Shown: positions 1 through 64,000 of the stretch, in pieces
Numbering within the stretch: the first letter of the stretch is position 1
How the letters are laid out: the number at the start of each line of letters is the position of its first letter
From: Octopus vulgaris
Taxonomy: Eukaryota
Length of the DNA stretch: 64,000 bases
Reading direction: 5' to 3'
NCBI GenBank assembly: GCA_951406725.2
Contig: OX597817.1
Span: 158,596,001 to 158,660,000, forward strand
Program-made: the position numbers and the translations under genes
The notes under the pieces: generated by a model
Told to the model about the DNA's origin: nothing
The model's database searches: none
The model's input: the letters and a program-made list of their open reading frames with translations, nothing else

Positions 1-655
1 AGTGCTTCTGAAAAGCCGCGACAATTTGGTTACAACCCCATCGGCGGGCCTCCACTTTCTCCAAAAGCCACGCACAGTTCTTACACACCGGCTAAAGCTG
101 ATATTGTTAAAGCAACTGATCCTAGAAAGTCAAGATCCCAAGAACCAACTAGACCGCCCCCGAAAAAAGTGGTTCCACCACCAACGAGGCCTCCACCGAT
201 CACAGACCCAAAGAGAGCCCCACCTCCAAGACCAAGCGGGCCAGCGCCAAAACAAAGTGCGCCAGCATCAAAACAAGGTGTACCAGCTTCAAAACCAACT
301 GCGCCAGCTTCAAGACAAAGTATGCCGCCACCAAAGATTGAAGTTATTGAGAAAAAACCTGAACCAAAGAAAAGTGAGCTGGAAGTTTCGAAAAAACCTG
401 AACCAAAGAAAAGTGAACTGGAAGTTTCGAAAAAACCTGAACCAAAGAAAAGTGAACTGGAAGTTTCGAAAAAACCGGAACCGGCAGCAACAACCAAACC
501 AACAGACAAACCAACCAAAGAAAAAAAAGAAGAGAAGCCGGTGCCAAAACCTGCCGAAAAACCGGCGGAAAGGAGAATGTCAAAATCAGATGAAGAGAAG
601 AAAACTGAAGATGTAAAGGCTGATAAAAAAGAGGAAACTACTGGCAGGAAAGACA
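1..655 (+). CDS. Internal exon (starts before window) of uncharacterised gene A; Pro/Lys/Glu-rich disordered region
   Basis: Frame 1 is open from base 1 (SASEKPRQFGYNPIGGPPLSPK...KKEETTGRKD); ends at donor A|GTAAGA (656), phase 1, matching the next exon. Confidence 0.8.
351..483 (+). repeat. Coding 39-bp tandem repeat, about 3.4 copies (KKPEPKKSELEVS)
   Basis: gaaaaaacctgaaccaaagaaaagtga(g/a)ctggaagtttc repeated three times, plus a partial copy. Confidence 0.9.
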
Positions 656-1299
656 GTAAGACAATCTATATTCTTTTATTCTTTTATTCTTTTATTCTTT
701 TACTTGTTTCAATCATTTGACAGCGACCATGCTGGAGCACTGCCTTGAAGGTTTTTAGTCAAAGAAATCGACTCCGGGACTTATTCTTTGTAAGCCCAGT
801 ACTTATTCTATCGGTTTCTTTTGCCGAACTGCTAAGTAACGGGGGCGTAAACACACCAGCATCGGTTGTCAAGCGATGTTTGGGGGGACAAACACAGACA
901 CAGACACGCATAGATATATACATATATACGACGGGCTTCTTTCAGTTTCCGTCTACTAAATCCACTCACAAAGCTTTGGTCGGCCCGAGGCTATAGTGGA
1001 AGACACTTGCCCAAGGTGCCACGCGGTGGGACTGAACCCGGAACCATGTGGTTGGGAAGCAAGCTTCTTACCACACAGCCTGCGTGCCTAAAACCTTTAA
1101 TAACTCTGTTGTTCTGTTGTAATGTTATTTCATGATCGTAATCCTTTAGCGTCAATCTTAAATGCGTTCTGGTATTAAACTATGTTCTTTAACATTCTAA
1201 ATTCGAATTTCACCGAATTCCTCTTAGCTTTTCGTGCTTCCAGAGTAGATGAAACACTTACCAGTCATACCAAAAAAAAAAATTTAATAGACTATATAC

Positions 1300-1528
1300 G
1301 GATCTTTTCTTTTTGAAGGCCAGATTTTCCTAGTTAACTAAAAAATTTGAAACTTCGTATACTGGTAGAAGGTGTCAAAAGAAAACATTATTGTAAACAA
1401 AATTGAAAACAAAATTGTAATTTGTAACTTAAACGTAGTTTAATTTTTACGAATTTTAACCAATGAAATCCCAACATTGCTGCGTTATCGATATTGATAA
1501 ATAAATATAGCAGACGCACGACACACAC

Positions 1529-1588
<60 letters not shown>

Positions 1589-2293
1589 TTTGCACAAGCA
1601 CATAGTAATTAATATATAAGCGTACACACACATACAAACGGACATATACATACACACACATACGCACACAAGCAAAAATACACGTTCGTGTTTTGCCACT
1701 TGCCGCAACAAATTTGCACAGAAGGGGGGTGGGGTCAATGTTTCATCGTTTCGGGGTCGATAAATTAAGTACCAATTACGCACTGGTGTCGAGGATTTTT
1801 TTCCCAATTTATATCACAGCTTCCGACAAGCTGGGGCATCCTTTTATGAAAAAATATTTCGCAAATTTTTATAATACTACTAACACTCCACGCGCAAACT
1901 CGAGACCGATTTAGGCATATTATTGTTTTGCTTTTGTTGTTTCTGGCCCTTCAAAACCATGGGAGAAGCCTTTTCGGTAAAAAAAAAAGAAAGAAAATAT
2001 TCAAAAAATATCGTTAATATTTTTATTGGGCGACGAAATTAATCGATTTAAGAGATATAGCTGTTATTTCTAGCACATGTAGAAGACAGAAGAAGAGGTA
2101 AATAATTTGAGCTCGAATGCTGCGATTTCATTGGTTAAAATTCTTAAAATTAAACTACATTTAAGTTACCAATTACAATTTTGTTTTCAATTTTGTTTAC
2201 AATAATGTTTTCTTTTGACACATTCTACCAGTATACGAAGTTTCAAATTTTTTAGTTAACTAGGAAAATCTAGCCTTCAAAAAGAAAAGATCC
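1300..2293. mobile_element. Unclassified DNA element with about 185-bp TIRs
   Basis: 1300-1484 is the reverse complement of about 2118-2293; related one-sided copy at about 13613-13830. Confidence 0.75.
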
Positions 2294-3190
2294 CTACATA
2301 CTCTTTTACTCTTTTACTTGTTTCAGTCATTTGACTGTGGCCATGCTGGAGCACCACCTTTTAGTCGAGCAAATCGACCCCAGGACTTATTCTTTGTAAG
2401 CCTAGTATTTATTCTATCGGTCTCTTTTGCCGAACCGCTAAGTTACGGGGACGTAAACATACCAGCATATATATATATACGACAGGCTTCTTTCAGTTTC
2501 CGTCTACCAAATCCACTCACAATGCTTTGGTCGGCACGAGGCTATAGTAGAAGGCACTTGCCCAAGGTGCCACGCAATGGGACTGAAAACGGAACCATGT
2601 GGTTGGTAAGCAAGCTACTTACCACACAGCCACTCCTGCGCTATGTCGTATTTCGATTCCATTGATAACCATTCTACAACTGAGTTTCGATTCTTGGTAA
2701 AAAAAAACAACAAAAAAAAACGGGAATCGAAATAGGGTGGTATCGGGGCTTATGCTGCAGTTTATTGTTAACGTGCGTCCCTAGTTTCTTTACTACGTGT
2801 CATATTTTACTATTCAAATGTTAGATTAATGGATACGAGTAACTGTATGTGTGTGTGCGCGTTTTACATAATAATAATAATAATTGTGTACAGTGCTCAG
2901 GTGCACTACAAAGTGCTCAGGTGCACTACAATGTAGCTCAATTATTAAAATAGTGTTGTACACAGCTCTATCGTATAAACATGTTTATATTCACGTCCCG
3001 ATGCCTTTCATCCTTTCGAGGTCGATAAATAAAGTACCAGTTACGCACTGGGGTCGATGTAATCGACTTAATCCCTTTCGGTGTCCTTATTTGTCCTCTC
3101 TATGTTTAGCCCCTTGTGGGCAATAAAGAAATATAAACATGTTTATATTCACATACGTGAGTGTGTGTACGAACATATACATATGTACAC

Positions 3191-3233
<43 letters not shown>

Positions 3234-3433
3234 GGAGTTCTTTCCTTTTTCTGCCTACTAAATTCTTTCACAAAGCTTTGGTCCGCCCGAGGCTGTAGTA
3301 ACAATCACGTGTCCAGGGTGCTACGCAGTAGGACTGAACCCCAAACCATGCGTTTGGGAAGCAAGCTTCATGCCACGCTGTTGTGACTGCGCAGACACTC
3401 ATAGACAGACACACAGACAAACAGAAGACAGAC

Positions 3434-3521
<88 letters not shown>

Positions 3522-3566
3522 GTACGTATGTATGCATGTATGTATGTATATATGTATGTATGTATG

Positions 3567-3623
<57 letters not shown>

Positions 3624-3626
<3 letters not shown>

Positions 3627-3869
3627 GGTTGGCCAAAAGTCACCTGACAGGACAGTAATTCAAAATTCCATAAATACTTAATATTTTATGTTTTTTGTTT
3701 TATTCATTCCAATTATGAATGTTTACTAATTGAATGCTGTGAGTTAAAATCGCGTTTTTATTTTTTCCAACATTTGTTTATTAGCGAAGTCTCATTCAGT
3801 TGTTAAACATAAACAAACTTGGAATTAAGTGGTTTTGATTAACTGTCAGGTGACTTTTGGCCAACCCTG
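3624..3869. mobile_element. Tc1/mariner-type MITE
   Basis: 27-bp TIR CAGGGTTGGCCAAAAGTCACCTGACAG, in TA-repeat context. Confidence 0.85.
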
Positions 3870-3879
3870 TATATGTATG

Positions 3880-3918
<39 letters not shown>

Positions 3919-4208
3919 TCATCATCACGTGACCGACCAGTCCATCAGATGTAGTTACACATCGCTGGTCACAATGCGTCCGCATTGTTTTAGCCTTCGA
4001 ATGACGCCACCCCGCTGGCTAAGCGAGCAGGCCAACAGAAGAAAGAGTGGTGAAAGAGTACAGCAGGGATCATCCCCATCCCTGCCGGAGCCTCGTGGAG
4101 CTTTTAGGTGTTTTCGCTCAATAAACACTCACAACGCCCGGTCTGGGAATCGAAACCGCGATCCTACGACCGTGAGTCCGCTGCCCTAACCACTAGGCCA
4201 TTGCGCCT

Positions 4209-4283
<75 letters not shown>

Positions 4284-4362
4284 CATACATACATACGTAC
4301 ATACATACATACATACATACATACATACATACATACATACATACATACATACATACATACAT

Positions 4363-4419
<57 letters not shown>

Positions 4420-6141
4420 CAATTTTGTCACCGGTCAGTCTTTATTCACACAGATCCATATCGAAAGCATATGGTCATCCTATCTTTTTTTCAATCTCGT
4501 CCTTCTTTGTGTGAGACGACAGATTCTGATATGAGTCAGATTTGGCTGCTATTCCTAGTATGTCAAGCAACCAGGTCGAAGCTCTTTCATTGGCTTGCTG
4601 TTGTCATGCCAGCATGGGCTGCTCAAGAAGATTAGTTGTTGTTTTTTTCTGTGAATGTCTTTAAATAAGTGGTAGCAAATTGGCAAAGTCGTTAAAGCAT
4701 CCAATAAAATGATGCGTTCTATTTGTTCTGTGATTCGACACTGAGATCAAATCTTACCGTGGTCATTATTGCATTTTCTTTCTTTCGGGGGTTGATAATA
4801 AAACAGTAACAAACCAGAACGGTGAATTAAAGAACTGTAAAAACGTAGGACTGGATGCCTTGCAGTATTTGTTCCAGGTCTTGCATTCTGAGTTCAAATT
4901 CCGCTATGGCCTACATGAATGGTAAACTTCCTCTAGCGCCTTTAGCTGCAAGCATTCAGGGCAGGTTTGAGGATACCTTCCTCGCCCCCACCACCCGCTC
5001 ACTAATCCCGGAAGGGTCATTGGCACTACTTTCCTTTCTGACTAAAAGACGTATAAAAAAAAACCTACTCACCAAAAGTGTATATGTTTTGGGACATAGG
5101 TGATTTCGGATGTGGTCTGTGTGCTGTGGCCTATCTAAAGCGTGTACCGCCAAGGGCAGCCCTTGAGTTTGCAGCCCCACCCCGTGTCACCAAACCATTA
5201 CAGGCTTAGAAAATTACTATTTTTAAATCTCACAACGTGAGGTATTCAGCAACAGTACTTTATAGTAAAGATTGTTTGCCAACGTAACATGGCTGTCTCG
5301 GTCCCGGAAATCGCGATACACAGATATTGTTTTAAGCTGAGTGGGGGTGCTAGATTTCCTTGTTCGAAAATATAAAGACACAGATCGTGTCGTATAGCCG
5401 GCTGGAGACGATGTCTCCTGGGGCTAAATTACAGCAACATTCGTCCTAGCCCGGAACTACCATGTTTTGTTGGCAAACAATCTTTACTACATTACAGGGT
5501 TATTCAGCAGTCCCAAAAGTTCCACCCCCGTAAAAGCGTTGCCCGGGACAAACCTCCCGCGCACACACACATATAAACTGGCACTCCGTCGGTTACGATA
5601 ACAAGGGTCCCGCTTGATTCGATCGACGGAACAGCCTACTCATGAAACTGACGTGCAAGTGGTTGAGTACTCCACGGGTTCACGTACCCTTAACGTAATT
5701 CTCATGGAATTTCAGTGTGACACAGAATGTGACAATGCTGGCCTTTTGAAATACAGATACAACTTATTTTTGTCACTACCATCAGATAGGCTCTCTGCAG
5801 ACTGAGATGATGTTGAAGTGTGAAGCTTGTTGAGATTTGGTGTTGCGAGATTGGGAGACGAAACAGGAGTGATACAATCTACGGTAGATCTACAGTAAAA
5901 GAAAAGGATAAATATCCTATGGACTCGTAAGGACCGGTTTTCCGATTTCCATGGCATATATATATATATAAATCTCGGAGCGAGTTATAGGGCACAGATA
6001 GTGTGTCTATAGCAAGCTGGAGGAGATATCTTCCTGGGGCTACAAACTACAGTAGCATCCACCCTTAGGGGTCAGCCATATTCAAATGGCAAATATGCGT
6101 CACGATGTGTTACCGCTACTGTTTATATATATATATATATA

Positions 6142-6653
6142 TTGAGTTGTCCGGAAAGTTCGTGCCGATTTTTAAAGGAAAGAAAAAGGTCAATAAATAC
6201 TTGCCATTACATTTTTAATCAACCAAATATGAACCATTTTGTTGCACAATGCGTCTCCATCTTTCCTTTAAACTGAAAATACCCTCTTCCCAGAATTGAG
6301 GTGGTTTCATGGCAAACAATTCATCAAGGTATCTTTTTATGTCATCCAAAGAATTGAAATTTTTACCATTAAGACTGTTCTGCAGAGAACTGAATAAGTG
6401 GAAATCCGAAGGAGCAATATCTGGTGAATATGGAGGGTGGGGTAACACATCCCAGCCGAGGTGCAGCAATTTTTGTCTGGTTCCCAAAGCATCAAGTGCT
6501 GAAAATGAACTTTCTTATCTTCCATTTTAAAGTGTTACAGAATTAACACAGGTTATAGGAACATAAACCTTCTTCCACGAAAAGATAGCTTAAACTGTGC
6601 TCTAAATGGAGGTGTAGTCAAATCCTATTTTATGGACTCAACCTTGTTCTAAA
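6142..6653 (-). mobile_element. Internally deleted mariner element, missing one TIR
   Basis: HPPYSPDIAPSDFHLF motif; TIR ttgagttgtccggaaagttcgtgccgattt. Confidence 0.9.
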
Positions 6654-7109
6654 ATGCTAATGTTTCTGCCAGCTCGCCGCCTGTAATTAAATGTTACTAG
6701 GAATTGTATAAATGTTTGTTAAAATATTTTATGTTCTGTAGAGGTATAACCAATTTATGGCACATAACTTTTAACAAAATTTTGTAGGAATTTCCAAGGG
6801 TCACGTGGACCCCAGTTGAGAACCATTGCTCTATATTTTGCCATCGTTTCCCTTCTAATCTTCCTACTTTATCTTTCTCTGTCTTCTTTTATACTTATCT
6901 ACGCTCCCATGAATCTATCATCCATCTATCTGATTTCGATTTCCGCTTGGAGCCATTTCATTTGTAAATTTAACAGAGACTGGGAAATTGTATGGATGAC
7001 AAAACGAATTTATATATATAGCTACACATCCATAAACTTACACGCACTCGTACTAAGTGCTAGACACTAGATGCATCTACCGATCAAAATGTACACATAC
7101 ACACAAGTA

Positions 7110-7149
<40 letters not shown>

Positions 7150-7204
7150 GCCATCTCTCTCTCTCTCTCTGTTGTCTGTCTGTCTGTCTACCTGCATGCC
7201 TGCC

Positions 7205-8279
<1,075 letters not shown>

Positions 8280-9149
8280 AAGCAACTCTGCCGTCCTGGG
8301 TCGACCTTAAGTGACTTCAACACAACCAAAGCATTCTATAGGGGTTTAGTGGAGGGGAGGTACGACGACGAGCTCGGGGCGAACCTGGACGTCGACGAGG
8401 AGTACCTGACCCGCCTGTTCAGGACGACTTTCGGGCCAGGGCCCATGGACAACTTCCAGAGATCCCTGGCCTGGCAGTGCTACCGAGAAGCGCTACCCGT
8501 TCGGGATAAGCTCTACAGACACGGCTCGAGAAACACGGGGCCGACCTGCCCGAGATGCGGTCAGAGCGACGAAACCGTTCTGCACGCACTCGTTCAGTGT
8601 CCAACAATTTCCGACCTGTGGGCTTATGTCGAACAACTGCTGTCACGTGTGGGACGAGTCGGTTTATCAGCTGAGTCTATCGTCAATATTGTCACGCCTC
8701 CTTCCTTCAAACGGGAAGGAAGAGCTATTTTCATCATCCTTGTGGCTATGGCGAAAGAATGTATCTGGTGGACGCGTCTGAAAGGATTGGAGACAAACAC
8801 TTTCCTCTCTGGTCAATCTCTCATCAACTTCTTCAAGTACCACTTGAAAAGGAAAGTGAGAGTAGAGAGGCAAGTTTTGTCTAGCGAATGTTTTAAAAAA
8901 AGATGGGTGAATGTAGCAAGAATGGCACGTATGAATGACGAAGCCACCTTGAGCATAGTCCTATGAACCCAGAAATCGAAAACAGAGAGTTGCTTATTTG
9001 CAAAAAAAAAAAAAAAGAAATATAAAATGTGACTTCATTGACCGAGGTTACCGTGGTCTTTTCCGTAGGCTTTTCTTTCCACGGGTAAACCTCACCTGTC
9101 CTCCCCTTTACACTTCATATTGACATTTCTGTGATAACGATCCCTATTG

Positions 9150-9182
<33 letters not shown>

Positions 9183-9360
9183 CCCTCCCCCTTTTTTTAA
9201 CCCCCTTTTTTTTGTCCTCTTTCTCTCCTTTTACGATCCCTTTTGATCGAAACTCCCCCTTCCTTTTTTTTTTTTTTTTTTTTTTTAAACCTTCAAAAGA
9301 AAAGCTCTACCTTGTAATTTGTTCTATCTGTGTGCAGCCCTGTGTGGCTAATAAAGAAAC
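8280..9360 (+). mobile_element. 5'-truncated Tx1/L1-clade non-LTR retrotransposon (ORF2 C-terminus with zf-RVT, plus 3'UTR)
   Basis: ORF 8349-8966 contains CPRC...ETVLHALVQC and LAWQCYREALP; T-rich 3'UTR; flanked by (TATC)n. Confidence 0.85.
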
Positions 9361-9411
9361 ATATCTATCTATCTATCTATCTAAAGTATACTATCTTTTT
9401 CTAACTCACAG

Positions 9412-9698
9412 GTTTAAGTGCAAAAGGTGAAAAAAGCAGTCGAAGAGGTTCACGCGTCTCATTTTCCAGTGCTTCCGGTACTGCTGCGAAACGGTTGAGT
9501 ATAGGAGGTCAAAAGGATGAAGGGCTGCCACCTATGACACCATTAAGAAAGAAATCCATCCAGCAGTTCCTTATGGAAAAGGCTAAACAAGAAAGGCACA
9601 GATTATCAGTATTGCCTGGTGACGCCGGACGAATATCTATATCTCAAGCTAGGCCAGGAGAGCGAATCACATTTGCTAACCTCGTTTTAAAAACACAG
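9412..9698 (+). CDS. Gene A exon (SLSAKGEKSSRRGSRVSF...FANLVLKTQ), rich in basic/Ser motifs
   Basis: Acceptor ctaactcacag|, donor CAG|GTATGT; phase 1 in (fits 655), phase 0 out; no stops. Confidence 0.8.
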
Positions 9699-9755
9699 GT
9701 ATGTTCACTTAATTATCATTATATCATATTGATAGCTATATACACGTATATACAA

Positions 9756-10170
9756 GGCGGCGAGCTGGCAGAAACGTTAGCACGGCGGGCGAAATGCTTT
9801 GCGGTATTTCGCGTCTGCCGCTACGTTTTGAGTTCAAATTCCGCCGAGGTCGACTTTGCCTTTCATCCTTTCGGAGTCGATAAATTAAGTACCAGTTTCG
9901 CATTGGGGTCGATGTAATCGACTTAATCCGTTTGTCTGTCCTTGTTTGTCCCTTCTGTGTTTGGCCCCTTATGGGTAGTAAAGAAATACGTATTTCGTCC
10001 GGCGTTGCGTTCTGAGTTCAAATTCCGCCGAGGTCGACTTTGCCTTTCATCCTTTCGGAGTCGATAAATTAAGTACCAGTTTCGCACTGGGGTCGATGTT
10101 ATCGACTTAATCCGTTTGTCTGTCCTTGTTTGCCCCTTCTGTGTTTAGCCCCTTGTGGGTAGTAAAGAAA
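9756..10170 (+). mobile_element. SINE family B (partial tandem dimer here); further copies at about 15284-15712(+), 20493-20704(-), 25592-25820(+), 51765-52160(-), 58200-58352(-)
   Basis: ggcggcgagctggcagaaacg head, gagttcaaattcc B-box, conserved core gcctttcatcctttcggggtcgataaattaagtaccag. Confidence 0.85.
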
Positions 10171-10291
10171 TATATATACACGTATATACATATACAATTA
10201 TATGCGTGTGTGTAAGTAAATATATATATAAATATTGTGTGTGTATAATACGTATTACCTCTCTCTCTCCACCCTCTCTTTCCCCCCCCTC

Positions 10292-10327
<36 letters not shown>

Positions 10328-10560
10328 ATGGGAGTAAATTTAAAACATTTTAATTTAGAAAGAAATTAATAAAATAATTTAAAATTTTATATATATAGAA
10401 AATATTACCGGTTTCGATGATGGATTTCATCTATTCAAATATTAATAAAAATTTGGAATTTGAAGTATATACAGTTTGTATTTATCTTATGTTTGGTGGT
10501 TAGAACAAGTCCGGAGATTTTTCGTACAATCTTCTTTAAATAAAGTTTATTTGTAAATAA

Positions 10561-10947
10561 TCTCTCTCTATATAAACGGCAGTTTGTCTGTGTGTGTTTC
10601 TGTGTGTCTGTTAGGTTGTACCCTCACCCTGACCACTGCTTTCAACCGATTCTGATGAAACTTGACACACACATAGCCCAATGTCATAATTCAAAACTAA
10701 CGCAGCGAAAATTTTGAAAAGTTCCCCCAGTTCTGAAAAAAATCGATAAATTCGACATGGGGTCGAGAATCAGAAACACAAACCACAGACTGTCTAGGGG
10801 ACGCAACTCGACCTTTTTTTAACTCTCAAAAAAAAATTTACCATAATTTTTTTTCCATTTTTTTTCTATATTTTGGCAATAACTCTCTAAAAATGCTTTA
10901 TAGTTATTTCCCTTACAAACCTGAGCAACGCCGGGCGATACTGCTAG
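10561..10947 (+). mobile_element. Non-autonomous Helitron, subfamily A
   Basis: 5' TC, 3' CTAG, GC-rich subterminal hairpin, inserted at A^T. Confidence 0.85.
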
Positions 10948-11564
10948 TTTGGTATAAAGCTCAATGTGTTAGAAAGAAAGTGAGGGGGTGTAGTTGCCTA
11001 TTGTCTTAAAAAGTCTCTGTGGGTACCTGCCGAGGGAGTGGCTTAATAGAATTTATTGACTGGGTTTTATGTCCAGCTGCGTGAGTGTGTGTGTCACCCC
11101 CCTCCACACACACACGAAACAGAACCACGAAACAAAGTGTTTTTATTTCAAGTTCCAAATTTTTATTAATATTTGATAAGATGAAATTTATCATCGAACC
11201 CGGTAATATTTTACATTTTCTATATATATATAATTTTTAAAATCATTTTCTAAATTTCTTTCTAAATCAAAACGTCTTAAATTTGCTTCTGTTCTGTTTC
11301 CACCTCCATCTTTTATATATAAAAATTTGATTTGTATAGATCTCTATAATTTTTCAACAATATATATAGTCGCCATGATAGATCGGTAGCCACTACACAC
11401 ATTTTTTTCTCTCCTTGTTTCTCTCCCTGTTTTTTTTCAGTGGAAGAGCGTAGGCTCGAAACGTAAAAGACTTTTTCAATTCCTGAGCGTTATACTAATA
11501 CATCTGTTTGTTTTGTACACCACCTGTCTTCGTCTTTTGTTTTGTTTTTTTCGTGAATTCTCCC

Positions 11565-11654
<90 letters not shown>

Positions 11655-11713
11655 GCGGTGCTCCAGCATGGCTGCAGTCAAACACCTGAAATAATTAAAA
11701 GAATAAAAGAATA

Positions 11714-11946
11714 CAAGGTTGGCCAAAAGTCACCTGACAGTGAATCAAAACCATTTAATTCCAAAATTTGTTTTATGTTTAACAACTGAAAGAATTTAAT
11801 AAAAGCATTTAAAATATGAAACATCATGAAAATTGTTCAAACTGACGTCCTTCTTGAGCGACACATTTCTCCCATTCGAGTCGATGCAGAATTACAGATA
11901 GTATTTATAGAATTGAGATTTACTGTCGGGTGACATTTGGCCAACC

Positions 11947-11949
<3 letters not shown>
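11714..11949. mobile_element. Tc1/mariner-type MITE with the same TIR family and a different interior
   Basis: TA|caaggttggccaaaagtcacctgacag...ctgtcgggtgacatttggccaaccctg|TA. Confidence 0.8.
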
Positions 11950-12018
<69 letters not shown>

Positions 12019-12209
12019 CCAGTAGTTCACTCATCCGAAAAAGAAGTACACTTTAAAGTATTAGAGCAGTAATGTATATATTTAAGGAACTTAAAAGTTC
12101 ATAGAGTCGCCGGTCATAGAGTGACCATTAGTTTCACACCTATAAAACACTTAGCAGTATAGGCAGCTCGTTAGACTCAAATGGCTGAAGATGCATAACC
12201 TCTCTAATA

Positions 12210-12357
<148 letters not shown>

Positions 12358-12540
12358 GTAGCTTGTAGCCCCAGGAGAACATCGTCTCCAGCTGGCTTAT
12401 TGAGATGGCAAGAGACGATGTTCTCCTGGGGCTACAAGCTACAGTAACACCCACCCTTAGCGGTTAGCCATATTGAGATGGCAAGTATACCTCATACTGT
12501 CGTGCAGTTACTGTTTATATCTCGTTCAGAGATTTATTAT

Positions 12541-12595
<55 letters not shown>

Positions 12596-12600
12596 AATGC

Positions 12601-12790
12601 ATATAAAAAGGGATGACCACTAAGTGGACATCCATTATGCTAGAGGTAGACTTCATACGGTCTGACCACTAAGAAAAGATTGTTCTCAAGAAAATTCAGC
12701 AAAGAGAACAATCTTTTTTAGTGGTCAGACCATATGGGGTACCTCTAGCATAATGGAGGTCCACTTAGTGGTCATTCCTCTTATATGTAT
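12601..12790. mobile_element. Foldback derivative of a long-TIR element
   Basis: Inverted arms of about 85 bp with a short loop; same TIR as 16524-16926. Confidence 0.75.
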
Positions 12791-15700
12791 GTAATATAAT
12801 TTTTCTGAATCTTCAGATTTTTTCAATATGCTAGGTCACTTTATATATATATAATTAAAAAAAAAAAACGAAGAAAAAACACAACAAAAAAAAACAACGC
12901 GAGGACGTGGTACATGCAAAGTATTAGCAGATGCTCAGGGAAGGAAAGAAAGATAGTTTTACGTTTCGAGCAAAGCTCTTTGTCAGAAACAGAAAACGGA
13001 GGAAAAAATCTCCAACGATCTGCATGTGGTTACGCATGGATTAGTGGTATTTGGCTCTCAATCATAGCGTCCTTAGTTCGATTTCTGGTGGCGCGTTATA
13101 ACCTTGAGCAAGACGCTTTATTCCACAATGCTCCCATCTACTCATCTGGTAAAAATAAGCTGTATCTGTAATTCAAGGAGCCAGTCTTGTTACATTCTGT
13201 GTCACACTGAACTACCCTGAGAACTACGTTGAGGGTACGTGTGTCTGTGGAGAGTTCAGCCACTTGCATGTTAATTTCATGAGCGGACTGTTCCGTTGAT
13301 TTTGGAACATTCTGGAATGTTCTGGAACATTCTATGAATTTCCGAATGACGTGGAAGTGAGGGACTTCCGATCTACGTATTATAAAACGAAAAAACAAAG
13401 GTTAATCTTCCGTTTTTGCTTTTGAGCTTTGGATGAGAAGCGTTGAATTATGTATGTTGTTCTTTAAACCGTCCTCCAATTATAAGATTATCGTTTTTGT
13501 TTCAAAGTATTCTTATATACTAAGTCGCATACACAACATTGAGAAACTATTATCTGTAAAGTTGCAGCACACCACAATGAATAAAACCATTATTGTTCCT
13601 GTTTAAGGATTTGGATCTTTACCTTTTGACCGACAGATTTAAAAAATTATTTTTTGTAACTAAACACTTTCAAAGTTCGTATACTGGCAGAATGTGTCAT
13701 ATAAAACATCTTTTACTCTTAGCGTTTTTGAGAAAAACTTATATTTACGAAGTTATTTCACGTTAAATTTGTCGTATTTCGGTAATTTCAACCAATCAAT
13801 GACGTGTATTCAGCTGAATAAAATTACTGCTGAATACACGTCATTGCTGCTACGTTCTGAGTTCAAATTCCATCGAGGTCGACGTTACCTTTCATCCTCT
13901 CGTGCTCGATAAAATAAATATCAGTTGAACACTGGGGCTCGATTTAATCGAATTATCTCTCTCCCGAAAACGCTGGCCTTATTCCATAATTTGAAGCCAA
14001 TGTTAATTTTAGGTTAGTGAGAACGTGAGCAATGTTGAAGCGTTTACCTCATGTAAAGGCAAATGTTTGTAAACGAAAACAAAAATATCAAACTGTCAAA
14101 ATGTCTAAATGTGCTGTGGCCTATCTAAAGCATGTGCCGCCAGGGGCAGCCCTAGAGTTTGCCATCCCACCCCGTGTCACCAAACCATTACAGGCTTAGA
14201 AAATTACTAGTTTTAAATCTCACAACGTGAGGTATTCAGCAACAGTACTTTGTAGTAAAGGTTGTTTGCCAACATAACATGGCAGTCCCGGCCCCGGAAA
14301 TCGCGATACACAGATATTGTTTTGAGCTGAGTGGGGGCGCTAGATTCCTTTGTTCGAAAATATAAAGACACAGATCGTGTCGTATAGCCAGATTGTGTCG
14401 TTATGAGTTCAAATTCCGCCGAGGTCGACTTTGCCTTTCATCCTTTCGGGGTCGATAAATTAAGTATTTGTAGTTGTGGATTTGTAGTGGATCTTGCAAG
14501 CATGAAGTGGATTCGATCCACCATAGCCAAAGTTACAGATTTTGCTTAAAACTAGAATTAAAACTTTTAGGAGTAAACTGCTCTTAATCCTTGTTAATTC
14601 TTCTTAAACTTTATTCAAAAACACAGTATCACTATGTGGGAGGCGTATGTACATGAAAACAGCATCCTTATAGAGATAAAAAAACAAACTGTATTTATTA
14701 GTCAATGAATCTGCTATCAAACGAACTGAACAATCAATGTTTAGATTGCAGCATGTGTTAGATTATCAACGAAGCAGATTCAACGCCCTTCAACACGAGT
14801 TTAATAACACAGCCTGCTAAATTTTTTTTTCTTTAAATTGTCCATTTAATATGCTTTTTTGCTTGAAAGTCAATGCGAGGAGAGAAGGGGGAATAGAAAA
14901 AGAAAATTTTCAAAAAAAGCAAAAAAAAAGATGAAAAAAAAAAGAAAGAAAGAAAACACCTATCGAGCCGAGCAGATTAATAATGTCAAAATTAGCACTC
15001 GGCCCACTTAAGCTGGATAATAAGTAATATTTATATTATTTGGCAAGTATGATCTTCTCGTAAAACCCGATTAAGTAAGAGGAGTTGCTGTCTAAAACGT
15101 GAGCACGAGTTAAATATCAAACACGTTTTTTTAAAATTTACTAATCTCTCTCTCTTCCGCTCTATCTTCCTCTCTCTCTCTTCCGCTCTCTCTTCTTCTC
15201 TCTCTCTCTTCCGCTCTCTCTTCCTCTCTCTCTTCCTCTCTCCCTATTTCAATCTAGCTTTCATCTATTATTTTTTACTTGAAGGCGGCGAGCTGGCAGA
15301 AACGTTAGCACGACGGGCGAAATGTTTAGTGATATTTCGTCTGCCGTTATGTTCTGAGTTCAAATTCCGCCGAGGTCGACTTTGCCTTTCATCCTTTCGG
15401 GGTCGATTAATTAAGTACCAGTTACGCACTGAGGTCGATCGAATCGACTTAATCCCTTTGTCTATCCTTGTTTGTCCCCTCTATGTTTAGCTCCTTGTGG
15501 GCAATAAAGATAAAAGAAACGTTAGCACGCCGGGCGGAATGCTTAGCAATATTTCGTTGTCTTTACGTTCTGAGTTCAAATTCCGCCCAGGTTGACATTG
15601 CCTTTCATCCTTTTGGGGTCAACAAATTAAGTACCAGTTACGCACTGGGGTCGATATAATCGACTGGTCCCCACCCCCCAAATTTCGGGCCTTGTGCCTA

Positions 15701-16184
15701 GAGTAGAAAAGATTATCTTTTACTTGTTTCAGTCATTTGACTGCAGCCATGCTGGGGCAAGAAAATCATATTTGGCATTTTTATGTAGAAATTTTTATAT
15801 GGATTAATTCTCTCTATAACAAGTTTTGTTTAATTTCAATGTCTTAGGGCGGTGTGTGTGTAGGGTGGATCATCTCTAAAATATAGCGTGGGTTTCTCGA
15901 TTTATAGAAAAATCATATAAGGGCTCTACGACAAACTAGCTGGTTGATATTTCTAGCAGGTCGAGCCATCACCTAGAGGTATATATCGCCAACGCGTCAC
16001 TTATATCATAATAAGTGATAGCAATTTATTCCTTTTGGTTGTTATAAGCTGTTTAGTCTGAACGAGTAATCACTTCACTAATTAACTGAGTAAACATTTT
16101 GCTAGTTTCTGGATTGAGTTATTCACACACACACACACACGCAAACACACACACACACGGACATGCATACATCACACGCACATG

Positions 16185-16296
<112 letters not shown>

Positions 16297-16523
16297 GGTT
16301 CGGCAAAAGAGACCGATAGAGTAAGTACTGGGCTTACAAAAAGAATAAGTCCCGGGGTCGAGTTGCTCGATTAAAGGCGGTGCTCCAGCATGGCCGCAGT
16401 CAAATGACTGAAACAAGTAAAAGAGTAAAAGAGTATTGAAAAATTGAATATTAAATTTTGATTAATATCAATTTAAAACCAGTGGCCTAACATATTGAAA
16501 AATCTAAAGATTCAGAAAAATTA

Positions 16524-16922
16524 TATTACATACATATAAGAGAGATGACCACTAAGTGGACATCAATTCTGCTTGAAGTAGACCCCGTGGTCTTACCACT
16601 AAGAAAGGATTGTTCTCAAGAAAATTTAGCAAACGCCAGAACGGAAGCGGGTAAGACAAATGAAAAGATACAAAATATAAAGATTAATCACAAACCCGGT
16701 TTCGTTGTTACCATTTACGCAATTACTTACGTAATTTGTCCGCAACTCATCAGTGTGAATGTCATAGCAAAATGTAATTTGCAGAACTATACACAGAACG
16801 TCCGCGTTCTGGCGTTTGCTAATTTTTTTTGAGAATAATCCTTTCTTAGTGGTAAGACCATAGGGGTCTACTTCTAGCAGAATGGATGTCCACTGAGTGA
16901 TCATCCCTCTTATATGTATGTA

Positions 16923-16926
<4 letters not shown>
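16524..16926. mobile_element. Long-TIR (about 120 bp) element next to (TA)n
   Basis: gatgaccactaagtggacatc...gcaaacgccagaacg is inverted at 16801-16926. Confidence 0.75.
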
Positions 16927-16960
<34 letters not shown>

Positions 16961-17153
16961 ATATATATATAAAAGCTGTTTATATATATATGTATATGGA
17001 GCCATGAAACGATCGTAGTGTTTTACTCATTATCTTTTATTAAACTTTTAATACTTTTGAGATATATATTTAAAATAATATAAATTAATTAATTTTATGT
17101 ATTAGCTTAAGTTTTTCATTGTTTGATTTGCCTAATAGTGGTTTTATCTCTAA

Positions 17154-17223
<70 letters not shown>

Positions 17224-17287
17224 TGTTTAGTCTGATCGAGTAATCAATTCACTAATTACTTGAGTAAAAACTTTGTCGTGTGTGGGT

Positions 17288-17334
<47 letters not shown>

Positions 17335-17834
17335 TGTGTGGCAGATGAGATCAAATGAATCGAGTAGGTTATGAACAAACAAATACAACAGCGATTGTGC
17401 ATGTTCGCGTTCGAATCTACCGGAACGAATTAAATATGACGATGTCAATCATCGTCATTTCATGTATGTATCTATCATGTATACAGTGACATAGATAAAG
17501 CTTGCGCTGCCGGGGATAATCGTGCAATTTGCGCGTCATCCTTGCTTCCCCCAAAAAACACAACATACGAGAGATGTGAAATCTACGTTTTCTTTTTAGT
17601 AATATATTCAGGTAGAAGAGTACCAAAAGTTTCTTTAATATCTCTCAATCCCCCCCCTCTCTCTACATACATATATATATAAGTTCAGCAAAATTTAGAT
17701 TCAGATGAATATGGTACTTAAGTCAAAGGCACCAGAATTTTGTATGGTATTATCCATATAAATCAAATGGGGTGATTACTTGTTGCTTATTTTGATTATA
17801 TATATATATAAATAAATATATAAATAAATATATA

Positions 17835-18258
17835 GGCGCAGGAGTTGCTGTGTGGTAAGTAGCTTGTTTACCAACCACATGGTTCCGGGTTCAGTCCCAC
17901 TGCGTGGCACCTTGGGCATGTGTCTTCTACTATAGCCTCGGGCCGACCAAAGCCTTGTGAGTGGATTTGGTAGACGGAAACTGAAAGAAGTCCGTCGTAT
18001 ATATGTATATATATATATATATGTATGTATGTATGTGTGTGTGTTTGTCTGTCTGTGTTTGTCCCCCTAGCATTGCTTGACAACCAATGCTGGTGTGTTT
18101 ATGTCCCCGTTACTTAGCGGTTCGGCAAAAAGAGACCGATAGAATAAGTACTGGGCTTACAAAGATTAAGTCCCGGGGTCGAGTTGCTCGATTAAAGGTG
18201 TTGCTCCAGCATGGCCGCAGTCAAATGACTGAAACAAGTAAAAGAGTAAAGAGTAAAG
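17835..18258 (+). mobile_element. tRNA-derived SINE family A (octopus OK/OR-like); further copies at about 684-1090(-), 2301-2642(-), 34690-35080(+), 44958-45895(-), 62103-62637(+), 63470-63888(-)
   Basis: A-box-like tggctgtgtggt, B-box-like ggttcagtccc, internal (TA)/(TG)n, tail (aaagagta)n. Confidence 0.85.
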
Positions 18259-18290
<32 letters not shown>

Positions 18291-18291
18291 T

Positions 18292-18346
<55 letters not shown>

Positions 18347-18793
18347 CTTATTTTGATTATATATATATATAAATAAATATATAAATAAATATAAATAAAT
18401 ATAAATATATATATATATATATATTTATATTTATTTATATATATTGGAGGCGCAATGGCCCAGTGGTTAAGGCAGCGGACTCGCGGTCGTAGAATCGCGG
18501 TTTCGATTCCCAGACCGGGCGTTGTGAGTGTTTATTGAGCGAAAAGAACCTAAAAGCTCCACGAGGCTCCGGCAGGGAATGGTGGTGATCCCTGCTGTAC
18601 TCTTTCGCCACAACTTTCTCTCACTCTTACTTCCTGTTTCTGTTGTACCTGTATTTCAAAGGGCCGGCCTTGTCACTCTCTGTGTCACGCTGAATATCCC
18701 CGAGAAGGCTGTTCCGTTGATCGGATCAACCGGAACCCTCATCGTCGGATCAACCGGAACCCTCATCGTCGTAACCGACGGTGTGCTTCCACA

Positions 18794-18832
<39 letters not shown>

Positions 18833-18837
18833 ATATA

Positions 18838-18921
<84 letters not shown>

Positions 18922-18978
18922 ATATATACATATTTTTCTCTATCTATCTAGACAGACAGTCAGTCAGACAGCCAAACT

Positions 18979-19036
<58 letters not shown>

Positions 19037-19688
19037 CACTTTTCATGGCCTCTATTTAGAGATTCGAAGAAATGCACTGAAGTATTATTCTGTAATTTCT
19101 GCTTTTATTTATTCATTAATTTTTGCTCGTCACAGCAGTTGTCGCACGAAAAGCATAATGGTTGTTGCCATGGCGATTAATGAGATTTTAAAACATGGAA
19201 TAATAATCGAGGCGTTGGCGATTGTGATGTCGGAAGTGGTGCAGGTGAGAGGGGGGGGATAATGGAGTAGCAGTAACAGTAGTAAGAAGGTTTGCCACGT
19301 GAAAAACAACGCGGATGTGTGTATGTGTGTGCTTTATCTATTTATCTCGCTTCAGTCATTGGACTGCGGCCATGCTGGGGCACCGCATTGAAAAGGTTTT
19401 AGTTGGAAAAATCGACAATAGTAATACTTGCTTTCTAAGTCCGTTACTTATCCTAGAGGTTCTCTTTCGTTTGCTGAACCACTAGGTGACGGGGATGTGT
19501 ATATATATATATATATATATATAGTTACGGAGATGTACTCGCATAGCAAGTGACCTGATCTGAGATCGTTCGCTGGAACGAAAACAATTGCAGCGTGGGA
19601 GGTGTTTATAAGCCATTTAAGAAACACACAAAAGCCGTTCGATTCACTTCAACATTTAAGTTTAATTTGTCAAAATATTTTCGTCGCT

Positions 19689-19948
19689 AAAATCCGCGAC
19701 CTGTTCACTGACAAAAATCCGCGACCTGTTCACTGACAAAAATCCGCGACCTGTTCACTGACAAAAATCCGTGACCTGTTCACTGACAAAAATCCGCGAC
19801 CTGTTCACTGACAAAAATCCGCGACCTGTTCACTGACAAAAATCCGCGACCTGTTCACTGACAAAAATCCGCGACCTGTTCACTGACAAAAATCCGCGAC
19901 CTGTTCACTGACAAAAATCCGTGACCTGTTCACTGACAAAAATCCGCG
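19689..19948. repeat. 25-bp minisatellite, about 10 copies
   Basis: (aaaaatccgcgacctgttcactgac)n with two c>t variants. Confidence 0.95.
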
Positions 19949-21101
19949 CAGCACGACAATGGCAAACAGGAAAAAACAAGATACACGGATTATTCGCAGC
20001 CCATTACCTCTTCAGACGGAACCCGGAATGTCTTCGTAGTTTCGTCCACTTACCTCCGATACTACTCGAAACCGGCTGGGCCAGGGACTTGTGCTAAATG
20101 TATAAATATTTATATATATAAACACTTACTGAAAAAAAAAAAAAAATAAGGGTACATGGCGTTCCATTATGCTATCTGTGTATCATACTGAAGCACATAC
20201 ATTGTTGAAGACTTGATCAACTGAGGTATTAGTCTCGGGAATGCATCTCTTAAAGATGTTTAGTGCTAAAAAACACAGAAATCTATCTGTAGCTGACAAA
20301 AATTGTCCACCAGCAGTGGTGGCATTGCTAAATGTGTGCATTTCTGTCCCATTGCGCTTCGTCAGTAGCAAGTGTCCACTGGCAAACTCATATTAAGGCA
20401 AATCCGTCCTTACTGACTGAAAAACCGCAGATGTCGCATTTAGCCGGCAGGCTGAATAAAAATTTATGCGCAACAGAAGCATTGATATATATTTCTTTAC
20501 TACCCACAAAGGACAAACAAGGACAGACAAAGGGATTAAGTAGATTACATCGACCCCAGTGCGAAACTGGTACTTTATTTATCGACCCCGAAAGGATGAC
20601 AGGAAAAGTCGACCTCGGCGGAATTTGAACTCAGTACGTAACGTCAGACGAAATACCGCTAAGCATTTCGCCCGACGCGCTAACGTTTCTGCCAGCTCGC
20701 CGCCTATATTGTTGAAGAAGCATTGATATATATTGATTTTAGTCATTGGATTGCAGCCATGCTGTGGCACTGCTTTCTAGTGCTTGGTAGATCGTATTGT
20801 CTCCTGTACATATTTCAGTGTAGCTGATACTGATACTAATCTTATCGTGACTTGGAATATCAAGCCTCTCTCCCCCTCTCTCTTTCTGTCTCTCTCTCTC
20901 TCTCTCTCTGCCTCCCTCACTCTATGTCTATCTCTCTCTGTCCATGCGTATGTATATGCACACACACATAGACACACACACACACACACACACGTGTGCG
21001 TGTATTATGGGAAGTGAAGGATATGAAAGAGTTAGGTACTTCGCGATGATCTAATCCTTTTTCACACGAATGAAACGAACGCCAAATGGTTTGCTCTAAA
21101 G

Positions 21102-21139
<38 letters not shown>

Positions 21140-21600
21140 ACACAGACAGAGTCTCTCTCTCTTTGTTTCTCTTTCCATCTTTGCCACGCATACACACACT
21201 TGCACATACACACATACTCTCAGCTACATATGTGTTCTCTCTTTCACACATACACACACACAAACGCATGTAAACATACATACATACATACATACATACA
21301 TACATACATACATACATACATACATACATACATACATACATACATACATGTATACACACACATATGTATACACAAACACATATTTACACGCATACACACG
21401 CATACACTCCGACTTTCTGTCTCCATAACTCATCCTCTATCGTTTTCTGTTTGCATCCACTACTCTCCATGTTACTATCTCTTCCATGTTATTCTCTTTC
21501 TTTCTCCGCTATCTTATCTCTACGCCCTATCATTAACAACAACTAAGTCAACATAGCAGCCGTTTACTTCATTTTTAAAGTTTTTCTGTGTGTTCAACAG

Positions 21601-21629
21601 AAGTCAGACAACTGCACAGATAAACGGAA
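21601..21629 (+). CDS. Putative 29-nt exon of gene A (KSDNCTDKR), or 5'UTR exon of an internal isoform
   Basis: Acceptor tttttctgtgtgttcaacag|, donor AA|GTAAGG; phase 0 in, phase 2 out, which fits the acceptor at 21822. Confidence 0.45.
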
Positions 21630-21821
21630 GTAAGGCTTTTTGGAGTGAAGAAGAAAATCTAGTTTTGCAAGCAAACCAACTGTAAATGTTATAAAACATG
21701 GAAACGAGTGAAAAATGTAATAACAATTGATCAAAATTTATTCACTATCAGTTCAGTGGATTTTTATTTTATGTGAAATATGGTCAGAACGGTTAATAAG
21801 TAAACCATTTCCCTTGCTTAG

Positions 21822-22896
21822 AAAGATGGGGCAGGCTGGTCATAAGCAGAAGCAGAATTCAGCTGAGAATGGGAGATATTCAAAGAATAAGAAAGTTCGT
21901 GATTCGTACGAATCTTCATCATCTGTAAGATACAATGGAAATGAGGCGTGTCTACCAAGTTTTTCTATGAAAAATGCAGAGAAGGCATGCAATTTGTCGT
22001 TCCAAGAGTTAGAAATGATGGACAATAGAAATTTGTCCATGGAGCACAACACGGCTCAAAATATGCATGAAATGGATCAGATTTGTGCGGACAGGATGCC
22101 GAACATGTATCCAGTTGAGCCAGGAGAAAACTACTCATTCGGTGGTCCTGTTGGACAAGAAATATGGTATACTCAGGTAGATTTTAACCCTCACTACACT
22201 AATAGATCTTCATATAATAATCAAGGTTTCGAAATGGAGCCTGGTGACCCAATAGGAACATCAAATAATGTCAGAGTACAATTTAACATTCCGAATATGC
22301 CGGAAGTTCAATTGAACCAGAACGAGTCAACGGAAAACATGGACGTGCATTACCAAAATAACAATACTGTTGAAGGAGACATGTCAGAAGATAACGGGAT
22401 CATATTACCATACAATACATTATACTCTCAGGTTGAAATACATCCGAAACCTAGTGATTTCGAATGTAACAATTCAGGTGAGCAATGTTATTATCAATGT
22501 GTAAACACGGAGGATGAAATGTCGTCTGATAAGAAAAACAAAACAGTTAGCTTTGTTGAGAGTGCATACACAGACACAGCGAAAACAACAGAACCGTTAT
22601 TTGACATACAAAGAAACTTAATGGAATCAGTTGTTGGAAATAAAGTTGATATATCTGCGATAGATGTTATTGAAACGAGACATTCGCCATCTTGTTCCTA
22701 CGACGAAGATGGACAAAGCATTGAAGAAATTGATACAAATATTGATGTTAAAGATGAAACGACAGGGACGTCCTCAGGTAGCAGTGTAGTTCATAGGATG
22801 GTGGCTAGAACCGTCAAGAAAATTAGTTTACTTAGCGACCTTATCAGGCAATGGAAATGTAATGCCAAAGAAAAAGATTGCTTTGATGAATTACAG
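21822..22896 (+). CDS. Large exon of gene A (MGQAGHKQKQ...CFDELQ), acidic/Asn/Ser-rich disordered; ATG at 21826 may be an alternative start
   Basis: Non-repetitive 418-aa ORF 21727-22983; acceptor cccttgcttag|; donor CAG|GTAAGC, phase 0. Confidence 0.75.
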
Positions 22897-23740
22897 GTAA
22901 GCACTGATTGTTACCGTTTACCAGGAAAGATGCTTCTACTGTTATTGCTTCTTCTGTTACTGCCAATTATAGATAAGCAGTAATTCTTTCAATGCCAGTG
23001 AAATTCTGTGTTCAACAATACAGAAATAAATCTCTATGACTATCTATCTTTGGTTTTGATGGCCTCTTCATAACATTATTATCTGTAAATCCCCCTCCAG
23101 ATCCCCCTTTTTTTTTTCAGTTGCCATTAGATCTTCATGGATAAAAACTACAGAATATTTTTTTCATGTCAAAATAAGAAAACATTACAAACGAAAGACG
23201 ATAACCGTTTTTATCTATAATTTGTACCCTATGTTTATTGTTTCTGGTGTATTCACAATATTTCGGTTTATCTATACTTTCATTCTCCCTAAGCATACAT
23301 CTTTACTTGCTTTTGGTTAATTGCTCCTGTTTATTGATAGTTCACTTGTTCACTCTACTTTTCTGTCCGCTAGGTTTATTTATATGATTAATTACGAAAG
23401 GCAAAGTTTCCAGGTTTGGGAACCATGAGCTACACTTTCTTACTGTTACAGTTGCTTTACACTGCCCAAGCTCACTTATGGCGTATATGTAACCGTTATA
23501 CCTCGTTAAGGAGGACCGTATTACACAATCCGGCAAGCAATAGTTGATTATAAGGGATGGAATGTGGTAAGTTAGGGATGATGGACTGTCTACCGTCCAG
23601 TCCATTTTCTGTATGATTGTAGATTTGGTCGGAGATTAACTGTTGTTGACCCTTTGTCCTTAACCTACTGAAGTATTTGGGGATAATAAAGCGATCGATG
23701 CTGCTCGGGCGTGTGCGTATGTATGTATACTTAGATAAGC

Positions 23741-23809
<69 letters not shown>

Positions 23810-24008
23810 CATGCACATGCACATACATGCATACATAATAAAAGGGTATGTGTGTGCATGTGTGTGCGTGTGTATGCATGTATACATGCTTGCATACATA
23901 TATATACATACATAAACACACAAACACACACATATATTTACATACATATACATACATACATACGTACATACATACATACATACATACATACATACATACA
24001 TACATACA

Positions 24009-24109
<101 letters not shown>

Positions 24110-25875
24110 AAAATAAGACAAGGTAGAAAATGCTAAAATAATTTTATCATGAAGAACATTTTAGTACCGGTTTCAGTCTTTGCGACTTTTTCGACTTAGA
24201 GTAAAGCATTAAAAGTAATTAAATTGTGGAAAAAATTAATGAAATGTTTTTTTAAAAATATTTCCGTAGTTTTCAAATGCAAGGGATATTTTCCGTTTTT
24301 CTGTCTGTCTCTGTCTCTCTTTTTAACTCTTGCGGGTTCTAGGCATTAGCAGCAAGCTAGTTTGACATGAATTCCTGACAAGAATTCATATCAAACAAGC
24401 TGCTACTAACTACCTAGAACCCACAGAGACAGACGGAAAAACGGGCGACGCGTTGTGTTCTTGAGCAAAACACTTCATTTCATGTTGCTCCAGTCCACTC
24501 AGTTGGCAAAAATGAGTAACGCTGCGATGGACTGGCGTCACATCCAGCTGGGGAACATATACGCCATAGAAACCGGGAAACCAGGCTCATGAGCCTGGCT
24601 AGTCTTTAAAAGGGCGCATTTTATTATTATTAAAATAAGCACGTGTTTAGGCCATCAGGAGAAGAGGAGTACCACAAATGGTAAATGGTTAAAACATAAA
24701 AGAAATAACTTTAAAGTTGCGAAAATAATATTTGGGATGCTCTATCTCTGCTAAGCATAGTTCCTTCTTGAGCCATGCCTGGCTCATAAGGGTCGGTTTC
24801 CCGGTTTCCTTGGCGTATAGGTTCCCCACCTGGACGGGACGTCGGTCCGTCACAGGTGAGCTGCAAGATGCAGGAGGAAAGAGTGAGAGAAAATTGTGGC
24901 GAAAGAGTCAGCAGAAGTTCGCCATTACCTTCTGCCGGAGCCGCATGGAGCTTAGGTGTTTCGCTCATAAACACACACATCGCCCGGTCTGAGATTCGAA
25001 ACCCGCGATCCCTCGACTGCGAGTCCGCTTCTCTGACCACTAGGCCATGTGTCTCCACAGGTGCTAAGCATAGGGGCAGATATGTTTCGTAAGATTGATT
25101 TTGAGGGTTTGATCGAAGACTTTACAATTAAAATAAGTTAGTGAAGGCGCTACAAATATAAACAAAATGCAAATAAACAAAAATAAAAATGTTTCATCTT
25201 CTGTTAGTTTTGTTTCATTTCGAAAAATAAAATTTGGTGGCACCAAAATCTTTTAAGTGTTTAGGGCCTCTATGGATTTTAATGCGAAACTGACCATTTT
25301 GTTTATTAATTGAGAGTGATGGGCGGTTCCAGGCATAGTATGCTTAGGACTCAATGTGTCTTTTTCTGTTTTAAAATGGCAGAGAAGGATTGCAATGGAA
25401 ATCTAGCTGGTATTTCTAGCAGGGTGTACAACCGCGTATAAGTCTTTTCGTTGGTGTCGTCATCGTCGTTGTCGTTGTTGTTGTTGTTGTTACTGCTGTT
25501 ACTGTTGTTGTTGTTAGTGGCGGTAGTGGTGGTGGTGGCGGCGGTCTTGCGCGGCCTTTAATCCCAAGCTATATATGATATCCAGTCAAAGGGCGGCGAG
25601 CTGGCAGAAACGTTAGCACGCCGGGCGAAATGCGTAGCCGTATTTCGTTTGTCGTTGCGTTCCGAGTTCAAATTCCGCCGAGGTCGACTTTGCCTTTCAT
25701 CCTTTCGTGGTCGATAAATAAAGTACCGGTTTTGCACTGGGGTCGATGTAATCGACTTAATCCCTTTGTCTGTCCTTGTTTGTCCCTCTATGTTTAGCCC
25801 CTTGTGGGTAATAAAGAAATATATATATGATATTCAGTCAAAACTTCACAAACGTTTCTTTCATATTTGTTTCAG

Positions 25876-26152
25876 CGTATGAAAAAGAAGCTATTCATCA
25901 ACCCAAAAGAGGTTTTGGGAACCGCTCCACCCCAGGGCTTGGCTCTTAGTATGACGAACTTGGTCAGTAAAGTTCTCACCGAAGCTTCAACTGTTGAAAA
26001 AGATATCCATCCTTACGGACGCGGAAATATGTACACCAATGCTTTCGCTGGTAAAAAATCGCTGGTGAAACTCGATCCCGGAAAGCTTATGTTCTGGGGT
26101 ATCGTCATATGCATGGTGACTGGAGCAGCATTTGGAGTTATTATTCTATCAG
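25876..26152 (+). CDS. Gene A exon with predicted TM helix (RMKKKLFINPKE...LMFWGIVICMVTGAAFGVIILS)
   Basis: Acceptor tttgtttcag| phase 0; donor G|GTGAGT phase 1; hydrophobic run of about 22 aa. Confidence 0.8.
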
Positions 26153-26771
26153 GTGAGTTGCTCTACTTTCTCATTGGTAGGACTATGTATTTCTTGCCAC
26201 ATTGGCCAGTTATCTTAACACAGGCACAACTCAGTTCACTTCCCCTTTTTTTTATCATTAATTTACATAAGATTGAATCACAATTTAATTACAAAGAAAC
26301 AAAGACACCCCTCCCCCCCAAAAAAGTGTGGGTAAGCAGGAGAACAAATGGCTTGTTCAACCGCGTCCTGCGGATATGACCGCGATGGCGTTGCCGCAGA
26401 GAATGGCCAGTGATAGTCACTGCAGCAAGTACATCATCTCATTTCTCAGACGGGCAGCAGTTATACTGATTTTAAGGAGGCGATCGGTAATGTTATGCTT
26501 TTGCTCAGACTTACCTTTCAGAGTATTAGTCGAGCATTACCTTTCTTGTTTATCCACTTTTCTTGAGGTAGCAGGGAAGTTCGTAAATTCAATTCCTAGA
26601 GGCAGTGAAATTGCCGCTTCGTAATTGGTAAAGCTTGAGCTTTGGGCCGCACAGGGCGGCCCAAATTGACTGTAACGCCGATTGCAACAAAACACATGTA
26701 TAAAGTGGCTGCTTTTATGATACACATGTTCCATGCTACGCCACAAATAAAGAAGTAAAAAAAGGAAAACA

Positions 26772-26809
<38 letters not shown>

Positions 26810-27765
26810 ATAATATAAATAATATATGTATATATGCATATATACATATATATATGTACCTACCTACATATATATGTATATATACATGCATATATGGGTA
26901 CAGGACACCAAGAAAACGTTGAACACAATGAGAAACGAAAACATAAAAACAAAAATATAGAAACGAACATTTTTTCGAACAACGAAAAAAACAGAGGAAC
27001 GAGACATACAACATAAAGAATATTCCCCTTCTTCAGTTGTCCCTGTTTCATCTACCCCGCGAATTCGAAGGTAAGGACAAATATATACATATATATATAA
27101 CGAGAACTACTTCATAGATGGAGATTTTATATTTTTATTAATACATTGCTACATATGTTTCGGCATGACATGTATTTTTATGGTAGATAGCTAGATATCT
27201 GCCATATACAAAACACAAAGATATATTTGTATATATACAAAAAATACCTACGATTGACAGTTTTGTTTTTTCATAAACATCAAAATTATCTCTCCCTTAT
27301 CTCTGAGCAAACTGAGATACGCTTCAGCATACCCAGCTCACAGCCAAATAATAACTTATGCCTGGATACAAATAATATTTCTAGAGAAAACTAAATGAAA
27401 AATCTTTCCCCCTCGTTTCACAGCGTTGAACTAACTGACGGCTAACTAACCCCGGTGTTGCGCAATAACTTGGCCGGGCCCGAACACCCTGATCGTTACA
27501 CAATGACTGTTTTGTGCAACTAACGGATCACTATTTCAGTGGTGTCCAGTTTCATTAGGCCTCGTGGGATGGCTCTTTTATATTATATCTGTTTCAGTTA
27601 TAGGACTGCGGCCATGCTGGGGCACCGCCTTGAAGAGCTTAGTCAAGCAAATCGATCTCAGTGCTTGTTTTTAAGTCTGGTACTTATTAAGTCGGTCTCT
27701 TGTGCTGAACCGCTAAGTTATGAGGATGTAAACAACCCAACACCGGTTGTCACGCAGAGTGTAAG

Positions 27766-27805
<40 letters not shown>

Positions 27806-28429
27806 CGGGCTTACGTAGTTTCTGTCAACAAACTCACAAAGCATTATTAGAACTCGGGGGCTATAGTAGAAGACACTTGCCTCAGATTAAGAATCAGTGA
27901 GACTGATTCGAAACCATGCGGTTGCAAAGTGAGCTTCTTGTCAATAACGAAAGGAAAATTTTGTCTTCTTTTATTATTTTAGCTCCAGATCAGCTTTGAC
28001 TAAGCAGGACTATCATCAAAGACCTTCTTGTCCTTTCTTTTTAGAAGTAGGTGTAAACAGTATGGTTGTTATTTGGGGGGAAAAAAATCGGCTGCTGTTT
28101 CTAGCGAGTCTAGTGATTACGTAGAGGCTCCCTTTGTTCGGTAAAGAGAGTCTGGAGTCATTGATCTTTGTTTTCAAGAGATAATATGAAAGTCAATCCC
28201 GATCTATGATTTGAACTTAGAACCACGATACAGCCAATTAGACATAAGATATTCGTTAACGATGCACCTAGATCGGCTCTTGGCCATCTGTACTCACACA
28301 AATAACAAAATAAGTAGGCTGTAACAGAGCCTCGACGCAACCACTCGATTTCCTACAAATAACAATCAGATCTCCCTTAAAGCACACCCTACTTTCTTCA
28401 AAAAGGGGAAGGACTTCTTAGATAATGTA

Positions 28430-28983
28430 TTGGGCTTTCCGGAAAGTTCGTGCCGATTTATAAAGGAAAGAAAAAGCTCAATAAATACTTGCCATTACAT
28501 TTTTAATCAACCAAATATGAACCATTTTGTTGCACAATGCGTCTCCATCTTTCCTTTAACTTGAAAATACCCTCTTACCAGAATTGAGGTGGTTTCATGG
28601 CAAACAATTCATCAAGGTATCTTTTTATGTCATCCAAAGAATTGAAATTTTTGCCATTAAGACTGTTCTGCAGAGAACTGAATAAGTGGAAATCCGAAGG
28701 AGCAATATCTGGTGAATATAGAGGGTGGGGTAACACATCCCAGCCGAGCTGCAGCAATTTTTGTCTGGTTCCCAAAGCATCAAGTGCCAAAAATGAACTT
28801 TCTTAAAGTGTTACAGAATTAACACAGGTTATAGGAACATAAACCTTCTTCCACGAAAAGATAGCTTAAACTGTGCTCTAAATGGAGGTGTAGTCAAATC
28901 CTATTTTATGGACTCAACCATGTTCTAAAATAAGTCGAAATGTAAGCTGCTATAAATCGGTACGAACTTTCTGAACAACCCAA
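28430..28983 (-). mobile_element. Internally deleted mariner element with both TIRs and TA TSD
   Basis: TA|ttgggctttccggaaagttcgtgccgatttata ... tataaatcggtacgaactttctgaacaacccaa|TA; YSPDIAPSDFHLF. Confidence 0.92.
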
Positions 28984-29644
28984 TAGTTTTAGATACACTG
29001 GCTGAAAAAAAAGAGAGAAGAAAAGACAAATGGTCAACTGGGACATTGTTGATCTCTGGTCTGTTAGGTTATGGTTGACATGGTCCTAGATCTGTTAAAA
29101 CTTGAAGTAAAACAAATATTGCTATTTATGTTGGAGCAAGATGTCAATTAGAAAATGAGATTTTTGGATAATCGTGGCTCTCGCGTGGTTACTAGCGATG
29201 TAAGTACTCAGTCGATAGATAATTTGTATGTTTGGAAGAAATGAAATCTATTCTACAAGTCAGCGAATTACTCGTCAATTTAAATGCAGTGTTACGCCAC
29301 CTACAACACTTAACTACACTACCTTTACATACATCAAAAATCTATATTATCCCGTGGTTCCTGTTTACTATCGTGTGCTGTGCCGTCCAGTGGCACCTAT
29401 TTACAACCTGTGGTATAACTCATTGCTTACCTGCTAACTTTAATGTATCCTGTTTTCGGGCATGTTTTGCTGTTGGCAAGATACAAACTGCCGAGTTCTT
29501 AGTCGACTATTTAATCTATCATGTTAACTATCTGCACTTCCAAAAGTCCATATATCGTGCGTATCCTTTAGCAAACAATTGAACATTACTTTGTATTCCA
29601 GAAAAATACCGAACATGCCAAATAATAACGTATTTATTTTTCAG

Positions 29645-29712
29645 AAATTCATCGTGGATCTTTGAAACGCTTGCTACAACGATACAATGGCTCGTTCCCG
29701 GATTGGTACTAA
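29645..29712 (+). CDS. Putative terminal coding exon of gene A (EIHRGSLKRLLQRYNGSFPDWY*)
   Basis: Strong acceptor tatttatttttcag|; the phase 1 join gives an open 22-aa tail ending TAA; followed by AT-rich, UTR-like sequence. Confidence 0.55.
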
Positions 29713-31521
29713 CTTTACAACAAACCTTTGGTGTTTAATATATTTCAAGGAAACTTTTTTTCTACCAAAAAAGCAACATATTTCAAACAGTTTTTTCAAC
29801 CATTTGTCAGTATAAAATGGTGGGTGAGGTAAAATATCTAACAACTCAGTCGGCGAATGACCAGTTCAATCATACATACACCATGAAGGCAAGATAATGC
29901 AAATTATATAAGTAGTTTGTATGAATGTATAATACAGATTTTAGATCATCATTTGAGACTGAAACACTAAAAATAGGCGTCTTATTTTTATGTGCTTTTC
30001 GGATCATAATCAAAAATTTGAACAAAATTGAAATAGATATTTTGTTTAAGTAATTTTATTTTTCAGATAATTGAATGGATGTAGATCATATGTAAATACT
30101 AAACATCCCTATATCATCAACCATTTGAAAATAAATTTCATATGCGTTGATGAGTTTCGAATGAAAACATTTTTTCGTTGGCCCATTTCTTGTGGCCTTT
30201 TTCATCCAAATAAATAGATTATGAAATATTAGCTTGATCAAATGTGATGAAATAAACAATGGTCGAGAGGCTTTATTTTCAAAAATAACATCCTCTTGAT
30301 CAACGCCTATTTTCTTCTCCAGAAGGAGCACACTCATGTGTTTTGCACACGATATACAAAACGACAATGACTGTATATGTGTGTGCGCTCGTGATGTAGT
30401 GCATGTAATTGTTGTTTCAAATTATATATTTATGCCTGTATTTTGAAACGTAAATTTAAAACAATGAAATATGGATGAGTTATTCACATCCTTTTTCATG
30501 CTAAGGATGTTGTTTCTGGCTCAGTGCCTATAGGAAGAACATCCTTAGTAGATGAACCGAACTGAAAGACTTGCCATCTGGGTCAATAGCTTTTTAATCT
30601 TACATCGAGGTTAATAGCTGTTAACCTAACTAATATTTTCAGAAGCATCTATGAGTTAAAAATGCATTGTTATACTTCCAAAAAATAGAAGATAAATACA
30701 ATACTAGTTAATACTGTGGTAATATGAAATACGTTTCAAGTTGGAAGTGAAAAGAAAAAAGAAAAAAAAATCACTGGAAGTTACTGATAGTCATCGTTTT
30801 GTTTATTTTTAAATATATTTTAATGAAAACCGTATACACATTTGAGAATAATTAATTTCTTTACAAAATCAATAATAACAGAAAGAAAATTCAAATTCGT
30901 TATGAAGGAAGGTTTTCGTGTTCGTATTGATTAAACCACAAATGTTTAATTCGTAGAAAACATAACTACTTTCCAGTGAATATTTTTAAAACATTGCTCC
31001 ATCTATTATATTTGTTTAATCAAATATGCTATTTGAAAAAAGGTAAAAATAATGGCGTCATTTTATATTCAAAGTCTACAAAAATGGCGTCCACGATATT
31101 TTCAATTAATCCATCAAAAATACACCTAAAAGCTTATGTCGATACTTGCCATTTTCAGTTTCTGTATACTTAAAACACCATCTGTCCTTGTCAAAATATC
31201 ATCAAGGGACTAATAATAGTCCCTTATTAAACTCTTTCATGAACTTTCATTTCAGTGTAAGACAAATATATTTTATAAAACCATTTAAAATTTAAAAAAA
31301 AAGGAGAATTAAAAAAAATTAAAAATGCTAATTACCAAGAAAAAAATTTACTAGGATTTTCCGTAAATTTCAAGTTGATAAACAGCACAAAGAAGAAGAA
31401 AAAAGGCATTAAAACTTTACACTCCTGTACTTTTGCTTTTTATAGTTTATTCTGTAAATAAATATAATTTCAAATATCTGATTTGTTACTGATTTTCTTT
31501 TAAAACATTTTTAAAAATAAA

Positions 31522-31910
31522 CTTGTAGTATCGCCCGGCGTTGCTCGAGTTTGTCTCGACCCTTTAGAATTGGAATTTTTGAAAAGTAAAATTTTGCATT
31601 ATGTAGCCTGTTATTCTCTTTAAGTGAACATTTTTCTGGTTGAAATACACCGAAAAATGGCGACACAGCTGTCAAAAAATATTAAAAAATAGGGATTTTC
31701 ATAGAAAAAAAGCACCTTTTTGATGTAAAAAGTTTTTAGTTTTAACATGGTCCGATTTGAATTTTTTCTTCTACGGAATGAAGAGCAAGCCTTCTTCTAT
31801 CATACTCTCGATTTTGGTCAACTTGCGCCGCAGGGTCTCGGAGGAGATAGTGTTAGTTGAAGGCTACCAAACCTGCCATACACAGACAACTTCAGCTTTA
31901 TATATAAAGA
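31522..31910 (-). mobile_element. Non-autonomous Helitron, subfamily B
   Basis: Reverse complement of 53652-54027; shares the 3' end with subfamily A. Confidence 0.8.
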
Positions 31911-32919
31911 TTAGTCAGATCTTGTACAACAGACGTGATTTGAATGCCGCAAGAAGGAATTGCAAAACAGATTCTTCAAGCCGAGCCACACAGGAGGAGA
32001 CCTATGTGTAGACTAAGAACGTGATGGTTGGGTAAGATTTATAGTCTCAGTTTATCGCGCTTGGGATTCCAGCTAGAAAATCAAATGACATAGGACCTTA
32101 TGGATGAGGTGCGTGAGGACTATACTCCAACGATCTTCTTAGGAATAGTGAGCGGAGAAGATGGATGGATGGATGGATGGATGGACGGATGGACGGACGG
32201 ACGGACGGTCGGTCGGTCGGTCAGGGAATGAACGATAGCGATCATAGTTTGCGTTTCCTCTCCCTTCGACTAGCAAAACTAATGCGACTGATGGTTAATC
32301 TACACACCTGAATGGAAAATAAGATCTGTGTGAATGCTTGTGGCTGAGAGAACTTGGCTAAAAGAATTCAAAGAAAACCGAGTGGTAGTGTTACACAGTG
32401 TGGAATATCAAACACACGATTCGGTTTTGTTTGTCGTTGATTAAGTGGAGCAATGGATCAGTACAACGTTTTCGACCACAAACATTGATTTCTTTTCATT
32501 TGACATAGAAGCTATGTTTTTGAGTTGGATGAAGAACAGGTAAATTGTGGTGTCCATTTACTTTTCTGTTATGAACTGCGAGAAGTGAAATGACGAAAGT
32601 ATTGCTCCTCTACTCCATTTCATTTTTCCTGCACATATAAAGTTTATTACATAACATACGAAAAATAAGTAACATTAAGTAAAATAACAATATAGAATAC
32701 TTAACTGTAACTAGGCTTAATCCTTTAATCTGTGCTTTGTATGGATGATTAATACAGACGAAAGAAAATCCTTTACAAAAATATTATACGCGGCACTAAA
32801 CTTTGACTGGATTTGAACATTTACCCTATGAATAATAGAAAGTAATTTTTTCGATTTGACTTCAATGTGTCTCTAACTTCCCGAAACCCGAACTCAAAAA
32901 TGACACATTTATAATTCAA

Positions 32920-33304
32920 CTAGCAGTATCGCCCGGCGTTGCTCAGGTTTGTAAGGGAAATAACTATAAAGCATTTTTAGAGAGTTATAGCCAAAAATTA
33001 GCAAAAAAATGGAAAAAAATGATGGTAAATTTATTTTTGAGATTTAAAAATGGTGGAGTTGCGTCCCCTAGACAGTTTGCGGTTTGTGTTTCTCATTCTC
33101 GACCCCATGTCGAATTTATCGATTTTTTTCAGAACTGGGGGAACTTTTCAAAATTTTCGCTGCGTTAGTTTTGAATTATGACATTGGGCTATGTGTGTGT
33201 CAAGTTTCATCAGAATCGGTTGAAAGCCGTGGTCAGGGTGAGGGTACAAGCAAACAGACACACAGAAACACGCACAGACAAACTGCCGTTTATATAGAGA
33301 GAGA
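32920..33304 (-). mobile_element. Non-autonomous Helitron, subfamily A
   Basis: Reverse-complement copy of 10561-10947. Confidence 0.85.
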
Positions 33305-36300
33305 TGACGGATGGGCCCTAGAAAATTGTTCAACTACCAAATTAATACTTTTAATGTGTGATCTGTATGGCTTTCTCATTCATTATTAATGAACAAAAAA
33401 TAAAGTTTCAGAAATTCAACAATTAATCTGACTTTAGCATCGATGTGGCAGATGTTAAAGCAAAATTCTGCAGTCACAGCCGATCCCGGACTCGTTGAGA
33501 AAACTACTGAATCTACTACGCATTATGTAATCGATTGGTATTGGTGTATTCGAGGACATCAATCTGCAGGTATTTGCTGACAATTCGTCCAAGGACTTTG
33601 GTTGTTTCTCAAAAAATATTCTTCGCTTCAATCGACTAGGATCCAAACCCAGACTAGATAGATTAACCTTATCGAATTCTACCGGGATACCTGTATACCG
33701 ATTCATACAATTATGATCCATACACTTATGAAAAACACGTATTTCATAAGATTAGGCGTGAAAATCAAATAGCTTATTGAACTCGACCTGGGTTACCATC
33801 CGATAGGCACCTAAAACTATGAATTGTAGCTTCCTTCAGTCGTGGTATGTTCCTATACAATGAATGGCGGTCTGGCCACGTAAACAAAGTCGAGAAGGAG
33901 AAACGGGAATACGTATCCACTGGTCAGAAATTCGTCCGGGGTTCATCATTTTAGAAGGAATTATGGTGTGTGCTGCGTCGGGGTCACCATTTTAGATGGT
34001 ATTTGTATCAGGGTTGTGGAGTCATATAAAGGTTGACTCCTTCTGAAGGCTGTAATATCATTTGATAGGAACACGGTACAAAGAAATGCATAGAACAAGG
34101 CTGTAACTTTAAATACCTTTAATTTCGGCCTCACACATATATATATATAAAGCTGAATGATAAATGGAAAGAGTTTGATGTGTGGAGGCCATGATCTTCT
34201 TCTGTACGTTACCTCATGTCTGCTAGTCGCCGCATCTCATAAGAAAGCCAACTAGATCATGTTCCTGCTCTCCGACGCCTAGATGCCAAAAGAGGATGTT
34301 GCAAGGCCTCGTGTCAGAATTTCACCGCTGCTTGTGCCATCTTGCATGAGCTTGTTTAAACCCGCTGTCGAAGGAGGTAACTGCGCCTATAAGGTCTACC
34401 TCAGAAACCTAGGCACATTCTTTATTCTGCGACTTTGGCTAACTACAACATTTCACAAAGACAGCTTTAATTGCTGTAGTGGTGTGGGGATAGTCTATGT
34501 TTGCTTATGCTAAGACATAATTTGAAGGGTTTCAGTCAATCATATTCCCAGGACCTATTTTTAAGTATGCTATTTACTTAGTGATCTCTGTTTGTCCTGC
34601 TGGTAAGTTATGGAACATAGACAAAGACACTGTATTTTTAAGAGTGTCAATGTAAAAATAGACATAGAGACAGACATAACAAACCCTTGCGTACAGGAGT
34701 GGCTGTGTGGTAAGTAGCTTGTTTACCAACCACATGGCTCCGGGTTCAGTCCCACTGCGTGGCACCTTGGGCAAGTGTCTTCTACTATAGCCTTGGGCTG
34801 ACCAAAGTCTTGTGAGTGGATTTGGTAGACGGAAACTGAAAGAAGCCCGTCGTATATATGTATATATATATGCGTGTGTTTGTTTGTCCCCCTAGCATTG
34901 CTTGACAACCGATGCTAGGGTGTTTATGTCCCCATTACTTAGCGGTTCGGCAAAAGAGACCAATAGAATAAGTACTGGGCTTACAAAAGAATAAGTCCTG
35001 GGGTCGAGTTGCTCGATTAAAGGCGGTGCTCCAGCATGGCTGCAGTCAAATGACTGAAACAAGTAAAAGAGTAAAGAGTAATATATCATAATCCTGGCAG
35101 AGATTAGAATGGTTGTCACAGTCAAAGCCATTTCTTATTGTTGAGGCGCATGGCTTAGTGGTCAGGATGTTGGATTCATAATCGTAAGATTGTGGTTTCA
35201 GTTCATGGACTAAGCGATGCGTTGTGTTCTTGAGCAAAACGCTTCATTCAATTCACAATTCTAGTCTACTCAACTGGCATAAATAAATAATTCGGTGACG
35301 GATTGGTGGAATATATGCGACACGGAAACCGGCACTAAGAGTCTACATGACTTGGGGAGGAACTATGCCATTTCTTATAGGTTGCTATTCCCACCGACTA
35401 TGCTCAGACATGTAATTTGGCTTGGTTTCCCTGATAGGATGCTTTTTCTGTCACCAATAACTTCACAAAGTGTACTGGCTCCATGTGGGATCAGCCCCTC
35501 TGCTTGGCACCTTTGGCAAGTGTCTTCTACACTAGCCTCGGGCCAACCAAAGCCTTGTGAGAGGGATTTGGTAGATGGAAACTGAAAGAAGCTTGTATAT
35601 TATATGCGTGTGTGTTTGGTCCAACACCACCACACTGTTTAACAACCGGTGTTGGTGTAATTGTGTCCCCGTAACTTAGTGGTTTGGTAAAAGAAACCGA
35701 TAGCATAAGTACCAGGCTTAAAAAAATAAGTACTAAGGTTGACTCATTTGACTAAAATTCCTCAAGGTGCCCCAGCATAGCCACAGTCTAAAGACTGAAA
35801 CAAGTAAAAGATAACCTTACACTATCTCTATTGATTTGCCAACCACTTTACAGTATGTTCTGGGTGCATTTTTCATGGCATCAGTACCAGATCAGTTGTG
35901 TTGCTCACCTACCATTGTAAAGAGTTCAATTATTAGACCAGCAGAGGAAACAGGTGTCTCGTACACAATAAATGCAGAGAAAACTTAGTAACATTAGACA
36001 TCAAGATCAAGAAGGGAAACAACAGAAGAAGGAATGACAACAGGAAGGTGAGAAATAAATGGTTGTGAGGTGGAAGCAAGGGGCTAAGCTTCAAGGTGAC
36101 TCAGTAACCTAGGACTTGCACACTTATTTGAGTGGCTGATTAAGGGAATATAAGAGTCCACACATATGAATATAGGTTTCTGCAGTTTCCATTTATCAAT
36201 TTATCTCACAAAAGAGATAGTGGAAAATGTGTCCATAGAACCACTGGCTCAGGAATGAAACTTGCTTGCGGGGTTCAAACCCAGGTCTGAAAATTTTTTT

Positions 36301-36559
36301 ACAAACAAGGTTTTTTTGTTTTTTAATTAATTTATTTTTGTTCTTTGTGAAGAAACATAACCGTGAGCTACTTTTTACAGATCACTTTTTATTCAGTTTT
36401 CTAAACCTACAAAAAGTAAGTAGGGGTGCAAATTTTGATTTTCCACCCCACAAAAATTCTAAGGGATGCACTTGCACATCCTGGCCCATGCATTGAACAG
36501 AGAAACATCTGCACCAATTTTTTTGTGACAAATGTATAATCCTTACAAAACTACCCATC

Positions 36560-37110
36560 ATACATTAGTGGAAGAAATTGGACATTAGAATTCAATATAA
36601 TACAAGATGTTAATCAATTCTATCTTCTGGAAGACAAAGTTCCACATCTACAAAGTATCTGTCTTCTCCATTCTCCTCTATGGAGCAAAAACATGCCTCC
36701 TCATGAAGACCCTGGCAAAAAAGTTTCAACTTCTTTGATAGCAGAGCCCTGAAAACCATCAAAAACATCAAATGGCACCATCATGTTTCCAACAATGAAC
36801 TGCATGCACATACACATCAGCCCACAGCCTCCCATCTCATAGCCATGCACCACACATGCTAGTATGGATATGTCCTCCATCTCCTGCCAGAGCATCTTAT
36901 CGGGGCTTTAGTCTTGTTCGATGCAGCAGCTGTGGGCTGGAGGAAACCCTGTGGCAGGCCTCGCACCAGATGGTTGGACATGATTAAGGAAGATCTCCAA
37001 AGGCTCAACATCATCTTGGAGGATGCAGAAGGGCTGGCATGGGACCGCCAGTGATGAAAAGCACCGGTGGACCTGGTCAGCTCTATGCCTGATGTCACCT
37101 CTGAAACCAC
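36560..37110 (+). mobile_element. Degenerate RTE-clade LINE 3' fragment
   Basis: Frameshifted TKFHIYKVSVFSILLYGAKT and GWRKPCGRPRTRWLDMIKEDLQRLNI. Confidence 0.65.
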
Positions 37111-37497
37111 TAACCTGGGATGACTCCAGTCCTTTCAAACAAGAGCATGAATGAGCAAGCAATCAAGTGCCATAATAGTGGGACCAAACTGAAGATGATG
37201 TCATCATCATCATCATCATTTAACGTCCGATTTCCATGCTAGCATGGGTTGGATGGTTTGGCAGTGTTTCTACAGCTGGATGCCCGTCCTAATGCCAACC
37301 ACTCTGTGGGTGCTTTTTACGTGTCACTGGCACATGCCAAACAAACTTCTTAACTATGAGATCATGCTTGTGTCTTAAATCTAATAACATTGATAAAAAA
37401 TAAAAACGAAAATGCGAATCAGAAAGAAAAGTTTAGAAAATATTTAATTTCATATGTAGTTAGAATTCATGATTTTAGAAAAAAAGTTTATAAATAT

Positions 37498-37503
37498 TTT
37501 ATT
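37498..37503 (-). promoter_or_regulatory. Putative archease polyadenylation signal
   Basis: AATAAA on - about 65 nt after the stop codon. Confidence 0.5.
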
Positions 37504-37566
37504 AGCAGTTCAACAAGGACAATAGAAAAAAGTTTCTTGTATAGGTGAGTAAGGATTAAAATTCTA

Positions 37567-37656
37567 TTAAATATCAATTATTACAAATATATCATTATCT
37601 TCAACTTTATCATGAATTTGCATGTTGGAATAGGTGATGGCTTTTACTTCCGTTCC
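37567..37656 (-). CDS. ZBTB8OS: Archease exon 9 (GTEVKAITYSNMQIHDKVEDNDIFVIIDI*)
   Basis: ctttacag| acceptor; GTEVKAITY and terminal IIDI motifs; TAA stop. Confidence 0.97.
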   Translation of the reverse strand, partial: GTEVKAITYSNMQIHDKVEDNDIFVIIDI

Positions 37657-38939
37657 CTGTAAAGGTCGAGAAAAACAACAATTAGTCATAAAAAAACCCA
37701 ATTATGAATAGAATGACATCATCATCATAATTTAATGTCTGTGTGTCATACTAGCATGGGCTGGACAGGTTGAATGGATCTGATGGGTCTAAGGACTGCA
37801 TTGTGCTCCAGTGTCTACTTTGGCATGGTTTCTACAGTTTGATGCCCTTTCTAATGGCAACCACTTTACACTGTGTACTGGGTGCCTTTTATCATGCCAC
37901 CAGCATTAAAGAGGATGCTACTACACAGCTTGCGAGACCACAAAATCCAAACAGGTGGTGGTGGTAGGAGCTGCATTTGTGAGGAGATGAGGGTTAAGGA
38001 GGGGGAAAGCATGTTCTTGTAGAGGAGCTACAAGGTTACTCACCTTTAGGAGAGAGAGAGAGTGAGAATGACATGCAAGCATCATTTTCATCCGAGCATG
38101 ATCGTTGCCAGAGCAGCCAACTGGCTTCGGTGCTGGTGGCATGTAATAGGGCACCATTCGAGCATGATCGTTACCAACATCGCCTTACTGGCACCTGTGC
38201 TGGTGGCATGTGTAAAAAGATGCGAGCGAGGACATGGCCAGTACCACCTGACTGGCCCCGTGCTGGTGGCACATAAAAAGCACCCACTACACTCTCGGAG
38301 TGGTTGGCATTAGGAAGGGCATCCGGCTGTAGAAACTCTGCCAGATCAGATTGGAGTCTGGTGCAGCCATCTGGTTTGCCAGCCCTCAGTCAAAATCGTC
38401 CAACCCATGCTAGCATGGAAAGCGGACGTTAAACGATGATGATGATGATGATGTGAAAAAGAAGTGATGATGATAATCATAACCTGGATTGATTTAAAGC
38501 ACCATGGATGATCCTTGTAATTATTTCTCACCTGGGTTTTCTTGACTCATATGAAAGGCAAGGATGGTATGTCTGAGAGATGTAATTGGATATAGAAGTT
38601 GTGAAAAGATTTAGCAATACTAGAAACAAAAGCTTTAATGGGCCTTGCTCCATTTGAAGGCATGATGGATGATCATTGTCATCTTGTAGTGTTCTTCGCC
38701 TTGTCATACTATCCTTCCGTTCTCCACACTAGGGTGACGCATGAGACTTGCCAGCCTAATCATCAACAGTGTGACCGTGAAACAAGTAATACTAACTGGT
38801 TTACATGAGTATACACACACACACATACACACATGTAGTAGTACCACTATCACAACTACTACAAGCATCAGTATTGCTACCATCACTACTACCACTACTA
38901 CAACTAGAGTCATCCTTTGTGTCCAATGGCATCACTTTA

Positions 38940-39330
38940 TCTCCAACAATTTGGTGCGACACCAGTGTAAAATCACCTCCCTCCGACAAGTCATCCTAAC
39001 GAGACGTCTGCATTGGCTGGTCATGCCCTCCGTCGTCAACCAGGAGAATTCATCTACGAAGCAATTGCCCCAGCTCCCCCTCCGGGTTGGCGAAAGCGAT
39101 GTGGTGGACAACGAAAATCCTGGCTGATGACAGTCAAGGCTGATCTGGAACCCAACCTAGTCCCCCATATCTACGGCGTTCGCTGCTGGAATAAGGAGTG
39201 GTTGGAGATCATGTGGTTGTTAGCCTCAAATCGCCAGGCCTGGTCGGTGTTTGTGAGAGATGCAGCATTGAGGATGAATGAAGCCAGATCAACTCACCCC
39301 TGGTTAATGCTGTCTCAAGAAAAAAGAAAA
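38940..39330 (+). mobile_element. Degenerate RTE-clade LINE 3' fragment
   Basis: RRLHW/AGHALRR...WRKRCGGQRKSWLMTVKADLE. Confidence 0.65.
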
Positions 39331-40063
39331 AGAACTAGAACCACCACAACCACCACCAACACCACTACAACATAGCCATGCCTTACCACAATTTTAGCTA
39401 CCATCCAGAACCATCATGACTTACTACTGCGGTAGCTACCATCAACTATTATTATATGTCCACACCATCAGGACCAACCATTCACTATCCTTATATATCC
39501 ATACCATCTTCATTTACTACTACTCAAACTACTACCATTCACTACCTTCTGATACCCATACTATCTTTATCTACCACGATTCTGGCTACCATCCATATGT
39601 CCAAACTACCTCTAATCAGTCACTCAACCTCCTAAAAATAACTGCCATATCTCCCACATTTTGGACCCAACTGAATTAAATAGGGCCCACTAGATAATGT
39701 AATTCTGGTTAAAAAATAAAAAAAAGAAGGGAAGTCATGGCTGGAATCTCTTTTAATACAGGTCTGTTGCTACTGCATAATGATTGAGACGGAGCTAAAG
39801 AACAACTTCTACAATAAGCAGCCACTACATAGTTACCCCTGTGGCAAAAAACAAGAGCTGATTCTCCCTCAAATTCTACCCTGCCATATCGAGAATGAAG
39901 GACACTGAAATGGCTTTGATCATAGGTCTATTTGATCAATATTGACCTAGAGTTAAACAACAATAGCTCTACATTACACTCAGTTTACCTAAACAAGCAG
40001 TTGTACCCCTAAATTTTGTTGTTTTACATTCAACTCATTGTCTTTCTTTCACCTTGTCCTTAC

Positions 40064-40100
40064 CTGAGGATGCTTGTCAAGATCGAATTCTTCACCATAC
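40064..40100 (-). CDS. ZBTB8OS: Archease exon 8 (GYGEEFDLDKHPQ)
   Basis: ttgcag|...CAG|gtaagg; 37 nt; GExFxLxKHPQ motif. Confidence 0.95.
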
Positions 40101-40984
40101 CTGCAATAATATAAAAAGAAATATGAGGAAAACATTATAAATTCATGTTTAAAAAAAACACATTATATTGAAATGAGTAGCAATGATTGATAAAGTTTTA
40201 TGTTAAGGAGAAAGTCAATAGAGTATGAGTTTACTATAGTGTAATGTTTTTATTGCAAGATATATATATTGTGCCGGTGGGATGTAAAAAGAACCATCTG
40301 ATCGTGGCCGTTGCCAGCCCTGTCTGGCCTCTATGCCGGTGGCACGTAAAAAGCACTTCCTATCGTGACCATTGTCAGCCTCGTCTGGCACCTGTGCCGG
40401 TGGCATGTAAAAAGCACTCACTACACTCACGGAGTGGTTGGCGTTAGGAAGGGCATCCAGCTGTAGAAATACTGCCAGATCAGACTGGGCCTGGTGTAGC
40501 CTTCTGGCTTCCCAGACCCCAGTTGAACCATCCAACCAATGCTAGCATGGAAAGCGGACGTTAAACGATGATGATGATGATGATGATATATCATAGTGTG
40601 TGATTTGCTATAGAATGTGAGCAAATACTGATAAATGGTAGATGCAGTGATACACTGCAATGGTACATGTCCCCATACCTGATCTGATAGGTTTATTCTA
40701 ATACTATGTTTGTTATAGCAAAAAGATCTTTATAGTATGTAATTTATTATCATGTGAAGCTTTTTAGTATTGTCTGAATTTTTCCATAGTATAAGGCATG
40801 TTAGAGTAATGGGTTTCATATATAGTGAGGTTTGTCAAAGTGGGAAATTGATTAGAGAGAGAGTTATTAGTAACAAAGGTCTTTAGCTGTGATCCATAGC
40901 ACTTTTACACATAGACCTACAGAACTGATAAAAATCAGATTTATGGTTTTATTCAACAGCGAGTTATAAAAAAAGTTAACTTAC

Positions 40985-41037
40985 CCTTCTGCATGTATAG
41001 TTAAATTTTCTAAATCAAATTCTAATATTTTCACTTT
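40985..41037 (-). CDS. ZBTB8OS: Archease exon 7 (KVKILEFDLENLTIHAEG)
   Basis: ttgcag|...|gtaagt; 53 nt; phases fit both neighbours. Confidence 0.92.
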
Positions 41038-41954
41038 CTGCAAGAAATTAAAAGTTAGAGAGAAAAATCAGCATTCAGTTAAAATTCGAAAGTTTTGGTG
41101 TTTGAAGTAGTGACTAATTTTTTTCTTGAGCCTTAGGACTCACAAGATCAGTTACCCAGCTTCTGTGACTAATAAGTAACTGAGATCACAACATCACCCC
41201 TAAATGGGATGCCAGTCTGTTGCAGGGTTTAAGGCCAGCAATTCTGAGGGGAAGGGACAAGTTGATTATATTCATCCCAGTACTTGACTAGTATTCCATT
41301 TTATTGACTGACCCTGAAGGGGTGAAAGGTAAAGTTGACCTTGGTGCCATTTGAACTCAGAATGTAAAGAGCCAGAAAAAATGCCACCAAGCATTTTGTC
41401 GGCAACTCATTACCTTAGTGGTTAAATGGTACTAAAGTAATAAGATACCATCTGGAAGAAGGTTATGAGATATCAAGAAAGAGCATGAACATCTAGAGAG
41501 AGACAAATTGCATTGGAGCTATTCTTATCACGTCTCTACTGCCTAAATATACCCACTTAACTCCATCTTCTCAATGAAAGAAGCCAGTAATACAAAAGTT
41601 CTAGTCTCCTCATGCCATTTGTTAGCATCAGAACAGTGAATCTTTCAAAACTGCCATACTTCCCAAAATTCATCAACATCATTCCTAATGTACCTATGCC
41701 TCCTTTTCTCTTCATGGTTCTTTTACTGTTTACTTTGCATTCTATATTAAATAATTCCTGGCTAGGATGAATGTGGTTGTTTGATAAACTCATGTGACTT
41801 ACAGTTGTTACGATAATGATAATAAATGCATCAAAATTTTTAATGAGGAGAATGATAACAATGGCATTCATTAGGTTCAAACAGGATAAATATCTCTTCT
41901 TTATCACAATCCAGACAGAGATTAAAAAAAATAAAAATGAAAAAATTTTAATGA

Positions 41955-42170
41955 AATTATTGTATACAGTGCTCAGGTGCACCACAACTTGTCAAAAGTA
42001 TGTATAAAGTACATGCAGTAATGTACAAATGTCTGGAAGGTGAACAGTGTATGAGTCAGATACATGCTTGCATGTGTATGGAGGGGAGAAAATCAGGTGT
42101 AGTATTGGCGAATCTCAGGAAGCATGGAAGTTTTGAAGGATGCAGTGCTCTGACAACTAACAACTGAGGC
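41955..42170 (-). mobile_element. CR1/L2-like LINE 3' tail relic; shorter copy at about 2880-2935
   Basis: Shared ggtgcacctgagcactgta(t/c)acaat terminus. Confidence 0.45.
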
Positions 42171-42203
42171 AAGTAAACAATTAAAAACAAGTATTCTACT
42201 TAC

Positions 42204-42286
42204 TCGCACTATAAAGAAAGGTTCAGCACAGAATAGGAATAAGAATTCATCCAAGAAATGATATAAGAGCCCCAGTAAATCATCAC
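42204..42286 (-). CDS. ZBTB8OS: Archease exon 6 (GDDLLGLLYHFLDEFLFLFCAEPFFIVR)
   Basis: tttcag|...|gtaagt; 83 nt; LLxHFLDExL motif. Confidence 0.95.
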
Positions 42287-44269
42287 CTGAAACAAAAATC
42301 AAGGTTATAAACATACTTGTAACAGGATGAAAGGTTTGTAACACTGGATGGGTGCAGCTCCCATCCTTTACATTAAATTATTAATCGAAGGAAAACCAAG
42401 ACTTCCGAATAACTTCTACAGCATGAATATTTTATTTCTGGATTTGCAATATATACGTTCTTCTTCTGGGCGAATCGGTAGCCTAGGAGCTCATCACAGT
42501 AGTCAAGTGGAGTGAGCAAAAGGCGTCACTACATACTTATACACACACACACACACTCACAGAGTTTATACTTTGTGACTGATAAAAACTTTAATTTTTA
42601 TAAGTTAGTCAAGGGAGGAAGCCCTGCTCTGCACTGATAATTCTACTACTACGACTACAAACTAAATAATTAATCTGAATTGAAGAGTTACCGATTTTAA
42701 TGGCATAAAAGACACACAGGCACATTAGATGCACCTCAATTTCGGTAACGCATATTCAGGAGAAAAGTGGGGTTTTAATGCATTACCACATGTAATATAG
42801 GACCAGGGTTAATTTTTGAAACATATATTTTTCAAAAGTGTGCGTATTATATGCTATCACATACGATAGTTATCAGGAACTGGAAATGAAATTTGGTGAG
42901 AAGAAATGTACTTAAACCTGTATGTTAAAACTTCATGCATAAAAATGACTAGAAGGGAGATAACTCATCGTAACAACCAGCTGAAGAAATAAGTACAACT
43001 CCAATAATTATATATTCAAATTCCGTCGAGGTCGACTTAGAATTCATCCTTTCGTCGTCGATAAATTAAGTACCAGTTGTGTACTGGGGTAGAGCTAATT
43101 AACTGGCCTCCTCCCCCCAAATTTCGGGTCTTGTGCCAAAAGTAGAAAAGAATAATTATATATTCAAAGTATTTGGTCCAGTTGTAAAACTGACCAGAGA
43201 ATAGAAATATGTTTAAATTGATAAATTTAACCAACCCATAGCTTGTAGAAAGAGGTATCATAAATATTTTCTTTGTTTTTTTTCTTCTTATATTTGTTTT
43301 TGTTGAGTGATTCTGTCAATCCAAATATTTATGTAGCACGTAAAAAGCACCCACTACACTCATGGAGTGGTTGGCGTTAGGAAGGTCATCCAGCTGTAGA
43401 AACTCTGCCAGATCAGATTGGAGTCTGGTGCAGCCATCTGGTTTGCCAGACCTCAGTCAAATCGTCCAACCCATGCCAGCAGGGAACGTGGACGTTAAAC
43501 GATGATGATGATGATGAAGCTCCAGTTTTAATTTTCTGTAGTTTGTATGTTCACCTTTTTTTACAATCCAGACATAAACTTATTAAAAAAAACTTTTATT
43601 TTATTAAATCTCTCTAAATTTTTGATTATTTTCAAGACTAACTGAGACACGTAGGACTGTAAATTTCATTAAAATTATGGTAAAAAAAAGGGTCTCTTTG
43701 TAGCTCTGTGCCCATATTAGAAATATGATTGCTATCATTCCTTGTGCCAAACAAAGACAGAGGAATCTTGATGTGATTGTTTTACCTAGAAATAGCAGTG
43801 AAATCTATCTCAAATCAATAACATACAAAAAAGAAATAATAATAAAATTGCATTCTACTATCTTAAAAAAAAGGACACACTGAATGATACAATCCAAGAT
43901 ACACTATTCCTGAAAAGAAAACACGATGATCATGGCTTGAATGTTTTTATCAGAGGTCTGCTTAACCAGGATCGACCTAGGGCTATAAAATAATAACACA
44001 CACTGGCAAAATTTAGGGTTGTAAGTAATTCTGGTAAAGAAGATACTATTATAAGGTGCAACACAGAAGCTTGTCAACCAATCCAGGATGATTTATAGCC
44101 ATACAAGTGATAGCAGATGGTAGAATCAGTAATAAGCCAGAGATAATAGTCATTTTAGTGGTATTTAGTTACATCCTGTTACGTTTTGAATTCAGATCCC
44201 ACTGCAAGTGATTTTCCTATTCATCGTCCTTTCTAGGTTTATTATTGTGTTGAGTCAAAAATTCTGCAA

Positions 44270-44648
44270 TAAAAGCACTATCCGAATCGTGGCTGATGCC
44301 AGCGCCGCTTCGACTGGCTTCCGTGTCAGTGGCACGTAAAAAGCACCATCCAAATCATGGCCGAAGCCAGTGCCGCCTCGACTGGCTTCCGTGCAGGTGG
44401 CACGTAAAATGCACCAATCCGACCGTGGCCAATGCCAGCCTCGCCTGGCACCAGTGCAGGTGGCACGTAAAAAGCACCCACTACACTCTCGGAGTGGTTG
44501 GCGTTAGGAAGGGCATCCAGCTGTAGAAACTTTGCCAGATAAGACCGTAGCCTGGTGCAGCCTTCTGGCTTCCCAGATCCCCGGTCGAACCATCCAACCC
44601 ATGCTAGCATGGAGAACAGACGTTAAACGATGATGATGATGATGATGA
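44270..44648 (+). mobile_element. SINE/retro-element family D with internal gtggcacgtaaaaagcacc repeats and (GAT)n tail; further copies at about 38085-38452, 40270-40586, 43335-43517, 53150-53510(-), 59980-60300(-)
   Basis: Shared aggaagggcatccagctgtagaaac...ggacgttaaacgatgatgat 3' end. Confidence 0.8.
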
Positions 44649-45672
44649 TTTTGGTAACTTATTTGCTTTATTCGTCAAGTTAGAACAAAAGTAGTTCAGT
44701 ATTCAAAGTAGAGGTCATGTTGCACTGTCTGAAGTCACGTTTAGGCCAGTTTTTGATTCCATAATGAAACCAGCTCTTGTCCCTTGAGACAAAGAACTCC
44801 TTCACTGAAGCTTTCATCACCTCTTGGTTATGAGACATCACAAGTGCAGGAAATGAGCCATGAACCAGAACAATAACTACAGTCAAATACTAGGTTTGAC
44901 ATAACTGACTATACTATAGTAGTACCCAACCAAGACTTCAGTCTTTTTTTTTCCTGTTTATTTTACTTGTTTCAGTCATTTGACTGTGGCCATGCTGGAG
45001 CACCGCCTTTAGTCGAGCAAATCGACCCCAGCACTTATTCTTTGGAAGCCTAGTACTTATTCTATCAGTCTCTTTTACTGAACCGCTAAGTTACGGGAAC
45101 GTAAACACACCAGTATCAGTTGACAAGTGATGTTGGGGGGACAAACAGACACACACACACATATATATATATATATGTGACCAGCTAGCCACTGCTGGGC
45201 GGCCTTTTCGTATCCAGCAGTCGTTGAAGCAACACGTTTTTGTTTGTCTCCCGCGGCCATAAGTCACAACTCCATAAGCCAGCCCCAACTCAACTCGTCC
45301 TGTCGAAAGACCCTTGTCCTACGTCCTGGTTTTGTTTTTATCCTTACCTTTATTGTTTTTACGTTTTTGTATTCTTATTCGTGCTTTCCTTATTGTTTTC
45401 ACGTATTTCTGTATTTTTATTCGTGTACATCGTTTGTTTTCTGTCCTTGTGTTGTATACATTCGAAGCTTTCTTCCAAGGGATCTAATGCGCTTGGCTTA
45501 GATTTCCCTTGGGGGCTGCCCAGGTCGGAGCAATCTCAAGATTAATCAGCCGAAATTGCGAAGATGATCCGGTTCTTGACTGGTAACTGAGGGCTTCAGA
45601 TGTCCCGTCCTGTGGTTCTTGTGTCGTCTTCTAGGTGTTTCACGTTCTTGTCCCAGTTTGTATATATTTTTT

Positions 45673-45726
<54 letters not shown>

Positions 45727-46284
45727 TACATACATACATATATACAACGGGCTTCTTTCAGTTTCCGTCTACCAAATCCACTCACAAGGCTTTGGGCGGC
45801 CCGAGGCAATAGTAGAAGACACTTGCCCAAGTGGGACTGAACCCGGAACCATGTGGTTGGTAAGCAAGCTACTTACCACACAGCCACTCCTGCACCTACA
45901 TGCTAATAGTTGAAATTAATAAAAGCAATAAAAGAATACACCCAGGAGTAAAAGAATATAACAAGGCTGTGTGGTTAGGAAACTAGTTTCAGGTTCAGTC
46001 CCACTGCATGGCACCTTGGGCAAGTGTCTTCTGCTATAGCCACGGACTAACCGAAGCCTTGTAATTGAGTTTGGTAGGCGGAAGTGTGTTGATGTGAGTG
46101 TAAGTGCTTGTGTCTCCTAACAGTTTCTTTTTTTCATATACATCTTCTTTACTACATTGCATTTCAATCACTATTTCCATCTCATTACCTTTATTTCAAT
46201 AACTTTGAATTGAAAGTCAAACACTTGACGCTCATCACAACCTTAAAACAAATACAAGAGAAGAACAATGTGTCTGCCACCTAC

Positions 46285-46363
46285 CACTAGCTTTAATTTC
46301 TTGTCTTTCCACCATATCAACTGTATCTATATTTGTCATGTAAGCAAACATTGCCATGGCCGC
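46285..46363 (-). CDS. ZBTB8OS: Archease exon 5 (AAMAMFAYMTNIDTVDMVERQEIKAS-G)
   Basis: ttctgttccag|...G|gtaggt; AMAMFxYMT motif. Confidence 0.93.
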
Positions 46364-46397
46364 CTGGAACAGAAACAAAGAAAAACACTCATGAAAA

Positions 46398-46480
<83 letters not shown>

Positions 46481-46512
46481 CAATAATAATAATAATAACT
46501 GGTATATCAATG

Positions 46513-46548
<36 letters not shown>

Positions 46549-47143
46549 GCCCTGATGCAGTACCAGGCAGTGGTTCTCGTGGCTTCAGATCTTAACTGAT
46601 TGGAAGTGTTATCATGTACATTGTTTTGTCTTGGTATAAAAGATGGGCTACAGCAAATATTCTGCTCAATACCACAGATTTGCTTGTCAGTTGTTTGACC
46701 TTAACCAGTTGAGCATGTCCCTTAGTGGCTGATGATATGTGCATCTCTGATCACGAGCTGAAGTAGTGGGGGAGCATCATAGCCATGTGTTGAGACGGAT
46801 TCTTTAGGGTTTGAATAATTCACCTCTAGAAACATGGGTATTTTATTCAACATCCTTAAACAACCCTTATTCAGGGACCGTTTGAGCGGGATGGGCTACT
46901 CAACCTGAAGAAAATTCTAACTGGGCCCCACCTGCAAGGTCATGTGCTGTTTATCTTGATATGAGATCACCATGTCGCGCACATATGGTTGTGATGCATG
47001 TGCCTAGTGTACCCTTATCAGACGAGTAGTCATGATGGGTATACTGGGCTTCGTATATTTTACCCCAGTGTCACTTTGATGGCATGCACTACTCTATCAT
47101 TCACTCAATAATAATAATAATAGTAATAATAATAATAATAATA

Positions 47144-47193
<50 letters not shown>

Positions 47194-48229
47194 CCTTTCA
47201 ACTGTAGGTACAAGGCCTGAAATCTTTCATGGAGATGCTAGTCTGAAATCTTTCATGGAGATGACAACCGGACCTCTTGAGAATTTGAACTAAAAAATGC
47301 TTGCTTGCTCACACTGGTGCTTATTTTGTCAAATAAGAAAAGATGAGAGCCAACTTTGGTGGAATTTGAACTCAGGATGTAAAGCCGGAAGAAATGCCAC
47401 TAAGCATGTAGTCCAGCATGCTAATGATTCTGCCAGCTCACCACCTTGATGATGATGATGATAATGATAATAATAATAATCCTTTTTACTATAGGCACAA
47501 AACCTGAAATTTTGGGAGAGTGGGGTGCTAGTTGATTGCATTGACTCCCAGTGCTTGACTGGTTCTTATAAAGAAGGATGAAATGTTAAACACTTTACCC
47601 AGTGCCCTAATGATTCTGCCATCCAAGAATTTGGACCTGGAGATCTCCATTTCCAGCGACTTCAAGGGCTACATGCCAGTGGTGTCGGGCATCAATGAAG
47701 AGCCCTCGACTACAAGATGACCAAAGTTTTTTTTTCCAAGGTCTGGGGTCTCCTGCCCCTAAGCCCTAGACCATCACCTAATCACCCTTACCCATCTTGT
47801 TGCTTAAAAATAACAACAACAATAATAGTTGTCATTTAATTTCCACTTTTCTGTGCTTGCATGATGTATTTTCCTAGGGCACAATAAAATGTCTGTGTTA
47901 GGATCTGGGCTTACACAGTACCATAAGCTCAACTCGATAAGCTTAGTTAGGCTTAACCATCATTATGTATCCAGGGTGTCATTCAGAAGAGAAAAGCATA
48001 ACACATGATGTTGTAATGTGAACAACATCATTTTAATGTTCTCTTTTCCATGTTTGCAAGGGCAGGATGGAATATATTGAAGCAGATATTCTACAGCTGG
48101 ATGCCTTTATGCCCTCCAATTGGCCAACCCTCACTAGTTTCCATAGCAAGGTGCTTTTGCAGAATATTGTTAATGAATGAAATTGCCTGTATGATAATGA
48201 CACTTGTTTACCACTATCACACACTGCAC

Positions 48230-48279
<50 letters not shown>

Positions 48280-48595
48280 TGGGGTAGACAGAGACAGACA
48301 GACACACACACACACACAATGGGCTTCTTTTAACTTCCATCCTCCAAATTCACTCTCAAGGTATTGGTCGGCCCGAGGCCATAATAGAAGACACTTGACC
48401 AAGGGGCCATGCAATGAGACTCAAGCTGTAACCACCTGGATGGGAAGCAAGCTTCGTAATCACTCACCTACATCTGCTTGTAACAAAATAAATCTGCAAA
48501 TGGATGAATGACACAAAATCCAATTTTACTTAATTTGAATGTAAATCTGAAGCTCTAAGAAATCATTGATTTATAGAAAAGTGTAAGGTTTTTAC

Positions 48596-48627
48596 CTGTT
48601 CAAAAGACTCCTGAAGTGTGGTGCCCC
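48596..48627 (-). CDS. ZBTB8OS: Archease exon 4, 32 nt (WGTTLQESFEQ)
   Basis: ttccttaactgacatttctctag|...CAG|gtaaaa; matches WGxTLxEAFEQ. Confidence 0.9.
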
Positions 48628-48808
48628 CTAGAGAAATGTCAGTTAAGGAAATATGAGTGGTGATGACTCATGAATGATGATGCTTCATGATGATGGTGAC
48701 AGTATTGTCAAGGGTGTATTTGAACCTCTATGTTAAAACCTACAAAATTCTGTAATCAACTGGAAATCTCCGCAGAAATAGTCGATGTCAGTATCTTGCA
48801 GGTTTTAA

Positions 48809-49028
48809 CCCTTTCATTACCAACCCGGCTGAATCCTGCCCTGGCTCTCAGTATAAATGTTTTGTTTTCATAAGTTTTGAATTAAAATCTCCCACCAAAC
48901 CTTAGTCACAATTTATGTTCCTAACACCAGCTTAATGATAACTGAGTTATTTTACTAAATTCATTGTTATATCTAAAGTAATTGAAAGAAATACAGAGCA
49001 TCTCAAAAGAAATAGAGTAACGAAAGGG
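48809..49028. mobile_element. piggyBac-like MITE
   Basis: TTAA|CCCTTTCATTAC...GTAACGAAAGGG|TTAA; empty site near 54285. Confidence 0.9.
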
Positions 49029-49536
49029 TTAATGTCTATAGAGTGGGTTTCCTCTACAGAGCTATCAAGTATCTGAAATGTTGGAATAAGCACAGGTACT
49101 GAAAATGCATTATGGGATATTGCCTTATTGCAAGAGGAGAGTTCTGACTACTGTGTATGTGTGAGTGCCTTGACATTGCATGATTGTTGTAAATTAATGT
49201 GATTCATTTCCAATGTTCTGCAAGAACATGTCTGGCCACAGGGAGATATTACCTTGCTTGGAAACAGATAAGTGTTGGCAACAGGAAAGACATCCGGCTG
49301 TAGTAAATCTGCCTCAATAAAATCTGTCCAACGCATGCAAGCATGGAAAAGTGGATGTTAAAATGATGATGATGAGGATAATTGTGGAGTAGCAGAATAG
49401 TAAGAAGCAGTCAACTGTAGACATGCTTTGTGATGTTTAACTGTGTCCTTCTGCTTTCTGCATTCAAACCCTCACCTCATTGCTTTAGCCTTCTATCCTT
49501 TCACACAGCAATAAAATCAACTATTGGGAGATATAC

Positions 49537-50040
49537 TGTAAATCCTCGTGTATAATCTGCATTTTTTCCCCAAAATTTAAAGGTCAAAATCCCTAGTGCC
49601 TACTATATATGAGGTTTGAAAGATATTTTCTAAGCAATGTCCAAGTCTCTATTTGCTGTCCGGCAATGTTTATTCAAATGCATTTTGTGATGTCAGATGC
49701 GAAAATACCTTAAGCTAAGCCTGAAAGCTATGAAGTCATAAAAGAATCATCCATAACCTGCAGTAAGCAACATTTATTAAACGTTATTACTGTTATTTCT
49801 TTATTTTCTGCAAACAAAATGCACAAAAAGCTACACGTTTGCATTATGTTACATATACAATAATAATAAAGGACGTTACCGTATACATTTTTACAAACCA
49901 AGGACATTATATAGACCTCCTTGACTCAAGTTAGAGAAGGGGTGCGTATTATACACAAGGTTTAGGTTTTTCAGAGGTACAGCCCCTAAAAGACCCCTGC
50001 GTATTATACTCAAGGGCAGACTATACTCGAGGATTTACAG
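49537..50040. mobile_element. pogo/Tc2-like non-autonomous element inside the U12 intron
   Basis: TA|ctgtaaatcctcgtgtataatc...gactatactcgaggatttacag|TA. Confidence 0.75.
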
Positions 50041-50254
50041 TACTGAATCTAAGATTCTCTTCCTATACAAATTCATGGCTTTGTGTCAAATATGTAAAAT
50101 ACCAATATTATTGCAACTTGAGCAGCAAATAATATTTCATTAGATGCAATGATAAGTGAAATGGATTGAATAAGATGATGATGGTAGTGATGATAGTGAC
50201 AGTGATGATCAGTGACAACATAGCCTCAAATATTAATTAGTTCTCAAAGGATAC

Positions 50255-50265
50255 AGGAATGAATT
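50255..50265 (-). CDS. ZBTB8OS: Archease exon 3, 11-nt micro-exon (Q-IHS-W)
   Basis: ctttacag|AATTCATTCCT|gtatccttt; restores the frame and the conserved Q-[LI]-H-x-W-G motif. Confidence 0.9.
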
Positions 50266-50689
50266 CTGTAAAGACAATAGAAGATGAAAGTAAAAGGTTT
50301 AAATCATTATCATTATTAATAATAAAAACGAAACTACTAAAAGTTCACAGTTATCACAAAGAAATAACAAGACAAAATGAAGCTACACTGGACTAATTGA
50401 TAGTCAGAAGAAAGACTTTCTGAAACACGAAGGACAAACTTGGAGTATCTGTAACAAGCTTCAAAACATCTGTCAGTTAGGGGCGTATATTCTGGGTGTG
50501 CTACGTGTGTGCTGCACACCCCTCGAAAATGGCAAATTCATTATAAATATTAACCTTACTCGTTAATTCAATCACAAATCTTAATGGAAAAATTTTGTTA
50601 TACCCCTGCTTAAAATTTGGTGGCATTGGGTGTGGCTGCACACCCAATACAACAAACATCATACACCACTGCTGTCAATAAAATATTTC

Positions 50690-51150
50690 CAAGTCAGTAG
50701 GGCTGTGATTCTCTAGGGTTTGTGCAGAGAGCATTCTTCTCAGTGGAGCCGAAACATGGACAATGAAAGAGTTTTGAGATTGTCTTCATGGTACATACAC
50801 CAGGTTTTTCATGAGAGCTCAGAACATGGGATGTGAACACAAGACCAAAGTGTAGACTTATGGACACATTCTATCCATCTCCTCTATTGTTGCTAAAAGC
50901 AGAGTATGCTTTGCTGGTCACTGCTATCATATTGAATACCAGATCATGTCAGATGTTATGTTTTGAAGACTTTCACATCCTAATAAGGGATGAAAACCAC
51001 TCAGCTCTGTTGATGTTGCTAATACAGACATGCAACATGAAATCGAAGACCTACCAAAGACAATGGAAGACAAAAAAAAATTCCTTGCATGGCATGGGGA
51101 AGTGTATTTCACCTGTAGTGGCCTGGAGCTAAAGAATGCCACTACAACTA
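50690..51150 (+). mobile_element. Degenerate RTE-like LINE fragment
   Basis: SILLSGAETWTM and FAGHC motifs, with frameshifts and stops. Confidence 0.5.
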
Positions 51151-51355
51151 ATGAAATATATAGGGGTTTATGTCACTACATTTACAAAGTACAGGGAATC
51201 ATCATCATCATCATCATCATCAACAACAAAAACAATATCCATGTTCCATGCTGGCATGCGTGGGGCAGTTTGACAGAATTAGATGAGCCTAAGGACTGGA
51301 CCATGCTCCAGTATTTGGTTTGATATGGTTTCTATGGCTGGACATCATATATTAA

Positions 51356-51577
51356 CCCTTTTGTTACCAACCCAGCTGAAACTGGCTCTGGATCTGAGTA
51401 CAAATGTCTTGTTTTCATAAGTTTTGAATTAAAATCTTCCACCAAACCTTCGTCACAACTTATGTTCCTAACACTAGCTTAATGATAACTACGCTATTTT
51501 ACTAAATTCTTTGATAAAAATTTAAAGTAATTAAAAGAAACACAGAGCATCTCAAAATAAATACAGTAATGAAAGGG
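51356..51577. mobile_element. piggyBac-like MITE, same family
   Basis: TTAA TSD, CCCTTT/AAAGGG termini, same interior. Confidence 0.88.
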
Positions 51578-52568
51578 TTAATGCTGATTATGTCACTACT
51601 ATTACAAACAGAGGGTATTAAGTTACTAAATCAACAGAAGTACAGGGGATTAAGTCACTTCAATTAAATATATACGGGATTATGTCAACAAATATAGATA
51701 CAGAAAACTATGTCACAACAACAACATAAATAGGGGTTATGCAATCCTAATCCTTTATATCCATTTCTTTACTACCCACAAGGGGCTAAACACAGAGGAG
51801 ACAAACAAGGACAGACAGACGGATTAAGTCGATTATATCAACCCCAGTGCGTAACTGGTACTTAATTTATCGACCCCGAAAGGACAAAAGGCAAAGTTGA
51901 CCACAGTGGAATTTGAACTCAGAACGTAGCGGCAGACGAGATACCTATTTCTTTACTACTCACAAAGGGCTAAACACAGAGGAGAAAAACAAGGACAGAC
52001 AGACGGATTAAGTCGATTATATCGACCCCAGTGCGTAACTGGTACTTAATTTATCGCTCCCGAAAGGATGAAAGGCAAAGTTGACCTCGGCGGAATTTGA
52101 ACTCACAACGTAACGGCAGATGAAATACTAAGCACTTTGCCCGGCGTGCTAACATTTCTGCAACAGCATATAGAGAAACTTGCAAATAGTTTGCATATGC
52201 AAGTGCTGCCGATTAAAACCTCTGCATACCAGATACCAGTAAGCTTCAGGGGTCATCAAGAGAGAAAATGCACTGTTTGGGGTGCCTTCCTCTCCATGAC
52301 TTCACAGCACACTGGTCCCCTCACTAATGTGAGGCCCCAACTACTGAATTGACTAACTAGAATTTGATCTTATGTCTTTCATCTTGGGAGCATCAGCACC
52401 ATTCAGACTGTGAAGTTACAACCGCATGTGTAGATTATATCATTACATTTTCAGGTACAGGGTTTAATGTCATTACAGCTACCTATGTAAATTATGTAGT
52501 CATAGTTACATAATCCCTAGTATCATAGGTGCTTTGGTATTAAAAAGGCTGAAGGAGTTGGTACTTAC

Positions 52569-52593
52569 TGGACATCAGCTGGATGGTCCAAGT
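52569..52593 (-). CDS. ZBTB8OS: Archease exon 2, 25 nt (YLDHPADVQ)
   Basis: ttttcag|...|gtaagt; conserved DHxAD motif. Confidence 0.93.
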
Positions 52594-53612
52594 CTGAAAA
52601 AAAAGTTATATAACAATTAAAAAATATAAAATGATTGTTATTAAATAGTTTTAAAAATTGTTTGTTAATGTCATTAATACTAACATATTAACAGCTTTAG
52701 AGTGACCCCAATACTCAACTGGTACTTATTATAATGGGCCTGTAAAGATGACAGGCAAAGTTGACCTCGGGGGAATTTGAACTCAGAATGTAAAGATGGA
52801 CAAAATGCCGTGAAGCATTCCGCCCAATGTAGAAAATGAAATGCTTAGCGGCATTTCATCCGTCTTTACGTTCTGAGTTCAAATTCCTCCGAGGTCAACT
52901 TTGCTTTCCATCCTCTCGGGACCAATAAATTAAGTACCAGTTGAGTACTGAAATCGATATAATCAAATGCCAAAATTTGAAAGCAATATTGGCTTCAACA
53001 CCTAATTACACTTTCATACGGGGTAGTGCACAACATAAGAGATATTGTGCACTCAATACTGACTAGTTGATTTTTGCCATTGGTCCTTATTGGGGGCAAG
53101 GTCATCAGCTTCATTAAATCAAAGTTTGCATCAGGCTATATAATCACTATCATCATCGTTTAACGTCCGCATTCCATGCTGGCATGGGTTGGACGATTTG
53201 ACTGAGGACTGGCGAACCAGACGGCTGCATCAGGCTCCAATCTGATCTGGCAGAGTTTCTACAGCTGGATGTCCTTTCTAACACTAACTAGTGGGTACCT
53301 TTTACGTACCACCGACATGAGGGCCAGTCAGGCAGTACTGGCATGGGAGCCAGTCAGGTGGCACAGGCAACGATCATGCTTGGATGGTGCTTTTTACGTA
53401 CCACTGGTACGGGACCAGTCAGGCAGCACTGGCATCGACCATGCTTAAATGGTACTTTTAATGTGCCACTGGCATGGGTGCCAATCAGTCGGTACTGTCA
53501 TCGGCCATGACAATGACTTCACTTGCCTCAACAGGTCTTCACATGTGCAGTTTATTGCCCAATGATTGATGGGTGCTCTTAAATGGGCTGGTTATGCTGC
53601 ACTGGCATTTTT

Positions 53613-55225
53613 TGCAAATGTATGAATGACACAAAATCCAATTTTACTTAATCTCTATATATAAAAAGCTGAAGTTGTCCGTGTATGGCAGGTTTGGTAG
53701 CCTTCAACTAACACTATCTCCTCCGAGACCCTGCAGCGCAAGTTGACCAAAATTGACAGTATGTTAGAAGAAGGCTTGCTCTTCTTTCTGTAGAAGAAAA
53801 AATTCAAATTGGACCATGTTAACACCAAAAATGTGCATTTTTTCTGTGAAAATCCCTATTTTTTACGATTTTTTTTACTGCTGTGTCGCCATTTTTCGGT
53901 GTATTTCAACCAGAAAAATGTTCACTTAAAGAGAATAACAAGCTACATAATACAAAATTTTACTTTTCAAAAATTCCAATTCTAAAGGGTTGAAACAAAC
54001 CCGAGCAATGCCAGGCGATACTGCTAGTTTGAATATAAATCTGAAGCTTTAAGAATTCGTTGATTTATAAAAGAGTGGAAGGTTTTTACATGTTCAAAAG
54101 ACTCCTGAAGTGTGCTGCCCCCTAGAGATGTCAGTTAAGGAAATATGAGTGGTGATGACTTATGAGTGATGGTGGTGACAGTATTGTCAAGGGTGTATTT
54201 GAACCTCTATGTTAAAACCTACAAAATTCTGAAATCAACTGGAAATCTTCACAGAAATAGTTGATGTCAGTATCTTGCAGGTTTTAATGTCTATGGAGTG
54301 GGTTTCCTCTATAGACCTGACAAGTATCTGAAATGTTGGAATCAGCACAGGTACTGAAAATGCATTGTGGGATATTGTCTTGTTGTAAGAGAAGAGTTTT
54401 GACTCCTCTGTGTATGTGCACGTGTATATGTTATTGTCCAGTTTTATTTCAAGATTTCTTGCCTACAGAATAAGGGCTGGTTTCTAACCTAGATTCAAGG
54501 TTCCTTCATTGGAATTTCAACATCAACAACAGGGTATTTTTGTTTTGAATGTATGTATGTATATGTGCAGATTTGTATGTTTTACTTTATGTATGTATTT
54601 TCATGCATATAGTTGTATATCTAGACATATTCATATGTATTTAAATGATAAACTTTCCAGAAGTTTATCAATATATATGTATGCATGTATGTAAATAAGG
54701 AGCATTCTGTCGGTTGCGACGACGAGGGTCCCAGCTGATACGATCAGCGGAACAGCTTGCTTGTGAAATTAACATGCAAATGGTTGAGCACTCCACTAAC
54801 ACGTGTACCCTTAACGTAGTTCTTGGGAAGATTCAGCGTGACAAGGCTGGCCCTTTGAAATACAGGTACTACTCATTTTTGCCAGTTGAGTGGACTGGAG
54901 CAATAAAATGTCCTGCTCAAGGACACAACGTGCCGCCGGGAATTGAACTTAACTCATGACCCTAACCACTGAGCCATGCGCCTTCATTTGTATGTATGTA
55001 CATATATATGTATACATGTATGATATATGTACATATAGGTGCATACATGTATGATGTATGTATGTACATATATGTGTGTGTGTGAGTGCCTTGACATTGC
55101 ATGATTGTTGTGAATTAATGTGATTCATTTCCAATGTTCTGCAAAAACGTGTCTGGCCACAGGGAAATATTACCTTGCTTGGAAACAGATAAGTGTTGGC
55201 AACAGGAAAGACATCCAGCTGTAGT
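53613..55225 (-). pseudogene. Intragenic duplicate of about 48495-49305 (archease exon 4 with U12 acceptor), in intron 1; pseudo-exon 54090-54121
   Basis: Colinear high similarity with 48495-49305 once each copy's TE insertions are removed; exon copy reads GG GGC AGC ACA CTT CAG GAG TCT TTT GAA CAT|gt. Confidence 0.85.
53652..54027 (+). mobile_element. Non-autonomous Helitron, subfamily B; empty site visible in the paralogous segment
   Basis: acttaa|TC...CTAG|tttgaat versus empty acttaatttgaat near 48530. Confidence 0.92.
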
Positions 55226-56229
55226 ATAGGAATGACTTGGGGGAAGGTATGTTAAATACATGAGGGCACTGGGAGTGAATCCTCTCTAAGACAGTGGTTC
55301 TTAAACTGACAAACAGCAGTGATACCCACCACCACCACCACCAAAAAAGTATCAGTGAAATGCTTGAATTTCTTTCCACCTACTTTATCAATGAGATGAC
55401 AAAATAGATTAATAGATTTTGCATCTGTATAATTCTTCTTTCTTCACTAAGGTTTGACAGATTAAAAAAATTTAAAACCAACCGAATTTTTATTAAACAT
55501 GGCCATTTGTCTATCTCCTTTTCAAACCTCACAGTTCCTGCCACTTATGAGAAACTCTACCTAAGCAAATAGTATCTCACGATTACCACAAGCATATCTT
55601 ATATCATAACCAACATGCCGGTAGTATCTTAGTCACGTACAACCAGATCTACGGTTATAAGTCCACAAAATGGAATAAATTTGGGTATGATGAGAACGAG
55701 AATTCTGATGTTCCGGATCGGACCCTCTGTCCGAGTATATACGGATATAAGGAGAACGCAGATAGACTGTTTACAGTATCCGGCAATCAGTTCAGAAGTC
55801 AGTGATTGCCAGCACGTGTCTTTAAAGTCAACACAGAAACTCTCAAATGACCAGTTCACTTAGCTGCTAAGTTTCACCAGAACTATTTAGTACAATACGC
55901 ACGAAAGATCCGTCTCTCTTTAACTCAAATCTATTCTATATTCCAATACAGATTACAACTAGTTCTTCCACCTCTTACATTTTATTAGCAGCAACCACCA
56001 GATCATCTCATGAATAAGGCAGATTTAATCCGGCCTTTGGGTGTCTTTAGCGATGTCCACTATGTTGTAAATATTCGGATCGAATCTCTAGTCTGAGGGT
56101 ACCTTTCTCTCAGCCTCCCACCAACCACCGAAACCCGTAAAAGGCGGCACTGTCATGCCTTTAGTTGTCAGGAGGAAAGTAGAAAAAGTGATCGAAAAAA
56201 AAAATGCGGTTATCCATTCAGCAGTCTAT

Positions 56230-56355
56230 GGTTAATATCTAGATCCGCACCCGGTGGGAAAAATGAGATCCGCACCCGGTGGGAAAAATGGAAACGAAAA
56301 TGTGTAACAGTTGTAATCTCATTTTTCCCACCGGGTGCGGATCTAGATATTAACC
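56230..56355. mobile_element. Small MITE with 40-bp perfect TIRs and 8-bp TSD (Merlin-like)
   Basis: CAGTCTAT|GGTTAATATCTAGATCCGCACCCGGTGGGAAAAATGAGAT...AACC|CAGTCTAT. Confidence 0.85.
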
Positions 56356-56794
56356 CAGTCTATATCAAAGGACTTTGCCTTGAATCTGATTAAAAGTTAT
56401 CATTACTTTTAAACTTCGGTCTGATCGTGTTGCATGATATACTGAAACCGTTTTAAATCGAAACTACGCATTTTATTTTTTTCTACAACTAATAACTTCT
56501 TAGTTAAGAAACGAAAAGACGAAAATCATCAATGGTAGCCCCATCCAAACACGGTGCTTACCCATTTCTACATTATCTGATGTGTATATTAACACAATCA
56601 AAACAAGACAATGATTTCGAGTCATTTTGTTTACATAAGATGTCGCAATAAGTTCGCTGAAACTCTTTCAAAAGTGGGCTATTTTATCATCAAGAAAAAG
56701 ATAAAAGGTATGAAGGATAACAAGTAATACAGAGCTAATAAACGATCAAAACAAAATAACTGAAAGCAAAGAAAATGTATTTACTAATAATTAC

Positions 56795-56858
56795 ATTCAT
56801 ATTTAATAACAGGCAGTTCCAAGTCCATGAAATCCTGGTTGGTACAATTGTTCGCCAT
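56795..56858 (-). CDS. ZBTB8OS: Archease exon 1 (MANNCTNQDFMDLELPVIKYE)
   Basis: aagATGGCG start; KYE-Y matches the archease N-terminal motif; donor T|GTAATT. Confidence 0.9.
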
Positions 56859-56938
56859 CTTCTTAGAATGAAGAGCCGACTGATGATAAAAGGAGGCCTG
56901 TGATTGGCTAGCTTCCTTGGTTACCAAAAACTACCAAA
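56859..56938. promoter_or_regulatory. Bidirectional promoter region between archease and IQCC
   Basis: 80 bp between divergent ATGs; YY1-like AAGATGGCG at the archease start; CCAAT (attgg 56903-56907); X-box-like gcttccttggttacc 56911-56925. Confidence 0.7.
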
Positions 56939-57016
56939 ATGACTTCCCAAAGTGACACATACTCTTTCAGCCGAAGCAATCCTTCTATTGCACTCCGTCA
57001 GATTCTCCTACTGCAG
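56939..57016 (+). CDS. IQCC: IQCC-like exon 1 (MTSQSDTYSFSRSNPSIALRQILLLQ)
   Basis: caaaATGA start, CAG|GTATTT donor; joins exon 2 to form the IQ motif LQAHIRGFVVR. Confidence 0.8.
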
Positions 57017-59241
57017 GTATTTTGACATTTTCGCGGCTCTAATTACATACTGATGTATCGCTTTTGTCTGTAGATAGTGGTTTGTATTCCATTAGGTATA
57101 AAGGTAAATGTTGTTGTTGTGTAGCACCTGCTAGTTCTGATCGAGCGGGACGTCCCATTAAATCAATATCGTTTACCGGTTGATGAAACCGGTAAAAGAA
57201 AATGAAATGAAAAAAAATACACAAATTTAGCGAAAACGGAAAATTTTAACAGTTACATATGTGTTTGTGTTTATCAATCAATAAGTTAACTCAACTTTAG
57301 GAAAGTTCTAACAGTTACATGTGTGTGTTTATTTGTCAATAAATTAACTCAAAGCTGGTGTTAACAAAAATTAAAGCAGTTATCTCAAACAATGACCTTT
57401 TACTTATTCGTTTCGGTTATTCAGGGAAGCGAATTTATTTTTGCACATTCCCTATTATCGTTGGTTCATTTTTAATTGCTACCACTTTAGTTAAAGATTG
57501 CTCTTTTCTTATTAAATGTCTCTTCAGATATTTAAGGGATGGTGAAACGAGATTTTGTGATAGTTGTTCTGCTCAAACATTAATTGCAGTCAAAAATTAA
57601 TAATCGACACCTGTTTTTGAGCTAAGACACGTGTAGATGTCTCACTACTCTCCACTCTCTTAACTAATTATCTTCGCCTTTTATGACTCAGTTGATGAAC
57701 AAACAATGTCAGTGTCAACGTAATTGATTCATTCATATCAAGTCTACTTTAAATGTGGAGAGGATAAAATTTGTTCAGTAAGATTGCAATATGAGTGCTT
57801 ATATCATAGCTTAAGCCAACAGGAGTACTTGAACTTAGCACTGCAATCTAATGTAAATACTTGTCTATTATGCACTGCTCCTGTTGTCACTTGGTGAGTT
57901 AAACTAATGAAGGTTAATTTTGCAGGACATTGTCACAACACCTGATTTTCCAGCATCCTTCACTTTGGTACAACAAAAATATGATGGAAACATTTGGGTA
58001 TGACGAAGTAGTTAGGTTACAGTTAAGGGTAACCAGTATTGTGTATATTGCTACTTGAGTGACGCTATTTTCTTAATGTAGATGGCAAATTGTTAATGCG
58101 ATGCAAAAATAACAGAAGTTGACCCTTCAACCAGTAACTCTATTCCCTATTGTATTTCAACCAATTGCAATTGTCCGCCGTCAGGGCGATCCAGTAACGA
58201 CCCCAGTGCGTAACTGCTACTTAATTTATCGACCCCGAAAAGATGAAAGGCAAAGTCGACCTCAGCAGAATTTGAACTCAGAACGTAACAGCAGACGAAA
58301 GGCCGCTAAGCATTTCGCCCGGTGAGCTAACGTTTCTGCCAGCTCGCCGCCTTTGTATCTATCCTTCAAGACTCCCATTTAATTGAGGGGTTTTTCTCTT
58401 GCAAGTTACTTGGTGATCTAGCTGCTGCTTTTGCTGGTATCGCTCAAAAATGCACCCAGTATGCTGTATAAAGAGGTTGGTATGAAGAAGGACATCCAGA
58501 GCCAACAGCAAGGCTTAAACCATCAAACCCATGACAGCATGGGAAATGGTCATGAAATTATGATGTTGATGATGCCACCACACCATAACAAGGACTGGAC
58601 CTTATGGTGGGTGGTACATTATAGTGTAGTATATTTGAATGCGAAGGTGCATGGTTCAGTGGTTAGAGTGTCAGGCTAACAATTATGAGGTACTGAGTTC
58701 AATTCCTGGACTGGACTGTATGTTGTGTTCTTGAGCAAGACACTTTATTTCATGTTGCTCCACTTCACTCAGCTGTAGAAATGAATTGTGATGTCTTTCC
58801 CTTGAGTAACATCAGTGGCATAGAGAGGGGAGGCTGGTATGCCTGTGTATCTACTGGTCTTCCATAAGCAACCTTGCCCAGACTTGTGCCTTGGAGGGGA
58901 ACTTTCTAGGTACAGTCCCATGGTCATTCATGTATTTAGGACTTCATTACACTTCCTTTTCTAAGGTAGAGTGTGATTTGAGGGAGATTTGGCAGTTATT
59001 TCTTCCAATATGTTAAAAGTGATTCACTTCTGTAAGCCCTTCAGGCGAAAGGCCCTAATGCAAATGTAAACCGACCTGTTATGTCATCGACACCTTGTGT
59101 TGCATGCTTATATCTATTGTTTTCTTCTTTCTTCTTAAAGCTCAGACAGTACAGTTATTGCCTATTTATATCTTTATTTATACTGTTATTACTCCCAAAG
59201 TATCATATCCATCATATGTATTTATTTATTTATTCCTATAG

Positions 59242-59971
59242 GCCCATATTCGTGGTTTTGTTGTCCGACATCGGATGAAAAAACTAAGAACAGAATTTGA
59301 GGAAATTATGCAGGAAATTCATCCCAATGGAAATCTTCATGTTGTTTGGAAAAGAAATTTGTTATGCTTACCTGAATTTTCTTCAAAGAAAGAAAGTTGT
59401 AAACCATTCCAGTTGAATTCTAAACCAAATAAATCAAAACCTCCTGAACTTCTAACTAGACCAGAGAACCATTCAATTCCTGGAAATTTTAGCAAACATT
59501 CTTCAAAAACATGTTCTAACTTTTCTGCTGAAAATTTTACATCAGATTCTTTGAACCGGTGTCTAAATAATCAAACATCTATAAATACCACTGAACATTA
59601 CAATATACAAGGAATTAATAGTGAAAGAGACAAAGAAGTACATAGAGGTGAAGAATTGGTTGAAAAAGATGGGAATCATATTATAGAAGACTCTATTGAG
59701 TCAGTGCAACTGAAGAACGAGAGAAAAATTTCCTTGCATACGGACTGCAGTGAGACAGATTTTGATAGAAAAGCTCCAAATCATCGTGATCATTTGTTTA
59801 GAAATGGAAATAGTCTTCCAAGAAATTCAAGAAAAGAACAGTTCATGAAAAATGGCAATGGCTCCATTTCTACAGCATCATTTTGTTTGCCTGTATCTTC
59901 TCCTACACCATTTGACTGTTCATCTTTGACTGATGTCACCTCAGTTTGGGACAGCACCCCATCATCTCCAG
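59242..59971 (+). CDS. IQCC: IQCC-like exon 2 (AHIRGFVVRHRMKKLRTEFEEIMQEI... then disordered)
   Basis: ttcctatag| acceptor; G|GTAATT donor; IQ motif followed by LRxE[FY]ExI as in the IQCC N-terminus. Confidence 0.85.
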
Positions 59972-60544
59972 GTAATTTATCATCATCATCATTGTTTAAC
60001 GTCTGTTTTCTATGCTAGCATGGGTTGGACTGTTTGACCGGGGTTTGGGAAGCCAGGAGGCTGCACCAGGCCCCAGTCTGATCTGGTAGTGTTTCTACAG
60101 CTGGATGCCCTTCCTAACGCCAACCACTCCGTGAGTGTAGTGGGTGCTTTTTACGTGCCACTGGCACAGGTGCCAGGCGAGGCTGGCAATGGCCACGATC
60201 GGTTGGTGCTTTTTACGTGCCACCGGCATGGAAGCCAGTCAAGGCAGAGCTGGCATCAGCCACGTATGGATGGTGCATTTTACGTGCCACCAGCACAGGT
60301 ATCACAACTACAATTTCCATTTGATTATATATTTGTATTCCAGTAGCAGAATTGCTAGGATCTCTGACTGATTTCCTTGCGATATTTAGTCACATCTTTT
60401 TACATTCTGAGGTTATACTGCCAGAGTTGACTTTATCTTTCATTCTGCCTGGGTTGATAGAATAAATTCCAGTGAAGTACTTGAACTGATTAGACCAACT
60501 GTACACACCCACTTCCCTTGTATGTCTCTTTGTACTAAACTTAA

Positions 60545-60733
60545 CCCTGGCTTTGTAGTACAAATGTCTTATTTTCATAAGTTTTGAATTAAAATCTTCC
60601 ACCAAGCTTTAGTCACAATTTACATTCCTAACACTAGCTGAATGATAACTAAGTTATTTTACTAAATTCTTTGTTATATTTAGAATAATTGAAAAACACA
60701 GAACATCTCAAAATAAATACAGTAACAAAAGGG
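60545..60733. mobile_element. piggyBac-like MITE with a short 5' internal deletion
   Basis: TTAA|CCC...AAAAGGG|TTAA; same interior. Confidence 0.8.
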
Positions 60734-60998
60734 TTAAACATTATCATCATCATTGTCATCTTTATTATTTTGCTGTTCATCATCATCATCGTTTACCGTC
60801 CGCTTTCCATGCTAGCATGGGTTGGACGATTTGACTGAGGACTGACAAACCAAATGGCTGCACCAGGCTCCAATCTTGATCTGCTGTTAATAGTGTTAAT
60901 GTTGTAACTTGCTTAATTCCTATTAAACCACAATCTGTGGTTCAGAATGAAAAGCATTCTTGTTCCTTCTGTTAAAGTCCTTTTATGCTGCTGCTGCT

Positions 60999-61033
<35 letters not shown>

Positions 61034-62776
61034 CAAAATCAACAACAACAACAATAATAATATTAATAATAACAATAATAATAATTATCATCATGATCAT
61101 CATTTAACATCCGTTTTCCATGTTGGCATGGATTGGACAGTTTAACAGGAGCTGACAAAGCCGGGATCCACAGCAGGCCCTCTTGGCCATTTTCACATGG
61201 TTTCTACAGCTGGATGTCCTTCCTAATGCAACCACTTTACGGATAGTACTGGGTACTTTTAACATGGCACCAGTGCTTTTTATGTGGCATCATATCCACC
61301 AAAGCTCTGTGAGTAGATTTGGTTAACGGAAACTGAAAGAAGTTCATCGTATATATACAGATATGTGTGTGTGTGTGTGTGTACATGTGAGCATGTGTTT
61401 GTGTCAACTTGCCCTAATGTCACATGATGGTTGTAAATGAGTGTCACTCTCATACAAGCAGTGTCATTCATTTCCAATATTCTGCAAAAACATGCCTGTC
61501 TAAAGAGAAATATTACCTGCTTGGGAACAGGTGAGGTTTGGTGACAGAGAAAGCATCCAGTCATAGAAAATTTGCCTCAATAAACTCTGACTGACTTATG
61601 AAGGCCTGGAAAAGTAGGCATTAAAACGATGATGATGATGATGATATCTGTTTTTCCTTTGTATTGAGTACTTTCGGATATAATTCTTGCCAGACCAAGT
61701 AAACAAGTTATCTGAACTGAACCCATTCCCAGTAAAGGTATATGGCTTAGTGGTAAGGGTATTTGGTTCACAATTGTAAGATCATGAGTTCAATTCCTGG
61801 TGGCCCGTTGTGTTCTTGAGCAAGACACTTTATTTCATGTTGCTCCAGTCCACACAGCTGATGAAAATGAGTGGTACTTGTATTTCAAAAGGCCAGCCTC
61901 ATCACATCCTGTGTCATGCTGAATCTCCCTGAGAACTACATTTAAGAGTACACGTGTCTATGGAGTGCTCAGCCACTTGTACGTTAATTTCGTAGATTTA
62001 CGTAGAGTGGGACCCTTGTGATGACTGGTGGAGTGCTAGTAGTCATACCCATTCCCAGATCAAGATCAAACTTTCCAAGGTTTACACTAAAATTCTTCAT
62101 TAGGCATAGGAGTGGCTGTGTGGTAAGTAGCTTGCTTATGAACCACATGGTTCCAGGTTCAGTCCCACTGTGTGGCACCTTGGGCAAGTGTCTTCTACTA
62201 TAGTCTCGGGCTGACCAAAGCCTTGTGAGTGGATTTGGTAGATGGAAACTGAAAGAAGCCCGTCGTATATATGTATATATATATATATATATGGCATTAG
62301 GAAGGGCATCCAGCTATAGAAACTCTGCCAGATCAAGATTGAAGCCTGGTGCAGCCATCTAGTTTGCCAGCCCTCAGTCAAATCGTCCAACCCATGCTAG
62401 CATAGAAAGCAAATGTTAAACGATGATGATGTGTTTGTCCCCCCAACATCGCTTGACAACCGATGCTGGTGTGTTTACATTCCTGTAATTTAGCAGTTCG
62501 GCAAAAGACACCGATAGAATAAGTACTAGGCTTACAAAGAATAAGTCCTGGGGTCGATTTGCTCAACTAAAGGCGGTGCTCCTACATGGCCACAGTCAAA
62601 TGACTGAAACAAGTAAAAGAGTGAAAAGAGTAAGAGTATTACAGTTCCCCAAACCCCAACAGTGGTTGGTTGGTTGGATCATGGCCTTGTTAACCCTCAT
62701 ATACAAACATTACTTTGTCATATTTCATAAACACAGTGCAGTATACTATATGTTATGTATCAACTAGCAGCATAGT

Positions 62777-63159
62777 GGAGGCGCAATGGCCCAGTGGTTA
62801 GGGCAGCGGACTCGCAGTCATAGGATCGCGGTTTCGATTCCCAGACCGGGCGTTGTGAGTGTTTATTGAGCGAAAACACCTAAAGCTCCACGAGGCTCCT
62901 GCAGGGGGTGGTGGTGAACCCTGCTGTACTCTTTCACCACAACTTTCTCTCACTCTTACTTCCTGTTTCTGTTGTACCTGTATTTCAAAGGGCCGGCCTT
63001 GTCACTCTCTGTGTCACGCTGAATATCCCCGAGAACTACGTTAAGGGTACATGTGTCTGTGGAGTGCTCAGCCACTTACACGTTAATTTCACGAGCAGGC
63101 TGTTCCGTTGATTCGGATCAACTGGAACCCTCGTCGTCGTAACCGACGGAGTGCTTCCA
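62777..63159 (+). mobile_element. tRNA-derived SINE family C; further copies at about 3918-4210(-), 18446-18791(+), 24755-25057(-)
   Basis: ggaggcgcaatggcccagtggttagggcagcggactcgc...ggtttcgattccc tRNA-like head. Confidence 0.85.
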
Positions 63160-63252
63160 AAAAAAAATGTATCAATACTGTAATGTAAGTTGCTGTTATT
63201 TGTGTGGTTTGATGATAATAATCCATTTGCTTTTGTTCTCATCTTAAATCAG

Positions 63253-63368
63253 ATATCACATTAGATGACATCCAGGCTTCAGAAACTTCAAGCTCTTTGC
63301 TGCAGGAGAGACAGAATTTGGCCATGGAGTTAGTGTGGATACAACAAGCAATATCAAGTCGGAAAAAT
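63253..63368 (+). CDS. IQCC: IQCC-like exon 3 (DITLDDIQ...QNLAMELVWIQQAISSRKN); gene continues beyond the window
   Basis: aaatcag| acceptor phase 1; AAT|GTGAGT donor; LAMELxWxQQAIxSRK is the conserved IQCC motif. Confidence 0.88.
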
Positions 63369-63661
63369 GTGAGTTGAAAGCTTTAGCATAACTCTTTTTC
63401 TTTCTTTTTTTCCCTTTTTCTTTCTTTTTTTTTCCCCTTTTTCTTTCTTTTTTTTTTTTTCCCTTTTTCTTGTTTCAGTCATGTGACTGTATCCGTGCTG
63501 GAGCACCACCTTTAGTCGAGCAAATTGACCCCAAGACTTATTCTTAGTAAGCCTAATACTTATTCTATCGGTCTCTTTTGCTGAACCGCCAGGTGACGGG
63601 GACATAAACACACCAGCATCGGTTGTCAAGCAATGCTAGGGGGACAAACATAGACACACAA

Positions 63662-63695
<34 letters not shown>

Positions 63696-64000
63696 GTATA
63701 CATATATATATATGTATACATATATACATACGATGGGCTTCTTTCAGTTTCCATCTACCAAATCCACTCACAAGGCTTTGGTTGGTCCGAGGCTATAGTA
63801 GAAGACACTTGCCCAAGGTGCCACACAGTGGGACTGAACCCAGAACCATGTGGCTGGTAAGCAAGCTACTTACCACCCAGCCACTCCTGTTGATAAAATT
63901 TATAAAACCTTCAGCCTAATTGTTGATAAAATTTGCAACATGGGAGAATTTCATATGCTATGAAGAAAGGTGTATTTTGATGTTTTAGGCAGGTGAATAA

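What the first reader, a model, noticed from the sequence alone, without database searches (positions are those of the whole stretch)
48596..50265. Archease has an 11-nt micro-exon between a major (U2) intron and a minor (U12) intron
Seen: exon 50255-50265 (AATTCATTCCT) is preceded by a U2-type pyrimidine tract and CAG, and followed by GTATCCTTT. That intron ends TTCCTTAACtgacatttctcTAG. Established: RTATCCTT and TCCTTAAC near the 3'SS are the U12 consensus elements, and archease is the cofactor of the RtcB ligase used in tRNA splicing and XBP1 mRNA ligation. From memory, the equivalent human exon is a single 122-nt exon; here 11+32+79=122, so two extra introns split it. Inference: an ancestral or lineage-specific minor intron could make RtcB activity depend on minor-spliceosome efficiency, and gene predictors would probably mis-model it.
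Basis: partly seen in the sequence, partly recalled or inferred. Interest (0 to 1): 0.8.

Follow-up and report, generated by a model that had tools for sequence, protein, structure and literature searches.

The report
Ancient minor intron beside archease micro-exon
In this octopus the gene for archease, the helper of the RNA-joining enzyme RtcB, has an 11-base exon followed by an intron carrying the signals of the rare "minor" splicing machinery; the same layout sits in coral-like and sponge-like genomes, so it is likely an old animal feature that fish and insects lost, not an octopus invention and not a shown control switch.

Summary
Confirmed. The window holds a nine-exon octopus archease gene (157 aa, identical to the O. 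vulgaris and O. sinensis records). Exon 3 (50265-50255, 11 nt) follows a U2-type intron and precedes a 1627-nt GT-AG intron with perfect U12 donor and branch consensus that pair with this genome's U11, U6atac and U12 snRNAs. RNA-type contigs from 3 of 4 runs join the flanking exons; one contig's length fits micro-exon inclusion. The layout is old: micro-exon plus U12-type donor recurs in coral-like, sponge-like and other bilaterian loci; the same intron position is U2-type in Trebouxia-, Elliptochloris- and Acanthamoeba-like loci; the intron is gone in fish-, insect-, Daphnia- and one bivalve-like locus. So the 122-nt exon is the derived state. Octopod gene models are right, but several other animals' models break here. 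No regulatory role is shown, and repeated loss argues against an essential one. Octopus bimaculoides has 401 minor introns, so this is a new member of a known kind. The scan noted micro-exons beside minor introns before, in other genes.

The parts
56795..56858 (-). archease exon 1, coding part (64 nt); transcribed leader reaches at least 57177
   Evidence: RNA-type contigs cover 56795-57177 and join to 52593 in 3 of 4 runs
52569..52593 (-). exon 2 (25 nt), encodes YLDHPADVQ with Asp28 (human D51, Mn ligand)
50266..52568 (-). intron 2, U2-type (GTAAGT ... pyrimidine tract, CAG), 2303 nt, phase 2
50255..50265 (-). exon 3, the 11-nt micro-exon (end of Q30, I31 H32 S33, first base of W34)
50246..50254 (-). 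U12-type 5' splice site GTATCCTTT, no AG at -2/-1
   Evidence: pairs with U11 (-6.6 kcal/mol, best of 8 introns) and the U6atac AAGGAGA box
48628..50254 (-). intron 3, GT-AG U12-type, 1627 nt, phase 1
   Evidence: same position and type in L053, L064, L020, L009 group
48641..48651 (-). U12-type branch site TTTCCTTAACT, likely branch A at 48643
   Evidence: pairs with G000 U12 snRNA (L122)
48596..48627 (-). exon 4 (32 nt)
   Evidence: joint at 48627 in 3 of 4 runs
46285..46363 (-). exon 5 (79 nt)
42204..42286 (-). exon 6 (83 nt)
40985..41037 (-). exon 7 (53 nt)
40064..40100 (-). exon 8 (37 nt)
37567..37656 (-). exon 9, coding part (90 nt with stop), holds Lys133 (human K156) and the terminal DI
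54025..54418 (-). local duplicate (88%) of the intron 3 end, U12 branch site and exon 4 inside intron 1; pseudo-exon 54121-54090 with donor -1 G changed to T; inclusion would shift the frame
   Evidence: only these two full-length copies among 26 matches in G000

Best explanation
The octopus archease gene has an 11-nt coding exon between a U2-type intron and an intron with full U12-type signals, likely spliced by the minor spliceosome and likely inherited unchanged from the last common ancestor of animals. Shown: the signals, the cognate snRNA genes, the need for the 11 nt in the protein, and the same layout in coral-like and sponge-like loci. Inferred history: the phase-1 intron in the Trp codon is older than animals (same position, U2-type, in green algae and Acanthamoeba, where exons 2 and 3 are one 36-nt exon); a U2 intron gained 11 nt upstream cut off the micro-exon; later lineages deleted the minor intron (fish-, insect-, Daphnia-, one bivalve-like locus) or converted it to U2 (arthropod-like L074). 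Inferred mechanism: intron 2 is usually removed first, fusing the 11 nt to exon 2, and U11/U12 then removes intron 3 more slowly; the exon is constitutive, and failure gives a stop after 36-38 codons and likely decay. It is a retained ancestral intron, not a dedicated switch.
For: Consensus 7/7 and 9/9, unique among 8 introns. U11, U12, U6atac found in G000 above Rfam cut-offs and complementary. Joined translation equals P0001 = CAI9722090.1 = XP_029635819.1, Pfam Archease E 1.4e-42. Joints 56795>52593 and 52569>48627 in X1, X3, X11; the X1 contig has 321 nt beyond exon 1, which is exons 2-8 with the micro-exon (320) plus the one G shared by exon 9 and intron 8. One X3 contig (depth 2.3 against 120) has 10 unlaid letters, then runs exactly from 50265 into intron 3: fits intron 2 spliced, intron 3 retained. 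Of 118 metagenome loci, 15 have micro-exon plus GTATC[CT]T donor, 1 micro-exon plus U2 donor, 41 the same intron position with U2 donor and no intron 2, 22 intron 2 only, 15 neither, 24 unresolved. L020 has all 8 octopus intron positions. L053 groups with Acropora/Montipora; L021 with Trebouxia; L058 with Elliptochloris; L066 is 96-98% Acanthamoeba.
Against: intronIC was not run and U12-dependence was not assayed. The aligner did not show the letters between 52569 and 48627 ('between: not known'); inclusion rests on contig length and public protein records. X5 gave no joint. The runs are only guessed to be RNA. The retained-intron contig is single, low-depth, and its 10 letters were not printed. 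The 15 loci are about three independent groups, and in 6 of them only the donor was held. Sponge assignment of L020/L064 rests on an N-terminal CDLxEVSR signature shared with Ephydatia; the quick tree did not group them with it, and L112 is only by likeness. The L020 donor is imperfect (GTATCTTG, 4 of 7). The 10-locus bilaterian group could not be placed.
Confidence: 0.82

Rival explanations
1. The micro-exon and U12 intron form a conserved throttle or switch: low minor-spliceosome activity causes retention or U2-donor-to-U12-acceptor skipping of exon 3, cutting functional archease (or making a 134-aa form from an internal ATG that lacks the metal-binding Asp) and so limiting tRNA ligation and XBP1 splicing.
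For: Layout kept in coral-, sponge- and octopus-type genes. Skip-type 'isoform X2' records exist in Acropora millepora, A. muricata, A. palmata and Ptychodera, and similar models in Elysia marginata and Sinanodonta. The octopus skip product from the ATG at 56800 is in frame, 134 aa, without Asp28; human D51A abolishes RTCB guanylylation (PMC10944509). Slow minor splicing and such skipping (MAPK12) are described (PMC8329584).
Against: Lost or converted in 23 of the 38 resolved loci that have intron 2. No skip-specific joint could be told from the main one, and the retained form was about 2% by contig depth, a poor measure. X2 models are what an aligner makes when it misses 11 nt. Larue and Roy argue for largely neutral minor-intron evolution (PMC10639083). 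No tissue data.
Confidence: 0.1
2. The intron was U2-type in the last eukaryotic ancestor and became U12-type on the animal stem (major-to-minor conversion), instead of being an ancient minor intron converted to major in the protists and algae.
For: All 41 loci without intron 2 have U2 donors, none U12. U12 branch remnants are not enriched in 22 such introns against 41 control acceptors (mean 5.3 vs 4.9 of 9, p=0.30). Olthof 2024 allows conversion both ways (PMC11347168).
Against: Minor-to-major is the usual assumed direction and de novo minor introns are rare (PMC10639083). Sampled lineages are mostly poor in minor introns (Acanthamoeba about 12; ochrophytes none), so they would show U2 either way. 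2 of 22 have 8/9 branch matches (L066, L056) against 0 of 41 controls. This rival concerns direction before animals only and is compatible with the rest of the best explanation.
Confidence: 0.2
3. The intron only looks minor and is spliced by the major spliceosome, or the 11 nt come from another place.
For: GT-AG ends; the last 20 nt are 71% pyrimidine like the other introns; RNA letters at the joint were not shown.
Against: No U1-type GTRAG match, T at -1, perfect U12 donor and branch, donor conserved as GTATCC in distant animals while flanking intron sequence is not; only one candidate exon gives the conserved residues.
Confidence: 0.04

Closest known systems
GT-AG U12-type (minor) introns catalogued by intronIC/introns.info (Larue and Roy 2023, PMC10639083) and MIDB (Olthof 2024, PMC11347168)
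   Same: Donor, branch site, short branch-to-acceptor distance, phase 1, no AG at -2/-1, patchy loss and conversion. Both surveys include Octopus; O. bimaculoides has 401 minor introns and all four snRNAs, so this intron is probably already a row in those databases.
   Different: It is absent from the vertebrate-like gene, so human-centred lists miss it; it sits behind an 11-nt exon. I found no paper naming it.
Human archease (ZBTB8OS; PDB 8BTX, 8ODO; PMC10944509)
   Same: Same protein family and length, E 8.6e-53, catalytic Asp, Lys and terminal DI kept.
   Different: DHPAD instead of DHTAD. Exons 3-5 are one 122-nt exon in the fish-like L004 (recalled as the same for human). Olthof Table S6 lists a 629-nt human ZBTB8OS intron as 'minor-like', responsive in 1 of 9 datasets; which intron it is could not be checked.
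Major-minor crosstalk exons (MAPK12 skipping, MAPK8/9, TMEM87, SRSF10, CENATAC; PMC8329584)
   Same: An exon bounded by a U2 acceptor and a U12 donor; skipping would join a U2 donor to a U12 acceptor as in MAPK12.
   Different: Those have shown regulated or disease isoforms; here none is shown, and the exon is frame-breaking and only 11 nt.
Micro-exons (3-27 nt; constitutive non-3n cases such as the 4-nt MPC1 exon, PMC9929638, search listing only)
   Same: Tiny, often missed by annotation, essential for frame.
   Different: Not the neural, frame-preserving, SRRM4-type class; its downstream intron is minor.

Membership tests
U12-type intron | 5' splice site RTATCCTTT | tested here: met
   7 of 7 at +3..+9; other 7 introns 1-3 of 7
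U12-type intron | Branch site TTCCTTRAY about 10-20 nt from the acceptor | tested here: met
   9 of 9, branch A 16 nt from the end
U12-type intron | Host has minor snRNAs complementary to the signals | tested here: met
   U11 E 4e-15, U12 E 1e-23, U6atac E 2e-21; duplexes best of 8 introns, though the U12 margin is small (-8.8 vs -7.9). U4atac not searched in G000.
U12-type intron | Type conserved at the orthologous position | tested here: met
   15 of 16 resolved loci with the micro-exon have a GTATC[CT]T donor, about three independent groups
U12-type intron | intronIC / PWM score in the minor range | not testable with these tools
   program and matrices not on hand; consensus counts used instead
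U12-type intron | Splicing depends on U11/U12/U4atac/U6atac | not testable with these tools
   needs knock-down or minigene
Micro-exon (27 nt or less, included in mRNA) | Flanked by used splice sites and present in mRNA | tested here: met
   contig length 321 = 320+1 and a contig laid from exactly 50265; public proteins carry IHSW/IHAW; the 11 letters themselves were not printed
Regulated (neural, SRRM4-type) micro-exon | Frame-preserving and tissue-switched | tested here: not met
   11 nt, skipping stops the main frame after 38 residues; tissue switching not testable
Archease (PF01951) | Pfam score above cut-off; Asp, Lys and terminal DI kept | tested here: met
   145.7 bits vs 25; D28, K133, D156-I157 align to human D51, K156, D178-I179
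Minor-spliceosome regulatory switch (SRSF10/CENATAC kind) | Competing isoforms whose ratio follows minor-spliceosome activity | tested here: inconclusive
   one low-depth retained-intron contig; skip-type records in other animals may be artefacts

The most novel reading that the evidence does not exclude
An animal-wide, over-600-million-year-old switch: when the minor spliceosome is limiting, the 11-nt exon is skipped or intron 3 retained, removing archease or producing a form without its metal-binding aspartate, so minor-spliceosome activity gates RtcB-dependent tRNA and XBP1 ligation in sponges, corals and molluscs; fish and insects discarded it.
Probability: 0.1. Interest if true: 0.68.

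Novelty: new member of a known kind. Interest (0 to 1): 0.33.

Why it matters
As it stands it is a clean worked case of minor-intron history: one position traced from algae and amoebae through sponge-, coral- and octopus-type genes, with deletion in several lineages and one conversion caught with the micro-exon still in place. It explains a cluster of wrong public archease models that lack the catalytic motif, and it offers a compact natural minigene (sponge-like L064: 56-nt U2 intron, 11-nt exon, 136-nt U12 intron) for asking how U2 and U11/U12 complexes share 11 bases. If the regulatory reading were true it would link the minor spliceosome to tRNA splicing and the unfolded protein response.

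Tried and rejected
Pfam search of G000 found no match because exons are short. The look-up of sequencing runs: no RNA holder listed on record; runs used are guessed RNA; X5 gave no joints; exon 4>5 junction lay outside the stretch laid; 290 joints were not shown, so use of the pseudo-exon is not excluded. Handles for metagenome loci not held. Atlas on the L020 glucan-binding neighbour did not place the organism; ten relatives of its other neighbour carried no names. The careful tree did not finish; the quick tree leaves 42 of 91 forks open and puts the 37%-filled L064 on a long branch beside amoebozoans, which I do not trust. U12 remnants in non-animal introns: not significant. Rejected: the U12 3' end being part of a dispersed repeat (only a 50-60 nt intronic piece is repeated); lineage-specific gain; mis-modelling in octopods. 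Literature: no paper with archease + minor intron, ZBTB8OS + minor spliceosome; one irrelevant listing each for ZBTB8OS + U12 and archease + U12-type + intron; searches gave nothing on this intron; supplements of PMC3291851, PMC2831892, PMC10639083 have no archease entry. introns.info and MIDB themselves, subscription journals and bioRxiv supplements could not be searched and may list it.

Full report
Gene and organism. The minus strand carries a nine-exon gene: 56858-56795, 52593-52569, 50265-50255, 48627-48596, 46363-46285, 42286-42204, 41037-40985, 40100-40064, 37656-37567. All eight introns are GT-AG and the joined frame is 157 aa. It is identical to P0001, on record as Octopus vulgaris CAI9722090.1 and Octopus sinensis XP_029635819.1 'protein archease', scores 145.7 bits on PF01951 and aligns without gaps over the motif to human archease structures. 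Asp28, Lys133 and the terminal DI correspond to human D51, K156 and D178-I179, which bind Mn and phosphate in the RTCB complex (PMC10944509, passages and sections 8-9 read). The micro-exon lies just after Asp28 and encodes I-H-S and the first base of Trp34.

The signals. Intron 3 (1627 nt, phase 1) starts GTATCCTTT and has TTTCCTTAACT with the likely branch A 16 nt from a TAG acceptor. It alone of the 8 introns matches the U12 donor (7 of 7 against 1-3) and branch (9 of 9 against 6-7) consensus (consensus from established knowledge). Neither motif is rare in 64 kb; the evidence is their joint position at borders the protein requires. G000 holds U11 (5 matches), U12 (3, 2 over cut-off) and U6atac (43). 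The U11 5' end and U12 branch-recognition region pair best with intron 3 and the U6atac box is complementary to the donor.

RNA. No holder was on record as RNA; I laid 4 of the 24 listed runs, all guessed RNA, as contigs on 48400-57200. X1, X3 and X11 join 56795 to 52593 and 52569 to 48627; X5 shows neither. The tool could not print the letters between 52569 and 48627. The X1 contig has 321 nt beyond exon 1; exons 2-8 sum to 320 with the micro-exon and 309 without, and exon 9 and intron 8 share only their first base, so a fork at 321 is what inclusion predicts. One X3 contig (depth 2.3 against 120) has 10 unlaid letters and then matches 50265-50085 without error, which fits intron 2 spliced and intron 3 retained; the 10 letters were not shown. 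Skipping or retention stops the main frame after 38 or 36 residues.

Other organisms. Of 118: 15 have intron 2, the 11-nt exon and a GTATC[CT]T donor; 1 (L074, arthropod-like) keeps the micro-exon with a GTAAGT donor; 41 lack intron 2 but have a U2-type intron at the same Trp position; 22 have intron 2 only; 15 have neither; 24 held too little DNA. Loci are redundant. The 15 fall into a coral group (L043, L053; 87% to Acropora, grouped with Acropora and Montipora), a sponge-like group (L020, L064, probably L112; N-terminal signature shared with Ephydatia, not recovered as a clade) and ten related bilaterian loci I could not place. L020 has all eight octopus intron positions, with a weaker donor (GTATCTTG) and a good branch site; L064 has both signals in a 136-nt intron. 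The U2-type group includes Trebouxia-like (L021, 90%), Elliptochloris-like (L058), Chlorella-like (L106) and Acanthamoeba (L066, 96-98%) genes. The intron-less group includes a fish-like gene with one 122-nt exon (L004), termite-, bee-, thrips-, scale-insect- and Daphnia-like genes, and a Dreissena-like bivalve that kept introns 2 and 4 but lost intron 3 exactly (L041).

History. Shown: shared position and type among octopus, coral-like and sponge-like genes; shared position with algae and amoebae. Inferred: the animal ancestor had the nine-exon gene with a U12 intron 3; intron 2 was added 11 nt upstream of an older intron; losses and one conversion followed. Whether the intron was minor before animals is open: branch remnants are not enriched in 22 non-animal introns against 41 controls (p=0.30), and these lineages are mostly poor in minor introns (PMC10639083, passages and section 25 read).

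Annotation. The three octopod records are intact. Among 87 named proteins that I picked by hand, 14 lack the intact motif; breaks fall at the exon 2/3/4 borders in Corticium, Ephydatia, Paralvinella, Ptychodera X2, Lamellibrachia, Dreissena X2, Acanthamoeba and Chromochloris, and in Acropora X2, Elysia marginata and Sinanodonta. This is not a rate. Several read exon 2 out of frame from an internal ATG and jump to exon 4; the octopus gene could do the same (134 aa, no Asp28). Whether these are real isoforms or alignment artefacts is untested.

Function. The minor intron makes archease formally dependent on the minor spliceosome, and slow minor splicing and U2-donor-to-U12-acceptor skipping are known (PMC8329584, passages and part of section 7 read). 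But nothing here shows regulated use, the intron is gone or converted in 23 of 38 resolved loci that have intron 2, and O. bimaculoides has 401 minor introns among about 114,000 (PMC11347168, passages and supplement rows). I put the switch at about 10%.

Novelty. Eight literature searches and four supplement searches found no description of this intron. One row lists a human ZBTB8OS intron as minor-like and CENATAC-responsive; I could not tell which intron. Both large surveys include Octopus and publish databases that I could not query, so it is probably catalogued automatically. Earlier scan notes describe micro-exons beside minor introns in other genes (unchecked). Verdict: real, well supported, a new member of a known kind, with a tidy evolutionary story; interest 0.33.

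Noticed in passing
window + strand 59242-60015 and 63222-63374; L020:4222-5013, L064:580-1218, L043, L053, L063: A gene of one family lies head-to-head with archease in the octopus window and in sponge-like and coral-like loci (profile from relatives of the L020 gene hits the window at E 6.5e-11 and 2e-12; atlas names the family IQ domain-containing protein C at 0.96 with low recognition). Suggests an ancient divergent gene pair; not detected in the other loci scanned, many of which hold little upstream DNA.
   Followed up: partly
window 54025-54418 and 55073-55226, - strand: Local duplicate of about 800 nt of intron 3, its U12 branch site and exon 4 in intron 1, 88-96% identical and broken by insertions; the pseudo-exon keeps AG and GT but would shift the frame. 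RNA contigs splice across it.
   Followed up: partly
G000, 43 places (L125 best): U6atac has 43 dispersed matches against 3-5 for U12 and U11; 45 copies are already tabulated for O. bimaculoides (PMC11347168 Table S7). Likely retrocopies.
   Followed up: no
window 52569-52593: Octopods have DHPAD where most archeases have DHTAD; also seen in Centruroides, Trichonephila, Homarus, Pollicipes, Palaemon, Balamuthia and L020, L064.
   Followed up: no
L074:1927-2160: Arthropod-like compact gene keeps the 11-nt exon but with a GTAAGT donor and pyrimidine tract: an apparent minor-to-major conversion.
   Followed up: partly
PMC11347168 Table S6, human chr1:32634073-32634701: A human ZBTB8OS intron is classed minor-like and responds to CENATAC depletion at 24 h only (1 of 9 datasets).
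   Followed up: no
window 40209 and 38000, - strand: Further TCCTTAAC matches inside introns 7 and 8, far from the acceptors and without U12 donors; read as chance.
   Followed up: no

Follow-up and report, generated by a model that had tools for sequence, protein, structure and literature searches.

The gene for archease, a tRNA-ligase helper, carries in its first intron a second copy of the segment around exon 4 in Octopus vulgaris, and this copy is probably (at roughly 78%) a long-standing, unused relic whose decay resembles that of neutral intron sequence. The locus is a partial intragenic duplication that has left an orphan U12 acceptor and a pseudo-exon. Within the window (the whole 64,000-nt stretch of DNA that was analyzed), the segment recurs 5.5 kb upstream in intron 1 as four co-linear blocks, with an exon-to-exon offset of 5,494 nt (Table 1). 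The original prediction, made from sequence alone, held that about 0.6 kb of unique sequence had been duplicated upstream, and an alignment of the two segments bears out the duplication: 36/574 aligned bases differ (6.3%; 40/584 with slightly wider ends) and the best block has an E value of 3e-101, far beyond chance. Part of the sequence is not unique: the shared bases include 115 nt of a dispersed repeat (78% like 61462-61645) and a 78-nt palindrome.

Table 1. Coordinates of the archease gene, the duplicated segment and associated elements in the window (slashes mark exon/intron boundaries)
Feature	Position	Strand	Remarks
Archease exon 1, coding part	56795..56858	-	donor AAT/GTAATT, U2-type, without -1G and without +5G
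Archease exon 2, 25 nt	52569..52593	-	model equals P0001
Archease exon 3, 11-nt micro-exon	50255..50265	-	model equals P0001; X15 record 9 match ends at 50265
U12 donor GTATCCTTT of intron 3, phase 1	50246..50254	-	motif match
Authentic U12 branch-point motif TTCCTTAAC	48642..48650	-	second A 15 nt before intron end
Archease exon 4, 32 nt, donor CAG/GTAAAA	48596..48627	-	X4 record 24 identical over 48504-48669
Archease exons 5-9	46363-46285, 42286-42204, 41037-40985, 40100-40064, 37656-37567	-	exon model; PF01951 on 5, 6, 9
Copy block 1	55078..55233	-	matches 49157-49312; 6/152 differ; starts part-way through dispersed repeat
Copy block 2	54288..54412	-	matches 49033-49155; 13/123 differ
Copy block 3	54287-54028	-	matches 48808-48534
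Copy block 4	53613..53651	-	matches 48495-48533; 1/39 differ; final shared bases in this assembly
Orphan U12 branch-point motif TTCCTTAAC	54134..54142	-	second A 13 nt before intron end
Pseudo-exon (exon 4 copy), 32 nt, after AG	54090..54121	-	substitutions at 54115 and 54090 (donor -1)
Copy donor CAT/GTAAAAAC	54082..54089	-	7/11 U1-consensus matches vs. 8 in original
Insertion private to copy	54413..55077	.	simple and dispersed repeats at CA-rich tract; absent from original
Insertion private to copy	53652..54027	.	between A and T, without target duplication; presumably Helitron-like
Insertion private to original, TTAA-flanked	48809..49032	.	87% like 51352-51583 and 60545-60737
TTAA-bounded palindrome in copy	54211..54287	.	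hairpin -32.5 kcal/mol, z -7.5, 0/200 shuffles as stable
Palindrome in original intron 3	48732..48809	.	hairpin -33.2 kcal/mol, z -7.9

The archease model without the copy exon is a minus-strand reading frame of nine exons and 157 codons. It is identical to P0001 (157 aa), which corresponds to O. vulgaris CAI9722090.1 and O. sinensis XP_029635819.1 ("protein archease"). In single-exon profile searches, exon 9 alone scores 27.5 bits against PF01951 (cut-off 25) and so places the product in the archease family, while exons 5 and 6 match below the cut-off and exon 1 has no match. Intron 3 (50254-48628) carries both U12 motifs, GTATCCTTT after exon 3 and TTCCTTAAC before exon 4. The former matches the donor form GTATCCTT of U12-type GT-AG introns at 50254, and the latter provides a TCCTTAAC branch point 15 nt from the acceptor. 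From these motifs we infer that the minor spliceosome removes intron 3. The donor at 50254 is the sole gene-strand U12 donor motif inside the gene; other U12-donor-like motifs lie outside it, at 21024 and 4976 (minus strand) and 29561 (plus strand).

The 11-nt exon 3 is flanked by a U2 intron on its 5′ side and by the U12 intron 50254-48628 on its 3′ side. Since exons 2 and 3 together comprise 36 nt, skipping both would keep the frame and delete DHPAD, a skip that exon 4's U12 acceptor may prevent. DHPAD forms residues 24-28 of P0001 and is found in 28/120 fetched homologues, with DHTAD in 90/120. Substitution of His9 and Asp12 in Pyrococcus archease cuts activity according to a portion of PMC3973293, and the spacing of the motif suggests that octopus DHPAD corresponds to these residues. 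In an animal-like archease locus (L017:2003-2032, Ga0099808_1079772; 61% to P0001), exons 4-9 are merged into one, and TTCCTTAAT and AG precede the same tryptophan codon in phase 1; the contig has no donor or upstream exon. This locus hints that the U12 intron may be old. The tryptophan codon is uninterrupted in 8/8 other loci, chosen from 80 for split alignments. At the exon 1 donor, four other loci (L015, L019, L030 and L044) have GTAAGT vs. GTAATT in octopus (56794-56789), which makes the octopus donor look like a weakened, derived form.

Sequences from other organisms show that the duplication is real and suggest that it is old. Four of 24 listed runs, none of the 24 being on record as RNA, namely X4 (organism B), X13 (organism E), X16 and X15 (guessed to be RNA), all consisting of contigs, were compared with the window at 88% likeness. 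X4 differs from the window at 41/3447 bases (1.2%) over five flank pieces and X13 at 146/2212 (6.6%) over three. The copy's upstream border is crossed, with over 31 letters to either side, by X4 record 29 (55187-55446, depth 58.6) and X13 record 6 (55170-55412, depth 55.6); the duplication therefore did not arise from misassembly and probably has considerable age. X13 record 2 (49209-49356) crosses the matching point of the original. The check in related species suggested with the original prediction thus covers the upstream border in X4 and X13, where the bridging contigs contain 46-63 nt of the copy's repeat-derived end but not its exon. Divergence between copy and original (6.3%) is close to that of the X13 flanks (6.6%; P = 0.85) and both contexts occur in X13, as would be the case for a duplication roughly as old as the X13 split, or older. 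Depth in the bin 53746-54042, which lies mostly on the 53652-54027 element, is 2.16 million in X4 vs. 16.6 in X13, and near absence from X13 fits insertion of this element after that split.

These data leave little room for an assembly artefact or for two haplotypes placed in one scaffold, a reading that we regard as scarcely credible. None of the pieces listed spans the whole stretch or both exon copies, as an artefact would allow, but the 6.3% divergence between copy and original compares with 1.2% for the near organism X4, each copy has insertions of its own (three in all), and two other organisms bridge the upstream border, X13 bridging the original's matching point as well. The downstream border is uncertain because matches to the original end at 48504 in X4 record 24 and at 48495 in X13 record 1. 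The window may carry an indel of its own at 48495-48504, just downstream of the exon 4 flank. We considered X13 record 1, which starts at 48495 and is gapless vs. the original, as the X13 version of the copy and leave it unassigned, since the original-identical X4 record 24 stops there too. The two X13 contigs over 48696 have a summed depth of 105.8 vs. about 60 for single-copy sequence, which fits two loci or overlapping ends. X15 record 8 (449 nt, depth 6.3, 48978-49350) shows 28 differences and 12 gaps vs. the original, other X15 pieces being near-perfect; a third copy, a divergent haplotype or a different organism might account for it.

The simplest account of the origin is a single local templated insertion. 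One copy-and-paste event, by templated insertion or template switch during repair, would have carried sequence from the original to the new site. This direction is indicated by a dispersed repeat (49198-49382, 78% like 61462-61645) that extends further at the original site, the copy starting within it. No target duplication was found at the borders of the copy. Alternatively, exons 2-4 were duplicated in tandem and the duplicated exons 2 and 3 were then deleted, a history that concerns origin only, predicts the same neutral fate and so overlaps with the relic explanation. A tandem event would place the exon 4 copy upstream of exon 2 by construction, and the shared segment may once have reached further downstream, given that X4 and X13 contigs cease matching at 48504 and 48495. 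Against it, comparison of 55233-56800 with the region around exons 2-3 revealed no remnants of these exons upstream of the copy, and because the tandem intermediate adds 68 nt and shifts the frame, a null allele would have to persist until the second event. We therefore think tandem duplication unlikely, though worth keeping in mind. Repeat cover within the 54413-55077 insertion reaches 42-fold in the window, and intron 1 contains self-inverted stretches at 52709-52950 (78%/246 nt) and 56230-56355 (76%/127 nt) that are probably repeat-derived. An Rfam search of 37000-58000 and a 20-nt pattern search in metagenome contigs each gave 0 matches.

The copy retains most of the splice signals of the original. 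As predicted, a branch point, an AG, a 32-nt exon with two substitutions and a GT are all present in the alignment. One of the two substitutions, overlooked in that prediction, is a G to T change at donor -1 (CAG/GTAAAA to CAT/GTAAAA). The copy also carries a 13-nt deletion further upstream and a 2-nt deletion between branch point and AG, the latter shifting the branch-point spacing from 15 to 13 nt; the optimum given in an excerpt of PMC3584512 is 11-13 nt. The strict motif TTCCTTRAC occurs twice in the 64-kb window, both strands counted, once in the original and once in the copy, and a strict motif search of the window confirms that the copy is the sole such U12 acceptor upstream of the U12 donor at 50254. 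The sole donor upstream of the copy is, as proposed, the U2-type exon 1 donor (AAT/GTAATT), and the three predicted junctions (56795>54121, 54090>52593 and 50255>54121) have correct coordinates. A linear U12 intron ending at the copy would need a U12 donor upstream of 54121, but the minus-strand U12 donor motifs are limited to 50254, 21024 and 4976.

The donor of the copy has lost -1G and lacks +5G. In terms of the two main donor classes described in part of PMC11732430, AG//GU and GURAG, it has left the first without gaining the second, and the -1 change likely weakens it. The exon 1 donor also belongs to neither class, yet it is in use, since the match of a 655-nt X15 contig (depth 167) ends exactly at 56795. 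We initially read the copy donor as outright dead and softened this to weakened, as the exon 1 donor has the same gaps yet is used. Cap assistance to first donors could explain the use of the exon 1 donor. The copy acceptor has a pyrimidine fraction of 0.71, equal to that of two of the gene's seven U2 acceptors, and is T-poor (0.35 vs. 0.53-0.71 in the gene's U2 acceptors).

Sequence change in the copy is consistent with neutral decay. The pseudo-exon differs from exon 4 at 2/32 positions vs. 38/552 in the flank (P = 1, Fisher's exact test), and the interval running from branch point to donor +6 has 2/57 differences vs. 34/517 elsewhere (P = 0.56). The probability that chance alone spares all 13 motif bases is 0.43, or 0.66 if half of the changes fell on the copy, so the surviving branch point and AG need no selection. 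The copy-original comparison thus gives no excess conservation of the splice signals, at the low power that 32-57 positions, 6% divergence and two sequences afford. Both copies have taken separate insertions since the duplication, the copy donor has lost its -1G, and the annotated 157-aa protein does not include the copy exon. The lone -1 change could itself be selected silencing.

Incompatibility of splice-site classes is a plausible reason why the pseudo-exon would stay silent, as originally proposed. U2 and U12 sites are generally incompatible according to the passages of PMC3584512 cited here. The copy was probably tolerated because a U12 branch point so close to the AG would suit the U2 donor of exon 1 poorly, so exon 1 would keep splicing to exon 2; the later donor -1 change would further weaken definition of the 32-nt exon. 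A pyrimidine fraction within the gene's U2 range makes U2 use of the copy acceptor possible, and the barrier is maybe not absolute.

If the barrier leaked, the copy might act as a major-spliceosome poison exon (exon 1 > copy > exon 2) that sends part of the transcripts to nonsense-mediated decay. The frameshift foreseen for such inclusion is borne out by the exon model, in which translation would end after 63 codons at a stop lying 224 nt before the last junction (the frame rule for poison exons being more than 50 nt), and the acceptor composition and the functioning of a neither-class donor at exon 1 are in keeping with inclusion. In a variant, exon 1 > copy > exon 5 leaves an open, in-frame 145-aa product that lacks 12 residues including DHPAD. 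Nevertheless, the donor is without -1G and +5G, the tract is short and T-poor, its branch point lies 13 nt before the AG, the pseudo-exon is absent from the annotated protein, whose cluster has no other member, and the copy shows no conservation signal (P = 1 and P = 0.56, with donor -1 changed; low power, two sequences). We consider a poison exon very improbable.

The orphan acceptor might instead be used by the minor spliceosome, with the U12 donor at 50254 back-splicing to 54121 at a measurable rate. Back-splicing (50255>54121) is geometrically possible, as the U12 donor lies downstream of the U12-type acceptor, and the motifs fit, including a branch-point spacing inside the 11-13 nt optimum quoted from PMC3584512. 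The circle would measure 68 nt with all introns removed and about 1.56 kb with the intron to exon 2 retained on account of the weak donor, and its formation would compete with removal of intron 3. X15 record 9 (50128-50265, depth 2.2, 13 letters over) is compatible with a transcript whose exon 3 has been spliced on its upstream side while intron 3 is still in place and, X15 being guessed to be RNA, gives a weak hint of slow U12 splicing. The duplicated palindrome could also pair across copies at -72.5 kcal/mol vs. -32.5 and -33.2 kcal/mol for the local hairpins. However, in the minimum-energy fold of 54320-48700 the two local hairpins persist, the cross-pair is missing and the flanks do not pair with each other, some 1.4 kb separate the downstream palindrome arm from the U12 donor, other intron pairs of the archease gene have stronger and longer reverse-complement matches, and no excess conservation is seen. 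In the part of PMC4165365 used here, minor-class circles are not enriched and most circles are credited to the major spliceosome. The best 15 of 3127 joints in the joint table, all at repeats, include neither the three predicted junctions nor the normal exon joints and so say nothing on junction use (differences are given for the best 40 of 1133), and depth on the pseudo-exon bin in guessed-RNA sets is 0.31 and 4.13, which we do not count as evidence. On balance, use of the orphan acceptor seems improbable. Less probable again is a stronger version in which the duplication made a U12 back-splice route that has lasted since before the 6.6% split, diverts transcripts stalled at intron 3 into circles and tunes archease and tRNA ligase. 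If true, such a conserved circle would show the birth of a U12 circular RNA by duplication.

The neutral relic has partial parallels among known systems. U12 circles to un-annotated acceptors are already described for human genes, including a cryptic exon of ATXN10, in the section of PMC4506483 available to us. Those circles (ATXN10, RANBP17, TCEA3 and MORC3) likewise pair a U12 donor with an un-annotated upstream acceptor in the gene but, as presented there, have junction reads and PCR, whereas the octopus circle is predicted from motifs; its acceptor is also, unlike theirs, a genomic duplicate of the intron's own acceptor. The hybrid intron of the JNK family (PMC3584512, in part) likewise involves a duplicated exon flanked by splice sites of different classes, and five human exon clusters with U2/U12 incompatibility are mentioned in an excerpt of PMC5740500. 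In these accounts the exons are adjacent, in-frame alternatives and both used, whereas the octopus copy lies two exons upstream, is out of order as a substitute for exon 4 and shows decay. With exons 2 and 3 between the copies, and the sole in-frame use dropping 12 residues, the octopus pair does not form exclusive exons of the JNK type. The USSE of SNRNP48 and RNPC3, as outlined in parts of PMC3584512 and PMC8034651, is likewise a partnerless U12 signal inside a U2 intron; it is donor-type and deeply conserved with a demonstrated feedback role, whereas the octopus motif is acceptor-type and has no excess conservation.

More generally, the relic resembles the typical products of intragenic duplication. 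Partial intragenic duplications leave dead pseudo-exons, and here too an intron end and exon were copied locally and then underwent decay and insertions. What sets the octopus relic apart is a single, non-tandem, out-of-order GT-AG U12 acceptor with a complete exon. As a relic it has little importance, since a genome rich in repeats should contain such partial exon duplicates. The locus nonetheless provides a clean natural test, having an intact U12 acceptor with a U2 donor only upstream and a U12 donor downstream, and the two exon differences separate copy from original in reads. With one deep RNA data set, the locus could gauge the leakiness of U2/U12 incompatibility in a mollusc and show whether the arrival of any compatible acceptor upstream is enough to make a U12 donor back-splice.

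Literature listings on archease/ZBTB8OS minor introns, the octopus minor spliceosome and duplicated pseudoexons contained nothing on this locus, PMC10944509 had 0 hits to a term search and PMC10108499 supplied no data; the O. sinensis minor-intron tables (PMC10639083) may include intron 3. A head-to-head neighbor gene on the plus strand, upstream of archease, is suggested by a 247-codon frame (59275-60018) together with a GT donor-like site at 57017.
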